This document shows, in pieces, positions 1-64,000 of a stretch of 64,000 nucleotides of DNA. The notes beneath the pieces were generated by a model that was given only the letters and a program-made list of their open reading frames with translations, had not been told where the DNA came from and did no database searches. Source of the DNA: an uncultured Acidimicrobiales bacterium (lineage in GTDB: Bacteria; Actinomycetota; Acidimicrobiia; Acidimicrobiales; SZUA-35); the NCBI GenBank assembly GCA_963803845.1, contig CAWDNZ010000004.1, forward strand, positions 349,309 to 413,308. Direction: 5' to 3'. Each line of letters opens with the position of its first letter. Position 1 is the stretch's first letter. A program made the position numbers and the translations under genes.

Positions 1-1
1 C

Positions 2-166
2 CTGCGCAGCCGGGCCGCTACCCGGATCAACCAGGCAACAACGGCCACCGCATCTCCCGACTCGCCCGATCCCACCTCTCTGCCGGCGCCCAAGACCACC
101 TTCACCGATGAAGAAGCGTTGGCCTGCAGCTTGGAGAACCCGGAGTCATGCGAAGCCTGTGATTAG
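2..166 (+). CDS. nrdA: Ribonucleotide reductase class Ia alpha subunit, 3' end (partial)
   Basis: Frame 2 reads LRSRAATRI...ACSLENPESCEACD*, the typical NrdA C-terminal Cys tail; it lies directly upstream of nrdB. Confidence 0.88.
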   Translation: MRSRAATRINQATTATASPDSPDPTSLPAPKTTFTDEEALACSLENPESCEACD

Positions 167-216
167 GCCCGCTCCCACTTTCGCCCGCCCCCAACCACCC
201 CTGGAGACACCCACTC

Positions 217-1302
217 ATGGCACTTGCTGAAACCTATTCCTACCTCGACGAAGAGCTCATCACCGAACCTTCCCCCAGTGCGCTGGCCCCCAAGGTCCGC
301 AAGAATATCCTGGACCCGGGCTTCGATCTGACCCTTCGGCCCATGCGCTACCCGGTCTTCTACGACATGTACCGAGATGCGATCAAGAACACCTGGACCG
401 TTGACGAGATCGACTTCTCCGATGACCTCACCGACCTCGACCGGCGTCTCATGCCCGCCGAACGTCACCTGGTGAGCCGGCTGGTGGCGTTCTTCGCCAC
501 GGGTGACTCGATCGTTTCCAACAATCTGGTCTTGAACCTCTACAAGCACATCAACGCCCCCGAGGCCAGGATGTATCTGAGCCGGCAGCTCTACGAAGAA
601 GCGCTGCATGTGCAGTTCTACCTCACTCTGCTGGACAACTACATCCCGGAAATGGCTGACCGAGAAGCCGCCTTCGATGCGGTGGAAAACATCCCCTCCA
701 TCAAGGCCAAAGCAGAGTTCTGCTTCAAGTGGATCGGCAGCATCGACACCCTCGACGAGATCCGGACCGATGAGGATCGCCGTTCATTCCTGCTCAACCT
801 AATCTGCTTCGCCACCTGCATCGAGGGCCTTTTCTTCTTTGCGGCATTCGCGTATGTCTACTTCCTCCGATCAAAGGGCCTTCTCAACGGTCTGGCCGAC
901 GGCACCAATTGGGTATTCCGTGACGAGAGCTGCCACATGAACTTCGCTCTCGAAGTGGTCGATACGGTCCGACGGGAACAGCCCGAATTGTTCGATGACC
1001 GGTTGGAAACCGACATCCGCAACATGTTGAAGGAGGCCATCGATGCCGAGCACCTGTTCGCCGCCGATGTGCTGGGCGAAGGCGTCCCCGGCATGAGCCT
1101 GCGGGACACTCGCACCTACCTCGAGTTCGTGGCCGACCAGCGCCTCGGCCAGCTCGGTTACGCCCCGGAGTATGGAGCGAAGAACCCGTTCTCGTTCATG
1201 GAACTCCAGGATGTACAGGGGTTGTCGAACTTCTTCGAACGGACCGTTTCCAGCTATCAGACCGGGATCGAGGGCGAAGTCGCCTTCGGGGAAGACTTTT
1301 AA
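217..1302 (+). CDS. nrdB: Ribonucleotide reductase beta subunit (diiron, Tyr radical)
   Basis: Motifs FFATGD, EEALHVQFY, IEGLFF, RDESCH, NFFERTVSSY; GGAG upstream of ATG. Confidence 0.95.
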   Translation: MALAETYSYLDEELITEPSPSALAPKVRKNILDPGFDLTLRPMRYPVFYDMYRDAIKNTWTVDEIDFSDDLTDLDRRLMPAERHLVSRLVAFFATGDSIVSNNLVLNLYKHINAPEARMYLSRQLYEEALHVQFYLTLLDNYIPEMADREAAFDAVENIPSIKAKAEFCFKWIGSIDTLDEIRTDEDRRSFLLNLICFATCIEGLFFFAAFAYVYFLRSKGLLNGLADGTNWVFRDESCHMNFALEVVDTVRREQPELFDDRLETDIRNMLKEAIDAEHLFAADVLGEGVPGMSLRDTRTYLEFVADQRLGQLGYAPEYGAKNPFSFMELQDVQGLSNFFERTVSSYQTGIEGEVAFGEDF

Positions 1303-1380
1303 CAGATCGGCGGAGTCGGAGGGTTGGTGCCTGGCACCGACCCTCCGACGCGGCGCAATCGAACGATGGGAGCCCGTTAG

Positions 1381-1596
1381 TCCGGGGCCGGTGGAACAGA
1401 GAAGCCCCGCGGTGCCGGCGGCCCTTCCGGTGCCGGCGGAACAGAGAAGTCACGCGGTGCCGGCGGCCCTTCCGGGGCCGGCGGAACAGAGAAGTCACGC
1501 GGTGCCGGCGGCCCTTCCGGTGCCGGCGGAACAGAAGAAGTCACGCGGTGCCGGCGGCCCTTCCGGGGCCGGCGGAACAGAGAAGTCACGCGGTGC
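1381..1596. repeat. 45-bp tandem repeat, about 4.8 copies
   Basis: Unit TCCGG(G/T)GCCGGCGGAACAGAGAAGTCACGCGGTGCCGGCGGCCCT starts at 1381, 1426, 1471, 1516 and 1562; one copy has an extra A. The minus strand encodes PPAPEGPPAPRDFSV. Confidence 0.95.
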
Positions 1597-2250
1597 GGGC
1601 CGAGCCGACGGCGGCTTGCGGAAGTTGGACCACTCCATGAGGTTGCTCACAGCGAAATAGCCAGCACCGAGAGCTACAAACACATAACCAACGAAGTAGG
1701 CGGCCACGCCTACTGGGATGGCGACCGCAGCCGACACCAACCGGGCCAGCTGGATCTGGTTCTTCTGCGTCAGGATGCTGACGCCTCGAAAGAAGATATT
1801 GCCGCCATCGAGCGGAAGGACCGGCAGGAGGTTCACCGCACCCCACAGAAGGTTGAACCACACCATGCTTCGAACCACCACGTCGGCCGTCCCGGTGAAG
1901 GTCCCCTGGCGGCTGAGCAAAAGGGCGGGCAAGCCCAGCCCAAAGATCTGGGTAAACGGCCCGGCCAAGGAGACCAGCAGGTCTTGCCCGTTGGTAAGCC
2001 GAGTGCCCTGGACAGGCATGGTGTAGCCGCCGAGCCCGTGTAGGACGATAGAGGATTCGAATCCGTAGCGGCGGAAGGCGAAGGCGTGCCCAAGTTCGTG
2101 CACCAGGATCGACGAGCCCACCGCGGCCACTATCGCCGCTCCTCGCACGTAGTCAGGAGAGAAGCTAGCCATCACCCATACGGCCAACAAACCAAAAAAG
2201 ATCTCGATTCGAATTCCAAATCCGAACAGCGAGAAATGGGAGGGCTTCAC
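1495..2250 (-). CDS. Site-2 protease (M50 family membrane metallopeptidase)
   Basis: HELGH and NLLPVLPLDG motifs with several TM segments; GTG start at 2250 chosen from TAGTGT-N7-GTG. Confidence 0.88.
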   Translation of the reverse strand: MKPSHFSLFGFGIRIEIFFGLLAVWVMASFSPDYVRGAAIVAAVGSSILVHELGHAFAFRRYGFESSIVLHGLGGYTMPVQGTRLTNGQDLLVSLAGPFTQIFGLGLPALLLSRQGTFTGTADVVVRSMVWFNLLWGAVNLLPVLPLDGGNIFFRGVSILTQKNQIQLARLVSAAVAIPVGVAAYFVGYVFVALGAGYFAVSNLMEWSNFRKPPSARPAPRDFSVPPAPEGPPAPRDFFCSAGTGRAAGTA

Positions 2251-2333
2251 CTCCTTGACACTATCGCGAGCCTCCGTTGTGCAGTTCTCGGGTGCGAACC
2301 ACCCGCTCACCGAGTGGTCAAGACCCAGTTCGC

Positions 2334-3149
2334 TCAGCGGACCTCGTTGACTTGATGGTTGGGCCAGGAATCGGCCGCACGGTGGAGGTGATAGTCGAAA
2401 CGCCGCGCGGTGGAGTGGTCGCCCATGGTGATCCGCGGCAGCCGTAGCGGGTCATCGCCGGCTACGACGCGCCCGTTGAGAAAGGTGAACGCTGCTCGAT
2501 ACCCGGCCAATTCGGCGCCAACCCGAACCCAGGCGTTGTGATGGCCGGAGGGATAGGCCAGCAGATCCACCGATTGTTCAGCGCCCACCGAGCGGAGGAG
2601 GTCTCGGAGTTTGACCCTGGACTCGCTGAGTTCCGACGCCAAGTCGGTGTCGGTCAGACCGGGGAGCGAACGATGGCTCCGCGTATGAGAGCCCACTGCG
2701 TGACCCGCCGCTACCCATTCGCCCAGTTGTTGGGCCGTCATAGTGGGCGGCATGCCGTCCCACCACGGCGGGACCACACCCAGATGATCGGCCACCACAA
2801 AAACGGTGGCGGGTGCCCCAGCTTGGGCAAGGACAGGCATCCCATTGGAATAGAGGCCACCGAGAGCGTCGTCGAAGGTGATGGCAGCTAACGGCGGCGC
2901 ATCGGGGGTCTCCATTGCTTCCACGAGTTGATCGACCGTCACGATGGTGTAGCCCGCCGCACGGACCTGGGCGATCTGTCGCGCCAGGTCGTCGGCACCA
3001 ACACTCATGCCCACCGATGCCTCCCCCGGGGCCAGCACATCGTGATACCCCAGCACCACATGCCCAGGACCCAACCGGTGCCGGGCCTTGGCGACCAAAG
3101 CGGAGAGCGGGCCCCGGAGCCGATCAGCCAATGGCCGATACACGATCAT
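2334..3149 (-). CDS. Polysaccharide deacetylase (NodB/CE4)
   Basis: LGYH, ITFDD, GSHTRSH, LAYPSG and LPRI motifs. Confidence 0.9.
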   Translation of the reverse strand: MIVYRPLADRLRGPLSALVAKARHRLGPGHVVLGYHDVLAPGEASVGMSVGADDLARQIAQVRAAGYTIVTVDQLVEAMETPDAPPLAAITFDDALGGLYSNGMPVLAQAGAPATVFVVADHLGVVPPWWDGMPPTMTAQQLGEWVAAGHAVGSHTRSHRSLPGLTDTDLASELSESRVKLRDLLRSVGAEQSVDLLAYPSGHHNAWVRVGAELAGYRAAFTFLNGRVVAGDDPLRLPRITMGDHSTARRFDYHLHRAADSWPNHQVNEVR

Positions 3150-4291
3150 GACGCCGCCCCGTGAAGCTCGACCGCTTCGCGCAGAACGGTGATCAAACGG
3201 TCCGCACCAACCGCAGCGGTATAGCGGGCGGCGAAGCGCTTGGCCCCGGCCCCACCCATTTGAGCAGCTCGATCCGGGCTGCTCATCAGCTCCTGCAACG
3301 CTGCTGCGAGGGCCACCGGGTCATCCGGTGGCACCAGCACACCGGTCACTCCGTGATCGATCATCTCCGGGACTGCGGCAACGTTGGCACCGACCACCGG
3401 CAGGCCGGCCGCCATCGCCTCGAGAACCGCGTTGGGCGCTTGGTCGATCGAGGATGGAAACGCGAAGATGCTGAGACCGGCGAGCAGTTCCCATAGCCGG
3501 TCATCGCCAGGGGAAAGATCATCTATGACTTCGATCCGATCGTGGGTAGCGGCAGCAACGGCGGCCAACGGGTCGGGGCTGATCAAGACCAGCGTGGCAT
3601 TCTGTGCCCCGAGCGACCGAAAAGCGTCCACCAACACCGGGCCGCCTTTGCGAACGAATTGACGACCGAGAAAGCCGATGCGGATCGAGCTCCCCGACAG
3701 CCGCCGCGGCAGCACCGGCGGTGGCGTGATCCCGAACGGGAACGCCCGGATCTTGGCGGCGCTGATCCCATAGTCGTCCTGCAAGCTGCGATTTGACCAT
3801 TCGCTGTTGGCTACGATCAGATCCGCTCTGTCGTACACCCGTTTTTCGATGGGTTTGGTGAGCCGGACGGTGAACGGGGTTCCCCGCCCCGGCGACCGGT
3901 ACGGAATCCGATAGGCGTTGAGCGCATTTGTGGTATCCAACGACACCACCGTGGGCACGGTGGCCAACATCTTGGTGCTGAGCAGCCCAGCATTTTGGGT
4001 GTAGACGTGGACCACATCCACCTCTCCCAGGTGGCGGGCGATGATAGGCCGAAGCCTGGCGCTCACTCCCAGCTGGCTCCGCAACGGCTGAAGATCCGCG
4101 TCGAGCGGGGCCAACCCAGGAATAGGGGCCCGCCACAACCGCCCAGCCAACCCGGGCGCCGGAGTCTCCACCCACACAGGGGCAATGTCTTGTCGTTCCG
4201 CGAACGCTTTGCGCAGGTGGAAGTGAACGGTCTCGTGGCCGCCGATGTTCTCGTTCACCATCAACACTCTTAACGGGTCGATCCTGGCCAC
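3146..4291 (-). CDS. Glycosyltransferase family 4
   Basis: RKGG, FPSSIDQAPNAVLEAMAAGLPVV, TGVLVPP; ATGA overlap with the deacetylase. Confidence 0.9.
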   Translation of the reverse strand: MARIDPLRVLMVNENIGGHETVHFHLRKAFAERQDIAPVWVETPAPGLAGRLWRAPIPGLAPLDADLQPLRSQLGVSARLRPIIARHLGEVDVVHVYTQNAGLLSTKMLATVPTVVSLDTTNALNAYRIPYRSPGRGTPFTVRLTKPIEKRVYDRADLIVANSEWSNRSLQDDYGISAAKIRAFPFGITPPPVLPRRLSGSSIRIGFLGRQFVRKGGPVLVDAFRSLGAQNATLVLISPDPLAAVAAATHDRIEVIDDLSPGDDRLWELLAGLSIFAFPSSIDQAPNAVLEAMAAGLPVVGANVAAVPEMIDHGVTGVLVPPDDPVALAAALQELMSSPDRAAQMGGAGAKRFAARYTAAVGADRLITVLREAVELHGAAS

Positions 4292-4377
4292 CGCACCACG
4301 CTAGGGGGCCTAGGAATCCGCCGCACCGGGGAATCCCGGAAAGGTTAACGGCTCGCCGGAAAGGCCGATAGGCCATC

Positions 4378-5277
4378 GTGCAGGGATCTTCCGAACTTGG
4401 AGCCGAAACCGAGCCCATACAGCAGGACACCTCTGCCGATGCCCTGGAGCGCCGCCGGCCAGAACCCGCTGCCGTGGAACAGGCCACCGAGACCTCGATC
4501 ACCACACCCTTCGCGGAGACCGCCGCCGGCGAAGCCATCGACGTCGGCGCCACCATTCTCGCCGAAGCCCGGTCGTTGCTGGCTGGTCGCCGGTTCCGTG
4601 ATGCCGCCCGTGTTCTGGAATCAGTTGAACGCCTCCGGCCCGATGATCCCGAAACGCTGTCGCTGATCGCCATAACCCACGCCCACCTGGGACGGAACCG
4701 GAAGCTGGTCCGTGAGGCCCTACGCCGGCTCAGCGACGAATTTGGCGATCGCTCCCTCACCTGGCGAACCGTGAGCGAGGTGGCACTGGCCCGATTCCAA
4801 TTCGACCCCGCCCAGCATGCGGCCCGGACCTCGGTGCAGATGGCGCCTCGATCGGTGAAGAACTGGCACGCTCTCGCAGCGGCATACGCCGGAAACGGTT
4901 GGTTTTCAGAGTCCGAGGCATGTATCGCCGAGGCCACCAGGATCGATCCGGTCGGACAATACGAACTGGGCAAGAGCGATGTGATTGGTTTCGGTCAATG
5001 GCAGGTAGGGCGAGCAGTGAACTACTGGGCCATGACTCGTACCTATGTTGCAGTTGCGGCGATGCTCGGATTTCTGCTCTTCGGGTTACTGGGCTTGGCG
5101 GTTGCGCTCTCCACACCCATGCTCGTTCGGGAAGTCCGAGTGCGAACCGCCCCGGAACCCTTCCGTACTCTGGCCGATCTTGTGTGGCGGGCCGAGCACC
5201 GGCTTCGACTCCTGAATGCCACAGTTGTGAGCGCTGTCCTCCTTCTGTGGCTTCTATTGTTTACCATCATGCGGTGA
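4378..5277 (+). CDS. TPR-like protein with C-terminal transmembrane helices
   Basis: Helical repeats (LRPDDPETL, MAPRSVKNWHALA, IDP) followed by hydrophobic segments. Confidence 0.6.
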   Translation: MQGSSELGAETEPIQQDTSADALERRRPEPAAVEQATETSITTPFAETAAGEAIDVGATILAEARSLLAGRRFRDAARVLESVERLRPDDPETLSLIAITHAHLGRNRKLVREALRRLSDEFGDRSLTWRTVSEVALARFQFDPAQHAARTSVQMAPRSVKNWHALAAAYAGNGWFSESEACIAEATRIDPVGQYELGKSDVIGFGQWQVGRAVNYWAMTRTYVAVAAMLGFLLFGLLGLAVALSTPMLVREVRVRTAPEPFRTLADLVWRAEHRLRLLNATVVSAVLLLWLLLFTIMR

Positions 5278-6047
5278 GCTCTCGTTCCCACCGTCCTCGT
5301 CCCTCTCCAATCCGGGCGGTCACCGGACTCCTTGCCATCGTGCTCGGGGCGGCAGCCTGCACGGGCTCCGGTTCTGAAGTGGTCACGGCGGACCCCACCA
5401 CCACGATCACCACGGCAGAAACCGTTGCTCCCACTGAGCCAGCCGTCTCCACCACGACCTCAACGACCGAATCGAGCCCGGCAACTCCCCCGGAATCCCT
5501 GCCGGGTGACCTGATCGAATTTGGGCCAGCCCAGGGCGATCAGCTCGATGTCGTTGGCGTGGCGTTCGACGACGTGCTCAACGTCCGCATTGCCCCCGGG
5601 ACCGATTTCGAAATCATCGGGACCCTGGACCCCGACACCACCGGCGTTACCGCCACTGGGCACAACCGGTTACTGCCCAACTCGTTCTGGGTGGAAGTGG
5701 AGTTCGAAGCTCAGCTGGGATGGGTGAACGAGTCGTTTGTGGGGTATCTCGGGTCCAGTCGGGCCCTCGAACCCTCAATTCCCGCCGCCAATGCCACGGC
5801 GTTGGAAATGGCCCAACTGGTCGCGCAGGCGGCGGCATCGGTAGACCCACCCAGCACGATCACCGTGGCCGCCCAGCCACTCGACGACGTGGTGATCATG
5901 GACGTAATCGGACTTGGTGACGATGCCGCCAAGGGGTTTCGCCTCACCGTCACCACGGTGGAGACGGCCGGTAAGCGATCGGTGACCGCTGTGGATGAAC
6001 AGATCATCTGCAGTCGCGGCAAAACCGCCGAAGGCCTCTGCGTCTGA
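5274..6047 (+). CDS. Lipoprotein with Thr-rich linker and bacterial SH3-like domain
   Basis: GTG overlaps the upstream TGA; lipobox LGAAAC; DDVLNVRIAPG...WVEV...GWVN. Confidence 0.75.
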   Translation: MSSRSHRPRPSPIRAVTGLLAIVLGAAACTGSGSEVVTADPTTTITTAETVAPTEPAVSTTTSTTESSPATPPESLPGDLIEFGPAQGDQLDVVGVAFDDVLNVRIAPGTDFEIIGTLDPDTTGVTATGHNRLLPNSFWVEVEFEAQLGWVNESFVGYLGSSRALEPSIPAANATALEMAQLVAQAAASVDPPSTITVAAQPLDDVVIMDVIGLGDDAAKGFRLTVTTVETAGKRSVTAVDEQIICSRGKTAEGLCV

Positions 6048-6077
6048 TCCGGGGTCACACCAGCTATCGGGCGATGG

Positions 6078-7634
6078 TTATTCCCACTCGATCGTGCCCG
6101 GCGGTTTGCTGGTGATGTCATAGGCCACCCGATTGACGCCATCCACCTCGTTGATGATGCGGTTGCTCATCTTCTCCAGCAGCTCATAGGGCAGTCGAGC
6201 CCAGTCTGCGGTCATGGCATCGTCGGAGGTAACGGCCCGAATAATGATGGGTCGGGCGTAGGTCCGTTCGTCACCCATCACACCGACGGAACGGATGTCA
6301 GCCAGGACTGCGAAGTACTGCCACACCTCGCGTTCCAGACCGGACCCAATGATTTCCTCCCGGACGATCGCATCAGCGTTCTGCAGAATCGCAACGGTCT
6401 CGGGCGTGACCTCACCGATGATCCGCACACCAAGCCCGGGCCCGGGGAAGGGTTGCCGCCACACGATTTCGTCGGGCAATCCCAGTTCGGTACCCACGGC
6501 CCGAACCTCATCTTTGAAAAGGTTGCGAAGCGGCTCGACGAGATCGAACTCCAGATCGTCAGGCAGGCCACCAACGTTGTGATGGCTCTTGATCTTGGCA
6601 GCGGTGTCGCTGCCGGATTCGATTACGTCAGGGTAGAGCGTTCCTTGGACCAGGAACTTGGCATCTTCAACTTCGAGTTGGGCTTGTTCGAAGACGCGAA
6701 TGAACTGCGAGCCGATCACTTTGCGTTTCGCCTCCGGCTCGGTTACGCCGTCGAGATGCTTGAAGAAGCGATCAGCGGCATCAACGTGAACGAGCCGCAC
6801 ACCCTGGGACCGTTCGAAGGAATCGACCACCTGATCGGATTCGCCCGCTCTCATGAGCCCGGTGTCTACATAGACGCACGTGAGCCGGTCACCGATCGCT
6901 CGGTGCACAAGGGCCGCAGCGACCGCAGAGTCCACTCCGCCCGAGAGTCCGCAGATGGCACGGCCATCGGAACCAACTTGATCTCGAATGGCAGCGATGG
7001 ACTCATCGATCACCGATGCCATGGTCCACGTTGGCTCGCAGCCAGCCAGGTCCAGCAGGAATCGCTTCAGGACCTGCTGACCGTGTTCGGAATGTTTCAC
7101 CTCGGGATGATGCTGCACGCCGTAGATCGCCCGCTCCCGGCATTCCAGGGCGGCAACCGGCGAGTTGGGCGACATAGCCACGGCCGTGAACCCGTCGGGA
7201 ACTTCGGTCACCGCATCGAAATGGCTCATCCATACCGTGAAGTCTTCGGGAAGCTCGCCCAACAAGGCACCGCCGCCCGCCGACTTACTCAACGCGGTTC
7301 GGCCATACTCGCCCCGCTCGTTCCGGCCAACCGTTCCGCCCAGCTGGTGGGCGATGAGCTGGGCACCGTAACAGATGCCGAGGATCGGAATCCCTAGATC
7401 GAAGATCTCGGGATCCAAACGAGGAGCGCCTTCCACGTGAACAGACATCGGCCCGCCGGAGAGGATGATCGCAGCCGGCTTCATCTCGGCGATCTTTGCG
7501 GGGCTGAGATCATGGTGGATGATCTCGGAATAGACGTTGCATTCGCGTACTCGACGGGCGATCAGCTGCGCGTATTGAGCGCCGAAGTCGACCACGAGGA
7601 CAACCTGATCGGGATGGGCGACCGCGGTGCTCAT
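6078..7634 (-). CDS. guaA: GMP synthase (glutamine-hydrolysing)
   Basis: [42 protein letters not shown]. Confidence 0.98.
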
Positions 7635-8737
7635 GGCCGCACCGAGAGTTCAGCGGTCTGGAGTTCTTTCACGGTCTCGTAGCCGAGACTGGCCATGGTC
7701 TGCCGGAGAGCACCGAAGACGTTGGTTCGTCCGTCGGCAGTTACGGCGGGACCGGTGAGGACCTCCTCCAGCGTTCCCGCCGTGGGAGCGGGGAGAACAA
7801 GGCCCTGGGGAAGCGTGGGGTGTGCCACCGAGCGAGCCCAGTGGTGTCCGTGACCGGGGGCGGAATCTGCGCCGGCCAGCAGGGAGCCCAACATCACGGC
7901 GTCGGCACCGACTGCGATTGCTTTGGCGATGTCGCCGCCGGAACGAAGTCCGCCGTCGGCCACGATGTGAACGTACACGCCGGTTTCATCCAGGTGCCGC
8001 ATCCGTGCAGCCCGGACATCGGCGATTGCCGTTGCCTGGGGCGCACCCAATCCGGTAACACGCCGGCTGGTGGTGGCCTCACCTGTGTCGACCCCCACCA
8101 GAACGCCAGCCGCGCCGGTTCGCATGAGATGTAGCGCTGCGGAATAACTGGCACAGCCGCCCACCACAACCGGTGTTTCCAGCTGACGGACGAATTGTTT
8201 GAGATTCAAGGGTTCTGGCCGGGCGCTCACATGTTCGGCCGAGGTGACCGTGCCCGAAATGACCAACAGGTCCAGTTCGGCCTTCATGAGGGTGTCCGCC
8301 ATCTCCGCCACATGTTTGGGGCTCACGGCACCAGCGGCGTAGACGCCGCCCGCCCGAACTTCCTTGATCCGCTGAGTGACGAGATCGGGGTCGACCGGCG
8401 TTCCGTACCATTCTCGTAGCAGTGGGAGAGCAGCGGCCGAGCTGAGACCCTCCAACCGGCCCAACATGTCACCGGCGTCTTCGTGGCGGGTCCAGAGTCC
8501 TTCAAGGTCCAACACGCCGAGGCCACCGGCCTGAGAAATGGCAATTGCCTGGTCTGGACTGGTGACCGAGTCCATGGCGGCGGCCATGAACGGAAGCTCG
8601 AATCGGTAGGCATCGATCTGCCAGGACAGGTCCACCAATTCGGGATCTCTGGTGCGACGGGTGGGGTTCAGGCAGAGCTGGTCCAGCGAGTAGCCCGCCC
8701 TGGCGGTCTTTCCCATACCTATTTCAAGGTTGGCCAC
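7631..8737 (-). CDS. guaB3: GuaB3-family IMP dehydrogenase-related protein
   Basis: [44 protein letters not shown]; no catalytic Cys; translationally coupled to guaA. Confidence 0.88.
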
Positions 8738-8803
8738 ATCATCTCCTCAGAGCCGGGTGAAGCTAGCAGGCTAGTCCCACTTGGCCCGTCCCATGCGGGT
8801 TCG

Positions 8804-9553
8804 CTAGTGAACAATGGATGGCGTGTGGCCGGCAAGGATGTCTTGTTCGATGGCGTTCAGCTGATCCGCAGGCGCAAGTCCTACACCGGCGAGTTCGTCA
8901 CGAAGCCGGGTGCACGCCCGAAGGGCCTCAACCCGACGGCCGCACTTAGCCAGCGCAGCGATCAACAGATACCAGAGGTGTTCCCGGTAAGGGTTTTCCT
9001 CCACGGCACTTTCAAGTTCGCCGACCGCCAACTCGTGGTTTCCCATGGCCAAGTCGGCCTCGAGGCTGAGTTCCATTGCAAGCAGCCGCAACTCGTCCAG
9101 ACGGTACGCCTCAAGCCGGAACGCCTCGTGGTCAGCGAGATCCCCGAACGGTCGCCCCCGCCAGAGAGCCAACGCCTCTCGACAGGTGCGCTGACAACGC
9201 TCGGGATATCCCCGTGATTCGGTAGCGGCATTCACCAACCGTTCGAACACAAGCGCATCGATGTTCTCCACATCAGCGACCAGTTCATAGGAGTCATCGA
9301 GCCGCACGATCGCTTCGGCACCGAGTAGATGGCGCAAGTGTGAGACATACGATTGAAGAGTGCTGTAGGCCGAGGCGGGCGGATGGTCCGCCCACAGCAC
9401 CTCATAGAGATGGTCCATCGGGACGGCGTGGTCAGCTCCTATGGCGAGCGCTCCCAGCAGAGCGCGGGCCTGCCGCCCACCAACCGAAACGGGTCCAGAC
9501 GGTAGGAGTACGTCGATCGGTCCAAGCACACGAACCGTGTAGTCGTTCTGCAT
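8804..9553 (-). CDS. SARP/AfsR-family transcriptional activator (OmpR-type wHTH plus BTAD)
   Basis: RVLGP, LQSYVSHLR, ALALWRGRPF, PYREHLW, GRRVEALR. Confidence 0.92.
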   Translation of the reverse strand: MQNDYTVRVLGPIDVLLPSGPVSVGGRQARALLGALAIGADHAVPMDHLYEVLWADHPPASAYSTLQSYVSHLRHLLGAEAIVRLDDSYELVADVENIDALVFERLVNAATESRGYPERCQRTCREALALWRGRPFGDLADHEAFRLEAYRLDELRLLAMELSLEADLAMGNHELAVGELESAVEENPYREHLWYLLIAALAKCGRRVEALRACTRLRDELAGVGLAPADQLNAIEQDILAGHTPSIVH

Positions 9554-9567
9554 GAGGCCTCACCTCT

Positions 9568-9598
9568 GCTTCAAGTGTCCTCCATGTGGCCTCCATGT
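9568..9598. promoter_or_regulatory. Direct repeats at 11-bp period, putative SARP operator
   Basis: GCTTCAAGT (9568), CCTCCATGT (9579), CCTCCATGT (9590) lie between the divergent SARP gene and 9710 gene. Confidence 0.6.
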
Positions 9599-9709
9599 CC
9601 AGTGCCAGAGGACCCACAGTTCGGGTACAGACCCAGGAGCAAGAGCGTTCAAGCGATCAGCGGATAATACGAGCAAGAAAGAAGCGAAGACAGCCGAAAG
9701 GAGCATGAG

Positions 9710-10384
9710 ATGAGCAAACTCTATGAACGAGAGAACCTAGATCGGGAGGCGGTCAAAGACCTTCCCGAGACGCACGAAGTTCTTCCCGAACTTCCTACCG
9801 ATGTCACCATCCCTGATGATGTAAGCGGGATCACACACCCCATGCGGGCCGGCGGCGGTCGCGCAGCGTCTGGCATTCGCTGGATGCGGTGGATGCCCGC
9901 AGTCCTCCTGCTGGTGGCTGGGGCAGTGGCCCTTGGTTTGGTATTGCGTGGTGACAACACCGACACGGTGGCAAGCGAGCCGTGGGTAACCATCACTGAA
10001 GGACCGGGATCGAACTCGCTGGCAGCCGCCCCTTTTGAAGGAGTGGTGATCGACGTAGTCCCTGGCTACACAACGGTCGAGCCAACGGAATGGGCAACCG
10101 TTCGGTACGGACCGGCATCTAACTCACTTGCCGCCACCCCAGTGGCGACCCTGATCCCATGGACCACCCCCACCGAAGGACCGGGATCTAACTCGCTGGC
10201 ACCCACCTCTTTTGAAGGAGTGGTGATCGACGTAGTCCCTAGCTACACAACGGTCGAGCCAACGGAATGGGCAACCGTTCGTTACGGACCGGGATCTAAC
10301 TCACTTGCCGCCACCCCAGTGGCGACCCTGATCCCATGGACCACACCCACCGAAGGACCGGGATCCAACTCACTCGCCCCGTGA
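9710..10384 (+). CDS. Single-pass membrane protein with five GP(G/A)SNSLA motifs
   Basis: AGGAG RBS; acidic N-terminus, one TM helix, then a 59-aa tandem repeat. Confidence 0.8.
   Translation: MSKLYERENLDREAVKDLPETHEVLPELPTDVTIPDDVSGITHPMRAGGGRAASGIRWMRWMPAVLLLVAGAVALGLVLRGDNTDTVASEPWVTITEGPGSNSLAAAPFEGVVIDVVPGYTTVEPTEWATVRYGPASNSLAATPVATLIPWTTPTEGPGSNSLAPTSFEGVVIDVVPSYTTVEPTEWATVRYGPGSNSLAATPVATLIPWTTPTEGPGSNSLAP
9995..10380 (+). repeat. 177-bp intragenic tandem repeat (about 2.2 copies)
   Basis: AC(T/C)GAAGGACCGGGATC recurs at 9995, 10172 and 10349. Confidence 0.92.
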
Positions 10385-10404
10385 ACACCGAGTAAGACAT
10401 CCAG

Positions 10405-10436
10405 AACACGTGCTCTCGCCGGGCACGTGTTTTGTT
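10405..10436 (+). terminator. Intrinsic terminator hairpin
   Basis: AACACGTGCTC-TCGCC-GGGCACGTGTT followed by TTGTT, 20 nt after the stop at 10384. Confidence 0.65.
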
Positions 10437-10617
10437 GCGCCGGGTGGCAGACCGGCGGGATCGTGTTGGTCGGTCCTGCGGTCTTGGCAACCATCTCAGT
10501 CAGGACGGAATCAACCAGTACTCGATCAATCAGAGCCGGCGTCCGCGGTGACCTACGATGTGGCAGAGGCGATGCCGTCGTGATCGCTCTTGCGAAGTTA
10601 CCAAGGAGGCACGAACG

Positions 10618-12816
10618 TTGACCGATCAACCCCACGACGATCTCGATCCACTCGAACGCTCGCTCCTCGACAGAATTGACCGGCTCATAGCCGACCCCCA
10701 CCGGGAGCACCACGAGCCGATGATGGCTGCAACGCTGCTGGAGGCGCAGATCACCAGTCGGATCATCGATCACACCGCCCGCTGGCTGCGAGCTACACAC
10801 GGTCTCGGGCACTACACGATCGGATCTGCCGGCCACGAGGCCAACGCCCTTGTGGCGCTCTCGCTGGAACCGACCGACCCTGCGCTTCTCCACTATCGCT
10901 CTGGCGGGTTCTACGTCGCTCGGTCACTGCAGGCACAGCACGCCGGCACCACGGTGGACGATCCGGCGGACGACATCCTGCGCGGCATGCTCGCTCGGTC
11001 CACCGAACCGATCGCAGGCGGACGCCACAAAGTCTTCGGAAATCACGTTTTGTCGATCATCCCGCAAACGTCGACCATCGCATCCCATCTGCCCCGCGCC
11101 GTCGGACTGGCGCTCAGCTTCGAACTCGCAGACGATGCCTCGCTCACGTGGCCGATCAACTCCGTTATCGTGTGCAGCTTCGGCGACGCCTCGTTGAACC
11201 ACTCGACGGCTCAGGGTGCGATCAACTGGGCGTCCAACCTGGCATTTGCCGGGAGGCGAGTGCCGATTCTTTTCGTCTGTGAAGACAATGGATTGGGACT
11301 AAGCGTCCCAACCAAACCCGATTGGGTAGCTGATTCGGTCCGGTCCCGCCCAACGATCGACTACACACGGATCGCCGGTACCGACCCCTCGCAGGCACTG
11401 GCGGCGTTACCCCTAGCCATCCAACGTGTCAGAGACGAGGGCCGTCCCGGTTTCATCCATCTCGAAACGGTTCGCTACCTCGGCCACGCCGGCACCGACG
11501 TGGAAACGGCCTATCGGTCCCCTGATGACATACGCACCGATCTTGACCGTGATCCGATTCTTTCCGCCGCCCAACTCGCCATCGACAGCGGCGTGTGCGA
11601 CGCCACCGAGGTCGTGGAGTGGTATCACGACCTGCGGTCCACCATCCGCGGTAGGGCTCTCGAACTGGCCGAAGAGCCGACCCTGGTCGATGCGGCAGAG
11701 GTCATGGAGCCGCTCGCTCCCATGTTGAGGATCCGGGGCGACTCGTTCGCTGAACAGGACACCGCAAAGTCGCTGTCGAGCGAGCGACTCACACTGGCCC
11801 AGTCCATCAACCGGACCTTGGGTGATCTACTAACCGAACGATCCAAGACAATCGTTTTCGGGGAAGACGTCGGGCGCAAAGGTGGTGTCTATGGCGTGAC
11901 CCGGGGACTCCAGAAGCGGTTCGGAGACCGGCGAGTCTTCGACACCGTGCTCGATGAGCAGTCTGTACTCGGTCTCGCATTGGGGTCCTCGCTCAACGGA
12001 TTCCTTCCCATGCCCGAAATCCAATATCTCGCCTACCTACACAATGCCGAAGATCAACTTCGCGGCGAGGCTGCAACGCTGGCGTTCTTCTCCAAGGGCC
12101 AGTATCTCAATCCCATGGTCGTGCGGGTGGCGGCCTACGGCTATCAGAAAGGTTTCGGAGGACATTTCCACAACGACAACTCGATCGCCGTCCTCCGTGA
12201 CATTCCCGGCGTGGTAATAGCGTCGCCTGCCCACCCCAGCGACGCTGGCCCGATGCTTCGGGCATGCATTGAGCACGCGGCCAGGACCGGAGCTGTCTGT
12301 GTGTACCTCGAACCGATTGCGCTGTATCACACCACCGATCTGCACGAACCTGGAGATGAGGAATGGACCGCAGACCTCGGGTCTGTCCGCATCGATCCTC
12401 TCGGTGGACGAGTCCACGGTGCCGGAACAGACCTCACGATCCTCACCTGGGCCAATGGCGTGTACCTCAGCAGGCGAGCTGCGAAAACCCTGAGGGATAC
12501 TCACGGCATCAACGTTCGCATCCTGGACCTTCGCTGGTTGGCACCATTACCGACCGATCAGATCCTCGCCGAAGCGAACGTCACGGGTCGGGTTCTCGTC
12601 GTTGACGAGACGAGACGAACCGGAGGTGTGGGCGAAGGCATCCTCGCAGAACTCGTCGATGCTGGTTTCACCGGTTCGATCGCCCGCGTCACCAGCGAGG
12701 ACTCCTTCATCCCCCTCGGCGCTGCGGCAAATCACGTGCTTCTCGGCGAAGACGACATCATCGGTGCTGCACGGAACATCCATGGTGAGGAGCTGGGACT
12801 CCAAACGCGACACTGA
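10618..12816 (+). CDS. TPP-dependent 2-oxoacid dehydrogenase E1, fused alpha/beta
   Basis: GHE, FGDAS...EDN, GEDVGRKGGVYGVT, EIQYLAY, GHFH; TTG start after AAGGAGG. Confidence 0.88.
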   Translation: MTDQPHDDLDPLERSLLDRIDRLIADPHREHHEPMMAATLLEAQITSRIIDHTARWLRATHGLGHYTIGSAGHEANALVALSLEPTDPALLHYRSGGFYVARSLQAQHAGTTVDDPADDILRGMLARSTEPIAGGRHKVFGNHVLSIIPQTSTIASHLPRAVGLALSFELADDASLTWPINSVIVCSFGDASLNHSTAQGAINWASNLAFAGRRVPILFVCEDNGLGLSVPTKPDWVADSVRSRPTIDYTRIAGTDPSQALAALPLAIQRVRDEGRPGFIHLETVRYLGHAGTDVETAYRSPDDIRTDLDRDPILSAAQLAIDSGVCDATEVVEWYHDLRSTIRGRALELAEEPTLVDAAEVMEPLAPMLRIRGDSFAEQDTAKSLSSERLTLAQSINRTLGDLLTERSKTIVFGEDVGRKGGVYGVTRGLQKRFGDRRVFDTVLDEQSVLGLALGSSLNGFLPMPEIQYLAYLHNAEDQLRGEAATLAFFSKGQYLNPMVVRVAAYGYQKGFGGHFHNDNSIAVLRDIPGVVIASPAHPSDAGPMLRACIEHAARTGAVCVYLEPIALYHTTDLHEPGDEEWTADLGSVRIDPLGGRVHGAGTDLTILTWANGVYLSRRAAKTLRDTHGINVRILDLRWLAPLPTDQILAEANVTGRVLVVDETRRTGGVGEGILAELVDAGFTGSIARVTSEDSFIPLGAAANHVLLGEDDIIGAARNIHGEELGLQTRH

Positions 12817-12868
12817 AAACCGTGGTGGCAAACTCAATAATTACGCTTCTTGAACCGACAAGTACGGC

Positions 12869-14974
12869 ATGGAACCCGTTTCGCTCGAGGGGCTCATGGA
12901 CAAGCTTCCAGATGCCGTTTTGGCGATCGACACAGCCGGGGTGTTGCGCGGCGCGAACGCGACCGCGGAAAGCCGATTTGGATGGCCACGAGAAGAATGG
13001 CTCGGCCGTAGTCTTCTCGAACTCATCCATCCCGGCGATATCGAATGGGCGATTTCCTCGCTGGACACGGTCGTTTCGAAAGACGTCGGCACTCCCATCG
13101 AGGTTCGGGTGCGTAGCGCAGAAGACTGGCGACTCGTCGAAGTCATCGGCACATCGTTCGCCCACCAGGACGAAGATCTGATCCTGCTGTCGGTCCGGGA
13201 CCTGACAGAACGACGTCTGTGGGAGGTAGCCGGTGACGACACAGCGATGTTTCGCTCGATCATGCAGAACGCTCCCACCCTCACCTTCCTCACCGATCGC
13301 GAGGGCATTGTGCGAGCAGTCTCTGCTGCACTGATCCGGCTCACCGGCCGCGGGCCAGACGAAGCCATCGGCCGCAGTGTGACCGACTTGGTTGTTCCCG
13401 CCGACCGGGGCCGGTTCTCCCTCGCCCTGCAAAAGCTGCTCGAGAACCAACACGGACAGACCAAGCTCGAGGTGATCTTTGGCGCGACCGGGCGAGCTCC
13501 GGTTCCTTGCCAACTTTCGATGGTGAATCTTCTTGCCGACCCTACGGTGGGAGGAGTGGTCATCTCCGGTCACGACATCACCGAACTGCGCGATATCCGC
13601 CACGAGCTCGAGCACCTCGCACGGCACGATCCGCTCACCGGTCTCCCAAACCGGACCCAACTCACGCAAGTCCTGCAGACCTGGCTGGATAACGCCGAAA
13701 CAGCCAGCGGGCGGATCGCAATAGCATTCATCGATCTCGATCGATTCAAGCCGGTCAATGACCTGTACGGCCACGAGACAGGCGACGAGTTGCTCATTAG
13801 CGTCGCTTCTCGCCTCCGTAGTGTGGTGCGTGGAGACGATTTGGTCGCCCGGTTCGGCGGCGACGAATTCGTGATGATCGCTAGACTCGCAGCCGACCTC
13901 AACCTTCAGCAGCTCGCCACCCGATTCGAAGAGGTGATCGACCGGCCCTTCAATCTGTCAGTCGGAGAGGTGAGAATCGCCGCCAGCGTCGGGGTGATCG
14001 AGGCGGTGCCTGGCGACGAAGTCGACACGGTCCTGGCCGAGGCGGACGTTGCCATGTACGCCGCCAAGAACAACCGACAGTCCGACTTGACCCCCGGTCG
14101 CACGGTGCTGGTTCGGCGTGGTCTCGCCGAACGGGTCTCCCAGGCCCTCGACATGGGCGAGTTCGTGGTTCACTACCAGCCGATCGTCGAGCTCCAGTCA
14201 GGCCGATGGGTCGGCCTCGAGGCTCTCGCCCGCTGGGACCATCCTGAGCAGGGTCTCCTACTACCGGTCGACTTCCTCGACATCATCGAAGACATCGGCA
14301 GAGGAGCTCGGCTGGGTGAAATCGTGATCGATATGGTCTGTGCCGACATGCATCGTCTTCATCTCGACGCCGGCGTCATGCCTGGCGTCTCTGTCAATGC
14401 ATCGGTCGATGAGCTGACCGATCCGGAGTATCCCTCTGTGGTCGCAGACTCGCTGCGGCGATGGGGCGTCGCACCGGACCGTTTCACCATTGAGATCTCC
14501 GAACGGTCGATGCTCGAGCGACGTAGCCGATCCGGCATCGCCGTGCCCACCAATCTCGCTGCACTCGCCGATGCAGGAATCCACCTCGCCGTCGACGACT
14601 TCGGGACAGGCTATTCGTCCCTCACTCATCTCGTTTCGTTCCCGGTGGACGTGATCAAGATAGATCGAACTTTCGTCGCCGGTGTCGTCGGCGACGACCA
14701 GCGCCGATCGGTGATCTCCGCGCTGGTCGGACTAGCCGACAACACCAACATGACAGTTATCGCCGAAGGGATCGACCAGCCGAACCAGATCACCGTGTTG
14801 CGCGATCTCGGCTGCCGTCTGGGCCAAGGCTTCCACTTCGCCCGTCCGATGCCCTACGACGCCCTGGTGCTGGCCTATCGGACCGAAGGAGCTCTTCGAG
14901 AAACGTCTGAAGCGCGCGGGGCTGAAGCGGACGTCTTGCATGCCGTTCGAGTACGGGCCGACCGAGCACCCTGA
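12869..14974 (+). CDS. PAS-PAS-GGDEF-EAL c-di-GMP signalling protein
   Basis: HDPLTGLPNR, RFGGDEF, EALARW, DDFGTGYSSL, KIDR, QGF. Confidence 0.95.
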   Translation: MEPVSLEGLMDKLPDAVLAIDTAGVLRGANATAESRFGWPREEWLGRSLLELIHPGDIEWAISSLDTVVSKDVGTPIEVRVRSAEDWRLVEVIGTSFAHQDEDLILLSVRDLTERRLWEVAGDDTAMFRSIMQNAPTLTFLTDREGIVRAVSAALIRLTGRGPDEAIGRSVTDLVVPADRGRFSLALQKLLENQHGQTKLEVIFGATGRAPVPCQLSMVNLLADPTVGGVVISGHDITELRDIRHELEHLARHDPLTGLPNRTQLTQVLQTWLDNAETASGRIAIAFIDLDRFKPVNDLYGHETGDELLISVASRLRSVVRGDDLVARFGGDEFVMIARLAADLNLQQLATRFEEVIDRPFNLSVGEVRIAASVGVIEAVPGDEVDTVLAEADVAMYAAKNNRQSDLTPGRTVLVRRGLAERVSQALDMGEFVVHYQPIVELQSGRWVGLEALARWDHPEQGLLLPVDFLDIIEDIGRGARLGEIVIDMVCADMHRLHLDAGVMPGVSVNASVDELTDPEYPSVVADSLRRWGVAPDRFTIEISERSMLERRSRSGIAVPTNLAALADAGIHLAVDDFGTGYSSLTHLVSFPVDVIKIDRTFVAGVVGDDQRRSVISALVGLADNTNMTVIAEGIDQPNQITVLRDLGCRLGQGFHFARPMPYDALVLAYRTEGALRETSEARGAEADVLHAVRVRADRAP

Positions 14975-15049
14975 CCTATCGAGCGCGCTCCCACACCGCC
15001 AGCTCGGAGACGTTCCGGTCGGCCAACGCTCGGAGCAACCACAGCTGAC

Positions 15050-15490
15050 TCATTCGTGGGCGTGTTTCGCGTGATCGACGTCCATGTTGAAGAGGCGCCC
15101 TGCGAGCTCGCGAGCAAGTTCAATTCCCATCGAAGGGTTGTCCTCGAGGATCTGGTCGAATCGGTTATACGGAATGGTCAGCAGGGTCACATCCTCTGCC
15201 GCCGTAACGGTCGCACTGGAAGGTCCAAGCCCGAAGAGGCCGAGTTCGCCCACAATTTCGCCGGCGGGGATCGTCGCTACGTGCTCACCATCGACGTGGA
15301 CGTCCACCGACCCGGACACGATGATCGACGCTTCCCGATTGTGATGACCCTGCCTGATGATCTGCGTGCCAGAGGTGACATCAATTTCGTCTGCTGCCTG
15401 AGCGAGATGAACCAGCCCCTCTTTCGTGGCGTTGCGGAAGAGTGGGATTTTCTTCAGACGGTCCATCTTGGCGTCGGGATGAAGTCTCAT
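15050..15490 (-). CDS. Stand-alone cyclic nucleotide-binding domain protein
   Basis: LKKIPLF, IIRQG, GEIVGELGL...SATVTA. Confidence 0.85.
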   Translation of the reverse strand: MRLHPDAKMDRLKKIPLFRNATKEGLVHLAQAADEIDVTSGTQIIRQGHHNREASIIVSGSVDVHVDGEHVATIPAGEIVGELGLFGLGPSSATVTAAEDVTLLTIPYNRFDQILEDNPSMGIELARELAGRLFNMDVDHAKHAHE

Positions 15491-15602
15491 TGTTGTTCGG
15501 GCTCCTGTTGGCCAGTCGGCTACCGGCTGAGCCTAGACGCTGGTTCATTCCGGATGAAAGCCGAGCGGTCCCTCATCCTCGCCAGTCAGCTGGACTTGCT
15601 GT

Positions 15603-17699
15603 CTAGAGACCCTTGATGAAGCTCACTTGCTCGTTGAAGACCCATTCACTTTCGGTTGAACTGAGATCGCCCCAGATCACGTAGTTGTCCACGAAAGCGA
15701 ACGTGTAGCCGAATTGATCGGAAGCTTGGGCCGTGCCGTCAACAATTTCAATCGTGAAGTCCGAACTCAAGACTGCGGCGGGGTCCACGGGACTGCTGAA
15801 GCGAATGATCTCCACCGAGCTGTCGCCGCTGTAAGCAAAGGCCGCCACTTCGAAAGCCGGTGCTGCGGTCATGTCGCCGAACCACGCAAGGTAGGTACCG
15901 TCCGCTTCAACGGCGAATGAACCTTCGATCGATGGAGCCAGCACGCCGCTGAGCGCATCCTCACCATTTGATGGCCTGGTACCTGGCTCGTCGCCTGTCT
16001 CCAGTTCTTCAAGGAATTCCAACCATTCCTCTTCGGTCATGGCCTCACCATCGGATCCGAAGTCGACCGCCCCATTTCCGGGCTCGAACGACGTAGTTCC
16101 GCCACCGTTGAATTGGTCGAAGAGGCCTTCGAGTTCCGCCAGCTGTTCAGCGTTACCGAACGCCTCCCAATCGGTCTCCATGAGGACATCCAGCATTTCC
16201 TGGCCGATCTCGTCTTGGCGGTCCACGATCTCTTCGATGTCGGTACCGATAGCCACGAGGTCGGTCGGTTCCAGGACAGTCATCAGATCGTTGATCGTCT
16301 CCAGGTACGTAGGCATCGTCGAGAGGTACCAGCGGCCGTCTCGCTCTACCACGGTCACACCGAGATCCACCGCAGCCATCCGCTCGAAAGCGCTGACGGT
16401 GGTGTCGGAGAGGTCCGCGACCTCCAGCAGTCGATCGAACAACTCTCGGGCTGCTTCGGCTTCGGGCGAGGTGTCACTGGCACAGCTTTGCGTGGTCTCA
16501 CCATCGAAGATGATCGTGGTGCAACCTCCGGCGATCGTGAAGGACCCAGAGACCGGTGAGCTGCTCAGCTCGCCGGCGCCTACCTCTATCGACACCTTGA
16601 TCTCGTTGAGGCTGGCCACCTGGCGGCCGTTCACTTCGGTCGCAGCGAAGTCCACCAGGTCCACCGACCACTCGACGTCCTGGAGTTGTGCGGCCGCAGC
16701 CGCGTCATCCATTCCTTCCTGCAACTCAGGCAAGAAGAGCGGCGAATAGTCATAGAGGACGGCGGCCTCCGAGGGGTCCATCAGCGTCAGCATGGCCGTG
16801 GCGTCCAGATCTGAGATCGCCAGGATCATGTCTTCCATCACTGCGTCCGGCGTCTCGGCTCCCACCGGGGCCGGACCGTTTCCGAGCCCGGGGAAGAGCT
16901 TCTTCGCATCTCGGCGCGCGGCTTCCGCACCCGAGTAGTAGAGGCTGACATACCACGATCCGTCCACTTCCACCACGGCCATCTTCATAGGCTCTTTGGC
17001 CATGTCGGCGACGGTCCGAGTGGTGTCGGCTTCGGGCATCTCGATTTCGAACCGATCCCAGAGGGGCCCCATCGGGGTCTGAGGATTGTTGGGGGCTGAG
17101 ATCGTGCCGCCGGTGGTGGTCACGTAGTGCAACCCGGGGTCGAGCGCCTCCACGGAGTAGGTGACGCCCTCCACCCGGATGTCGAGAAAGCTGGCCGCAG
17201 CCGGGTCGGCATCGGCGCCAAGAATCTCCAGTCGACGCATGTGCCCAGCCATGTCGAACATGGGCTGGGCCAACGATTCGCGCTCGCCGGGGTGCATGAC
17301 CTCTGCTACGCCAACGAGATCTTCGTTGTCCAACGCCGCGAAGAAGAGTTCTACCGCTTCTTCGGAACTGGCGGGACCTTGGGGGGCTCGGAGAGCGGCC
17401 GTAGCGGCAACACCGCCGCCGATCGCAAGGGCGCCGAGCAGTCCGGCAACGGCGAACCGGCCCGCTTTACCGGACTTACCGACCGCAGAATGGGTGGATG
17501 CGCTGTCCTGTGGTTGACCCAGCAGCATCTCGGGCTGAACCGGATGGGCCGCACCAGGGGCACTGAATCCCGCCGGGGCCGAAGCGCCAAATGGGTGAGG
17601 CGCTGCTGGTGGAACACCGGGCGCGCCGGGGAACCCCGATGAGGCGGCTCCTGCCGCTGGGTTGTTCCACGAAGGGGGTGTGAATCCTGAATCTGTCAT
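15603..17699 (-). CDS. Large acidic membrane-anchored hypothetical protein
   Basis: Pro/Gly-rich N-terminus and one TM helix; two similar segments end VVEVDGSWYVS and VVERDGRWYLS. Confidence 0.75.
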   Translation of the reverse strand: MTDSGFTPPSWNNPAAGAASSGFPGAPGVPPAAPHPFGASAPAGFSAPGAAHPVQPEMLLGQPQDSASTHSAVGKSGKAGRFAVAGLLGALAIGGGVAATAALRAPQGPASSEEAVELFFAALDNEDLVGVAEVMHPGERESLAQPMFDMAGHMRRLEILGADADPAAASFLDIRVEGVTYSVEALDPGLHYVTTTGGTISAPNNPQTPMGPLWDRFEIEMPEADTTRTVADMAKEPMKMAVVEVDGSWYVSLYYSGAEAARRDAKKLFPGLGNGPAPVGAETPDAVMEDMILAISDLDATAMLTLMDPSEAAVLYDYSPLFLPELQEGMDDAAAAAQLQDVEWSVDLVDFAATEVNGRQVASLNEIKVSIEVGAGELSSSPVSGSFTIAGGCTTIIFDGETTQSCASDTSPEAEAARELFDRLLEVADLSDTTVSAFERMAAVDLGVTVVERDGRWYLSTMPTYLETINDLMTVLEPTDLVAIGTDIEEIVDRQDEIGQEMLDVLMETDWEAFGNAEQLAELEGLFDQFNGGGTTSFEPGNGAVDFGSDGEAMTEEEWLEFLEELETGDEPGTRPSNGEDALSGVLAPSIEGSFAVEADGTYLAWFGDMTAAPAFEVAAFAYSGDSSVEIIRFSSPVDPAAVLSSDFTIEIVDGTAQASDQFGYTFAFVDNYVIWGDLSSTESEWVFNEQVSFIKGL

Positions 17700-17849
17700 T
17701 ACTCATGCTTCCGCTGTTTGATTGCCGCAAGACCGGGCGTGGTCCTGACCCATCTATGGACATCGGACCGCCACATGTTGTTCCTTGAGGATCTAAGCGA
17801 AATTCCTCATGAGGGAGAGGCGGCGCAGAGCGCCTTCGATCAGGAGTTT

Positions 17850-18272
17850 TTACGGTGAAGCGACCACAACAAGCCCAACAGCGATGATGAGTCCAGCAAC
17901 CGCACCGAGGACGGTGAGGGGTGGACCAGTCCCGGCGTTGATAGGGCTGAGTATCACGATCACACCAACGCACAACGACACCAGCGACTGCAAGGCAAGC
18001 AACCCGGCTGCGGGACGCAACCGCCCCAGCGCGGCGAATCCCACAACGCCCGCCGCCACCACCGGCAGCAGGAACCACCCAATCCTTATGGTGGTAAAAC
18101 CCTCCAAACCGAGCTGTTGGGGGATGCGGAACATCTCGAAACTGTTCCTCACCCGGGTGCCGGCAACAAACCAGCCCAGGAACATCCCGAGGGTCATGAG
18201 CCCCGCTGCAGCACCCGCCCCTATCGAGAGCGCTTTCCGCAGTCGGAGAAGAAGGGTGGTCCGAATCTTCAC
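17850..18272 (-). CDS. Small membrane protein (about 4 TM)
   Basis: GTG overlaps the TGA of the upstream gene; strongly hydrophobic. Confidence 0.6.
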   Translation of the reverse strand: MKIRTTLLLRLRKALSIGAGAAAGLMTLGMFLGWFVAGTRVRNSFEMFRIPQQLGLEGFTTIRIGWFLLPVVAAGVVGFAALGRLRPAAGLLALQSLVSLCVGVIVILSPINAGTGPPLTVLGAVAGLIIAVGLVVVASP

Positions 18273-19438
18273 AGGCACGATTGCAGTGCGGGGGCCAGAT
18301 CGCCCTTGCTGTCGCATGCGACTGAATCGAGACCCAGAAAGCCAGCCAGTTCGAGGAGTGTCAGAGCGAGATTCTCGGCCACGTGGGAGCGATCATGGCC
18401 CGGTTCGAGAAAAGCGGCGCGAACCCCAAGTACGCCGGCCGTTCGATCCGCCTTCAGATCCACTCGTGCCACCAACTCATCGCCGAGCAGGAAAGGAAGC
18501 ACGTAGTACCCATGGATGCGCTTCGCCTCGGGCACATAGATCTCGATGCGATAGCGGAAATTGAAGAGGCGCTCCGCTCGAGGCCGGAACCACACCACCG
18601 GGTCGAATGGTGACAGGAGAGCTCGAGCGGATGCTCGACGCGGGCGCTTGGCTGTGGCGTGCAGCAGCGCCGGTTGGTCCCAGCCAGAAACCTCAACTTC
18701 ACGCAGCAGCCCTTCTTCCACCACCTCCCGCAGGAGAGGCCGAGCGGCTGGCATCTTGATGCGAAAGTAGTCTGCAATGTCGGCCGCAGTGCCAATGCCG
18801 AGGGCCTTCGCCCCGATCATGAGCAGTTCTCGTTCCGCCTCGTCTTTGGGCAAGGGAGGCAAGGATCTGACACGCTCCGGCAGCACCCGCTCGGGAAGGT
18901 CATAGTGGGTCTTGAAGTTGGCAGGACGATTTGCCACGGCCAGCAGACCCTCGGAGTGCAGGCTTACAAGTGCAACTTTGCCTTTGGGACTTCCCCACCA
19001 CGGACCGCTCCTCTCCCCCGGTTCGGAAAGGTCCGAAACGCTGAGCGCTCCCCGTTCCCCAATTTCCGCCAGCACGTTCTCGATATAGCCGGGGTGCTGT
19101 TCTCGAACCTCCCCGGCTCGCCGCCACCGGCAGGAATCAAATCGATGCGCCAGCAGCGGCAACAACTCAGCCGAAGTGATCGAAGCCTCATGCGCCAGGA
19201 ATTCCATGTTCTCGCCGCTCTCCCACAACCATCGGTCTAGCTTTTCCTGGTCGTAGGGACCCAACCTTGCCAACACCGGGAGGAAGTGACTGCGGCAGAC
19301 CACGTTCACGGAGTCCAGTTGCAGGATCGCCATTCGCCGGAGCACTCGGCGGAACTGGCTTACGGTGACCGCTCCGGGCCGACTATCGCAAAACCCCTGG
19401 GCCGCCAATGCGATTCGACGAGCCCCGGCCTGATCCAC
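18269..19438 (-). CDS. YcaQ/AlkZ-like (HTH_42) crosslink-repair DNA glycosylase
   Basis: ARRIALAAQGF, LQLDSVNV (QxD), LLSPFDP, YRIEIYVP..KR.HGYYVLPFL. Confidence 0.88.
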   Translation of the reverse strand: MDQAGARRIALAAQGFCDSRPGAVTVSQFRRVLRRMAILQLDSVNVVCRSHFLPVLARLGPYDQEKLDRWLWESGENMEFLAHEASITSAELLPLLAHRFDSCRWRRAGEVREQHPGYIENVLAEIGERGALSVSDLSEPGERSGPWWGSPKGKVALVSLHSEGLLAVANRPANFKTHYDLPERVLPERVRSLPPLPKDEAERELLMIGAKALGIGTAADIADYFRIKMPAARPLLREVVEEGLLREVEVSGWDQPALLHATAKRPRRASARALLSPFDPVVWFRPRAERLFNFRYRIEIYVPEAKRIHGYYVLPFLLGDELVARVDLKADRTAGVLGVRAAFLEPGHDRSHVAENLALTLLELAGFLGLDSVACDSKGDLAPALQSCL

Positions 19439-19691
19439 GATTCGCAGTCTGGCGCAGGCGCGCCGGAACTCAAACGAACGGCGGCGCGAATTTGCCCCGG
19501 CCTTTGCCTACCCCGGACTGAGCGTGGAGGCCGCTTCTGGTACGGTGCCGTCCGGGAACGCGTCGCGCCGCATGCAGTCCCGTGGGCTCCGGGAATCGAC
19601 GGGACCGTTTCACATACCTCAGCTTTATTGCCGGTCGGGCACTCTTGGCTTGTCTGCAATAAACCTTCTGAGGAGAGAGTTACACACCCCC

Positions 19692-20279
19692 ATGGAATTC
19701 ATACGACGGAACAAGGTCTTTCTCGGGGCTGGCGCCAGTGTCGGGCTCGTTGTTGTGGCTGTACTGGCGTTCGGCGTGTTTGGAGTCCAGACCCTTTTCT
19801 ACGACAACGAAGTCAGCGAAGGTGGCCCGGTGTTCGCCAGCGGCGTCAGTGCAGCGTCCCAGGATGAAACAGACTCACCGATCGGCGAAACCGACCAACC
19901 CGCCGACAAACCGGCATCTGACGAATCGGACGAACCTGTAGCGGATGAACCGAACCCGACACCGGTAGTGGAGACCGTGGCTCGCGCCTCGTTTGCTGAT
20001 TCGGAGATCCATTCGGGCAGTGGCGACGCCGTGGTCCTGTCGGATGGCGCCCAACAATTCCTCCGGTTCGAAGAGAACTTCGCTACCGACAACGGCCCCG
20101 ATCTCAACGTCTACCTTCGCGATGGATCGGGAAACTTCATCGACCTTGGCGACCTCAAAGGCAATATTGGTAGCCAGAACTATGAGTTACCGCCCGACGT
20201 TGACATCGGCGTCTTCAATCGGATCGACATCTGGTGCGTCCGCTTTGGGGTGAGCTTCTCCACTGCGGAGTTGATTTGA
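19692..20279 (+). CDS. Membrane-anchored DM13-domain protein
   Basis: N-terminal TM; FATDNGPDLNVYL, LGDLKGNIGSQNY, IWCVRFGVSF. Confidence 0.88.
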   Translation: MEFIRRNKVFLGAGASVGLVVVAVLAFGVFGVQTLFYDNEVSEGGPVFASGVSAASQDETDSPIGETDQPADKPASDESDEPVADEPNPTPVVETVARASFADSEIHSGSGDAVVLSDGAQQFLRFEENFATDNGPDLNVYLRDGSGNFIDLGDLKGNIGSQNYELPPDVDIGVFNRIDIWCVRFGVSFSTAELI

Positions 20280-20297
20280 CGCCCATAGAATCACCTC

Positions 20298-20450
20298 ATG
20301 GAGAAACCGCCCCCCGATCCCGCCAAACTGCTTGACTTTTGGATGGAATGGGAGAAAGGCAACGACAGCCCCGGCACGGTGATGAAGAACCTGAAGAATG
20401 GCGGCATGAAGGAGCTGCTCCACCAGCTGGCCGGACGGGAGATTTCCTGA
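20298..20450 (+). CDS. 50-aa small protein absent from the ORF track
   Basis: MEKPPPDPAKLLDFWMEWEKGNDSPGTVMKNLKNGGMKELLHQLAGREIS*; TAGAAT lies 6 nt before the ATG; G/C-ending codons dominate. Confidence 0.7.
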   Translation: MEKPPPDPAKLLDFWMEWEKGNDSPGTVMKNLKNGGMKELLHQLAGREIS

Positions 20451-21136
20451 TCTTCGATCCGCCCCCTGGGCGAGGAGGCCCGCAGCAGATTCCCCGTCCA
20501 CCGGGCGCCCAACTGGGAGAACCGGCCCGGTGGACCAATGTTGTGCCTCCAGTGGACCTGGAGCGAATTCTCGCCCTGGCCGATCCCGAGAATCCCGGCC
20601 TCCCCCACCCACCGGTCGACGCCGGTAAGGAGCCATCAGCCGTCCTGGTGCCGATCTATCCCACCCCCACCGGTCCCGAGCTCCTTTTCACCCGCCGAGC
20701 CTGGACGCTTCGTTCGCATCCCGGCCAGTTGTCTTTCCCCGGGGGTCGGCGGGATCCCGAAGATGCCGATCTGGTGGATACGGCAGTGCGCGAAACCGAA
20801 GAAGAGATCGGACTACCTCGGTCGGCAATAACGATCATCGGCGAACTGGAGCGCCTCACCACCGTGAGCAGCCCGGCCAACATCGTGCCGATCCTGGGCT
20901 TGCTGGAGGAACGGCCGACCGCCCTGACGCTGGCGACCGATGAGGTGGACGACGTGGTCTTCATCCAGCTGGCGGAGCTGCTGGACCCAACGATCTACCG
21001 AGAGGAGATCTGGTTTCGCCATATCGGCGGCAACGCTGGGTTCGAGGGCCTGCCCGTTACCTTCTTCGAGCTGGAGGGTGACACGCTCTGGGGAGCCACC
21101 GCCCGCATCGTCCGAGGAATCCTCGAACGGCTCTAG
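20447..21136 (+). CDS. Nudix CoA pyrophosphatase (start approximate)
   Basis: LLFTRRAWTLRSHPGQLSFPGG, AVRETEEEIG, LWGATA. Confidence 0.88.
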   Translation: MIFDPPPGRGGPQQIPRPPGAQLGEPARWTNVVPPVDLERILALADPENPGLPHPPVDAGKEPSAVLVPIYPTPTGPELLFTRRAWTLRSHPGQLSFPGGRRDPEDADLVDTAVRETEEEIGLPRSAITIIGELERLTTVSSPANIVPILGLLEERPTALTLATDEVDDVVFIQLAELLDPTIYREEIWFRHIGGNAGFEGLPVTFFELEGDTLWGATARIVRGILERL

Positions 21137-21162
21137 GTCTAGAAATCCAGGTCTAGAAATCC
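21135..21162. repeat. Exact 14-bp tandem duplication at the junction of convergent stop codons
   Basis: AGGTCTAGAAATCC occurs at 21135 and 21149. Confidence 0.85.
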
Positions 21163-22427
21163 CAGCCCGGTTGGGGGGTAGGGAGGTGCCCGGTGAGACT
21201 GTCCATCCGCTCAGCCGTCTCCGCGGTGCACGCGAATTCGCCCATCGCCAGAAGGGTCGATGCCGGAAGCACCCCGAGCCACCAGCGAGTGAGCGAGTTC
21301 ACCGTGGTCTCCAGGTCAATCGGTTCGTCGCCGGTCACCCGCTCAACGGTGTGAGTGGCACCGAAACTCAGACTCCACGTTCCGCCAACACCGTTCCAGT
21401 CGCCGTCATAGCCACTGTCCACCAGGTGTGCTTCCACCGGGTCGTTGACCTTCACGACTACCGAGAAACTGTCATCCACGGCGTGAATAGCCCTGATGCA
21501 CGCCGGGAGATCAACAATCCGAGCCTGCCACCAGGCGTCAGCTTCGATGCGTAACGCCCCTGTTTGACTTCCTCGAGTCCGGCGAAACTGCGCCCCCGGG
21601 TCGACGATGAAATCTTGAAGCTGCAACCAGACCGGCTCGGTGAGCCGCAGCACGTCCACTTGATCGCCCCACTCCTGGATCAATCGAAGGAGTTCAAGAC
21701 ACTGTTCCCGGGTCTGATACGCCCATTGGGTGATTCGGTCCGGTCCGTGCTCGCCCGTGGTCACAATCGCCATGAAATGCGAGATATGACCGTCGGTTCG
21801 GTAGCCGTAGATCGCGATATCGCCATCCACTCGCATCCCGGCCGCCGTCAACCGCTCGCCGCCGATGACAACACCACCGTGAGCATCCAATCGGGAGGTC
21901 ATGGCGGTGTGAAGCTCCTCGCTGTCGACGTCCAACTCCAGGCGTTCCGGGGCTCGATAGTCGGCCGGGATCGCAAGGGCCCCGGGGTAGATCCAGGCAT
22001 GATTCTCATAGGGTCCCGTGCCGAAACCGAAACGGTCATAAAAGCCCTGGTCGAACATTCCCAGCATCGCCACAACGCACCCTTCGTCAGCCAAGTGCGC
22101 AACGGTGCGAGCAGTCAAGCGGGAGGCTAACCGCCGCCGCCGGGCGATCCGGCTGGTGGTCACCGCCGTAACGCAGCCAAGCGAGAGCAACGACTGGTCG
22201 TATCGAACCGTGCCGAGGGCTCGATGCACCGCGCACTCTGCGCTCCCGTCGATCAAGCCCACGACCGTGCGACCGTCGTTCGCTTTGAAATACTCCGAAA
22301 TCCGTTCCTTCTGGTCGTCCTCGTTGTCCCACCATCCAGTTTCGGACCAAGTCCTCAGCACCGACTCGATGTCTCGGTCGAAGTCGAATGGGACCAGGTG
22401 CGAGCCCGGGATCGTTTGGCGGTCCAT
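21153..22427 (-). CDS. Eis-like GNAT acetyltransferase with C-terminal SCP2-like domain
   Basis: VTAVTT..ARRRRLAS, FDQGFYDRFGF; TACTAT-N7-ATG. Confidence 0.72.
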   Translation of the reverse strand: MDRQTIPGSHLVPFDFDRDIESVLRTWSETGWWDNEDDQKERISEYFKANDGRTVVGLIDGSAECAVHRALGTVRYDQSLLSLGCVTAVTTSRIARRRRLASRLTARTVAHLADEGCVVAMLGMFDQGFYDRFGFGTGPYENHAWIYPGALAIPADYRAPERLELDVDSEELHTAMTSRLDAHGGVVIGGERLTAAGMRVDGDIAIYGYRTDGHISHFMAIVTTGEHGPDRITQWAYQTREQCLELLRLIQEWGDQVDVLRLTEPVWLQLQDFIVDPGAQFRRTRGSQTGALRIEADAWWQARIVDLPACIRAIHAVDDSFSVVVKVNDPVEAHLVDSGYDGDWNGVGGTWSLSFGATHTVERVTGDEPIDLETTVNSLTRWWLGVLPASTLLAMGEFACTAETAERMDSLTGHLPTPQPGWDF

Positions 22428-22475
22428 TTGGTCAATAGTAGGTACGACATTCCCAGAGGGCATACGATTTCGAGC

Positions 22476-24359
22476 ATGCAGACGGTTCGACTGACCACTA
22501 CCCAGGCCATCGTCCGATGGATGATCGCTCAAAGCACGCTCCTGAGCGATGGGACCCAAGCCCCGCTGTTCCCGGGGATCTTTGCCATTTTCGGTCACGG
22601 CAACGTCACCTGTTTGGGTCACGCTCTGGAACAAGCCGGGGATGACCTTCCCACGTGGCGAGGCCAGAACGAGCAAGGAATGGCGCTGGCGGCGGTGGCC
22701 TACAACAAAGCGCAGAAGGGTCGCCAGATCATGGCAGCCACATCATCGGTGGGTCCCGGTGCCACCAATATGGTCACCGCTGCAGCCGTGGCGTCATCCA
22801 ACCGTCTTCCGTTGCTCCTGTTCAGCGGCGATTCGTTCGTCAGCCGGATCCCTGACCCCGTACTCCAACAGGTGGAGCAGTTCCACGCACCGAGCATCAC
22901 GGTCAACGATTCGTTCAAAGCGGTCACCACGTTCTGGGACCGCATCACTCACCCCGCCCAAGTAGTGCAGTCATTGCCAGCCGCCGTGTCCCGAATGCTG
23001 GACCCGGCCACCCGTGGCCCTGCCTTCATCGGGCTCCCCCAGGACGTTCAAGCCGAGGCATACGACTATCCGGAACGTTTCTTTGAAGCGACCGTGCACG
23101 AGGTCCCCCGCCCGCGGCCCGACGTAAGCGAGATAGTGGAAGCTGCCCGGCTGATCAATGGTGCCCAAAAACCACTGATCATCGCCGGCGGAGGGGTGCA
23201 CTATTCGGTCGCCGAAGCCCTACTCCGAGACTTCGCCTCCAAACGAGGCATTCCGGTGGTGGAGACCGTGGCGGGCAAGACCAGCTTCCTCGGCGACGAC
23301 CCCAGCTACATAGGTCCGATTGGTGTAACCGGTTGCACGGCCGCCAATGACCTGGCCGCCGAAGCCGACGTTGTGATCGCCGTCGGCTGCCGTCTGCAAG
23401 ACTTCACCACGGGATCATGGACAGTGTTCACAAATGAGAACACCGTGTTCGTGAATGTCAACACCACCCGATTCGATGCCATCAAGCATCGGTCCGTCCC
23501 GGTGGTGGGCGATGCCCGCGAAACGCTCCACGAACTCCAAGGCCTCACCGCGGGCTATGCGGCTCCCACCGCTTGGACCGAATTGGCCGCCGAGAAGAAA
23601 GCCGGCTTCCGCGACTACCTGGACCTCATCGGCAGCGCACCCGCTGAGGGCGAGACGCTCAGCTACGCCCAGGTGGTACGAGCGGTGAACGATTTGGCAA
23701 CCGATGAGGATGTCTGCCTTGCGGCCGCTGGTGGTTTCCCCGGCGAGGTGAACAACGGCTGGTGGGCCAAAGGCATAGGCACGTTTGATTGTGAGTACGG
23801 GTTCTCGTGCATGGGGTATGAGATCGCCGGAGGCTGGGGCGCGTCCATGGCCCAACAGGCTCGCGGCAGCGGCAGCGACGGCGACGTGTTCGTGTTCGTT
23901 GGCGACGGCAGTTACCTCATGATGAACAGCGACCTGTACTCCTCGGTACTCACCGGTCACAAAATGATCGTGCTCATGTGCGACAACGGCGGTTTCGCCG
24001 TGATCAATCGCCTTCAGACCGGGCAGGGTGGTGAGCCGTTCAACAACCTGCTCAGCGACACTCGACGCGGTGGGGTCGCCGCAGAGGATTTGGTGAAGGT
24101 GGACTTCGCGGCCCACGCCCGGTCCATGGGGGCCAACGCCGAGAACGTTTCCACCATCGCCGAACTCAAAGCGGCCGTGGCACAAGCTCGCACGGCCGAC
24201 CGCACCACGGTGATCGTGAGCGAGGTGGACCCCTACACCTGGACCGAGGGCGGCTCGTTCTGGGAGGTCGGTGTCCCCGAGGTCTCAGTGAAGCAGAGCG
24301 TGATCGACGCCCGGGCCAGTATGGACAAAGGCAAGTCCGACCAACGGGTGGGCTGGTAG
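22476..24359 (+). CDS. iolD: 3D-(3,5/4)-trihydroxycyclohexane-1,2-dione acylhydrolase
   Basis: RLTTTQA, IFGHGNV, NEQGMA, PDPVLQQ, EYGFSCMGYEIAG, GDGSYLM, INRLQ. Confidence 0.93.
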   Translation: MQTVRLTTTQAIVRWMIAQSTLLSDGTQAPLFPGIFAIFGHGNVTCLGHALEQAGDDLPTWRGQNEQGMALAAVAYNKAQKGRQIMAATSSVGPGATNMVTAAAVASSNRLPLLLFSGDSFVSRIPDPVLQQVEQFHAPSITVNDSFKAVTTFWDRITHPAQVVQSLPAAVSRMLDPATRGPAFIGLPQDVQAEAYDYPERFFEATVHEVPRPRPDVSEIVEAARLINGAQKPLIIAGGGVHYSVAEALLRDFASKRGIPVVETVAGKTSFLGDDPSYIGPIGVTGCTAANDLAAEADVVIAVGCRLQDFTTGSWTVFTNENTVFVNVNTTRFDAIKHRSVPVVGDARETLHELQGLTAGYAAPTAWTELAAEKKAGFRDYLDLIGSAPAEGETLSYAQVVRAVNDLATDEDVCLAAAGGFPGEVNNGWWAKGIGTFDCEYGFSCMGYEIAGGWGASMAQQARGSGSDGDVFVFVGDGSYLMMNSDLYSSVLTGHKMIVLMCDNGGFAVINRLQTGQGGEPFNNLLSDTRRGGVAAEDLVKVDFAAHARSMGANAENVSTIAELKAAVAQARTADRTTVIVSEVDPYTWTEGGSFWEVGVPEVSVKQSVIDARASMDKGKSDQRVGW

Positions 24360-24372
24360 ACGCAAAGCCAGG

Positions 24373-24954
24373 GTGCCTCAAGGGGACTTGACCGGAAGAT
24401 CGTGGTTAGCGATCGCCGTCGTCGGGTCGTCGGGGTCCGGGAAGACCACCCTCGCCCGGCAGCTATCACAGGTCCTGGACCTCTACCACATCGAATTGGA
24501 CGCGCTCTACCACCTTCCCGATTGGCAACACCGAAGCGCAGAGGAGTTCACGGCGGTCATCCAAGACTCTTTCGATGCCAGCAAGGAGAAGGGATGGGTG
24601 ATGTGCGGTGGTTATGACACGGTCGCGGGGCCGCTCCGAGATGCACACGCAAACACCATCATCTGGCTCCACCTTCCACGCCGGACCGTTCTGACACGGC
24701 TTATTTTGCGTACGATCCGAAGGGGAATCACCCGTGAAGAACTATGGAATGGGAATCGCGAGTCCGTCTCCGGCCTTATCCACCCAAATCCAGACAAAAA
24801 CGTAGCGCTCCATGCGATGCTCAGCTTTGCACGGCGACGCTCACTCTACGAAGCCAAGATCCATACCGGAGAGTGGGCCCGAAAGAATGTGATCATCCTC
24901 CGCTCCCCCGGCGAAGTGGAAAGCTTCGTAGCCGGCATCAGCGGTCAGCTGTAG
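24373..24954 (+). CDS. Adenylate-kinase-like P-loop protein (FlaR-like)
   Basis: VGSSGSGKTTLA, IELDAL, ELWNGNRES. Confidence 0.78.
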   Translation: MPQGDLTGRSWLAIAVVGSSGSGKTTLARQLSQVLDLYHIELDALYHLPDWQHRSAEEFTAVIQDSFDASKEKGWVMCGGYDTVAGPLRDAHANTIIWLHLPRRTVLTRLILRTIRRGITREELWNGNRESVSGLIHPNPDKNVALHAMLSFARRRSLYEAKIHTGEWARKNVIILRSPGEVESFVAGISGQL

Positions 24955-26702
24955 CCGATCCACTTCAAGAACTTCCTCCTGGGCCAGGTGTTGACCACGA
25001 GTTCCCGGGGAGCCCAGCCCCGTTGCGCAGTCTTCACGCCGTACTCCATGCGGCCAAGCTCGGAGGTGTGGTGACTGTCGGTGTTGATCACCAACTTCAC
25101 ACCCCGCTCCACCGCCTTGCGGACCACGTCTGACGCGGCGTCCAGCCGTTGCAGGGCACCGTTGACCTCAAGTGCCTTATCGAACTGGAACAACGCCTCC
25201 AGCACCACGTCTACATCGATCTCGATGCCGGGCCGCCGCCCGATGTAGCGGCCGGTGAGATGACCGATCGAGTTCACGGTGGGATCCGAGATCGCGGCCA
25301 CGAGGCGCTCGGTCTGCTGCCGGACACTCTGGTCATAGTGAGAGTGAACCGAGGCCACCGTGTAGTCGAACTGGGATCGGAAATCATCTTCGTAGTCCAA
25401 CCCGCCCTTGGCACCGATGTTCAGCTCACAGCCCCAGAGCACGGTCATCTGGGGATGAGCCTTGGCGGCCTCGATGATGTGTTCCCTGTGCTCCAGCATC
25501 TCCTCCGCCGACGAACCATTGATCGCTAAGTCTTCGCCGTGGTCGGTGATCGCCAGATACTCATATCCCCGTCCGGCTGCCTCGGCGATCATGTCCTCCA
25601 CCGATGAGCGGCCATCGCCGGAGCGGTCGGTGTGATAGTGAAGGTCGCCGCGCATGTGCGCCACCTGCACCAGATCTGGCAACTCGTCGGCAATCGACGC
25701 TTCCACCTCGCCGGTGTTCTCCCGCATCACGGGCGGAACGTAGGCCATGTCCAGCGCCGCATAGATGCTCTCTTCGTCCAAGGCCGCCACCACTTCGGGC
25801 TCCCCGGGCTCCTGGCCTTCTTCGACCTCGGGCTTCCGCAGCAAACCGTACTCGTTGAGGAGCAAACCTCGATCCAAAGCCCGCTGCCGCATAGCGATGT
25901 TGTGCGCCTTGGAGCCGGTGAAGTAAAGCGTTGCGGCACCGAACTGCTCGGCGCCAACAACCCGCACGTCCACCTGCATTCCCTCCCTGGTGAGGAACGA
26001 TGTCTTGGTGTCGCCACTCAAGATGACCTCGTGAACCGCACGCTGACTGCGCACGATCGCCATCACCGCCGGCCCATCGGCGCTGGCCACCGTGATGTCC
26101 ACATCGCCGATCGTTTCGCTCATTCGGCGAAGGCTGCCGCAGTACTCCGCCCGCTCCACAACATCATGGGAGAGCAGTTCATCCACCAGTTTTTGCGCCA
26201 AGGGAAGGGCTTCACCGATCGGCCGTCGCCGATCCTTCCCGCTCAAACCCAACCGTTCGATCGCCGTGCCAATCTTTTCCTCGGCCTTCTTGCCCAGCCC
26301 TTTCAGGTCCCGAAGTTTTTCGTCGGCGATCGCCTGCTTCAGATCCTCGAGATTGGCGATGCCGAGCTCTCTGCGCATCAGGGTGAGCGTCTTGGGGCCA
26401 ACACCGGGAATTCGGCTCAGCTCCACCACCGGAGGTGGAAACTCGGCTCGCAGCGCTTCCAGCTTCTCCACCTGGCCGGTGTCCATGAACTCGCGAATCT
26501 TGCCAGCCGTGGACTTCCCGATGCCTTTGATCTTGGTGAGCTCGGTGGCCGACAGCTGGGTAACGTCCCGACCGTCGGCCTGAATTGCCTGCTTGGCATT
26601 CTCATAGGCCCGCACCTTGAAACTCTGCGGACTTCCTTCTTGGAGCGTGGTGAGTTGAGCCAGTTCGTCGAGGAGATCAAGAACGTCGCGAGTGGAAGCC
26701 AT
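24945..26702 (-). CDS. polX: DNA polymerase X with PHP domain
   Basis: KVRAY, GSLRR..ETIGDVD, VDVR, YFTGSKAHN, LNEYGL, GDLHYH, TDH, NTDSH. Confidence 0.95.
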   Translation of the reverse strand: MASTRDVLDLLDELAQLTTLQEGSPQSFKVRAYENAKQAIQADGRDVTQLSATELTKIKGIGKSTAGKIREFMDTGQVEKLEALRAEFPPPVVELSRIPGVGPKTLTLMRRELGIANLEDLKQAIADEKLRDLKGLGKKAEEKIGTAIERLGLSGKDRRRPIGEALPLAQKLVDELLSHDVVERAEYCGSLRRMSETIGDVDITVASADGPAVMAIVRSQRAVHEVILSGDTKTSFLTREGMQVDVRVVGAEQFGAATLYFTGSKAHNIAMRQRALDRGLLLNEYGLLRKPEVEEGQEPGEPEVVAALDEESIYAALDMAYVPPVMRENTGEVEASIADELPDLVQVAHMRGDLHYHTDRSGDGRSSVEDMIAEAAGRGYEYLAITDHGEDLAINGSSAEEMLEHREHIIEAAKAHPQMTVLWGCELNIGAKGGLDYEDDFRSQFDYTVASVHSHYDQSVRQQTERLVAAISDPTVNSIGHLTGRYIGRRPGIEIDVDVVLEALFQFDKALEVNGALQRLDAASDVVRKAVERGVKLVINTDSHHTSELGRMEYGVKTAQRGWAPRELVVNTWPRRKFLKWIGYS

Positions 26703-26713
26703 GGGATCGTGCG

Positions 26714-27199
26714 TCAGCCGATCATCGAGCGAAGCATCCAAGCAGTCTTTTCGTGCTGCTGCAGGCGCTGGGTGAGGATGTCGGCAGTGGATTCGTCGCG
26801 GGCCTCATCGGCAAGTGGAAAAACCGACCGGGTGGTTCGGGCACACGCCTCGTGACCGGCCACCAGGTCCGCCAGCATGTTCTCGGCGGTCGGCGGAACG
26901 TCGGAACTCTCGTCGATCACCGTCCGTTCCGCGAACTGGCGGTACGAGCCAGGGGCGAACTCGCCGAGACTGCGGATTCGTTCAGCCAGGAGATCAACGG
27001 CAATCCACAGCTCGTTGTACTGCACCTCGAACATGAGATGGAGAGTGTTGAACAGCGGGCCGGTGACGTTCCAGTGGTAGTTGTGGGTCTTTAGGTACAG
27101 GGTGTAGGTGTCGGCGAGCACTCGACCAAGGCCTTCGGCGATCGCTTTACGCTCGTCCTCTGGGATTCCGATATCGATGGGATGAGTTGAGTGGGCCAT
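26714..27199 (-). CDS. dps: Dps DNA-protecting ferritin-like protein
   Basis: [40 protein letters not shown]. Confidence 0.96.
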
Positions 27200-27306
27200 G
27201 CCCCAACGATAGGCAGTGGCGGCGAGATTCGGATAGTTGACAGGAGTGCCGCAACTAACAGCGGGCGCGTCTCACTTCGATCGGCGATACCGGGCAGAAT
27301 GGTGGA

Positions 27307-27888
27307 GTGGCCGAGAGCAGAGAGTCCCCTTCACCCCCGACTGGGCCGACCTCTGACGCCGTTGAGGTTCCCAAGATCGGATTCTTGCAGTACGGGCTGA
27401 TCGGGGCGGGTCTGATCGTTGCGCTACTCATGTTGATTCTGGCCAGTGTCTATTCCGGCAGCGGCAACTCTGACCCGGTCTTCACCGGCGGACCCGTGGA
27501 TGGCGGCGGCAATCGAGACAGTGAAACCCTGGGAACCGAAGAGCTGGACATCAACCCCGTTGAAGCATTTCTTCCCGCCACTGGTAAAGGCGCAACCTGC
27601 ACCGAGGCCGTAGGGGTGGACTTGATCGCCGGCTTCTCCGCTCTGCTCACGATCAACGGTGTGGAAATCGCTCAGGAAGACATGAACGGCTTCGGCCTCA
27701 ACGCTCAGGGAGTCCGGGTGAACGTTGCCGGAAGCTCGTTGGGCGAATTCACGTGGGGCCCCGAAGAGGGATGCCCCAACGGTCAAGTGCTTCGGCCCCA
27801 GAACAACCAGCTCGAAGTCTGCGTCTACCGCAACACCGACGGCCCGGACTCGTGCCGCACAATCGTCCACACCTTCGACGCTCTCTAA
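27307..27888 (+). CDS. Membrane-anchored exported hypothetical protein
   Basis: One N-terminal TM helix and four Cys in the exported part. Confidence 0.65.
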   Translation: MAESRESPSPPTGPTSDAVEVPKIGFLQYGLIGAGLIVALLMLILASVYSGSGNSDPVFTGGPVDGGGNRDSETLGTEELDINPVEAFLPATGKGATCTEAVGVDLIAGFSALLTINGVEIAQEDMNGFGLNAQGVRVNVAGSSLGEFTWGPEEGCPNGQVLRPQNNQLEVCVYRNTDGPDSCRTIVHTFDAL

Positions 27889-27892
27889 CACT

Positions 27893-28077
27893 GGTTCCGC
27901 TCGCCTTCGCTCGTTCCTCGCTCCCGGGTCGCTCCACGCTCGCTCCGCTCGACCAATACACAACGCCAGCCCAGCTGCTCCGTCCCTCCGCAGCCTGACC
28001 TCGCTCGCCTTCGCTCGTTCTGCAGTCAATGGCGCCCGGTCAGCGGGCGCAGCTGACTGCAGATAGCGAAAAGCGGG
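27893..28077. repeat. REP-like CGCTC-rich element with a long hairpin (possible bidirectional terminator)
   Basis: GCTCGCCTTCGCTCGTTC occurs at 27899 and 28003; CTGCAGTCA (28020) pairs with TGACTGCAG (28054); it lies between convergent genes. Confidence 0.6.
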
Positions 28078-30111
<2,034 letters not shown>

Positions 30112-30192
30112 CTAGCGAAGGGCAGTGACAGCTCGCAGGGGGTTGCGTTGCTGTTCCGGTAGCACGAGAAGCCTGGTGCCGGTGGCAGACTC

Positions 30193-31110
30193 TTGGCCGT
30201 GGGTGCCACCGGACAAACCTCTCTTCCCGCCTCGTTGCTGGACCGACTTCGCCTCTGGCCGGCTCGCATCTCGTGGTTTCTCCTACCTCTACTTGTGGGA
30301 GGGGCGTTGAGCGCCGGTCTCGACGCTGCCGACAGCGCGGTTCAGATCACGGCCGGGGTGCTGTTGTGGGCGGCATGGTTCATGGGTTTCGTTGCATTGC
30401 TCGCGCCCTCCACCATGAGTCTCACGGTGTATCGGGTACTGGCACCGGTGCCCCTGGTAGCGCTCAGCACGGTCTTGATCGGCGGCAGTGGAGTTTCGGC
30501 CGGGCAGGCCACGGTGGCGGCGACGGCGAGTGCGGCCGCATTGGGTTTGGCCTTCCTCCCGGTCACCGGCGATGAAATGGTGAACGGTTCGGCATACGGA
30601 CCCGAACGACGGTTGGCGCTCCGCCCGCCCGCCTCCCTTCTACTGGGCCCAATCCTCGTGGCCTGGGTTCTCATGGTGTCTACAACGGTCGCCGGGCCGC
30701 TGCTACTGGCCAGCCAACGGTGGTTTCTCGGCGTCCCCGTAACGGCTGCGGCAGGATTCCTGGTCTATCGAGGCGGCAAGTCGTTGCATCAATTGGCTCG
30801 GCGCTGGATCGTCTTCACCCCCGCCGGCTTCGTGATCCACGACTACTTCGTTTTGGCTGAAAGCATCCTCTTGCGCCGTCAGGACATTGCCGCCCTCGGT
30901 CCAGCGCCGGCCGAGCCGAGAGGCACGATCGACCTATCGGCAGGGGCGATCGGTTTGGCGCTCCAGGTGGAGTCCAAGGACCCGATCAATATCGCCGTCC
31001 GCGATGGCCGCAACGTAACGACTGTCGACACGATTCGAATGATCTTCTCACCAACGCTGCCCGGTCAGCTTCTGCGCGAGGCACGCGTACGCGGCATCAA
31101 GATCTCCTAG
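30193..31110 (+). CDS. Multi-pass membrane hypothetical protein
   Basis: About 6 TM segments, NGSAYGPERR, LARRWIVFTPAGFVIHD; start uncertain. Confidence 0.72.
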   Translation: MAVGATGQTSLPASLLDRLRLWPARISWFLLPLLVGGALSAGLDAADSAVQITAGVLLWAAWFMGFVALLAPSTMSLTVYRVLAPVPLVALSTVLIGGSGVSAGQATVAATASAAALGLAFLPVTGDEMVNGSAYGPERRLALRPPASLLLGPILVAWVLMVSTTVAGPLLLASQRWFLGVPVTAAAGFLVYRGGKSLHQLARRWIVFTPAGFVIHDYFVLAESILLRRQDIAALGPAPAEPRGTIDLSAGAIGLALQVESKDPINIAVRDGRNVTTVDTIRMIFSPTLPGQLLREARVRGIKIS

Positions 31111-31280
31111 CCGGCGCCAACAACACAGCAAGGCGAACTGGCAGCACAGGTTCGCGGTAGCGCGATCCTCGGCTGCCACAACGACCGAAGTGATCGCTCC
31201 TCCGGCATCATTGGGGCATGACTGGGAAGGACATATTGCAATCGGCTCGGTGCCACGCCGTCTACTTAGCGGGGGGCCAG

Positions 31281-31631
31281 ATGCGGCCAAAGATCGTCAC
31301 CAAGATCATCTTTCCCGTGAAAGACATGACCGAAGCCACTGCTTTCTACGAGTCACTCGGGTTCGAGGTCAAGATGTACGACGACGGCTACGCCTGGATC
31401 CACAATGAGGACGGCGAGCTGTTCCACCTCGCCCTTCGGCCGGAACTCGACCCGTCAGAAAATGCCGCTGCTGGCTACTTCCACGTCTCCGATGTGGACG
31501 CCTGGCACAAACAAATCAGCGCCGGCCACGCGCAGACCAGCTCGCTGGATGACACCGACTGGAACATGCGAGAGTTCTCGATCAAGGATCCCAGCGGCAA
31601 CCTGCTTCGTTTCGGCTCGAACCTCGACTAG
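31281..31631 (+). CDS. VOC/glyoxalase/bleomycin-resistance family protein
   Basis: AFYESLGF, YFHVSDVD, WNMREFSIKDPSGNLLRF. Confidence 0.88.
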   Translation: MRPKIVTKIIFPVKDMTEATAFYESLGFEVKMYDDGYAWIHNEDGELFHLALRPELDPSENAAAGYFHVSDVDAWHKQISAGHAQTSSLDDTDWNMREFSIKDPSGNLLRFGSNLD

Positions 31632-31654
31632 CGCCGCCAACTGGCAGCCCAGAA

Positions 31655-31689
31655 TCGCGCCAGCGACATAACATTCGCGCCAGCGACAT
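31655..31689. repeat. 15-bp direct repeat, 20-bp period
   Basis: TCGCGCCAGCGACAT occurs at 31655 and 31675, between convergent stop codons. Confidence 0.75.
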
Positions 31690-31691
31690 CT

Positions 31692-33089
31692 TCAGCTGCC
31701 ACCAAGGGCGGGGAAGCGAGGGGTGGCGGAGGTAGGCGTCAGCTCAACCTGCAGGTAACCATGAGTGAGCTGAGCCATGGTGACCGCAGGTGACACGAAC
31801 GGCAGGAACGGCAGGTATCGAGCAAACTCCTCGGGGAAAACCGAGCTCAGCGGCGGAGCCATCCACTCGGGAATGCCCGGGGCGAACTCCATCTCCATCG
31901 CGGCATGAAGGTCTCCGCTCACGATGAATGGATTGGGCGCGTTCGAGAGTATGGCGAGGAGCTGCTGCTGGTCGGAGGGATGGGCTTCGAAAGCGTAGGG
32001 CGGGAGGACGTCTTCAACCTCAAGGGACGACGCGATCACGGGACTGCACACCATGGTGTGAACCCGATCGTGCTGGGCAGCCTCGGCCAGCCAGGCCAGT
32101 TGGTCGGCGCCGAGCACGGTGTCGCGGTCCAGATACTGCCGACAGTCCAGCAACAGCAGTCGGGCCAACCCGCCCACGTCCAGTGAGCGGTAAACGGTGA
32201 GTCCCTCCGGGGTTGGTCGAGGTAGTCGGGTTGGCGTGTGTTCCCACCACGCCTGGTAGGCAGCAGCCCGTCGGCTCGGGTCAACGTTTCGGTTGTAGTC
32301 ATTCCTCACCTCGTGATCGTCCCAAGTGAAGACCCACGGGTGAGCTGCGGAACTGGCCCGCAATCGCTCATCGCCGCGGTAGGTGTTGTAGAGCTCCCGA
32401 TAGTCATCCACCAAGCGGGTGTCGCTGCGTTCGTAAATGAAGTCACCGAGCCAGACCACCATGTCCACGGTCTGGTCTGCCGCAAGGTCCAAATGCCAGT
32501 CCCAGAATTCCAAGTGTGCCCGCGACTGGCACGAGCTGACGGCCAGCCCGAACCGCCCAGGCAGTTCACCAGGCGCGGGCATCGTTCTTGTGTGACCTAC
32601 CGGCGAAGTCTGATCGTGGGTTCGAAAGCGATACCAGAACTGGCGGCCAGAAGAGAGCCCGGACACGATCGCCCGGGTAGTGAACGCATCGTCCGGTGAG
32701 GCGTCCACCAAACCGCTGCCGACCACCTCGGTGAAAGCCTCGTCAAGCGATATGTCGTAGGCCAGCGAAACGGGATCGACAGACCCTGCGACGGGGAACA
32801 CTTTGGTCCACAACACCACGCTCTGGTGGTCTGGGTCACCGCTCGCCACGCCGAGGCCGAACGCCGCCGCCAACAACTCAACGCCAGAAGCCGGAACCAC
32901 AACGGGCGTCACCAAATCGACCACGGGGGCCACGGAGGATGAGGTAGTCGAAGAAGGAGCCGTCGTTGGCTCAACCGGAGACGATGTCTTGGCCGTAGTT
33001 GACGGGCCGGCAGCATCCTCCGGCGTCTCCGACGAGCAGGCTGCCGCTACCAATGCGGCCGTAGCGGCGATGAAGTCACGACGGCGCAT
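31692..33089 (-). CDS. phoD: PhoD alkaline phosphatase, Tat-exported lipoprotein
   Basis: MRRRDF...LVAAAC signal; GVASGDP, SSCQ, LGDFIYE, WDDHE, SGDLH. Confidence 0.88.
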   Translation of the reverse strand: MRRRDFIAATAALVAAACSSETPEDAAGPSTTAKTSSPVEPTTAPSSTTSSSVAPVVDLVTPVVVPASGVELLAAAFGLGVASGDPDHQSVVLWTKVFPVAGSVDPVSLAYDISLDEAFTEVVGSGLVDASPDDAFTTRAIVSGLSSGRQFWYRFRTHDQTSPVGHTRTMPAPGELPGRFGLAVSSCQSRAHLEFWDWHLDLAADQTVDMVVWLGDFIYERSDTRLVDDYRELYNTYRGDERLRASSAAHPWVFTWDDHEVRNDYNRNVDPSRRAAAYQAWWEHTPTRLPRPTPEGLTVYRSLDVGGLARLLLLDCRQYLDRDTVLGADQLAWLAEAAQHDRVHTMVCSPVIASSLEVEDVLPPYAFEAHPSDQQQLLAILSNAPNPFIVSGDLHAAMEMEFAPGIPEWMAPPLSSVFPEEFARYLPFLPFVSPAVTMAQLTHGYLQVELTPTSATPRFPALGGS

Positions 33090-33140
33090 CCCCTCAGGGT
33101 CGCACATCGACGGTGCCTGTCCCAGGGCATACTGTCTAAG

Positions 33141-34652
33141 GTGACCGAGAACTCCGGCGAACTGGTATCCCTCGAGGCTGGACAGGCCATCCCCTTCGGC
33201 GGTGACCGTTTCGCCACCGTTCCGGCCGAATTGGCGGCGGAATTCATGGCTGGCGACCATCTGATAGTCGTGGCCAACTCCGGGGCCCTCCTCCGGGTGC
33301 CGGCGGCTGTTCACGAAATAGCCAATAAAGCGGTGACGAGCGCGGCGACCGCATTCGCCAAGATGGGGTCCGTAACCGACGATGCCATCAGCACGTTCTT
33401 CGATGCCTTCGCAGGGCGGCTTGCGGACGACACCGCATTTGCGGCTATCTCGGCCGCAAACGACGCCGATGTTGCAGCTGCACAAGCAAAGGGCCGTAGC
33501 GTGACTCGTTTGATCCTCAGCCCCCAGATGCGGGCCGACATGATCAGCGGCCTCCAGATGTGGCGAGACACCGCCAGCACGCGCAACGCCGTCATCGATG
33601 AGATTCACCATGACGGCTGGAGCGTGCAGCAACGCTCGGCCGGGCTGGGTGTGGTCGGTTTCGTCTTCGAAGGTCGACCCAATGTTTTTGCCGACGCATG
33701 CGGCGTACTCCGGACCGGCAACACCGTTGTCTTCCGCATCGGCTCCGCTGCGCTCGGTACCGCCAAGGCCATCGTTGAGCACGCCCTCGATCCCGCATTA
33801 GCCCAGTCCGGCCTGCCCCAGGGCGCCGCCAGCCTGGTGGCTTCCCCGGAACGCTCGGCCGGGTGGGCCCTTTTCTCGGACAGCCGCCTAGCCCTCGCGG
33901 TGGCCCGAGGGAGCGGGGCGGCGGTAGCCCAGCTCGGCGCCATCGCCCAGCAGACCGGAACGCCGGTGAGCCTGCATGGGACCGGCGGAGCATGGATCGT
34001 CACGGGTGCCAGCTGTGACCCGGACCGACTCCGCACCGTTGTTACAAATTCACTGGATCGGAAGGTCTGCAACACAGTTAATACTGTGTGCGTTCTGGAC
34101 CAGCAGTTCGACCACCTCGCTCCGGCGGTGATCGCCGGGCTCACCGAAGCGGCCGCCGAGCGCAGTACCAATCCCAAGGTTCACGTGGTCACCGGTGCCG
34201 AGAGTTCAGTTCCATCCAATTGGTTCACCGAGCTGGTTCCCATTGCTCGGGCGGAAGGAAACGTGGACGAGCCTCGAGCGGAGTTGATCGCCGGTGATCA
34301 GCTGGGCCGGGAGTGGGAGTGGGAGGAGTCTCCCGAGATCACCCTGATCCGGGTGGCATCGGTCGCTGACGCGGTGAAGCTGTTCAACGAGCAATCCCCT
34401 CACTTTGCGGCGTCGCTCATCAGCGATGACCCGGCCGAGCAGGAAGCGTTCTTTGCCACGATCGATTCGCCCTTTGTCGGCGACGGGTTCACCCGGTGGG
34501 TGGACGGGCAGTACGCCCTCAATCAGCCCGAACTTGGTCTCTCCAACTGGCAGTTCGGTCGGCTCTTCGCCCGCGGCGGGGTTCTCAGCGGTGCCAGCGT
34601 CTTCACGGTCCGAATGAAAGCAACCCAGACCGACCCTGCGCTACGGCGCTAG
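33141..34652 (+). CDS. proA: Glutamate-5-semialdehyde dehydrogenase-like (divergent ProA)
   Basis: AANDADV, LGVVGFVFEGRPNV, ARGSG, KVCNT, TRWVDG, ELGLS, ARG. Confidence 0.78.
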   Translation: MTENSGELVSLEAGQAIPFGGDRFATVPAELAAEFMAGDHLIVVANSGALLRVPAAVHEIANKAVTSAATAFAKMGSVTDDAISTFFDAFAGRLADDTAFAAISAANDADVAAAQAKGRSVTRLILSPQMRADMISGLQMWRDTASTRNAVIDEIHHDGWSVQQRSAGLGVVGFVFEGRPNVFADACGVLRTGNTVVFRIGSAALGTAKAIVEHALDPALAQSGLPQGAASLVASPERSAGWALFSDSRLALAVARGSGAAVAQLGAIAQQTGTPVSLHGTGGAWIVTGASCDPDRLRTVVTNSLDRKVCNTVNTVCVLDQQFDHLAPAVIAGLTEAAAERSTNPKVHVVTGAESSVPSNWFTELVPIARAEGNVDEPRAELIAGDQLGREWEWEESPEITLIRVASVADAVKLFNEQSPHFAASLISDDPAEQEAFFATIDSPFVGDGFTRWVDGQYALNQPELGLSNWQFGRLFARGGVLSGASVFTVRMKATQTDPALRR

Positions 34653-34720
34653 CTTCGGCCCACAGAACGGCGCTAGCTTCGGCCCACAGTACGGCGCTTG
34701 CTTCGGCCCACAGTACGGCG
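34643..34720. repeat. 24-bp tandem repeat (3.25 copies) containing the proA stop
   Basis: ACGGCGCT(A/T)GCTTCGGCCCACAG(A/T) starts at 34643, 34667, 34691 and (partially) 34715. Confidence 0.92.
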
Positions 34721-34724
34721 GTGG

Positions 34725-35639
34725 CTACGGCCACGTATTGCGCCAACCCGTCACGTTGACCGACTCCCACCGATCCACCAGATCCGCGGCGGCGAGGCGC
34801 TCCCCCACCGCGGCGATTCCCATGGAAGCAGCGAGCCGTTCCAGTACTTCGCTCGCCGCAACGCCGTCGGCGGCGAGGTCCTCCAAAGTGATCGAGCGAT
34901 CGCGTTTGGATAGCCGGACCCCATCTGCGTTCACGATCAATGGGACATGGGCATACCGAGGTGGGTCATACCCCAGCGCCTCCCCCACCAGGATCTGCCG
35001 GGCCGTGGAAGGGAGTAGATCGTCGGCCCGCACGACACTGTCCACCCCCGCGGCGTTGTCATCAACCACCACCACAAGGTTGTACGCCGGCACACCATCG
35101 TTTCGGCGTACCACGAAGTCATCCACAAGGAACGACTGCGGACCGTAATTGTCGTCATGAAAGTCCACAGCGGATCGACCGGATCGAAAACGCAACGCCG
35201 GCGGCCGCGACTGCGCCCGCCGCTCTCGTTCTGCAGAATCCAGTTCGGCACAGGTTCCGGGATACAGCCCGGCCTCGGGACCGTTTGGCGCATTCACCGC
35301 TGCGGCGATGGCTTCCCGGATCTCCCGACGACTGCAGTAACACGGGTAGGTGCGGTCGCTGGCCACGAGATGATCGATCGGACTGGAATAGTGATCGGAC
35401 TGATCTGACTGCCACAACGGTTCGATGTCTGGCTCCATCCCGAGTGCCGCCAACTGTGCCAGCTGTCGTTCACCCGCTTCTACCGTTGCTACGGCTTGGT
35501 CCAAGTCCTCGAACCGCACGAGCCAGGGAACTCCCCGGGACCGACAATCCAGCCACGACGCCAGCGCCGTCCGGAGATTGCCAACGTGGAGGTCTCCGGT
35601 GGGACTGGGCGCAAAACGTCCTGCGCCGATATCACTCAT
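34725..35639 (-). CDS. gluQ: tRNA glutamyl-Q(34) synthetase
   Basis: GRFAPSPTGDLHVGN, YPCYCSR, YPGTC, VVVDD, RLSKRD; short, with no anticodon-binding domain. Confidence 0.92.
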   Translation of the reverse strand: MSDIGAGRFAPSPTGDLHVGNLRTALASWLDCRSRGVPWLVRFEDLDQAVATVEAGERQLAQLAALGMEPDIEPLWQSDQSDHYSSPIDHLVASDRTYPCYCSRREIREAIAAAVNAPNGPEAGLYPGTCAELDSAERERRAQSRPPALRFRSGRSAVDFHDDNYGPQSFLVDDFVVRRNDGVPAYNLVVVVDDNAAGVDSVVRADDLLPSTARQILVGEALGYDPPRYAHVPLIVNADGVRLSKRDRSITLEDLAADGVAASEVLERLAASMGIAAVGERLAAADLVDRWESVNVTGWRNTWP

Positions 35640-36595
35640 TGTGCGGAAAGCCCAGATGCCTGCAGATGGGAACGAGCCACATCCACTGCCACGGTTCCCT
35701 GGGCCAACTGGGCTTTCAGCGCAGTCATAGCCTGGCGGTCTACGGTCACCATGAGAGCTTCGAGAAACGACGGAAGCCACTCGATCTGTTCGGCGAAGAG
35801 CTCGGCGTCGAACATGTACGCCGCATTGCGGGGAGCGAACACCAGCGGTGGAGCGGCACTCGAATTGAGTCGATCCACGATTGCGACCTTGGCCCCGAGA
35901 AGTTCGGGGTCGACGGCGGGAGCGAACGCCACAGAACACTGGCCGTCGACAACCAGGCGCAGCGGCTCGCCCTCGGCCAGAACGTCCAGTTGTTCCGCCG
36001 GGATGGTGAACCCGGTTGCTTTTTCGAAGCGCACAAGGCCATCGGGGCTTTGCAGCGTGGCCGTGTCGACGCACACCCTGGCACTGAAGTCACCCTCCAA
36101 ACGCAGCGCCAACCGGTCCATCGTGATCGTCTCACCATTGCTGTCCGTCCCGAATGATTCGGTGGCGATGGGGGCGATTGCGTCGTCGAATGCCGAGTGG
36201 TCAGACCACTCCACACCGTTGACCCGGTCGGCCGTCCGCAGCGCCTGAGCCTGCTCAGCGGTCCGCTCGAACTCGGCTGTTTCTCCGAGGTGGATGAACC
36301 AGCCTGTGCTGAGGTCCTCCGGCACCACGTCCAACCGGCCGGCCACCAGATCATCGCGATTCAGCGCATCGTCGCCCTTGTTTGACCGGTCGATGACGGT
36401 GGCGCCCCGTTCGGTCAAGGCCACCACGATCATGGCGCTCATGATCTGGTCGGTCGCTGAGGTTGTCCCGCCCACCACCACCTCAACCCCGGTCATGGGG
36501 CCATCTGACGCGGCTTCGGGTTCCGGAATGCTGGCCGCCGAACACGCTGCGCCGGCCACGATGAACGCCCCGAGGATCATGCCGATCCGTTTCAC
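35636..36595 (-). CDS. Glycine betaine/OpuAC-type substrate-binding lipoprotein (divergent)
   Basis: Lipobox AGAAC; VVVGG...DQI, DVVPEDLSTGW, SPDGL. Confidence 0.62.
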   Translation of the reverse strand: MKRIGMILGAFIVAGAACSAASIPEPEAASDGPMTGVEVVVGGTTSATDQIMSAMIVVALTERGATVIDRSNKGDDALNRDDLVAGRLDVVPEDLSTGWFIHLGETAEFERTAEQAQALRTADRVNGVEWSDHSAFDDAIAPIATESFGTDSNGETITMDRLALRLEGDFSARVCVDTATLQSPDGLVRFEKATGFTIPAEQLDVLAEGEPLRLVVDGQCSVAFAPAVDPELLGAKVAIVDRLNSSAAPPLVFAPRNAAYMFDAELFAEQIEWLPSFLEALMVTVDRQAMTALKAQLAQGTVAVDVARSHLQASGLSAQ

Positions 36596-37812
36596 AGGAA
36601 TCGTGAAATGATGTGGAGGACGAGACCGGCGAGACCACCGACGATCGTCCCGTTGATCCGAATGAATTGAAGGTCCCGCCCCACTCGATCCTCGATGAGA
36701 GTGGTGGTCTCCTCGGCATTCCAGCTCTCCACGGTGCGAGAGATGGTGTTCACGGCCAGATCACCACCCTGGGCCGCTATGTGACCCGCGGCGCTCTCCA
36801 AGAACCCTTCGATGGTGGTGCGTAGTTGTGGATCGGACTGCACGGAGACACCGGCCTCCATGATCATTTCCGTCACTCGTTCCAGGAGAACCGAGTCCGG
36901 GTTGTGCGAACCCTCGATGACCGCTTCCTTGATACGGTCCCACAACGTTGCCACCCAGGCTCGCACCTCGGGGTTGGCCAGGAAGTCCTCTTTGAGTTCC
37001 TCGCCCCGCAGTTCGAGTTCGGGCGATGTCTTTAGTCGTTCTGCGAGATCGAGCGTGCGAAGGTTCAGTTGGCGTCGGAGTTCGTGGTCACGATTACCAC
37101 CCACCTCGTCGATGAAACGATTGAGCGCCTCATAGATCTTGTCGAAGACTCGGTCGTCGATCGCTTCGGGAACCCACCACGGCGACTCCTCCCGCAGTCG
37201 ACTCCGGAAGGTCAGCTGGTTCTCGTTGAGAAACCGTCCGAGGCCAGTCAGCGTGCTGTCAATCAGAAGTTCGTGATGGCCGCCCTCGGTGGCCCAGTCC
37301 ACCGCCCGACCGGCCAACGGTGCCACCGGCGTGGCGCGAACACGCTCGAAAACCGCTTGTTCCAACCCGGATCGCACCGTGTCATCGTTGAGGACGTCGG
37401 TAAGCCCGCGGATGATGGCGGAGCCCTCGTCAGCAATCCGCCGGGCGGTGTGGCGGTCCGACAGGGCCTCTCCCAAGCGAAGCGCCATCTGTTCGTCCTT
37501 CACCAACTTCGCCAAGTTGTCTTGCGTCATGAAGTTGTCACGGACGAACTCTCCAAGCGTCCGGCCTATATCGTCCTTGCGTTTCTGCACGATGGCCGTA
37601 TGCGGAATCGGAATTCCCAGCGGGTGCCGGAAGATTGCGGTGACCGCAAACCAGTCGGCCAACGCTCCCACCATGGCGGCCTCTGCCGTTGCGCGCACAT
37701 AGCCCAGCCATGGTCGACCATCCTCACCGAGTCGGGCGAGAAGGAAGACCAAACCGGCCAGGATCAGGAGGCCGGTTGCGGCCCGTTTCATAGCTCCTAC
37801 GGAGGAGAGCAT
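36592..37812 (-). CDS. DUF445 family membrane protein
   Basis: EAAMVGALADWFAVTAIFRHPLGIPIPHTAI; VGRDLQFIRINGTIVGG. Confidence 0.92.
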   Translation of the reverse strand: MLSSVGAMKRAATGLLILAGLVFLLARLGEDGRPWLGYVRATAEAAMVGALADWFAVTAIFRHPLGIPIPHTAIVQKRKDDIGRTLGEFVRDNFMTQDNLAKLVKDEQMALRLGEALSDRHTARRIADEGSAIIRGLTDVLNDDTVRSGLEQAVFERVRATPVAPLAGRAVDWATEGGHHELLIDSTLTGLGRFLNENQLTFRSRLREESPWWVPEAIDDRVFDKIYEALNRFIDEVGGNRDHELRRQLNLRTLDLAERLKTSPELELRGEELKEDFLANPEVRAWVATLWDRIKEAVIEGSHNPDSVLLERVTEMIMEAGVSVQSDPQLRTTIEGFLESAAGHIAAQGGDLAVNTISRTVESWNAEETTTLIEDRVGRDLQFIRINGTIVGGLAGLVLHIISRFL

Positions 37813-38994
37813 TTACAGACGGCTAACCAATCGCCGAGTCTGCTCGGCGGCCTTGGCGCGAATCTCCGTGGCGTCCACGAGGGTGGGTTGACCCCCGCTC
37901 AATACCGTTTTGCCTCCCACCACCACCGTGAGCGGCCGAATACCAGTGTTGGCCACCAGGTATTCGGGCTCGATCTCTCGCAATGACCAGTGCACGCGAT
38001 CCTGCCGGGCCTCGGGCACCAGGAGCCAGCCCGCCTCCAACCAGCTCCACGGCAGCCGAGGACTGGTGCCAACGTTGATCTCTCGGAGGCGGGCGTAGGC
38101 GAGCCGAAACTCCTCGAGCAGATCGCCGCCGTAGCCATCGGTTCCCAGAGCAACCCGTTGCCCGAATCGGCTGGGCATGCCATAACCAACCCCACGGTCC
38201 ATGTTGGAACGGGGGCAGTGGGCGATGGTGCCGGCGATTTCGAGACCATCGGGAAGATGGACGCCGTGGGCGAGGACCCAGCTCTCCTTTGATCGGCGGA
38301 CCAGGTCGGCCCCTCCGCCGGAGTCGGCGATTCCTTCGGCAACTTTGGCGTGAACACCAACGCCCAGCTCATTGGCCATGCCAATGGCAAGGTCGATCGT
38401 CTCCGGGCTGGCGGTTACCGATGCATCCAACCCCACCATGCCGCGTCCGCCCAGTTCCACGAACCGCCGGGACTCCTCCAGACCGAGCCGGGCGCGCTCG
38501 GGACCGCGGAGGTCAGACGCGGCGTAGGAACACACCACCCGCACACCAACTTCGGCGCCGGCTCGAGCGATGAGCGAGAGCGATCCTTCGATGGCTCTTG
38601 GGCTGGCGTGGTGGTCGATGACCGTGGTGCAGCCGGCTTCGAGGGCTTCGAGTGCTCCGAGACGGGCAGCCGCCTCGATCATGGGGCTGTCCAGGGCATT
38701 CTCGATCGGCCAGATCACACTCTTGAGGAGGTCGGTGAAGTTCTTCGGCGTGCTCCGCGGCGCGGGGAGGCCGCGAGCGATCGCGGCGTAAAGCCGGTGA
38801 TGGGCCGACACCAAACCGGGCGTGGCCCCACCCACCGGTGGTGTCTCACTGGTAGCAGGCGGTGTTACATGGCTGCGCTGGGGTGGTTGCGCCGGAGGAA
38901 CGTTGGCAATCACCGGGGCGGGGGCTGATGGTGATGGAGCGGGGGGCGTACGCTCCTGCTCTGCAACCTGACCAAAGAAGCCGCGACGTTTCAT
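37813..38994 (-). CDS. SsnA-like amidohydrolase with degenerate metal ligands
   Basis: PGLVSAHHRLY, GCTTVIDHHAS, AHGVHL, HCPRSNM, LGTDG. Confidence 0.75.
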   Translation of the reverse strand: MKRRGFFGQVAEQERTPPAPSPSAPAPVIANVPPAQPPQRSHVTPPATSETPPVGGATPGLVSAHHRLYAAIARGLPAPRSTPKNFTDLLKSVIWPIENALDSPMIEAAARLGALEALEAGCTTVIDHHASPRAIEGSLSLIARAGAEVGVRVVCSYAASDLRGPERARLGLEESRRFVELGGRGMVGLDASVTASPETIDLAIGMANELGVGVHAKVAEGIADSGGGADLVRRSKESWVLAHGVHLPDGLEIAGTIAHCPRSNMDRGVGYGMPSRFGQRVALGTDGYGGDLLEEFRLAYARLREINVGTSPRLPWSWLEAGWLLVPEARQDRVHWSLREIEPEYLVANTGIRPLTVVVGGKTVLSGGQPTLVDATEIRAKAAEQTRRLVSRL

Positions 38995-39025
38995 ACCCAC
39001 CAAACTAGCTGCGATCCTGTGCGGT

Positions 39026-39460
39026 GTGAGTAGCCTTCGCCGCGTCTACAGATTCTTCTTCCTTGGTGCCCTCATTCTTGGGTCGGCGTGCGGAGCTGAT
39101 GAAGCGCCCGCCACTCCCCCAACCTCGTCGGTCGCAAACACACCAACAAGTCTTGAGGGCGTTTGGCTTCTCGAGGGCACGGACCTTTTCCTCGACATCA
39201 CCCTGGACACCGCTGCGGTAGATGGGCGCACCGGTTGTGCACGGATCCTGGGATCACTCACCACGTCCGAAGACGGGAACCCAACATCCTTCTCGCTGCC
39301 CGGCCGCGATACCAACAGCTGTTCCACGGCGGCGAGGAATGAAGCAGAGCGGGCCATCGACCTCCTGCAAGCGGTGGCGTCGGCCACTTCCGAACCCGGG
39401 GGTTACGTCCTCTTCGATGCAGAGGGCTCCGAGGTGGGACGACTACAGCTCGGCAGCTGA
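39026..39460 (+). CDS. Small lipoprotein, META-like
   Basis: Lipobox LGSAC; LEGVWLL, GRTGC. Confidence 0.55.
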   Translation: MSSLRRVYRFFFLGALILGSACGADEAPATPPTSSVANTPTSLEGVWLLEGTDLFLDITLDTAAVDGRTGCARILGSLTTSEDGNPTSFSLPGRDTNSCSTAARNEAERAIDLLQAVASATSEPGGYVLFDAEGSEVGRLQLGS

Positions 39461-40624
39461 GACTGCCGGGGCGGGTGCAACATCGGTTGGCGGTGTCGCG
39501 CATCGAATCTGAACGTCGATACCGCCATTGTTGACTCTGGCAACGGTTTTCAGACGGGTATCGATATCCCGCGTTCCCCGGGGTGCCACCACGGTGAGTG
39601 CGGATTGCGGGCGACGGTCACGAACCATCTCACCGAATCGGCGATACAACGCCGACGATCCCTTCGAGCCGGTCGCGGCCCGCTTCCCGTACGGCGGGTT
39701 GGAGATGACAAGGCCCGGACCAGCCCAGCCGGTGAGTTGGCCGACTGGGCGCGCCTCGGCAGTGACGGCCACCCCGGCCCGCTCTGCATTGGCCACGATC
39801 TTCTCTACCGCGACCGAGTCTCGGTCGAACGCTTCGAGCAGGTTTGCGGCTGGCGCGGCCTCGATTCGGGTCTTTGCGGCACCGGTGACGGACCCCCAGG
39901 TCCCTCCCTCGAAGCAGGGCCAGCGATGAAATGCATACTCACGGCCCTCACTGGGCGGCCGGTCCATGGCGATCAGACCCGCCTCGATAACGATGGTTCC
40001 CGCCCCGGCAAACGGATCAACCACGGGCGTGGAATGGTCCCATGGTGACAAAAGGAGGGCCCCCGCCGCCAGGGTTGGACGGAGCGAAGCCTCCACGGTC
40101 TGGGTTCGCCATGAACGCTTGTGGAGGGGCTCGCCGCTCGTGTCGACGCTGACCGTCACGGTGTCGTGGTCGACGCGGATGATGAACAGCTGCTCGGGGT
40201 CATCGTCGTTCACCTTGGGCGCCCCCACGACCTTGTGCAACCGTTCGCTTACGGCATCGCTGTGAAACAGCGCGCTCTTTCGGGTGGTCACCCGGAAACG
40301 GGGGGCGACCCCGGCAGCCAGATAGGGGGTGAGGTCCACCTCGGCCATGCGCCGTTCGAGATGATCGAAGTCCGTGGCCCGAAAACGGGCGAGCCGGACG
40401 ATGATGCGGGTTGCGGTCCGGAGCCACAGATTGCTTTCATAGACCGCCCGGGTGGAGCCGCGAAACGGGACCAAACCGGCAGTGGGTGAACCAATCTTGT
40501 ATCCCAGTGCCACCAGTTCGGATCCACATACCGCCTCCAGACCAACGGGGCAGACAGCCACCGAGTCAGCGTGGGGGCGGGAGGTCTTGGAATTCACCGC
40601 TCCATCCTCGCAGTAGTCGACCAT
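39443..40624 (-). CDS. THUMP-domain RNA methyltransferase (RlmL-like)
   Basis: GLE, NLWLRTATRI, DTSGEPLHKR, DPFAGAGT, SNPPYGKR. Confidence 0.88.
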   Translation of the reverse strand: MVDYCEDGAVNSKTSRPHADSVAVCPVGLEAVCGSELVALGYKIGSPTAGLVPFRGSTRAVYESNLWLRTATRIIVRLARFRATDFDHLERRMAEVDLTPYLAAGVAPRFRVTTRKSALFHSDAVSERLHKVVGAPKVNDDDPEQLFIIRVDHDTVTVSVDTSGEPLHKRSWRTQTVEASLRPTLAAGALLLSPWDHSTPVVDPFAGAGTIVIEAGLIAMDRPPSEGREYAFHRWPCFEGGTWGSVTGAAKTRIEAAPAANLLEAFDRDSVAVEKIVANAERAGVAVTAEARPVGQLTGWAGPGLVISNPPYGKRAATGSKGSSALYRRFGEMVRDRRPQSALTVVAPRGTRDIDTRLKTVARVNNGGIDVQIRCATPPTDVAPAPAVSAAEL

Positions 40625-40717
40625 CTTTCAACCTAGGAACCCTTGTGGCACGGTTCGTGGATTTTGCTTAGAGTAGGGAACGGAACCGGATGGGACCAGG
40701 ATCGGGCGCGTCACATA

Positions 40718-42367
40718 ATGTACGAGAAGCAACGGCTTCGCCGGGACGAGCTGAAAACCCTCATGCTGGCCGTCGGCCTCGAGTTGTTGCTCGAGGATGG
40801 TTTGGCCGCGGGAACCCTCCCGATCGGGTATGCCGACGCGTTCCGGTGGCTGCAAGAAAACCGGGGCCTCACCGTCAGCCGGGCCCAGATCCACAATCGA
40901 ATCTGGGACTCCCTGGATGCGTATCGGCTGGATGTCCTCCTCACTTTTCTGGAGTACCGCGCAACGCGGAGCGTCGAGGAAACCACAGCAGAGGTTCTCG
41001 GAGCCGTCGAAGCTTTGACCTCTGCGCCCGGCGCTGAACCCCAGACCGATACACAGCGACTCCAGACCGCGGTGGCCCTTACGCGAGCCGGCGTGGAAGC
41101 AAACATCGCGGTGGCCCGCTCCGACCGGGATACCATTGCTGTCGACGCGGTTTGGGCGCTGGAGGCGTTCCGCACGCACCAGAACCAGGCCAACGCTGGC
41201 GAGTTTCAAGACCGGCTGGGCCAGGCGGTCAAGGAGAATCAGCGGGCAACGTTGCGTCCCTACGTGGAGCTCTACGGTCTCGTCGGCGAGCGTTTGGGCC
41301 TGGAAGTGGGGACGAGTTGGGGGCTGACGCCAGAGTCAGGCCTCACATTGTTCGCAGAGCTGCTCTACAGCATCAACCGTGGAGCTGCGGGCCGAGCGAC
41401 GGTGGAGACGTCACTGCAAGCCATCTGGTGTGGCCACGAGTTTTGGACCGTGGAGGCGCTTACAGCGGCCGCTGTTGCGGAGGCGATGGTCTCGATTTCA
41501 GACCGGCCAGCCCCGCAACAGCCAACCGAAGGCGTCGTGGTACCAAATGTTGTTACCGATGGTAACAATAGCTGCTCGGGGAAAACAACCCCGGTGCGTC
41601 GGGAACGGATGGAGCGCAGCCAGCTTCGGGTCGAGATGTTGGAGGCCGGCCGATCATGGATGATCGACAACGGTTTTGGCCACGGGGGCGAACACATCAC
41701 CTATGCCCGGGTGTTCGAACGGATCCACGCAACCAAGGGCGTGTCGATCAACCGAGCGCAGGTGCACGGCCGGATCTGGCCATCGCAAAACGATTTTCAA
41801 ATTGACGTCGTCGCAGCAGCCGCCGCGGTACGTCCATCCGCCATCGTGAGAAACCGGACCGAGGCGGTCTCTGCCGCTCTTGTCCACTTCGACCTCACCC
41901 AACCGGGTGAGAACAAACGGGCCGTCACCGAACTCACCCGGGTCCATGCTGCGGCCGCGGTGGAGGACATGATCGCGTCGCCCGGATGGCTGATCAGCAC
42001 TGGGGTAGCGGCGTTCCACGGTTTGAACCCCGCGAATCCAAAAGTGATAACCCAGGCACTTCACGAGGCATACGAAAAGGACCTGGTGGAATGGATCGCA
42101 TTCTTCCAGTTGTTCGCCGCGATCTTCAACTACACGGCTCAGCCGTGGACCGCACTCCCCCACGACGAAGCCTGCGAGGTGGTGGCGCGATGCTTCGACG
42201 CTTTCACCGAAGGGGTGGCCGGGCGGACCCGGATGGACGAACACGGGCCGCGTTGGACGCTCGATGTGAATGGAAACGGCTTGGCGGAATGGGAGCTCCT
42301 CGGAATCGGCCTCTGGTGCATCATCCACTTTCTGTTCGAACCGGCACCAATGACGCGGAACGAATGA
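40718..42367 (+). CDS. Hypothetical protein with two divergent TetR-like modules
   Basis: Internal duplication: RLRRDELKTLML...VSRAQIHNRIW..YRLDVL versus RMERSQLRVEML...INRAQVHGRIW..FQIDVV. Confidence 0.7.
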   Translation: MYEKQRLRRDELKTLMLAVGLELLLEDGLAAGTLPIGYADAFRWLQENRGLTVSRAQIHNRIWDSLDAYRLDVLLTFLEYRATRSVEETTAEVLGAVEALTSAPGAEPQTDTQRLQTAVALTRAGVEANIAVARSDRDTIAVDAVWALEAFRTHQNQANAGEFQDRLGQAVKENQRATLRPYVELYGLVGERLGLEVGTSWGLTPESGLTLFAELLYSINRGAAGRATVETSLQAIWCGHEFWTVEALTAAAVAEAMVSISDRPAPQQPTEGVVVPNVVTDGNNSCSGKTTPVRRERMERSQLRVEMLEAGRSWMIDNGFGHGGEHITYARVFERIHATKGVSINRAQVHGRIWPSQNDFQIDVVAAAAAVRPSAIVRNRTEAVSAALVHFDLTQPGENKRAVTELTRVHAAAAVEDMIASPGWLISTGVAAFHGLNPANPKVITQALHEAYEKDLVEWIAFFQLFAAIFNYTAQPWTALPHDEACEVVARCFDAFTEGVAGRTRMDEHGPRWTLDVNGNGLAEWELLGIGLWCIIHFLFEPAPMTRNE

Positions 42368-42412
42368 ACGCTCACCGCGGTCAATCACACGCGACCCAGT
42401 TGCACAGAGCGG

Positions 42413-42760
42413 CTAGAACTCTACGTAGAGTTCGCCGTCCTCATCCCGTTTCACTGCCACTTCGCACTTTTTCATCACCTTGCGACCCTCGGCCGAAACC
42501 CCGTACGAACGGCGGCTACGGCCCGGGAATGCCCCCGGCTTGGCGAGCTCCGACGACAGCAGCCCCCGTTGCTCGAGTCGGTTCAATACTCGGTAGAGCG
42601 TGGCGTAATTCATTGTGAAGTGACGCGGCCGAAGCTCGCCGATGTCTTGGGCGAGAACATACCCGTGCACCTTCTTGCGCCCTTTTGACGAAGCGGCAAC
42701 GGCGCCCAGAACGATCTCCTCTTTGGGGGAAAGCGGGTAATTCTTTTCGTTTGAAGCCAT
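42413..42760 (-). CDS. PadR-family transcriptional regulator
   Basis: HGYVL, ATLYRVLNRLEQRGLL, RRSYGVSAEG. Confidence 0.85.
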   Translation of the reverse strand: MASNEKNYPLSPKEEIVLGAVAASSKGRKKVHGYVLAQDIGELRPRHFTMNYATLYRVLNRLEQRGLLSSELAKPGAFPGRSRRSYGVSAEGRKVMKKCEVAVKRDEDGELYVEF

Positions 42761-42896
42761 ACGGGTCAAAGACTATCGGGAGTCCCGGGTCCCCAACTTG
42801 CGACGCTGTGCTCAATCCTCTCCGCAAGCACGCGACGCCCTCCCCACGGGACCGCCACGCGCCCTGCGGGCGGCGGTCTAACCGGCCACTAGGGGT

Positions 42897-45329
42897 CTAG
42901 CCAATCACGACGGTACGGAGCCCGGACCGGTACGACTGGTTGCCAGCAGCGTCGAAGGCCTTGACAAACAGCTGATAGGTGCCGGTCGCCAGTCCGGTCA
43001 CTGTTCCCGAAGGTCCGGGGACCTCGATCAGGATCTCGCCGGTGGCGTAGTCGAAGATCCGATAGCCCGCAACACCCACATCGTCTGTGGCCGCAGTCCA
43101 CGCCAAATCAACCGAATCCACACCAACACCCAGCACCTGCGCCGCACCCGGCACCGACGGCCGCACAACATCGACCACAGCACCAGTCACCGTAAAGGAC
43201 CGAATACCCGACCGATACGACTCATTCCCCGCCGCATCAAACGCCTTCACATACACCGAATACGAACCAGCAGCCAACCCCGACAAACTCACACCAGGAC
43301 TCCCAACCTCAACAATCACCGCACCCGTCACCGCATCAAACAAGCGATACCCCGCAACACCCACATCGTCTGTGGCCGCAGTCCACGCCAAATCAACCGA
43401 ATCCACACCAACACCCAGCACCTGCGCCGCACCCGGCACCGACGGCCGCACAACATCGACCACAGCACCAGTCACCGTAAAGGACCGAATACCCGACCGA
43501 TACGACTCATTCCCCGCCGCATCAAACGCCTTCACATACACCGAATACGAACCAGCAGCCAACCCCGACAAACTCACACCAGGACTCCCAACCTCAACAA
43601 TCACCGCACCCGTCACCGCATCAAACAAGCGATACCCCGCAACACCCACATCGTCTGTGGCCGCAGTCCACGCCAAATCAACCGAATCCACACCAACACC
43701 CAGCACCTGCGCCGCACCCGGCACCGACGGCCGCACAACATCGACCACAGCACCAGTCACCGTAAAGGACCGAATACCCGACCGATACGACTCATTCCCC
43801 GCCGCATCAAACGCCTTCACATACACCGAATACGAACCAGCAGCCAACCCCGACAAACTCACACCAGGACTCCCAACCTCAACAATCACCGCACCCGTCA
43901 CCGCATCAAACAAGCGATACCCCGCAACACCCACATCGTCTGTGGCCGCAGTCCACGCCAAATCAACCGAATCCACACCAACACCCAGCACCTGCGCCGC
44001 ACCCGGCACCGACGGCCGCACAACATCGACCGTTCCGGCCTCGCAGAGCCTGATCAGGTTGTCAACGCCGGCACCGCTGGAACTGGTGATGTCGCCACCC
44101 AACCAAACGCAGCCGTTCTGGTCACCGTGGATGGCCCAGATACCACTCATCGATGACGTCGCATCGGGAACGAAGGTGGGGATCCAGTCACCGGTGATTG
44201 CATCGAATGCCGCCACCCAGGTGGTGGGCCCTTGGGCCAGAATTGGAGCGTTCGTCTCGCCGGCGGGTGGCGAGGGGAACCAGATCACACCCTCGGCGGA
44301 TTTCATGATTGCATCCGCTCGACAATGACAAGATGCATACACCCGATCACCGACGATTTCGAGATCTTGATAGTCGCCGCGAGGATCGGCCACATGGAAA
44401 CGCTCCAGCGACAGATCGCTTTCATTCAACACCTGAACGAAGTGCTCACTACCTGCCACCCAAACAAACCCGTTGCCAACAACGACGTCATAGAGGTAGC
44501 GGCGGTTGAGGTTGGCGGTGTTGAACGGTAAGGAGGGGGCGCCGGCCACCAAGGACGGGGTGGAAGCATAGAGGGGAGCAAATCCGCCGGCGACGGCACT
44601 GCCGTTCACCGTCGTGAAGTAGCCGGCGAGGTAGACGCGATCCGCATCAGGGCTGGCGGCTATTCCCCACACCGATCCGCCGGTCACCACAGGACGCCAA
44701 GATGGGTCGTGGGCGCCGGTGTTCACGTTGAAGCGAAGGGCTCGCCACGCCGCATTGTTACCGGCGCTTGAAATTACGCTGGTGAAGCTTCCGCCAACGT
44801 AGAGCCAGTCGCCTTCAACATCGAATCCGCGGACCACCGGGGCTCCGTTCACGTCACCGGTCCAGGAACTGTCCACGGCACCGGTTACCGGATCGAGGGC
44901 GACCAATGCGTCGATTGGGGACCCGTTGACCGTGTCGAAATCTCCACCCACAAAGAGCTTGCTCCCGTCGGGTGACGCTTGGAGGGTGTAGACCGAATTG
45001 TCCAGAATCGGCGCGAAGCTGGGAATGAATTGTCCAGTAATGGAGTCGAATGCGGCCAGATACGGCTGGTTCACCACGGTGTTTCCGGCCGTGACCTGAA
45101 GAAAGCGGCCGCCAACGTACACCCTGCTCCCGATCTGCTCGATCGCCCAGACCTTGGTGGCTATCGAGTCGGTCTGCGTGCCGGTGGCGAGGCCCACCAC
45201 GCCGTCGGGGATGTTGTTGTTGTTCCCGATCTCTGCCACAACCGGATTCATGCCGGCCATTACGGAACCGAACACGAGAAGAAAAGAAAGAAAGACCCGC
45301 GGACGGGTAGTGAAGATCGCCATTGCCAC
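42897..45329 (-). CDS. Secreted beta-propeller protein with four fibronectin type III domains
   Basis: Signal peptide; repeated YVGG.F...AFD..TG blades; four copies of PS.PG...LAWTAATDDVGVAGY...VKAFDAAGN.S. Confidence 0.88.
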   Translation of the reverse strand: MAMAIFTTRPRVFLSFLLVFGSVMAGMNPVVAEIGNNNNIPDGVVGLATGTQTDSIATKVWAIEQIGSRVYVGGRFLQVTAGNTVVNQPYLAAFDSITGQFIPSFAPILDNSVYTLQASPDGSKLFVGGDFDTVNGSPIDALVALDPVTGAVDSSWTGDVNGAPVVRGFDVEGDWLYVGGSFTSVISSAGNNAAWRALRFNVNTGAHDPSWRPVVTGGSVWGIAASPDADRVYLAGYFTTVNGSAVAGGFAPLYASTPSLVAGAPSLPFNTANLNRRYLYDVVVGNGFVWVAGSEHFVQVLNESDLSLERFHVADPRGDYQDLEIVGDRVYASCHCRADAIMKSAEGVIWFPSPPAGETNAPILAQGPTTWVAAFDAITGDWIPTFVPDATSSMSGIWAIHGDQNGCVWLGGDITSSSGAGVDNLIRLCEAGTVDVVRPSVPGAAQVLGVGVDSVDLAWTAATDDVGVAGYRLFDAVTGAVIVEVGSPGVSLSGLAAGSYSVYVKAFDAAGNESYRSGIRSFTVTGAVVDVVRPSVPGAAQVLGVGVDSVDLAWTAATDDVGVAGYRLFDAVTGAVIVEVGSPGVSLSGLAAGSYSVYVKAFDAAGNESYRSGIRSFTVTGAVVDVVRPSVPGAAQVLGVGVDSVDLAWTAATDDVGVAGYRLFDAVTGAVIVEVGSPGVSLSGLAAGSYSVYVKAFDAAGNESYRSGIRSFTVTGAVVDVVRPSVPGAAQVLGVGVDSVDLAWTAATDDVGVAGYRIFDYATGEILIEVPGPSGTVTGLATGTYQLFVKAFDAAGNQSYRSGLRTVVIG
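43066..44031. repeat. Identical 285-bp tandem repeats (about 3.4 copies) encoding FN3 domains
   Basis: TCGTCTGTGGCCGCA occurs at 43081, 43366, 43651 and 43936; the units appear identical. Confidence 0.97.
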
Positions 45330-45498
45330 TCCTAAGTAATACGCCTGGGCATCAGATTAGGTGCTTGGGCGGGCCCCAGAACATGCCCGAAGGGCCCAAT
45401 GGCGGGAGGTAGTTCAACCCGAAGATTTGGCCTTCCGAGGCCCTGCCAGCCAGAGCACGATGGCATGACGGGACCACAAAGATGGCTAACGTGGGCAT

Positions 45499-46710
45499 GT
45501 GTCAGCCGCGGCCACCCATCCCGAAATCCTGCTGATCGACTACGGCGGGCACCCATTCACCGCCGATCTGGCCATCTCGCTGAAGCGTTCGGGAGCGGAA
45601 GTCGACTACGTGTTCAGCTCGTCGAATGAGTCCAATCCGCACGGCGACTTCTCCGATGCCAAAAACGAGGGTGTGATCGTGCACGACATCGATCTCGGCC
45701 GCCCGGTGAACTCGTCCCGACTCCGAAGCCGCTTCCGTGACGAGCAACAATTCGGCTGGGCGGCCGCCAAACTCGTTCGGCTCGCCCCCTCGTCCGCCAC
45801 GGTGGTGCTCTGTCAGGTTCCACCGGCGGCGGCAGTCCTCATTCAAGGGGGCGCCAAGACCCGGCGGCAGAACGTGGTCCTCTGGCTGCAACAACTCCAA
45901 TCCGACCTTTCGGTTTCCTCCACCGGCCGAGCGCTGCCGGGCAAGATGTTCTCCGCACTGGAACGACGGATCGCTGCTTCGGCGGATCGGGTGATCGCTA
46001 TCTCCGACGGCTTCGCCGAGTTCGCCATCAGCGCCCGACGGGGCCGCGCCGACGAAGTCACCGTGCTACCAAACTGGGCTCCGCTGCGGTACCTCCCGAG
46101 CCGGCATCGCATCAACCAATGGTCCACCAACCACCAGTTGGTGCCCGAGCGTCATCGGGTTCTCTACAGCGGCCGGATGGGGCTGGAACACCGGCCAGAC
46201 GAAATCGCCGCACTGGCGCTCACGCTCACAGCCAACGGCGATATCGACATGGTCATCGTGGCAGCCGGGCCCGGCGTCGATGCATTGCGACGACGCCCTG
46301 AGCTGGCATCACATCCAAATATCCATTTCTGTGAGCTTCAGCCATTGGGCGATCTGGCCAACGTGCTCGCCAGCGCCGACGTGCTGCTAGGGACCCTGGA
46401 CGATCGAGCGTCCGAAGCGCTGGTCCCTTCCAAGATTCTCTCCTACCTGTGCGCCGCCCGGCCCGTTGTCGCCTTGATGAAGAAGTCCAATCCGTCCGCC
46501 GTTTTGGTGGAGGAGATCGGCGCCGGGGTGGCGGTGTCCGATATCCACGCCGCCGTCGACACGATCCGTGAGCTTCTGGCGGACCCCGAGCGACGCCGCC
46601 GGATGGGGAATCTCGGGCGAGCGTACGCATCAACTACGTTTGAGCCCAACCGGGTGGCCAAGAGTTTTGCGCTTGCGGCGGGCGTGGATCTCCCCGGGAA
46701 TCAGATTTGA
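45499..46710 (+). CDS. Glycosyltransferase family 4 (WcaI-like)
   Basis: PNWAP, LYSGRMG, VPSKILSYLCAARPV. Confidence 0.85.
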   Translation: MSAAATHPEILLIDYGGHPFTADLAISLKRSGAEVDYVFSSSNESNPHGDFSDAKNEGVIVHDIDLGRPVNSSRLRSRFRDEQQFGWAAAKLVRLAPSSATVVLCQVPPAAAVLIQGGAKTRRQNVVLWLQQLQSDLSVSSTGRALPGKMFSALERRIAASADRVIAISDGFAEFAISARRGRADEVTVLPNWAPLRYLPSRHRINQWSTNHQLVPERHRVLYSGRMGLEHRPDEIAALALTLTANGDIDMVIVAAGPGVDALRRRPELASHPNIHFCELQPLGDLANVLASADVLLGTLDDRASEALVPSKILSYLCAARPVVALMKKSNPSAVLVEEIGAGVAVSDIHAAVDTIRELLADPERRRRMGNLGRAYASTTFEPNRVAKSFALAAGVDLPGNQI

Positions 46711-46786
46711 ACCGTCCCATATACACCGGCAACCAGCGAAGGTGAAGTAGTTTCTCAGTGCGGCCGGAGAAGCTTGTGAGGTGCCC

Positions 46787-47956
46787 ATGAAATCGGCGAA
46801 AACACAATCAGTGTCCTCATCTCGAATCGTTGCGCTGACCCTGTTGGCCGTTCTGGCGATTCTCGCCGCTGGGTGTGCGGGCGAGACGATCGGGGCGGGC
46901 CCAAACGGGGCCTTAGCCGTGCAAGGAGCTGTAACCGAAATCGGAACCGTTGACGACGAACCCCTGGCCTTTGATGATGAGGCCCCGGATGAAGGTGCAA
47001 CGGAGTCCAGCCCGGTGGCATCGGGCGATGTTCACATGGCCCGAGCAAATTGGCCATCGGGATTCATGCAGGCCGAGATCTACGCCCAGCTACTCACCGA
47101 ACTGGGCTACACGGTCGATCGAGGGCCCGCGCTAAAGCCGGAAGAGTTTTTCCCCCGTCTCGCCGAAGGCGAGTTTGATTTCTGGGCCAATAGCTGGCCG
47201 ATCAGCCACCAACGCTTTTTCGACACCTCTATGGCCGACGGCAGCAGGGCTGGCGACAAGATGCGCTTCATCGGCTCCGAGATGCTCTTGGGAGGCCTTC
47301 AGGGGTTCGTTGTAGACATCCCTACCGCCACCTCAGCCAACATCGTGACCCTCGATGACATCGCCAACAATCCCGAGCTCCGCTCTCTCTTCGACACCGA
47401 TGGGGACGGTCGGGCCGAGATCGCCGGCTGCGACGTCGGCTGGGGCTGTGAAAAAGTCATCGACACGCTGATCGTGGAAAATGGCTGGGAGGATGCCCTG
47501 GTGCAGGTGAAAGGGACACACGGGGAGCTCTTCGCAGAACAGGTGGCTCGTTTCGAAGCCGGGGAACCGGTCTTGGCATACATCTGGACGCCTGGCGCCT
47601 TCATCACCCAGCTCCAGCCCGGGATTGACGTCATTTGGCTCGGCGTCGAAAACCCTGATCCGGCCCAGTCCATACCGGCCCGGCTGCCCCCGGATCAGTG
47701 CCTACTGGAGCCCTGCACCATGGGATTCAGCCCGTCCGACATCCTGGTTGCCGCCAACAACGATTTCCTCGAGGCCCAGCCCGTGGCGAAGCGCTTGTTC
47801 GAACAGGTGAAGATCAGCGTTCTCGACGTTTCTTTCCAGACCGTAAAAATGCTGGCGGGTGAAGACAGCCCAGAGGACGTGGCTCGACACGCCCAAGAGT
47901 GGATTACTGCAAACCGCAGCGATGTCGACCGCTGGTTGGACATCGCCGCCGGCTGA
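46787..47956 (+). CDS. ProX-like glycine betaine/proline ABC substrate-binding lipoprotein
   Basis: Lipobox LAAGC; ANWPSG, LFDTDGDGRAEIAGCDVGWGC, YIWTP. Confidence 0.85.
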   Translation: MKSAKTQSVSSSRIVALTLLAVLAILAAGCAGETIGAGPNGALAVQGAVTEIGTVDDEPLAFDDEAPDEGATESSPVASGDVHMARANWPSGFMQAEIYAQLLTELGYTVDRGPALKPEEFFPRLAEGEFDFWANSWPISHQRFFDTSMADGSRAGDKMRFIGSEMLLGGLQGFVVDIPTATSANIVTLDDIANNPELRSLFDTDGDGRAEIAGCDVGWGCEKVIDTLIVENGWEDALVQVKGTHGELFAEQVARFEAGEPVLAYIWTPGAFITQLQPGIDVIWLGVENPDPAQSIPARLPPDQCLLEPCTMGFSPSDILVAANNDFLEAQPVAKRLFEQVKISVLDVSFQTVKMLAGEDSPEDVARHAQEWITANRSDVDRWLDIAAG

Positions 47957-48142
47957 GACGGCTCCCAAGCAACGCCAGCCCAGCTCAGGACTCCCAACTG
48001 GGCAGGTAGCGGCCGCTCGTGTGACCCCTCACCGGTGTGACTCACGCAACAGGGCGACATCGGCGCCCCAGGGTTACCCACAACTACCCTGTCAGAGCGC
48101 CTATTCAGTATCGGCGACCACTGCCGATCAACAAGGGTGTCA

Positions 48143-49681
48143 ATGACCGCAACAACCACGTTCCCTACGCGCGACAAGTTCGCCCGTTACAAGTCCGAGT
48201 GGATCCAAGACCCCAAAGCCGACCTTCTGTCCGGCATGGTTGTGGCGTTGGCCTTGATCCCTGAGGCGATCTCGTTCTCGATCATCGCCGGGCTCGATCC
48301 CAAGGTCGGGCTGTACGCGTCGTTCTCGATCGCGATCATCATCGCATTCACCGGTTCCCGCCTGGGCATGATCTCCGCGGCCACTGGGGCCATGGCTCTC
48401 GTGCTGATCCCTCTGGTCAAGATGTTTCCCGATCCGGAGGAAGCGCTGGCCTACGTACTGGCCGCAACCGTCCTCGCTGGTGTCATCCAGGTGGGCTTGG
48501 GTTACCTGGGTGTTGGCTCGCTCATGCGTTTCATACCCCGCACCGTGATGTTGGGCTTCGTGAACGCTCTGGCCCTGCTCATCTTCATCGCCCAGATCCC
48601 CCACATCCTGCTCAACGAGGGCGGCTCCACCGACGCCCGTTTCCAACTCAACCTTCTCTTCATCGCCGCCGGGCTGGGGATCATCTACGGGCTGCCCCGC
48701 ATCACCAAGGCCATCCCGTCGCCCTTGGTGGCCATCGTCCTGCTTTCAGGCATCGCCATTCGATTCAACCTGGAGCTACCCACCGTGGGCGAGATGGGCT
48801 CCCTGCCAGGGTCACTTCCGCTGCCCACGCTGCCCGATGTCCCCTTCGCCGTTGCCACACTGCTCTTGGTGCTGCCGTTCTCCATAACGCTCGCGCTGGT
48901 GGGGCTTCTGGAGTCACTGCTCACCGCCCAACTGTTGGACGACATGACCGACTCGGACTCGGACAAGAACCGCGAGTCGCGGGGCCAAGGTATCGCCAAC
49001 GTGCTCACCGGCTTCTTTGGCGGTATGGCCGGCTGCGCCATGATCGGCCAATCCATGATCAACCACCGCTCCGGCGGTCGCACCCGCCTCTCCACCCTGG
49101 CCTCGGGCATCTTCCTATTGGGACTCATCCTGGGACTCGGTGATCTGGTGGCCCAGATCCCCATGGCTGCCCTGGTTGCCGTCATGATCATGGTCGCTGT
49201 AAGCACCTTCAACTGGGCCAGCGTCAAGCCAATCACCCTTAAGACAATGCCCCGGCCCGAGACCGCAGTGATGGTCTCCACCGTGGCCATTGTGGTGGTG
49301 ACCCACAACCTGGCCTACGGCGTGATTGCCGGTGTTGCGCTCTCGGCGGTCTTCTTCGTTCGGCAGGCCACCCACATCGTGCGGGTTACCAGCGTGGTGG
49401 ATCCCGACAATGTGGAGCGCCTCTATGCGGTGAGCGGGGAACTGTTCTTCGCTTCCACCAACGAACTGATCCACTCATTCGACTATGACTCGGTACGGGT
49501 TAACCGGGTGGAAATCGACCTCAGTGAAGCCCGGATCTGGGACACGTCGGCCGTGGTAGCCCTGGACACCGTCGTGGCCAAGTTCGCCCAGAGGGGAATT
49601 TCCGCCGAACTGGTGGGCCTCAACCGGCATGCCGAGCTCCTGCACAGCGAGACCAGCGGCAAGGTCAACGTCGATCATTAG
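48143..49681 (+). CDS. SulP-family anion transporter with STAS domain
   Basis: [40 protein letters not shown]. Confidence 0.95.
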
Positions 49682-49756
49682 CCGACACCGCCAAAAAGCC
49701 AGCCAGCGCGCCGCTGAGAAGCTCTGACCAGCGCTCATCGTGCGTAAGCTGGAGCG

Positions 49757-51118
49757 GTGAGTTCACAAGGGGTGGCCCCCTTCCACATCGAAGGTGTTGA
49801 GGCCGACCCCACCACCGGGGTGGTTGCTCTCCGCTACTCCTTCGAGGAGACGGCGGCGTCTCACCAGCCCAACCACTTCACCGAACGTATCCAACTCCCA
49901 CCCCGCCCGGCCGGCACCGGCGATTCCGCCGGGTTCGATGCCGCCGCCCGGGTCCTCCTGCTCATTGCCGGGGTTTCGTACTACAAGTCGCAGGCGCCTA
50001 CCACGATCGTGGTGGAGGTCGCCACCACTATGGCAGAACGCGCCCTGACCGAAGCGGTCTATGACCACGGCCTTCGGGAGTTCGCCTATACCAACGATCT
50101 CCCAATCCCGCTGCAGACCCAGTTCGAATGGGCAGGCGGTCTCCGCCAGGCTGTCTCACCGCCCACGAGCATGAACGGAATCGGGCGCCCGCTTGTCCCC
50201 TTTGGCGGTGGCAAGGACTCCACAGTTGTTCTCAGCCTGCTGCCCGAGGCAACGCCTGTCACGATCAACGGGACCAGTACCCACGCCAGCGTGGCCAGAG
50301 TCCTGGGCCACGAGTTGCTCTCGGTGACCCGAAAACTCGACCGCTTGGACGAACTCACCAACCCGGATCGGTTCAACGGCCACATCCCGATCACGGCGAT
50401 CGTTTCGAGCATCGCCGTGCTGCTAGCTGCGGCGGAAGGGTACACATCGGTGGTCATGGCCAACGAGGCGGCAGCTAGTGAGCCGACGCTGTGGAATGGG
50501 GCGGAGCCGGTGAATCATCAGTGGTCGAAAGGCGCTGATTTCGAAGCTCTCTTCGTCGCCGCTCTGGCCGCGAGCGGGATCGAGGTTCGATATTTCTCGT
50601 TGCTGCGCCAGATCAGCGAACCTGAGATTATTGCGCTCCTCGCTCGCCAGACCGAGGCACTCCCCCACCTCATCAGCTGCAACCGAGCGTTCTCGGGCCG
50701 GACCGTCGGCGGTGAGAACGAAGCACCCCAGCGATGGTGTGGTGAGTGCCCAAAGTGCCTCTTCACCTACCTTCTGCTTGCCACCGAACTGACTCCCGAT
50801 GTGCTGATCCCAATTTTCGGGTCCGACCTTCTGAACCGGGCGGAGCTCGTGCCCGGTTTCGCCGAGCTGTGGTCGACGCAGAAACCGTTCGAATGCGTCG
50901 GCGAGCGAACCGATGCGGCGTCGGCGCTCTCGACGCTGGCCAAAGACTCCTACTGGTCCGATCGCTCGGTCGTTCAGGAATTGGCCTCCGCTGCACAGCA
51001 TGCGCTCTCCGATCCCGACCCGAACCCGATACGGACATCGTCGATCCCTGCTCCCCCTCCGGTTCCAGCGGTGTTCGCAGAACGGTTGAACGCAGCGCTC
51101 GGAGCGCTCGCGGTATGA
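49757..51118 (+). CDS. murL: UDP-MurNAc-L-Ala-L-Glu epimerase (MurL-like)
   Basis: AGVSYYK, GLREFAY.N, LVPFGGGKDS, FNGHIPITAI, VNHQWSK, WCGECPKC, KPFECVGE; coupled to a MurD-like gene. Confidence 0.82.
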   Translation: MSSQGVAPFHIEGVEADPTTGVVALRYSFEETAASHQPNHFTERIQLPPRPAGTGDSAGFDAAARVLLLIAGVSYYKSQAPTTIVVEVATTMAERALTEAVYDHGLREFAYTNDLPIPLQTQFEWAGGLRQAVSPPTSMNGIGRPLVPFGGGKDSTVVLSLLPEATPVTINGTSTHASVARVLGHELLSVTRKLDRLDELTNPDRFNGHIPITAIVSSIAVLLAAAEGYTSVVMANEAAASEPTLWNGAEPVNHQWSKGADFEALFVAALAASGIEVRYFSLLRQISEPEIIALLARQTEALPHLISCNRAFSGRTVGGENEAPQRWCGECPKCLFTYLLLATELTPDVLIPIFGSDLLNRAELVPGFAELWSTQKPFECVGERTDAASALSTLAKDSYWSDRSVVQELASAAQHALSDPDPNPIRTSSIPAPPPVPAVFAERLNAALGALAV

Positions 51119-52428
51119 GCACTCGCGGCGGCCTGGCTCTGGCCGATCTCGAAGGGCAACCAGTTGACCTGGTCGGGCTGGGAACCGACATCTGTGCCCT
51201 GATTCCCCGGATTGCGAAACTGGCCGGCCCTCTGCGGGCGTGGGTGGACAACCCCGACAGCCTCAGTGCCGAAGAGGCCAGCGTCTGTGCCAAACACAAT
51301 GTGATCGTCGACGCCGTGAGCCGCTGGACCACCCCCGCCCCAGTCGCGGTGCGGGCACCGGGATTCCCCCGTTATCGGGACGACATCGCCGGCGTCCTCA
51401 ACAGTGTCAAGGTCACAACACCAGTGGATCTCTGGCTCAACACCTTCGGGGCGGACCACCCCACCGTTTTGGTCACCGGCACCAAGGGCAAGAGCACCGT
51501 CACCACCATGATCAAAGCGCTGCTGGGTCGGAGCGAGATGGCCGGAAACATCGGCGTACCGATCTGGTCGTTGCTAGCAATCAAGAAGGGACGGCCCGTG
51601 ATCTGCGAGGTCAGCAGCTACCAGGCCGCCGACATCGACGCGGTGGTGGATCTCGCCGTCCTCACCGGTCTCAGCGAAGATCACGTCAGCTGGCACGGCT
51701 CGGTGGAGCGTTACCACGCCGACAAACTCGGACCCGTCAATCAGGCCCAACGTGTACTCACCCACCCGGAGTGCGTGGGGGCCCTCTCCACCCGTGCGGG
51801 CGAGGTGCGAACCGTTCAACCGCTTCATACCGGCCAACTCACCATGCCGTCCCACATGGCGGCCAACGCCGAACTCGCAATCGCCGCCGCTCGCTGGATA
51901 AAGGAGATCTACCCGGGGGTGCAAATGTCCGCCGACCCGGTTGCCGTGCTCAACAAACTTCCCGCCCTCCCAGGTCGACTTCGACCGGTGATATCCGAGT
52001 ACGACGAACACCGCTGGTTCGATGACTCGCTGGCGTCCAATCCCAGCGGTGCAGCTGCGGCCGTTCGGGCATTCCTCGGGCAGCCGATCTATCTGATTGT
52101 GGGCGGGATCGACCGCAACGTCTCGTTGGATCCGCTGATCGCGGCAGTGAATGAAGCGATGGCTGCACACTCGGCCTTCTCCATCGCCACCCTCCCCGAC
52201 AACGGCATGATTATCGCCGAGCAACTCGTGCATGCGTGCGGAGACTTCGTGCAGATCATCGAGGCCAAGACAGTGGCCGAGGCAGTGGAGTCGGCTCGGA
52301 TCTTCTCCGATCAGTCCACTGTGGTCCTGTTCAGCCCGGCCGCTCCAACGCCCGCCCGTTTCGGCAACTGGGCCGACCGATCCGCCGAATTCGTAGCAGC
52401 CGTCAAGGGCGGAGCGCCCTTCAACTAG
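51115..52428 (+). CDS. murD2: MurD-type ligase, probably the L-Glu-adding MurD2
   Basis: ATGA overlap with murL; VTGTKGKSTVT, AGNIG, EVSSYQ, DHVSWHGS, DDSLASN, FSPAAP. Confidence 0.82.
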   Translation: MSTRGGLALADLEGQPVDLVGLGTDICALIPRIAKLAGPLRAWVDNPDSLSAEEASVCAKHNVIVDAVSRWTTPAPVAVRAPGFPRYRDDIAGVLNSVKVTTPVDLWLNTFGADHPTVLVTGTKGKSTVTTMIKALLGRSEMAGNIGVPIWSLLAIKKGRPVICEVSSYQAADIDAVVDLAVLTGLSEDHVSWHGSVERYHADKLGPVNQAQRVLTHPECVGALSTRAGEVRTVQPLHTGQLTMPSHMAANAELAIAAARWIKEIYPGVQMSADPVAVLNKLPALPGRLRPVISEYDEHRWFDDSLASNPSGAAAAVRAFLGQPIYLIVGGIDRNVSLDPLIAAVNEAMAAHSAFSIATLPDNGMIIAEQLVHACGDFVQIIEAKTVAEAVESARIFSDQSTVVLFSPAAPTPARFGNWADRSAEFVAAVKGGAPFN

Positions 52429-52434
52429 TGCCGA

Positions 52435-53076
52435 CTACGAGGCGGAGAAAGCACCAGCTCCCTGGTAGGAGTCCATGGCGTCGAGGACCTCGGGCAGCGA
52501 TCGACGGGCGCCGCTCTGAAGGTATTCCATGGCCCGCAGCGAATACTCGTGCGCATCCTGGCTGGACCCGGCAACACAGTCTTCGATAACTCGGCAGAAG
52601 TAGTCGGACTGATGTGCGTCCACAAACGTGTAATGGACGCACACATCGGTGAGCCCCCCGCACAACAGCAGCGTGTCGACCTTCAACGCTCTGAGCATGA
52701 TCTCCAAATCGGTCCCGAAGAAGGCGGAATACCGTCGCTTCTTAATCAGAATGTCGGTCTCCAGAAAACCGGTCTGTTTGGCTACCGCTGTGTTGGGGTT
52801 GGTCTCGATGCAGTGGACGTCTTCATCGCCATCAAGCTCTCGGCCGAAATCCAAGAGGTCGGGGCGGTGAACTTCCTGGATGAAGATGATCGGAATGTCT
52901 CGCTCGCGTGCCTTGTCCACTGCGATGCGGGCCTTCGCCATGCGCTCGGCGTAGTCGGACATATGGTCGATTGAGCGCACGTCCTGCTCAATGAACGCTG
53001 ATTCCAGAATGTCGATGACCACGAGTACAGGGTGACCCTCGATCAGTTCCCGTTGCAGTTTGTTGGGATTTGCCAT
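52435..53076 (-). CDS. Isochorismatase-family cysteine hydrolase
   Basis: LVVID, KRRYSAFFGTDL, GLTDVCV. Confidence 0.9.
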   Translation of the reverse strand: MANPNKLQRELIEGHPVLVVIDILESAFIEQDVRSIDHMSDYAERMAKARIAVDKARERDIPIIFIQEVHRPDLLDFGRELDGDEDVHCIETNPNTAVAKQTGFLETDILIKKRRYSAFFGTDLEIMLRALKVDTLLLCGGLTDVCVHYTFVDAHQSDYFCRVIEDCVAGSSQDAHEYSLRAMEYLQSGARRSLPEVLDAMDSYQGAGAFSAS

Positions 53077-53085
53077 GTCCTGATC

Positions 53086-54018
53086 CTAGGTGAAGCGCTG
53101 CCTTACCCAGCTTGCTGCCGCCGCTCGACCCTCAACGCCACTGCGTTTTGCCATGGCGAAGTTCCCGTGGATCCCCGACGGTTGGTGCACTGCGGTGACC
53201 GGAACGCCGTGGTTTCGCAGGGCGTCGCCGTAGAGCAGACCCTCCGAGGCCAGCGGATCGAACCCGCACGTGAGCACGAACGCCGGGGCGATTCCGGATA
53301 GGTCCTGCCCGAGTGGGGCCACCCTCGGATCGCTGCGATCGGCGGGGTTCGGAACGTAGCTGTCCCAGAACCACTCCATGGCCTCGGTCACCAGCCCATA
53401 CCCCTCCCCCACTTGCTCAAAGCTCGGCAGCGTGAAGTCACTCTGAACCACCGGATAAACCAAGAGTTGCCCGGCCAGCACGATGCCGTCGTCCCTTGCG
53501 GCTAGGGCTACCGCGGCGGCAAGGTTGCCGCCCGAACTGTCTCCACCCACGATGATGCGAGCCGGATCGATCATGAGCTCCGCCGCATGATCGATTGCCC
53601 AGTGGAGGGATGCGGCGCAGTCATCGAACGCACCGGGAAACGGCGTCTCCGGGGCCAACCGGTAATCCACGCTGATCACCGTGCAACCACTCAGATGACA
53701 CAACGTCTGGGCCGGCAGCTCGCCGGTGTCCAGATCTCCTAGCACCCAACCGCCACCGTGGAACCAGAGGATGGCGGGGGCAGGCGTGTCCTTCATCCGA
53801 TAGATGCGCACCGGCACATCCCCGCCGGGGCCGCAGAAGCTGGAGTTGGTAACCGAATGGACCGCAGGAACCGCTGTCGGTTTCCGGTTGGCAGCAAACT
53901 GACCCCGGACCTCTTGGGTGGTGCAGGTGGCGTAGTCCAGCGGAGCGGAGCCGGGGAGTGCCAGATAGTCGGCAAGATCGTCGTCTATCGCGTCAGCTCG
54001 AGAATACTCAGACGTCAT
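53086..54018 (-). CDS. Alpha/beta hydrolase (HSL family esterase)
   Basis: FHGGGW, DYRLAPE, GDSSG, FDPL, IHG. Confidence 0.92.
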   Translation of the reverse strand: MTSEYSRADAIDDDLADYLALPGSAPLDYATCTTQEVRGQFAANRKPTAVPAVHSVTNSSFCGPGGDVPVRIYRMKDTPAPAILWFHGGGWVLGDLDTGELPAQTLCHLSGCTVISVDYRLAPETPFPGAFDDCAASLHWAIDHAAELMIDPARIIVGGDSSGGNLAAAVALAARDDGIVLAGQLLVYPVVQSDFTLPSFEQVGEGYGLVTEAMEWFWDSYVPNPADRSDPRVAPLGQDLSGIAPAFVLTCGFDPLASEGLLYGDALRNHGVPVTAVHQPSGIHGNFAMAKRSGVEGRAAAASWVRQRFT

Positions 54019-54125
54019 TGCCTGAGAGTAGTTGGACCGGCGGGTGGGAAAGACTTGAGATGACCTGACTGCGCCGCAACACCAGAGCCTAGATTGACAG
54101 TGCACATCCTCGGAACGGAGCGAGC

Positions 54126-55307
54126 TTGTCAACAACCGATCATGATGCCGCACCGTTGGATCTGGAGGCGTTGCGCCATGCACGGCGGGAACACCTCCGG
54201 CGGCACATGGTTCAAGCGGGTATCGGCCTCTGTGTCCTGACCAACCCTGTCTCCATTCGGTACGCCACCGATTACCGCGGCTATGGCACATTCCAGAGCC
54301 GAATCCCCAGCCAATACCTTCTCATTGCGATCACCGGGCCGGTGGTCCTGCATGGCGCGTACACAGATGCGTTGAGCACGATCGACAATTGCGCCACCGC
54401 CCACTCCATCACGGGGTTCGACGCCGGCTTGGACATGGGTGCTGCGGCGAAACGATTTGTCGCCGACGTTCAAGCCGCTCTACGCGCCTGTGGGCTTGGA
54501 CCAGAGGCGCCCGTGGCCGTTGAACGTTCCACCCCGTCCGGGCATCGAGCCCTGGAGGCGGCCGGGCTGATCGTGGTGGATGCCGAGCCAACCCTTGAAC
54601 TGGCCAGGAGCCGCAAACTCCCGGCTGAACTCACCGCCCTCCGAGCCGCGATCGGGGTAGCCGAACAAGCGATCGCCCGGATGCACGAAGCGCTCGTACC
54701 CGGGATCAGCGAGAACGAACTGTTCGCCATTCTTCATCACACAAACATCGCCAACGACGGCGACTGGATAGATGGACGAATGCTTTGCTCCGGCCCACGG
54801 ACCAACCCCTGGTATCAAGAAGCCAGTGGTCGAAGGGTCCAAAATGGCGAACTGGTGGCCTTCGATACAGACATGATCGGACCGTTTGGCTATTGCGCCG
54901 ACATCTCCCGTACGTGGGTCTGTGGCGGTGCAGCCGGTCCTGCTCAAACGGATTTGTACAAGCGGGCGCTCGCGGAGATCCACCACAACACCAGCCTGCT
55001 CGAAGTCGGGGCCAGCTTCCGCGACATCTCAAACGCAACGTTTCGCCACCCTGAGGAATACCTCGCCAACCGATATGCCTGCGCTTTCCACGGTGTAGGG
55101 ATGAGCGATGAGTACCCCAAGATCCCCTATCCGCAGGACTGGCATTGGACCGGATATGACGGCGAACTGGAAGACGGCACGGTGCTCTCGGTGGAAAGTT
55201 ACGTTGGCGCCACTGGCGGATCGGAAGGCATCAAACTAGAACAAATGGTGCAAGTGACAAGCTCCGGTGTTCTGCCCCTGTCCACCTCCCCGCTGTGGGA
55301 GGTGTGA
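54126..55307 (+). CDS. M24-fold metalloenzyme, DddP (DMSP lyase)-like
   Basis: SGPRTNPWYQE, FDTDMIG, ADISRTW, RY...HGVGMSDEYP, SVES, KLEQ. Confidence 0.75.
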   Translation: MSTTDHDAAPLDLEALRHARREHLRRHMVQAGIGLCVLTNPVSIRYATDYRGYGTFQSRIPSQYLLIAITGPVVLHGAYTDALSTIDNCATAHSITGFDAGLDMGAAAKRFVADVQAALRACGLGPEAPVAVERSTPSGHRALEAAGLIVVDAEPTLELARSRKLPAELTALRAAIGVAEQAIARMHEALVPGISENELFAILHHTNIANDGDWIDGRMLCSGPRTNPWYQEASGRRVQNGELVAFDTDMIGPFGYCADISRTWVCGGAAGPAQTDLYKRALAEIHHNTSLLEVGASFRDISNATFRHPEEYLANRYACAFHGVGMSDEYPKIPYPQDWHWTGYDGELEDGTVLSVESYVGATGGSEGIKLEQMVQVTSSGVLPLSTSPLWEV

Positions 55308-55308
55308 G

Positions 55309-56334
55309 TTGACCAGCGCAGGAGCGCCGCCGGCGCCGCCTCAAACCGGACCCACGGCGTGGCGGGGCTGCGACATACAAGACTCCATGCAATGGTCCTG
55401 GCAATGGACTGCGAGTGAGGTCGATGAGCTCTTAGCTGCGGCTGAACCCTACCGGGAGGCATCCGACACCGAGCTGTCCGGCCTCACACCCGAGACCTTT
55501 CGGCTTCCTTCCGTCACCCCAAAACTCATTGCGCTCCGCCGCCGGCTGACCCATGGGCGAGGCTTCGAACTGGTTCAGGGGTTTCCCGCCCAGGACCTCA
55601 CCGAAGGCCAGTGTCGAGCTGTTTTTGCCGGGATCGGGACGCACATCGGAAGCCTTCGCAGCCAGAATGGCGCCGGCGATCTTCTCGGCCAGGTGAGGAA
55701 CGTTGGAGCCGATGGCAGAGACCCGAACGTGCGCATCTACCAGACCAACGAGCGGCAGAGTTTCCATACCGACTCCGCCGACGTTGTTGGCCTCCTTTGC
55801 CTACAGACCGGCGCCACCGGCGGCGATTCACTCCTGGTGAGCGCAGCCACCATCTACAACGAGATGTTGCGGACAGACAAGGCCCTGGCTGCGGTCCTGT
55901 TCCAACCGATCGCCACCGATCGCCGTGGTGAGGTTCCGCCGGGTGCTCTGCCCTACTTCACCATCCCGGTGCTCACCTCGTACCGCAACGCTCTAACGGT
56001 CATGTATCAGCGTCAATACATCCAGTCCGCCCAGCGGTTTGGTGAGGCTCCGCGCCTCACCACAAAGGTGATGAAGGCTCTCGACCTTTTCGACCGGATC
56101 GCCAACGACCCCACCATGCATCTACAAATGCGTTTGGATGTTGGTGACATGCAATTCGTTCACAATCACTCCATGCTCCACGATCGCACGGCCTTCACCG
56201 ATCGGCCCGGCGCGCCCCGCCACCTTCTGCGGCTCTGGTTATCGGTCCCCGGTGACCGTGAGCTACCGCCGGTTTTTGCGCAGCGCCTGGGGTCGGTGGT
56301 CGTTGGCGACCGGGGCGGAATCGTTGTGGGCTAG
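55309..56334 (+). CDS. TauD/TfdA-family Fe(II)/2-oxoglutarate dioxygenase
   Basis: FHTDSADVVGLLC, HNHSMLHDRT, RHLLRLW; TTG start after GGAGG. Confidence 0.9.
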   Translation: MTSAGAPPAPPQTGPTAWRGCDIQDSMQWSWQWTASEVDELLAAAEPYREASDTELSGLTPETFRLPSVTPKLIALRRRLTHGRGFELVQGFPAQDLTEGQCRAVFAGIGTHIGSLRSQNGAGDLLGQVRNVGADGRDPNVRIYQTNERQSFHTDSADVVGLLCLQTGATGGDSLLVSAATIYNEMLRTDKALAAVLFQPIATDRRGEVPPGALPYFTIPVLTSYRNALTVMYQRQYIQSAQRFGEAPRLTTKVMKALDLFDRIANDPTMHLQMRLDVGDMQFVHNHSMLHDRTAFTDRPGAPRHLLRLWLSVPGDRELPPVFAQRLGSVVVGDRGGIVVG

Positions 56335-56388
56335 GGCCGGATCTTCGGCCACCGGAACAAAGCCCCGATTTCCGGGGTTGGGGCCGGT

Positions 56389-57165
56389 ATGACAAGTGAC
56401 GCGCCCTCGGCCGCCGACTCCAACAAGTACGACATCGAGTTCTTCTGGGATCCTGTATGCCCGTTCGCATGGATCACCTCGCGCTGGATTCACAAAGTCA
56501 TGGACCAGCGTGAGTACTCGGTTCGTTGGCGCTTCATCTCGCTCCGCTTGTTGAATTCCCACATCGACTACGAGGCTCACTTCCCGCCGGACTATGAGCA
56601 CGGCCATACGGCCGGGCTCCGCATGCTGCGGGTGGCTTCGGCAATTCGCGACGACCTGGGCGAAGACGCGATGCAGGATCTCTACGACGCATTCGGCAGC
56701 TCGGTTTTCGACGTGGACCGATCCGAGGGAGGCTTGGATCCCGGGGCGGAACCCCGCACATGGCTGGGAACCACCGACCACCTCCAAACCGTTCTCAAGG
56801 CCCTGGGCCACGACCCCAGCTACGCGGCCGCCGCCGACGACGAGACACGCGACGCCATCGTGCAGGCGGACACCGATGCGGCGGTTGCACTTACCGGACG
56901 TGACGTTGGCACCCCCATCATCGCATTCCATGGGAAGGACGGTGCAGAGACAACCGCCTTCTTTGGCCCGGTGATCAGCCGAGTGCCCGATGACGAGGAT
57001 GCGGTGGAACTGTGGGATGCGGTCACGACCCTCGCGGCATTCCCGAGTTTTGCGGAGATGAAGCGCAGTCTGCGAGAGCGCCCTCAATTGCGCGCCCTCG
57101 GGGTGAACACCGGTGAAGCCGGCAAGGTCGAAGACTGGAAGGCCGGCTCCCGCCGCTGGGACTGA
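56389..57165 (+). CDS. DsbA-fold oxidoreductase (Rv2466c-like)
   Basis: FFWDPVCPFAWITSRW, DVGTP, FFGPVI, FAEMKR. Confidence 0.82.
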   Translation: MTSDAPSAADSNKYDIEFFWDPVCPFAWITSRWIHKVMDQREYSVRWRFISLRLLNSHIDYEAHFPPDYEHGHTAGLRMLRVASAIRDDLGEDAMQDLYDAFGSSVFDVDRSEGGLDPGAEPRTWLGTTDHLQTVLKALGHDPSYAAAADDETRDAIVQADTDAAVALTGRDVGTPIIAFHGKDGAETTAFFGPVISRVPDDEDAVELWDAVTTLAAFPSFAEMKRSLRERPQLRALGVNTGEAGKVEDWKAGSRRWD

Positions 57166-57181
57166 CCCAGCGGATTGCTGG

Positions 57182-58090
57182 TCAGATCCCCTTGCCGAAT
57201 CGGTGAAGCAGTTGGAGAACTCGATTGGCGGGAACGCCGGCTGCAACGGCGAGGGCAACGACCCAGCGGGGCTCCCGCCAGTTCAACCGGGCCACTTCGA
57301 CCACGGTTTTGAGTGCCCTTCGTCGTTGACCGATCGCCCCCTGAGCCACCGCCTGCTGGCCTTTGATCCTGGCCAGGCCAGCCGGAACAGATTGGAAATC
57401 CGGGTGTTTGACCACCAGGTACTCGAGAGCCTCGTCGATCATCTTCCAGCGCTCAAAGAAGAAGGATGCGCCGTGCCAGTAGATGCGAACCAGCGGCTCT
57501 GCTATGACGGCAAATTCGGTGCGCTCCGATGCCCGTAGGAGCAGGTCATAGTCTTCGGCGTAACCGCCGGGAAGGTCCTCGTCGATCCCGCCCAGTTGTC
57601 GGAGCAACTCGGTGGCGGCAACGAACGACGACGGATGCACTTCGGTCATGCGATCCCTGAGGAATCCGTTGTGGGTCACCTTCTGCGGGTCGGGAATGCG
57701 AGCGGTGTCGGTTCCTTCGTAGTTGATGAAGACGCCGGTGGCAGCAAATTGACACGACGGGGCTGCGCTCAACGCCTGCATCTGGGCGTTCAGTTTTCCG
57801 GGTAACCACTCATCATCGTCGTCGCAAAAGGCAACCCAGGGCTGTGTGGCAGCGGCGATCCCGGTGTTTCGGGCGCCCGCCAGGCCCGGCGAATGCGAGT
57901 TCGTGGTGACTGCAACGGACCGGTCCGGATCTACAGAAACGAGGGAGTCATCGGGCTCGGACCGATCGAAGACCAGGATCACGTTGATCGGACCCTCGTA
58001 GTCCTGAGAGAGAATCCCGGCCATCGCTCGACGGAGAAGTTCTGGACGATCGCGGGTAGCGATCACCACCGAAACGCCGGCGGCGGTCAC
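57182..58090 (-). CDS. Glycosyltransferase family 2
   Basis: VSVVIATR, ARNTG, FCDDDDEW, EDYDL. Confidence 0.92.
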   Translation of the reverse strand: MTAAGVSVVIATRDRPELLRRAMAGILSQDYEGPINVILVFDRSEPDDSLVSVDPDRSVAVTTNSHSPGLAGARNTGIAAATQPWVAFCDDDDEWLPGKLNAQMQALSAAPSCQFAATGVFINYEGTDTARIPDPQKVTHNGFLRDRMTEVHPSSFVAATELLRQLGGIDEDLPGGYAEDYDLLLRASERTEFAVIAEPLVRIYWHGASFFFERWKMIDEALEYLVVKHPDFQSVPAGLARIKGQQAVAQGAIGQRRRALKTVVEVARLNWREPRWVVALAVAAGVPANRVLQLLHRFGKGI

Positions 58091-58608
58091 GGGCGATTTC
58101 CCAGCAAGCCGTCAACGTGACGCCCAAAGGCCACAACGCCCGCGGGGAGAACGCCATCGTTCACGGGAAAGGCCGTGCGGGCCGGGTCGGCCAAACCCGA
58201 CTCCACCGCAGAATACAACCGGTCCTGAGTGGCGGCCAGAATGGCCATGTCATGGCGCTGCAAATGGCGAGCGAAGGACATCTGGTGACCATCCACGTGC
58301 TCACCCTGGGCGGGATCACGAGCAACGACGATCGGAATCCGTCCCGCCATGCGGGCATCCATCACCGTTGACGGACCGCCATGGCTGACCACCACGTCGG
58401 CCCGGGCGAACAGCTTACGAAGCTGATCGTGGGGTAGGAGTGCGTCACCTTTGGTGTTGGTCGGAACCTCTGCCGAGCCGTATTGAATGACCACTTCGAC
58501 CTCGGGGTGATCACCAGCCCATGCGTCCATCCAGTTGACCAGGCGGTCGAACCGGTGGTGGTCGGTTCCCACCGACACCATGACGAGTTGGGTTGTTGGT
58601 TGATCCAT
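58087..58608 (-). CDS. PssE/Alg13-like glycosyltransferase subunit
   Basis: VSVGTDHHRFDRL, IQYG, VSHGG, EHVDGHQ. Confidence 0.88.
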   Translation of the reverse strand: MDQPTTQLVMVSVGTDHHRFDRLVNWMDAWAGDHPEVEVVIQYGSAEVPTNTKGDALLPHDQLRKLFARADVVVSHGGPSTVMDARMAGRIPIVVARDPAQGEHVDGHQMSFARHLQRHDMAILAATQDRLYSAVESGLADPARTAFPVNDGVLPAGVVAFGRHVDGLLGNRP

Positions 58609-58619
58609 CTGCCAGCCTC

Positions 58620-59099
58620 CTAGTACAGCGGTCCGATGAGGTGACTTCCCGGGTACAGCTTCTGCTGCTCGGGCCATTGCACGAGAAACGACGTGGTGAA
58701 CGGCTGCACCAGGCGGCCAGTGAGGGTGCGGGAATCAACGCGGTCATAGACCTCCAAGAAGATCGTGGGGATCTTCCGCCGCCGGGCCTCCAGAAAGAAC
58801 GGCACGGCCACGGCAGCACCATTGGACACCACCACATCGGGTTGCTCTCGAGCGATCACCCGACGCGCCAAGCCGTAGTTGCGAGCAACGTTCAGCAGGT
58901 TTCGAGTGGTGGGGTGAAATGCCGGTGTGAATGACTCCTCCGCAAGCTTGCTCTGTGCATCGGGGAGATCGAAGGTCACCCAGTGCCGGTAATGATCACG
59001 CCACCAGGGCTCCAACTGGATCAGCTGGGAGAGGTGACCACCGGAGGAACACACAAAGAGCACTCGATGCTGTTTGGTCTCGCTGCTGCTAAGGGTCAC
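58620..59099 (-). CDS. PssD/Alg14-like glycosyltransferase subunit
   Basis: CSSGGHL, PDVVVSNGAAVAVPFF, TLTG, VQW. Confidence 0.9.
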   Translation of the reverse strand: MTLSSSETKQHRVLFVCSSGGHLSQLIQLEPWWRDHYRHWVTFDLPDAQSKLAEESFTPAFHPTTRNLLNVARNYGLARRVIAREQPDVVVSNGAAVAVPFFLEARRRKIPTIFLEVYDRVDSRTLTGRLVQPFTTSFLVQWPEQQKLYPGSHLIGPLY

Positions 59100-59215
59100 T
59101 TTTCGTTGCCGCCTTCATCTGCTACTTACTTAAGTTGTCGACACGCACTGACGACTTATTGAGCAACACGATGTTTCGCGCATTACGACCCACTAGGCAC
59201 CCGTTGAGCCCTCCG

Positions 59216-60382
59216 ATGACAGTTGAGATCCACGGCCGGGCTGCCAGCCCCAAAGGTTCGCTCGAATGGCTGATAGAGGTTTTGGGCGGCGAGGTCGACG
59301 GACCTTCCACCCCCATGCTGGCTCGGCCGACAGCGGAGAATCCGGAACTGCTGATCCCACTGTCGTCACCGGCGGTGTCAGCTGCCGCCTTAACCCGGCG
59401 CCACGACGGGCGATCACTAAGAGAACAAGCAATCTCGGAGTTGGCATTGATGGCCACGAGGACCGGTCAGCTCCGTCGAGCGGGCGGCGAGGTCGTCGAT
59501 TTTCCGGCTACCGCCACGGTGCAGCTGTTGGCGACCGAGCTGGGCCATACCGGGCTGATCCCAGCCGTCGGGATCGGGCCACCCCGTCGGAACCGGAAGC
59601 CGTCCGTAATGTTGATAACGCCGGATGGGCGCACGCTGGCCTATGCGAAGATCGGCTGGTCCGGACTCACTCGAAGCCTGGTGGCCAACGAATTCGATTG
59701 GTTGCAGCGCCTCGACGGACGGGTCCCCGAGCCCTTTGTCATCCCGGCGCCACTACTGGCCACAGGTGCTCCATCTGGACCGGACGGGCCGACCAAGACC
59801 ATCGTGATGACGCCACTGCCGGGAAGCCGGGGGCGGAAGTATCCCCAACTCGACGCATCCGAGATAAAGAGCTTGGCGCGAACGCTGGGAACCCGAAGAC
59901 GCAACGTTGCTGATCTTTCGTGGCTGACGCCGCCGGACAACGACGGCTCGACTGTTGACGAACTCAGCCAACGGCTCGGAGCCGCCATCATGGCGGTTCG
60001 TGATCAACATGCTCAGGTCGAACTGGAGACAGGGCTGTGGCACGGCGACCTCAACCGTTGGAACACCGTGACCAGCGGTGCTGCTCTCGGAGTCTTCGAT
60101 TGGGAATTCGCCGGGGCCGATCGCCCTGTGGGACAGGACTATCTGCATATCCAATTCGAGACGCTCCGCCGGAGCGGCGGCCGATCACCCACCGAGGCCA
60201 TCGCGGCCTTCCTGCGACAGATGGACACCGAGCGCGATCCGCAGCGGACCGTGGCGATCGACGTGTACCTCGCCGATCTGGCGCTTAGGGAATCCCGGCT
60301 CTCCGGCCAGGGATGGCACGGGCCCATGGCCGGTTACCGCGAACCACTGGTCGAAACACTCGAGAACCGGCTGGCATCGTGA
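59216..60382 (+). CDS. APH-like phosphotransferase-fold protein
   Basis: AYAKIG, NE, WHGDLNRWN, FDWE; start uncertain. Confidence 0.65.
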   Translation: MTVEIHGRAASPKGSLEWLIEVLGGEVDGPSTPMLARPTAENPELLIPLSSPAVSAAALTRRHDGRSLREQAISELALMATRTGQLRRAGGEVVDFPATATVQLLATELGHTGLIPAVGIGPPRRNRKPSVMLITPDGRTLAYAKIGWSGLTRSLVANEFDWLQRLDGRVPEPFVIPAPLLATGAPSGPDGPTKTIVMTPLPGSRGRKYPQLDASEIKSLARTLGTRRRNVADLSWLTPPDNDGSTVDELSQRLGAAIMAVRDQHAQVELETGLWHGDLNRWNTVTSGAALGVFDWEFAGADRPVGQDYLHIQFETLRRSGGRSPTEAIAAFLRQMDTERDPQRTVAIDVYLADLALRESRLSGQGWHGPMAGYREPLVETLENRLAS

Positions 60383-61833
60383 CGGCCACGCTCACCAGGG
60401 GAAAGCAAACCAGCGTGAAGGCGTCGGGCCTTGCAATCATTGGCGCGGTGACCACAATGGTCGCCACCTTCGGCATCGCTCGCCTCGTTTCCGAAAACGG
60501 TGTCGGCGAAGCTGGCGTGTTCTTCCTCGGAACGGCGTTGGTCTCTTTGCTGGGAACCACCGCCACGGTGGGCACGCCGCTCGCGCTCGTCTACTTCATG
60601 CCCCAGGTCATGGCTGAGGAGAACCCAAATCCCCGTGACCTCATTCGGGTCGCCTGCGCCCCGGTGCTGGTCATTGGGCTGGCCTTCGCTGCACTCGTTT
60701 TTGTGGGAGCAGGAACGATCGGCGAACTCTTCGGTGGAAACCGGGCCGAGGAACTGGCAACCGTCGCTCGTTGGCTGGCTCCCACCATTCCCGCGTGGGC
60801 GCTCGGAAACTCGCTGCTTGGCGCCACGCGTGGCCTTGGAACCGTGACCCCGACCATGGTGATCCAACAGGTGGGTCGACCGCTACTTCAGATGACGCTG
60901 TTGATTGGACTGCTCGTAAGCGGTGAGTTGAGTGCCCTCAGCGCCTCGATCGCATGGGGAACTCCAGTGTTGGTGGGAGCCGCAGCGGCCGCTGCAGCAG
61001 TAGCCCGGCATGGCGGCTTCCACGCCGGTGATGCGGCAGTGGTGGGGAGCAGCGAATTTTGGACCTACTGCCGACCTCATGCGCTCACCACCGGATTGCA
61101 GATCGCCGTCGAGCGGCTGGACGTCCTTCTGGTTGGCCTGCTCCTTGGCGAAGTTGTGGCCGGGGTGTACGGCGGCCTCAGCCGGTTCGCCACAGCGGGC
61201 AACTTCATCGTCTTCGCCGTGGCCCAGGCGGTGTCGCCCAACCTTCGAACCGCCCTCAAACATCACCGCCTGGCAGAGGCCACCACGCTGCTCCACCAGG
61301 CATCCAGTTGGATGGTTCTGATCGCCTGGCCCTATCTGCTCATCGTTGCCCTGAAACCAGAACCGCTGGCTCGGCTGCTCCAAGACGACTACGTGCCCGA
61401 CGCCCGAATCCTTTCGATCCTGGTGGTGGGCATGATGGTGAGTTCGGCAGCAGGCCCCATCAAACTCCACCTCCTCATGAGGGGCCACCCGCGGGCCACG
61501 CTCGCCACAACGGCGCTCTCGCTCGTGACGGACATCGTCTTGCTCGTGGCCCTCACCGACCGGTTCGGTATCGGCGGCGCCGCCGTGGCGTGGGCCTTCA
61601 GCGTGGCGATCGAGAACGTTGTGAATAGCTACCTCTCGGCGCGCTGGCACGGCGTGATGGGACTTGCCGCTCCGGCGATTCGAGCGATGGGCGCAGCGGT
61701 GGTCGTGGTCGTGCCGCTCGCACTCCTCACGCCAAACACCTTCGCCGGGCTGGTGCTCACAACCGCAGGCGCCGGCGCACTCATGCTGGGCTACATCTCC
61801 ATGAACAGAACAGCGTTCGGCCTCAATCGCTAG
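60379..61833 (+). CDS. Polysaccharide flippase (Wzx/MOP family)
   Basis: 12-14 TM pattern, ERLDVLLVG, FGIGGAAVA; GTGA overlap. Confidence 0.85.
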   Translation: MTATLTRGKQTSVKASGLAIIGAVTTMVATFGIARLVSENGVGEAGVFFLGTALVSLLGTTATVGTPLALVYFMPQVMAEENPNPRDLIRVACAPVLVIGLAFAALVFVGAGTIGELFGGNRAEELATVARWLAPTIPAWALGNSLLGATRGLGTVTPTMVIQQVGRPLLQMTLLIGLLVSGELSALSASIAWGTPVLVGAAAAAAAVARHGGFHAGDAAVVGSSEFWTYCRPHALTTGLQIAVERLDVLLVGLLLGEVVAGVYGGLSRFATAGNFIVFAVAQAVSPNLRTALKHHRLAEATTLLHQASSWMVLIAWPYLLIVALKPEPLARLLQDDYVPDARILSILVVGMMVSSAAGPIKLHLLMRGHPRATLATTALSLVTDIVLLVALTDRFGIGGAAVAWAFSVAIENVVNSYLSARWHGVMGLAAPAIRAMGAAVVVVVPLALLTPNTFAGLVLTTAGAGALMLGYISMNRTAFGLNR

Positions 61834-61844
61834 AGCGCACTGTT

Positions 61845-62500
61845 GTCCCTCCGGGGGACGTTCAAACGCCACGCAGGCTGGGCTGTCCCTCCGGGGGACG
61901 TTCAGACGCCACGCAGGCTGGGTCGTCCCTCCGGGAGACGTTCAAAACGCCACGCAGGCTGGGCTGTCCCTCCGGGAGACGTTCAAGCGCCACGCAGGCT
62001 CCGCCTTCCGGCACTGCAATAACTCCTGTCCGAGCCTGAGCTCGGACTGCTCACCGTGCGGTCCCTCCGGGGCGAGGGCAAGCGCGTTACGGGCCACCTG
62101 GGAGCCTGCGGCGCCATGGCAGCTGGCAGCACGATCGTTGTCCCTCCGGGGGACGTTCAGACGCCACGCAGACTGGGCTGTCCCTCCGGGGGACGTTCAG
62201 ACGCCACGCAGACTGGGCTGTCCCTCCGGGGGACGTTCAGACGCCACGCAGGCTTTCGCCTGCGGCACTGCAAAAGGTGCATAGGTAACTGAACGCGTGA
62301 CTACTCACCGTGCGGACCCTCCGGGGGTGTAACCCTTTACGCGCAGCGGGAGCCTGCGGCGCAATCTTTCGGCAGCGTGATTGCTGTCCCTCCGGGGGAC
62401 GTTCAGACGCCACGCAGGCATTCGCCTGCGGCACTGCAAGAGATCTTCAGCATCGGAGCACTTGACTACGCAACAGACCGCGTCCCTCTGAGGGCAATCG
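61845..62500. repeat. Hierarchical palindromic repeat element (eight 40-bp units in three ~170-bp cassettes)
   Basis: GTCCCTCCGGGGGACGTTCAGACGCCACGCAGGCTGGGCT starts at 61845, 61885, 61925, 61966, 62140, 62180, 62220 and 62386; conserved linker blocks separate the arrays. Confidence 0.95.
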
Positions 62501-62519
62501 CTTGGCAGCCTTGCGCCGC

Positions 62520-63824
62520 TTACAGTTCGCGCTGGGCACGAATGGCCAACATCGCCGTGACCATGGCCAGGAAGAGCTGAGTGGGAATGGTCAAATAGAA
62601 CAGCGACTGCACGGCCAGAATGATGAGGACCGAATGTAACCAGATACCCGAACTGGAGGTCTGGCGCCACGACCGAATAGTCGCAGAAGCGAAGAACCCG
62701 ATATACCCCATGGCGCCGATGACACCATGGGAGAACAGGAGATACCAGAGCTGGCCATGAGTACCGACGGAGGGCAATCCGCGCTGGTTGGGACGCGGCG
62801 CACCCCAGCCGAACAATGGGCGTTCCGCCGTTCCGTCGAGTGCCGAAACGATCAGTTCGGTTCGGTCGCCATTGGAGTGCGCAGTGTCGATGCGAGTGAG
62901 GGCAACGTCGCCCAGCGGGCTGAGACCGAGGAGCGCCACGAGGAAACAGACAGCCACGGTGCCCCGAACGATCAGCTTGGCATCGCCCAACACTCCCAAG
63001 CGGAGAGCCGCGTAGACGACGCCGATCCCCAGGGACAGCCAAAGCCCCCGGTTCAGTGACAGGACTCCGGGCACAACCGAAGCCACCAAGACACCGCCGA
63101 TCAGGCGCGGGGAAAATCCCGCCCTCCGGTCACTGAGAGAAATGAAGGCGAAGGGCGTGAGGAGGGCCAGCATCGAGCCCCAGGTATTGGTGTAGTCATA
63201 GGGGGCCTTGGGTCTCGGCACGGCGAAACCAATGATGTCCTGCACGTCGGCGAAGCTGGGGGTGACAAGGGTTCTGATCAGGTCGTTCTCCAGCAACACT
63301 CCGGGGAGCAAGTAGTAGAGCGGGGCCCGATAGCTAACCGAACCAATCACGAACGCCAAGAACCCGCCGGCCACCGTGCCCATCCAGAGCCAGGTGAACG
63401 CCCGGACCATGTGCCACACCGTGAGGGTTCGACCACCATTCAGTGCATACAAGGCGTAGCTAAAGGCCGCGGTGGCATACCCCAGCCGGAGAGCCCACCC
63501 GGCGGCTCGGCCGGCACTGTCGAGACTCAGAGCGCTGAACAGAACTGCGGCCAGGAAAAGCATCCACCAGGCCGAGCCTTTCGGAATGATCAATCGCGGC
63601 TTTAGGAGCAGCGAAATGGTGATCGGCACGGCAAAGATGAGCCACATGAAGCCGTGGAGACCCAACAGAAACCACAGTGGGATGAGGGCGAACGCTGCAG
63701 TGATCGGCCACGACGGAAGATCGCGGTCGCCAAGTTGTCGCTGGCGACGGTCTTGCCGTCGACCATCCACATGGGCGCGGCGTTCAGGGAGTTGCCCGGG
63801 CCGGGGTTTCTGAGTGGTCGCCAT
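62520..63824 (-). CDS. O-antigen ligase/polymerase (Wzy_C) family membrane protein
   Basis: Multi-TM; RPKAPY.YTN, SLNRG, RPLFGWG, THGQLW. Confidence 0.85.
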   Translation of the reverse strand: MATTQKPRPGQLPERRAHVDGRRQDRRQRQLGDRDLPSWPITAAFALIPLWFLLGLHGFMWLIFAVPITISLLLKPRLIIPKGSAWWMLFLAAVLFSALSLDSAGRAAGWALRLGYATAAFSYALYALNGGRTLTVWHMVRAFTWLWMGTVAGGFLAFVIGSVSYRAPLYYLLPGVLLENDLIRTLVTPSFADVQDIIGFAVPRPKAPYDYTNTWGSMLALLTPFAFISLSDRRAGFSPRLIGGVLVASVVPGVLSLNRGLWLSLGIGVVYAALRLGVLGDAKLIVRGTVAVCFLVALLGLSPLGDVALTRIDTAHSNGDRTELIVSALDGTAERPLFGWGAPRPNQRGLPSVGTHGQLWYLLFSHGVIGAMGYIGFFASATIRSWRQTSSSGIWLHSVLIILAVQSLFYLTIPTQLFLAMVTAMLAIRAQREL

Positions 63825-63839
63825 GAATCAGGCTTGGTG

Positions 63840-64000
63840 CTACCGGTTCGCTTTGGGGGCGATCGGTTGGGCCACGATCGAGCCTGCCACTTCGAGCCCA
63901 ACGGCGGTGAGCTGGCGAACTGAGGAGACCACGTCGGCCCGTCGGGTTTGCGAGGGCTCCACGATCAGGATGGCGGTGTCACACATCGGGGCGAGCACCA
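63840..64000 (-). CDS. C-terminus of a CpsD/CapB-like chain-length regulator or tyrosine kinase (partial)
   Basis: VLAPMCDTAILIVEPSQTRRADVVSSVRQLTAVGLEVAGSIV... resembles the end of BY-kinase domains; fits the EPS locus context. Confidence 0.6.
   Translation of the reverse strand, partial: VLAPMCDTAILIVEPSQTRRADVVSSVRQLTAVGLEVAGSIVAQPIAPKANR

Follow-up and report, generated by a model that had tools for sequence, protein, structure and literature searches.

A likely REP/BIME-like mosaic repeat family arrayed between convergent genes of an uncultured Acidimicrobiales bacterium

The 64,000-nucleotide stretch of DNA analysed here (the window) contains an intergenic spacer of 686 bp (61834-62519), flanked by convergent genes, that holds 4+3+1 copies of a 40-bp unit together with conserved and variable blocks. 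This block is probably a local array of a lineage-restricted, non-coding and non-autonomous mosaic repeat family of the REP/BIME, NIME, BOX or REPIN kind. The family is dispersed through the genome, it is built as a mosaic, it carries a covarying helix, it lies close to stop codons, and it shows gains or losses between sister species that are mostly junctioned at one motif, P1. An initial annotation had suggested a REP/BIME-like mobilised element, and this was the right kind: the family is dispersed, mosaic, hairpin-bearing and intergenic, and its sites differ between sister species. The fixed-length interiors proposed there also held, while the spacer-like segments, a closed multibranch fold and a link to a RAYT gene were not supported.

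The family core of about 45-55 nt consists of the quasi-palindrome P1 (TCCC-TCCGG-GGGA), the helix P2 (4 bp, covarying, with a 9-10-nt loop) and usually the hairpin P3 (GGAGGC/GCCTCC or GCAGGC/GCCTGC). Three full elements that stand head to tail and contain internal duplications of 40 bp give the best reading of the locus, which was resolved into the following features (V, variable segment).

60313-61833 (+) and 62520-63824 (-): flanking convergent ORFs
61834-62519 (+): whole intergenic spacer, all 686 bp filled by what read best as three head-to-tail family elements
61845-62019 (+): element 1 core array, three truncated 40/41-bp units (61845, 61885, 61925), then a complete core
61966-62019 (+): element 1 complete core, with P1 (CCC/GGG), P2 (ACGT..ACGC, its first pair A.C), a degenerate P3 and GGCACTGCAA
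62020-62099 (+): element 1 tail, with V1a (62020-62044), conserved GACTGCTCACCGTGCGG, P1-like TCCCTCCGGGG (62062-62072) and V2a (62073-62099)
62100-62139 (+): element 2 left module, GGGAGCCTGCGGCGCC..GGCAGC.., the 5' terminal module of the family
62140-62273 (+): element 2 core array, a complete core (62220-62273) preceded by truncated units at 62140 and 62180
62274-62347 (+): element 2 tail, with V1b (62274-62298), GACTACTCACCGTGCGG, P1-like ACCCTCCGGGG and V2b (62327-62347)
62348-62385 (+): element 3 left module, GGGAGCCTGCGGCGCA..GGCAGC..GATTGCT
62386-62439 (+): element 3 single complete core, P1 at 62387-62397, with GTCCC/GGGAC extending to 62386-62400
62400-62403 and 62412-62415 (+): element 3 P2, ACGT/ACGC; its P3 is GCAGGC-ATTC-GCCTGC
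62440-62495 (+): element 3 tail, with V1c (62440-62463), GACTACGCAACAGACCGC and a degenerate P1-like GTCCCTCTGAGGGC

Every block described in the initial annotation was recovered in its place. The 40-bp units start at 61845, 61885, 61925, 61966, 62140, 62180, 62220 and 62386, and all eight match GTCCCTCCGGGRGACGTTCA on the + strand (chance expectation 0.03). Tandem Repeats Finder reported two repeats, of 3.9 copies (91% match) and 2.8 copies (100% match), and the three 40-bp copies of element 2 are 100% identical to each other. Directly after each of the three arrays stands CGCCT..CGGCACTGCAA, followed by a first variable segment unrelated to the other two (62020-62044, 62274-62298, 62440-62463) and by GACT(G/A)C at 62045, 62299 and 62464. 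In the first two cassettes TCACCGTGCGG(T/A)CCCTCCGGGG comes next, then a second variable segment (62073-62099, 27 nt; 62327-62347, 21 nt), then GGGAGCCTGCGGCGC at 62100 and 62348, and GGCAGC. The annotated 5-bp stem GTCCC/GGGAC is present at the locus but is a subfamily trait, since its closing A occurs in only 11 of the 187 family copies and the family consensus has a T-C mismatch at this pair. The six ORFs near the locus encode glycosyltransferases, an APH-like kinase, membrane proteins and a Wzy_C-like protein; the neighbourhood is one of surface-polysaccharide genes.

A profile search of the organism's own genome recovered 187 core copies in 73 clusters that share the modules, and blastn gave 90 matches. 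The exact core pattern occurred 89 times, against 0 for a reversed control. The block is thus not a plain single-locus repeat, the outcome that the initial annotation had set against its own proposal, and we consider a lone degenerate minisatellite or an assembly artefact very improbable, even though the second array is a perfect 3-copy repeat. Contigs of four DNA runs break inside the array and no independent contig spans it, so that the assembly of the full 686 bp cannot be checked with them. On the other side, one 544-nt contig of run X1, which may be the source sample, is identical to 62334-62877 throughout, the family is also found in other assemblies, and a single unit occupies this site in the closest relative. 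Cassette 1 and its junction to cassette 2 are 81% identical over 212 bp to C4:1276993-1277199. A larger element suspected at C4:2005349 and C11:10484 was rejected; this is a single locus present in two contig versions that are 88.8% identical.

Full elements begin with a 5' left module (GCCTGCGGCGC..GCTGGC..GATTGCTGT) and end in a 3' tail made of a variable linker of constant length, GGACTGCTCA and a P1-like end. Copies combine left module, core, linker, GGACTGCTCA block and P1-like end in many different ways, as in a mosaic. The two ends of single elements are unlike, and inverted ends are confined to inverted-pair composites, where the left module forms the outer inverted repeat. Neighbouring copies lie on the same strand in 106 pairs and on opposite strands in 8; the latter are 70-88% alike, and their composites of 251-306 nt fold as DNA, at -50 to -116 kcal/mol, into hairpins of 250-300 nt. 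The window's own array contains no inverted doublets. Array periods cluster at 39-43, 90-99 and 110-179 nt, and P1 is the starting point of every tandem sub-repeat, whether 23-24 or 39-40 nt long.

A scaffold that is conserved while its interiors are exchanged at constant length is a real, family-wide trait: the linker from CGGC to GGACTGCTCA measures 30-31 nt in 78 of the 97 copies carrying both blocks. Plain selfish spread does not account for such a constant linker of variable sequence. The variable segments of the locus, similar in length, unrelated in sequence and sited between conserved blocks, could at first sight be captured foreign DNA of 21-27 nt in a CRISPR-like or other spacer-acquiring array. 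This reading is already contradicted and we give it next to no chance. For two of the five variable slots a counterpart exists in another copy of the element in this genome, V1a with a 23/24 match at C4:1277119-1277142 and V1b with 18/19 at C4:772747-772765. Blastn of the whole spacer gave 8 phage and 29 plasmid records, all at E 0.2 or worse and none in the V1 slots. The 40-bp units abut without spacers between them. The statement of the initial annotation that the window has no cas or transposase gene was checked over six ORFs near the locus, and none of these carries a cas domain.

The proposed closed multibranch structure was not supported. The complementarity between CGCAGGCTCC (61993-62002) and GGAGCCTGCG (62101-62110) is exact, but it reaches 10/10 in cassette 1 only, and the closing complement is the GCCTGCG word already engaged in the local P3 hairpin. 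A hairpin in the variable linker was rejected, as linkers fold no better than random 43-mers of the genome (mean z -0.33 vs -0.21).

The initial annotation had listed a lack of covariation among the signs of a plain minisatellite; one 4-bp helix with Watson-Crick covariation was found. This helix, P2 (23-26/37-40 of alignment A1), is 98.2% paired, and three of its four pairs show double-sided changes (CG 40/GC 25; CG 67/AU 3; UA 67/CG 3). None of 500 shuffles reached its covariation score of 0.128, slid controls gave 0.013-0.055, and the trend was repeated in 151 unique copies. P3, in contrast, was rejected as a family-wide helix, being 84.6% paired without double changes. As RNA, the whole spacer folds modestly better than shuffled sequences (z -3.69 on the + and -2.06 on the - strand, 20 shuffles each), and cassette 3 alone has a z of -2.06.

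Copies of the family are mostly intergenic, with 167 of the 187 outside the calls of a crude ORF caller, from which all gene context was taken, and 20 inside predicted ORFs. Where the neighbouring flank faces them with a stop, the median gap is 50 nt, and where it faces them with a start, 128 nt. In tandem spacers 25 clusters lie nearer the stop and 9 nearer the start (p 0.009), and there is an enrichment in convergent spacers, which hold 23 of the 73 clusters, compared with 741 of 3848 genome-wide (p 0.009). At C5:1330875 only 1 and 3 nt separate inverted pairs from the stop codons of two convergent genes. Genes between close clusters are ordinary (GNAT, ArsR, AHSA1, ECF sigma, acyl-CoA dehydrogenase).

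This closeness to stop codons, together with the covarying P2 and the CCUCC and GGAGG words of the core, would fit elements that act mainly in cis as RNA in 3' untranslated regions, either as protectors of mRNA 3' ends or as non-canonical terminators, and that are selected rather than mobile. We regard this as possible, if doubtful. When the core edge lies within 25 nt of a stop codon, 29 of 32 copies are co-oriented with that gene; this is largely geometric because the profile leaves out the tail. The apparently strong orientation rule dissolved once the asymmetry of the element was counted, leaving a weak bias within 120 nt of gene ends (39 co-oriented vs 24 anti, p 0.08). Further points weigh against an RNA role. 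Non-Watson-Crick cells of P2 comprise about 5 GT/TG and 11 AC/CA, without a G.U excess on either strand, and with 3 and 4 bp the stems P1 and P2 are weak. Intrinsic terminators, in which a T-run comes after a GC-rich hairpin, are absent from 61600-62750 on both strands, and an Rfam cmscan of 61000-63500 at E up to 10 returned no family in the locus, its only hit being a chance lncRNA match outside it. The patchy phyletic pattern and the gain or loss between sister species fit mobile DNA better. The RNA role and the mobile-repeat reading are compatible, and one does not exclude the other: the REPs of E. coli are both mobile-type repeats and mRNA 3'-end structures.

Among 10 congeners the exact core pattern is present in 5; elsewhere it is found in 1 of 77 further genomes of the taxonomic family, in 1 of 5 genomes of genus g11 and in 0 of 400 sampled genomes of the class; a collection scan placed the repeats in at least 24 MAGs, mostly Acidimicrobiales. 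The subfamilies are lineage-specific, with P2 loop words that change from genome to genome. We compared the sites with those of the closest relative, G004, whose proteins flanking the locus are 91% and 94% identical. Its site is 38 bp long with one unit, as opposed to 686 bp here. Similar differences were seen at C5:740163 (an extra ~90 bp between direct P1 repeats), C5:1324810 (272 bp vs a single P1-like hairpin) and C4:772658 (451 vs 73 bp). At C4:1413417 a 305-bp inverted pair faces, in the relative, a clean empty site directly after a TAG stop, the one such site seen, and there is no target-site duplication. For the other differences, loss of sequence from the relative is an equally good explanation. 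Three of the four alignable indel junctions fall at P1 motifs.

No mobilising enzyme was found, and the genome has no RAYT, a gene that the initial annotation had suggested looking for. RAYT (PF01797) had 0 matches in the own genome, which is 94% complete, and tblastn with the Y1 protein of a relative reached a best E of 0.034. The Y1 genes of the congeners G001-G004 had no element in the retrieved flanks. The TnpB-type domain PF07282 also had 0 matches in the genome. IS91-type PF04986 gave 0 matches too, a result that carries no weight since its control matched nowhere either. Four DUF559 nuclease genes were considered as candidates and rejected, since none is close to a cluster.

The genome has a single IS110-family gene, which is inserted in a core behind GCCAC; the 20 nt with which it starts are found again at C5:450917, in the corresponding position of the core. 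Rfam gave nothing around this gene. The arrays might be both made and used by a site-specific recombinase with P1 as its target, of the IS110/bridge type or similar, that swaps the modules between P1 sites as cassettes, the linker length reflecting the geometry of a protein-DNA complex. The P1 junctions and sub-repeats starting at P1 speak for it, as does the linker, which corresponds to about three turns of DNA and lacks a folding signal. IS110 matches were found in 5 of 6 pattern-bearing genomes of the genus and in 0 of 5 pattern-free ones. Nevertheless, we judge such a recombinase unlikely. The IS110 gene is truncated (272 aa, DEDD domain only), and it is inserted in the 3' arm of P2 and not in P1. 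In four other genomes of the genus no core lies within the DNA retrieved around the IS110 loci. Because the eleven genomes are kin, the co-occurrence may reflect a single clade split, and two of the genomes, G005 and G010, carry 2 and 1 weak element matches in blastn. GC-rich direct repeats of 11-19 bp explain the junctions through slippage with no enzyme needed. We know of no phage or recombinase that acts on P1.

A further argument for a recombinase comes from the similarly built NIMEs of Neisseria. According to PMC1797815, dRS3 inverted repeats (ATTCCCN8GGGAAT) flank more than 100 families of RS segments of about 50-150 bp, and it has been proposed that a recombinase works on dRS3 in these arrays. 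The likeness extends to a short TCCC..GGGA-type inverted repeat that punctuates intergenic arrays with intervening segments of many families, to syntenic arrays that vary in number and length between close relatives, and to IS elements within arrays. NIME arrays flank surface-protein genes in the same account, and the window's array lies in its surface-polysaccharide neighbourhood. The two systems have no sequence relation. The centre of P1 is 5 nt, compared with 8 in dRS3, a larger conserved core (P2, P3) follows P1 here, and the host is actinobacterial. We consider them analogous and not homologous.

The mosaic repeat family that we favour may have arisen and spread as follows. Each element of the window is most similar to copies elsewhere in the genome, not to its neighbour, which is why the slots differ while the scaffold agrees. 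Elements would spread as whole composites to new intergenic sites. Within elements the first 40 nt of the core were duplicated in tandem (4, 3 and 1 copies), presumably through slippage or unequal exchange between GC-rich P1 repeats. The hairpins may be retained because they are read by a protein of the host or of a mobile element, or because they act as RNA in 3' untranslated regions. The covarying helix without a RAYT and the fixed-length linker of free sequence suggest recognition by a protein.

REPs are short extragenic imperfect palindromes, present in hundreds of copies after gene ends and in mosaics with other motifs; some form inverted doublets that yield long hairpins, and REP/RAYT systems have a GTAG-like tetranucleotide beside the hairpin and a cognate Y1 (RAYT) transposase gene in single copy, as a rule with the repeats on its flanks. 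The present family resembles them in its many extragenic imperfect palindromes, its covarying helix and the long hairpins of its opposite-strand pairs. It differs in lacking both a RAYT in the own genome and, in its consensus GATTGCTGTCCCTCCGGGGGCCGTTC..., a GTAG-type tag. In BIMEs successive palindromic units alternate in orientation. Units are likewise joined here with other conserved motifs into mosaic clusters, but their orientation is mostly direct, as in all eight + strand units of the window. BOX elements of Streptococcus pneumoniae consist of boxA, a variable number of boxB, and boxC. Their modular A-Bn-C build is matched by one internal module of about 40-45 bp, amplified in tandem to a copy number that varies by locus; sequence and phylum are unrelated. 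Unlike MITEs, single elements have no terminal inverted repeats, and the clean site lacks a target-site duplication; abutting units, recurring variable segments and the absence of cas domains from the six nearby ORFs set the array apart from CRISPR, where identical repeats alternate with unique spacers. The REP/BIME repeats of enterobacteria and the REPINs with their RAYT transposases are treated in PMC3116915 and PMC3337134, and IS110-family elements that target REPs in PMC1525189 and PMC12288879. The IS110-type insertion inside a core agrees with the latter.

In the literature searched, REP-like repeats of Acidimicrobiia or Ilumatobacter were not described; one paper has Acidimicrobium ferrooxidans only as an entry of a table. 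With these findings an order that is little studied and largely uncultured gains an undescribed, abundant repeat family. In practical terms, such repeats disrupt short-read assemblies, generate spurious ORFs, mark gene ends and can serve as strain markers. Through the single IS110-type insertion inside a core, the family is connected with bridge recombinases and their targeting of REPs. A bolder and still less likely idea is that P1 is the crossover site of a dedicated recombinase, possibly of the IS110/bridge-RNA type, which exchanges non-coding cassettes. If this were true, the arrays would be recombination substrates that diversify neighbouring genes, here the surface-polysaccharide cluster, the invariant linker of 30-31 nt would be fixed by the geometry of the protein-DNA complex, and the NIME hypothesis would have its counterpart in an actinobacterium, with a candidate enzyme that is tractable.

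The repeat block occupies the entire spacer between two convergent ORFs (61834-62519, 686 bp). The sequence GTCCCTCCGGG(G/A)GACGTTCA opens eight units in this spacer, against a chance expectation of 0.03, and Tandem Repeats Finder reported, for a period of 40, 3.9 copies at 91% match and 2.8 copies at 100% match. The initial annotation had divided the block into three cassettes with 4, 3 and 1 copies of a 40-bp unit, and all blocks that it listed were recovered in place. The CGCCT..CGGCACTGCAA block, three unrelated segments of 24-25 nt (V1a, 62020-62044; V1b, 62274-62298; V1c, 62440-62463) and GACT(G/A)C were confirmed, as were, in cassettes 1 and 2, TCACCGTGCGG(T/A)CCCTCCGGGG, a second variable segment (V2a and V2b, 27 and 21 nt), GGGAGCCTGCGGCGC and GGCAGC. 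The complementarity between 61993-62002 and 62101-62110 is exact over 10 nt. When parsed by family modules (left module, core and tail), the block is three complete elements in head-to-tail order.

Features of the repeat block and its flanks (window positions)
60313-61833, plus strand: left flanking ORF
61845-62099: element E1, without left module
62100-62347: element E2
62348 to about 62495: element E3
62520-63824, minus strand: right flanking ORF

Tandem amplification in E1, E2 and E3 concerns the initial 40 nt of the core, i.e., the hairpins P1 and P2 and half of P3 (4, 3 and 1 copies). A sub-period of 39-43 nt with other linker letters was also found at other loci (16 neighbour pairs), a 23-24-nt sub-repeat that likewise begins at P1 recurs as well, and the periods of whole elements fall into clusters of 90-99 and 110-179 nt. 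The closed multibranch fold proposed initially did not hold, since its closing complement GGAGCCTGCG is merely the start of the left module of the next element; this sequence includes GCCTGCG, the same word as the 3' arm of P3. The gene neighborhood of the array (57182-63824) is of the surface-polysaccharide type. It encodes glycosyltransferases (GT2 and GT28-C), an APH-like kinase and a protein of 506 aa that looks hydrophobic by eye and has no Pfam match; a match to Wzy_C (O-antigen ligase-like) is weak and falls short of the Pfam cut-off (25.4 vs 31.7 bits).

Comparison with the organism's own genome (4.66 Mb, 13 contigs, 94% complete) revealed a dispersed family. The spacer gave 90 blastn matches, and an iterated nhmmer profile converged on 187 core copies (contigs C4, 104; C5, 81; C11 and C12, 1 each) that form 73 clusters. 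According to a home-made, crude ORF caller, 167 of the 187 copies lie outside called ORFs and the remaining 20 within called (putative) ones. The clusters occupy 23 convergent, 42 tandem and 8 divergent spacers (n = 73), compared to 741, 2367 and 740 genome-wide (n = 3848), an excess of convergent (binomial p 0.009) and a deficit of divergent spacers (p 0.04). Clusters have a median distance of 50 nt to a stop-codon flank vs 128 nt to a gene-start flank, and in tandem spacers 25 are closer to the stop and 9 to the start (p 0.009). Both orientations relative to the neighboring gene were found. Where the core edge lies at most 25 nt from a stop codon, 29/32 copies are co-oriented with that gene, which mostly reflects the asymmetry of the element because the 3' tail is absent from the profile; within 120 nt, 39 are co-oriented and 24 anti-oriented (p 0.08). 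A second version of the 6.2-kb stretch C4:2005149-2011349 is present at C11:10284-16484 (88.8% identical), and these duplicate versions point to a mixture of strains or to contamination of the assembly (reported contamination, 3.5%).

The core consensus of the family is GATTGCTGTCCCTCCGGGGGCCGTTCAGACGCCACGGAGGCTTCGCCTTCGGCGCTGCAACAGATGCT. P1 (CCC/GGG flanking TCCGG) is near-invariant and hence uninformative on structure, because it hardly varies. A helix at P2 (CCGT..ACGG) is supported: across 70 distinct copies 98.2% of positions are paired, and three of the four pairs show two-sided changes (CG 40/GC 25; CG 67/AU 3; UA 67/CG 3). Its covariation score was reached by 0/500 shuffles and amounts to 0.128, compared to 0.013-0.055 for slid controls. 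The same pattern was seen in 151 unique copies, and copies of other species add a T-A pair. P3 (GGAGGC/GCCTCC or GCAGGC/GCCTGC) is conserved in the main subfamilies only (84.6% paired, zero double changes). Mismatches in P2 show no excess of G.U on either strand (~5 vs 11), and RNA and single-stranded DNA are therefore indistinguishable. The window units are a minority subfamily. They are among the 11/187 copies in which P2 starts with an A; this A extends P1 into the GTCCC/GGGAC stem described initially and gives an A.C in P2. About one quarter of the copies carry the 5' left module GCCTGCGGCGC..GCTGGC..GATTGCTGT, and 45 of the 47 GCCTGCGGCGC words genome-wide have a core no more than 250 bp away. 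The tail consists of a CAACAGAT-like sequence, a variable stretch, GGACTGCTCA, some 8-10 nt and then P1 or a P1-like word.

The fixed-length variable slot proved genuine and family-wide. The GGACTGCTCA block was found in 97/160 complete cores. Between the end of P3 and this block lie 30-31 nt in 78/97 and 26-33 nt in 93/97 copies, with freely varying sequence. Folding of these linkers is no better than expected by chance (mean z -0.33 vs -0.21 for random genome 43-mers). We infer that the linker length may reflect the spacing required by a putative bound protein, about three turns of DNA. The slots had also been considered spacer-like, a reading that was not sustained: V1a recurs in another copy (23/24 at C4:1277119-1277142) and so does V1b (18/19 at C4:772747-772765), and a search of the spacer against phages and plasmids gave no match better than E 0.2 and none within the V1 slots. 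For V1c, V2a (62073-62099) and V2b (62327-62347) no second occurrence was found in the genome. The cassette 1-2 junction shares 81% identity with C4:1276993-1277199 along 212 bp. Together with the V1a and V1b recurrences, this places the closest kin of each cassette elsewhere in the genome. The slots move along with the element, and neighboring cassettes are different subfamilies. A CRISPR-like system was rejected.

By blastn, the window version matched 7/10 congeners and 0/30 genomes outside the genus. The exact core pattern CCCTCCGGGGGNCGTTCN{4,8}CCACG occurs 89 times in the organism's genome (reversed control, 0), in 5/10 congeners (26, 14, 6, 6 and 3 copies) and in 1/5 genomes of a second genus, g11 (18 copies); it was found in 0/72 remaining family members and 0/400 other genomes of a class sample. 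A scan with one genome per species yielded at least 81 loci in at least 24 assemblies. Among the matches listed, 23 assemblies are labelled Acidimicrobiales, Acidimicrobiia, Acidimicrobiaceae, Ilumatobacteraceae or Actinomycetota, and all holders other than one MAG labelled Magnetospirillum are Acidimicrobiales-type MAGs. That MAG carries the exact pattern on a 13.7-kb contig (DATGXU010000274.1), possibly a binning error or a transfer. The dominant P2-loop words are particular to each genome, as expected from lineage-specific amplification.

Comparison with the closest relative, G004, revealed turnover at individual sites. The proteins flanking the window array are 91% and 94% identical there (DNA ~85%), and the orthologous site has 38 bp between both stop codons with a single unit, cgcaggatgggctGTCCCTCCGGGAGACGTTCAAACGCC. 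The 38 bp do not represent the same array collapsed during assembly, because the right-hand gene junction differs from that of the window. In more distant congeners the element was not found at the orthologous site; in one of them, G001, the convergent spacer (L132, 3070-3535) measures ~600 bp and, in place of the repeats, apparently contains an additional small ORF. Elsewhere, the window organism has ~90 bp more than G004 between two direct CCCTCCGGGGGCGTTCCGC repeats (C5:740163), left module, core and tail vs a bare core (C5:747494), 272 bp with three copies vs a lone P1-like hairpin (C5:1324810), and 451 vs 73 bp, the junctions falling on P1 words (C4:772658). Judging from match coordinates, G004 appears to have two copies vs one at C4:1401192. 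At C4:1413417, a TAG stop is immediately followed by an inverted pair of 305 bp with GCCTGCGGCGCC / GGCGCCGCAGGC at its borders; the counterpart in G004 is a clean empty site, and no target duplication was visible at the insertion. The inverted pair at C5:1330875 is orthologous between the two genomes. In total, eight inverted pairs, 70-88% alike, fold into DNA hairpins of 250-300 nt.

A RAYT/IS200 gene flanked by the same unit, as envisaged initially, did not emerge. RAYT was ruled out as mover in this genome, where the RAYT domain PF01797 has no match and the Y1 protein of G004 gave a best E of 0.034. RAYT-like Y1 transposase genes (G004:C209:1230-2186; ~260-300 aa, C-terminal helix-turn-helix-like tail) occur in four congeners, and the DNA retrieved around them contained no element. 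The region C12:3901-4519 of the window organism, which may be paralogous, matches the flanks of the G004 gene with a DNA identity of 65-72% and has 618 bp where the G004 locus has 1100 bp; no repeat copy flanks the gene. TnpB-type domains gave no match in the genome; in the IS91-type search the control itself gave no match anywhere. DUF559 genes are present but distant from clusters and were dismissed, and the genes between close clusters are housekeeping genes.

The sole IS110-family (DEDD_Tnp_IS110) gene of the genome (C5:1285846-1286664, 272 aa) is truncated, as it has the DEDD domain alone, without Transposase_20. It lies outside the window within an interrupted repeat core (C5:1285846-1286911), whose 5' half ends with ...GCCGCCAC and whose 3' half (GGAGGCTCGCC...) restarts ~960 bp on. 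The interruption at C5:1286850 opens with 20 nt that are also found at the same core position at C5:450917, and this copy (C5:450878-450965) may be the remnant of a second insertion. Within the genus, IS110 matches occur in 5/6 genomes with the exact core pattern and 0/5 without, which may represent one clade split, the genomes being kin; the IS110 loci of four other genus genomes have no core in the DNA retrieved around them. We read the repeat family as a target of an IS110-type element. REPs are likewise reported to be IS110-type targets (PMC1525189, PMC12288879). These findings are not evidence that an IS110 enzyme spreads the repeats.

Literature searches on REP-like repeats of Acidimicrobiia/Ilumatobacter yielded no published description of this family. 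A MITE was rejected, as inverted ends are missing from single elements and a target duplication was not observed. Unlike REP/RAYT systems, the family lacks both defining features, a RAYT and the GTAG tag, and it is not homologous to the NIME dRS3 (PMC1797815). The eight inverted pairs resemble REPINs. Of the initial readings the REP/BIME-like one was borne out, and the spacer-like and closed multibranch ones were not. By build and behavior, the repeat is an intergenic mosaic of the REP/BIME/REPIN, NIME or BOX kind.
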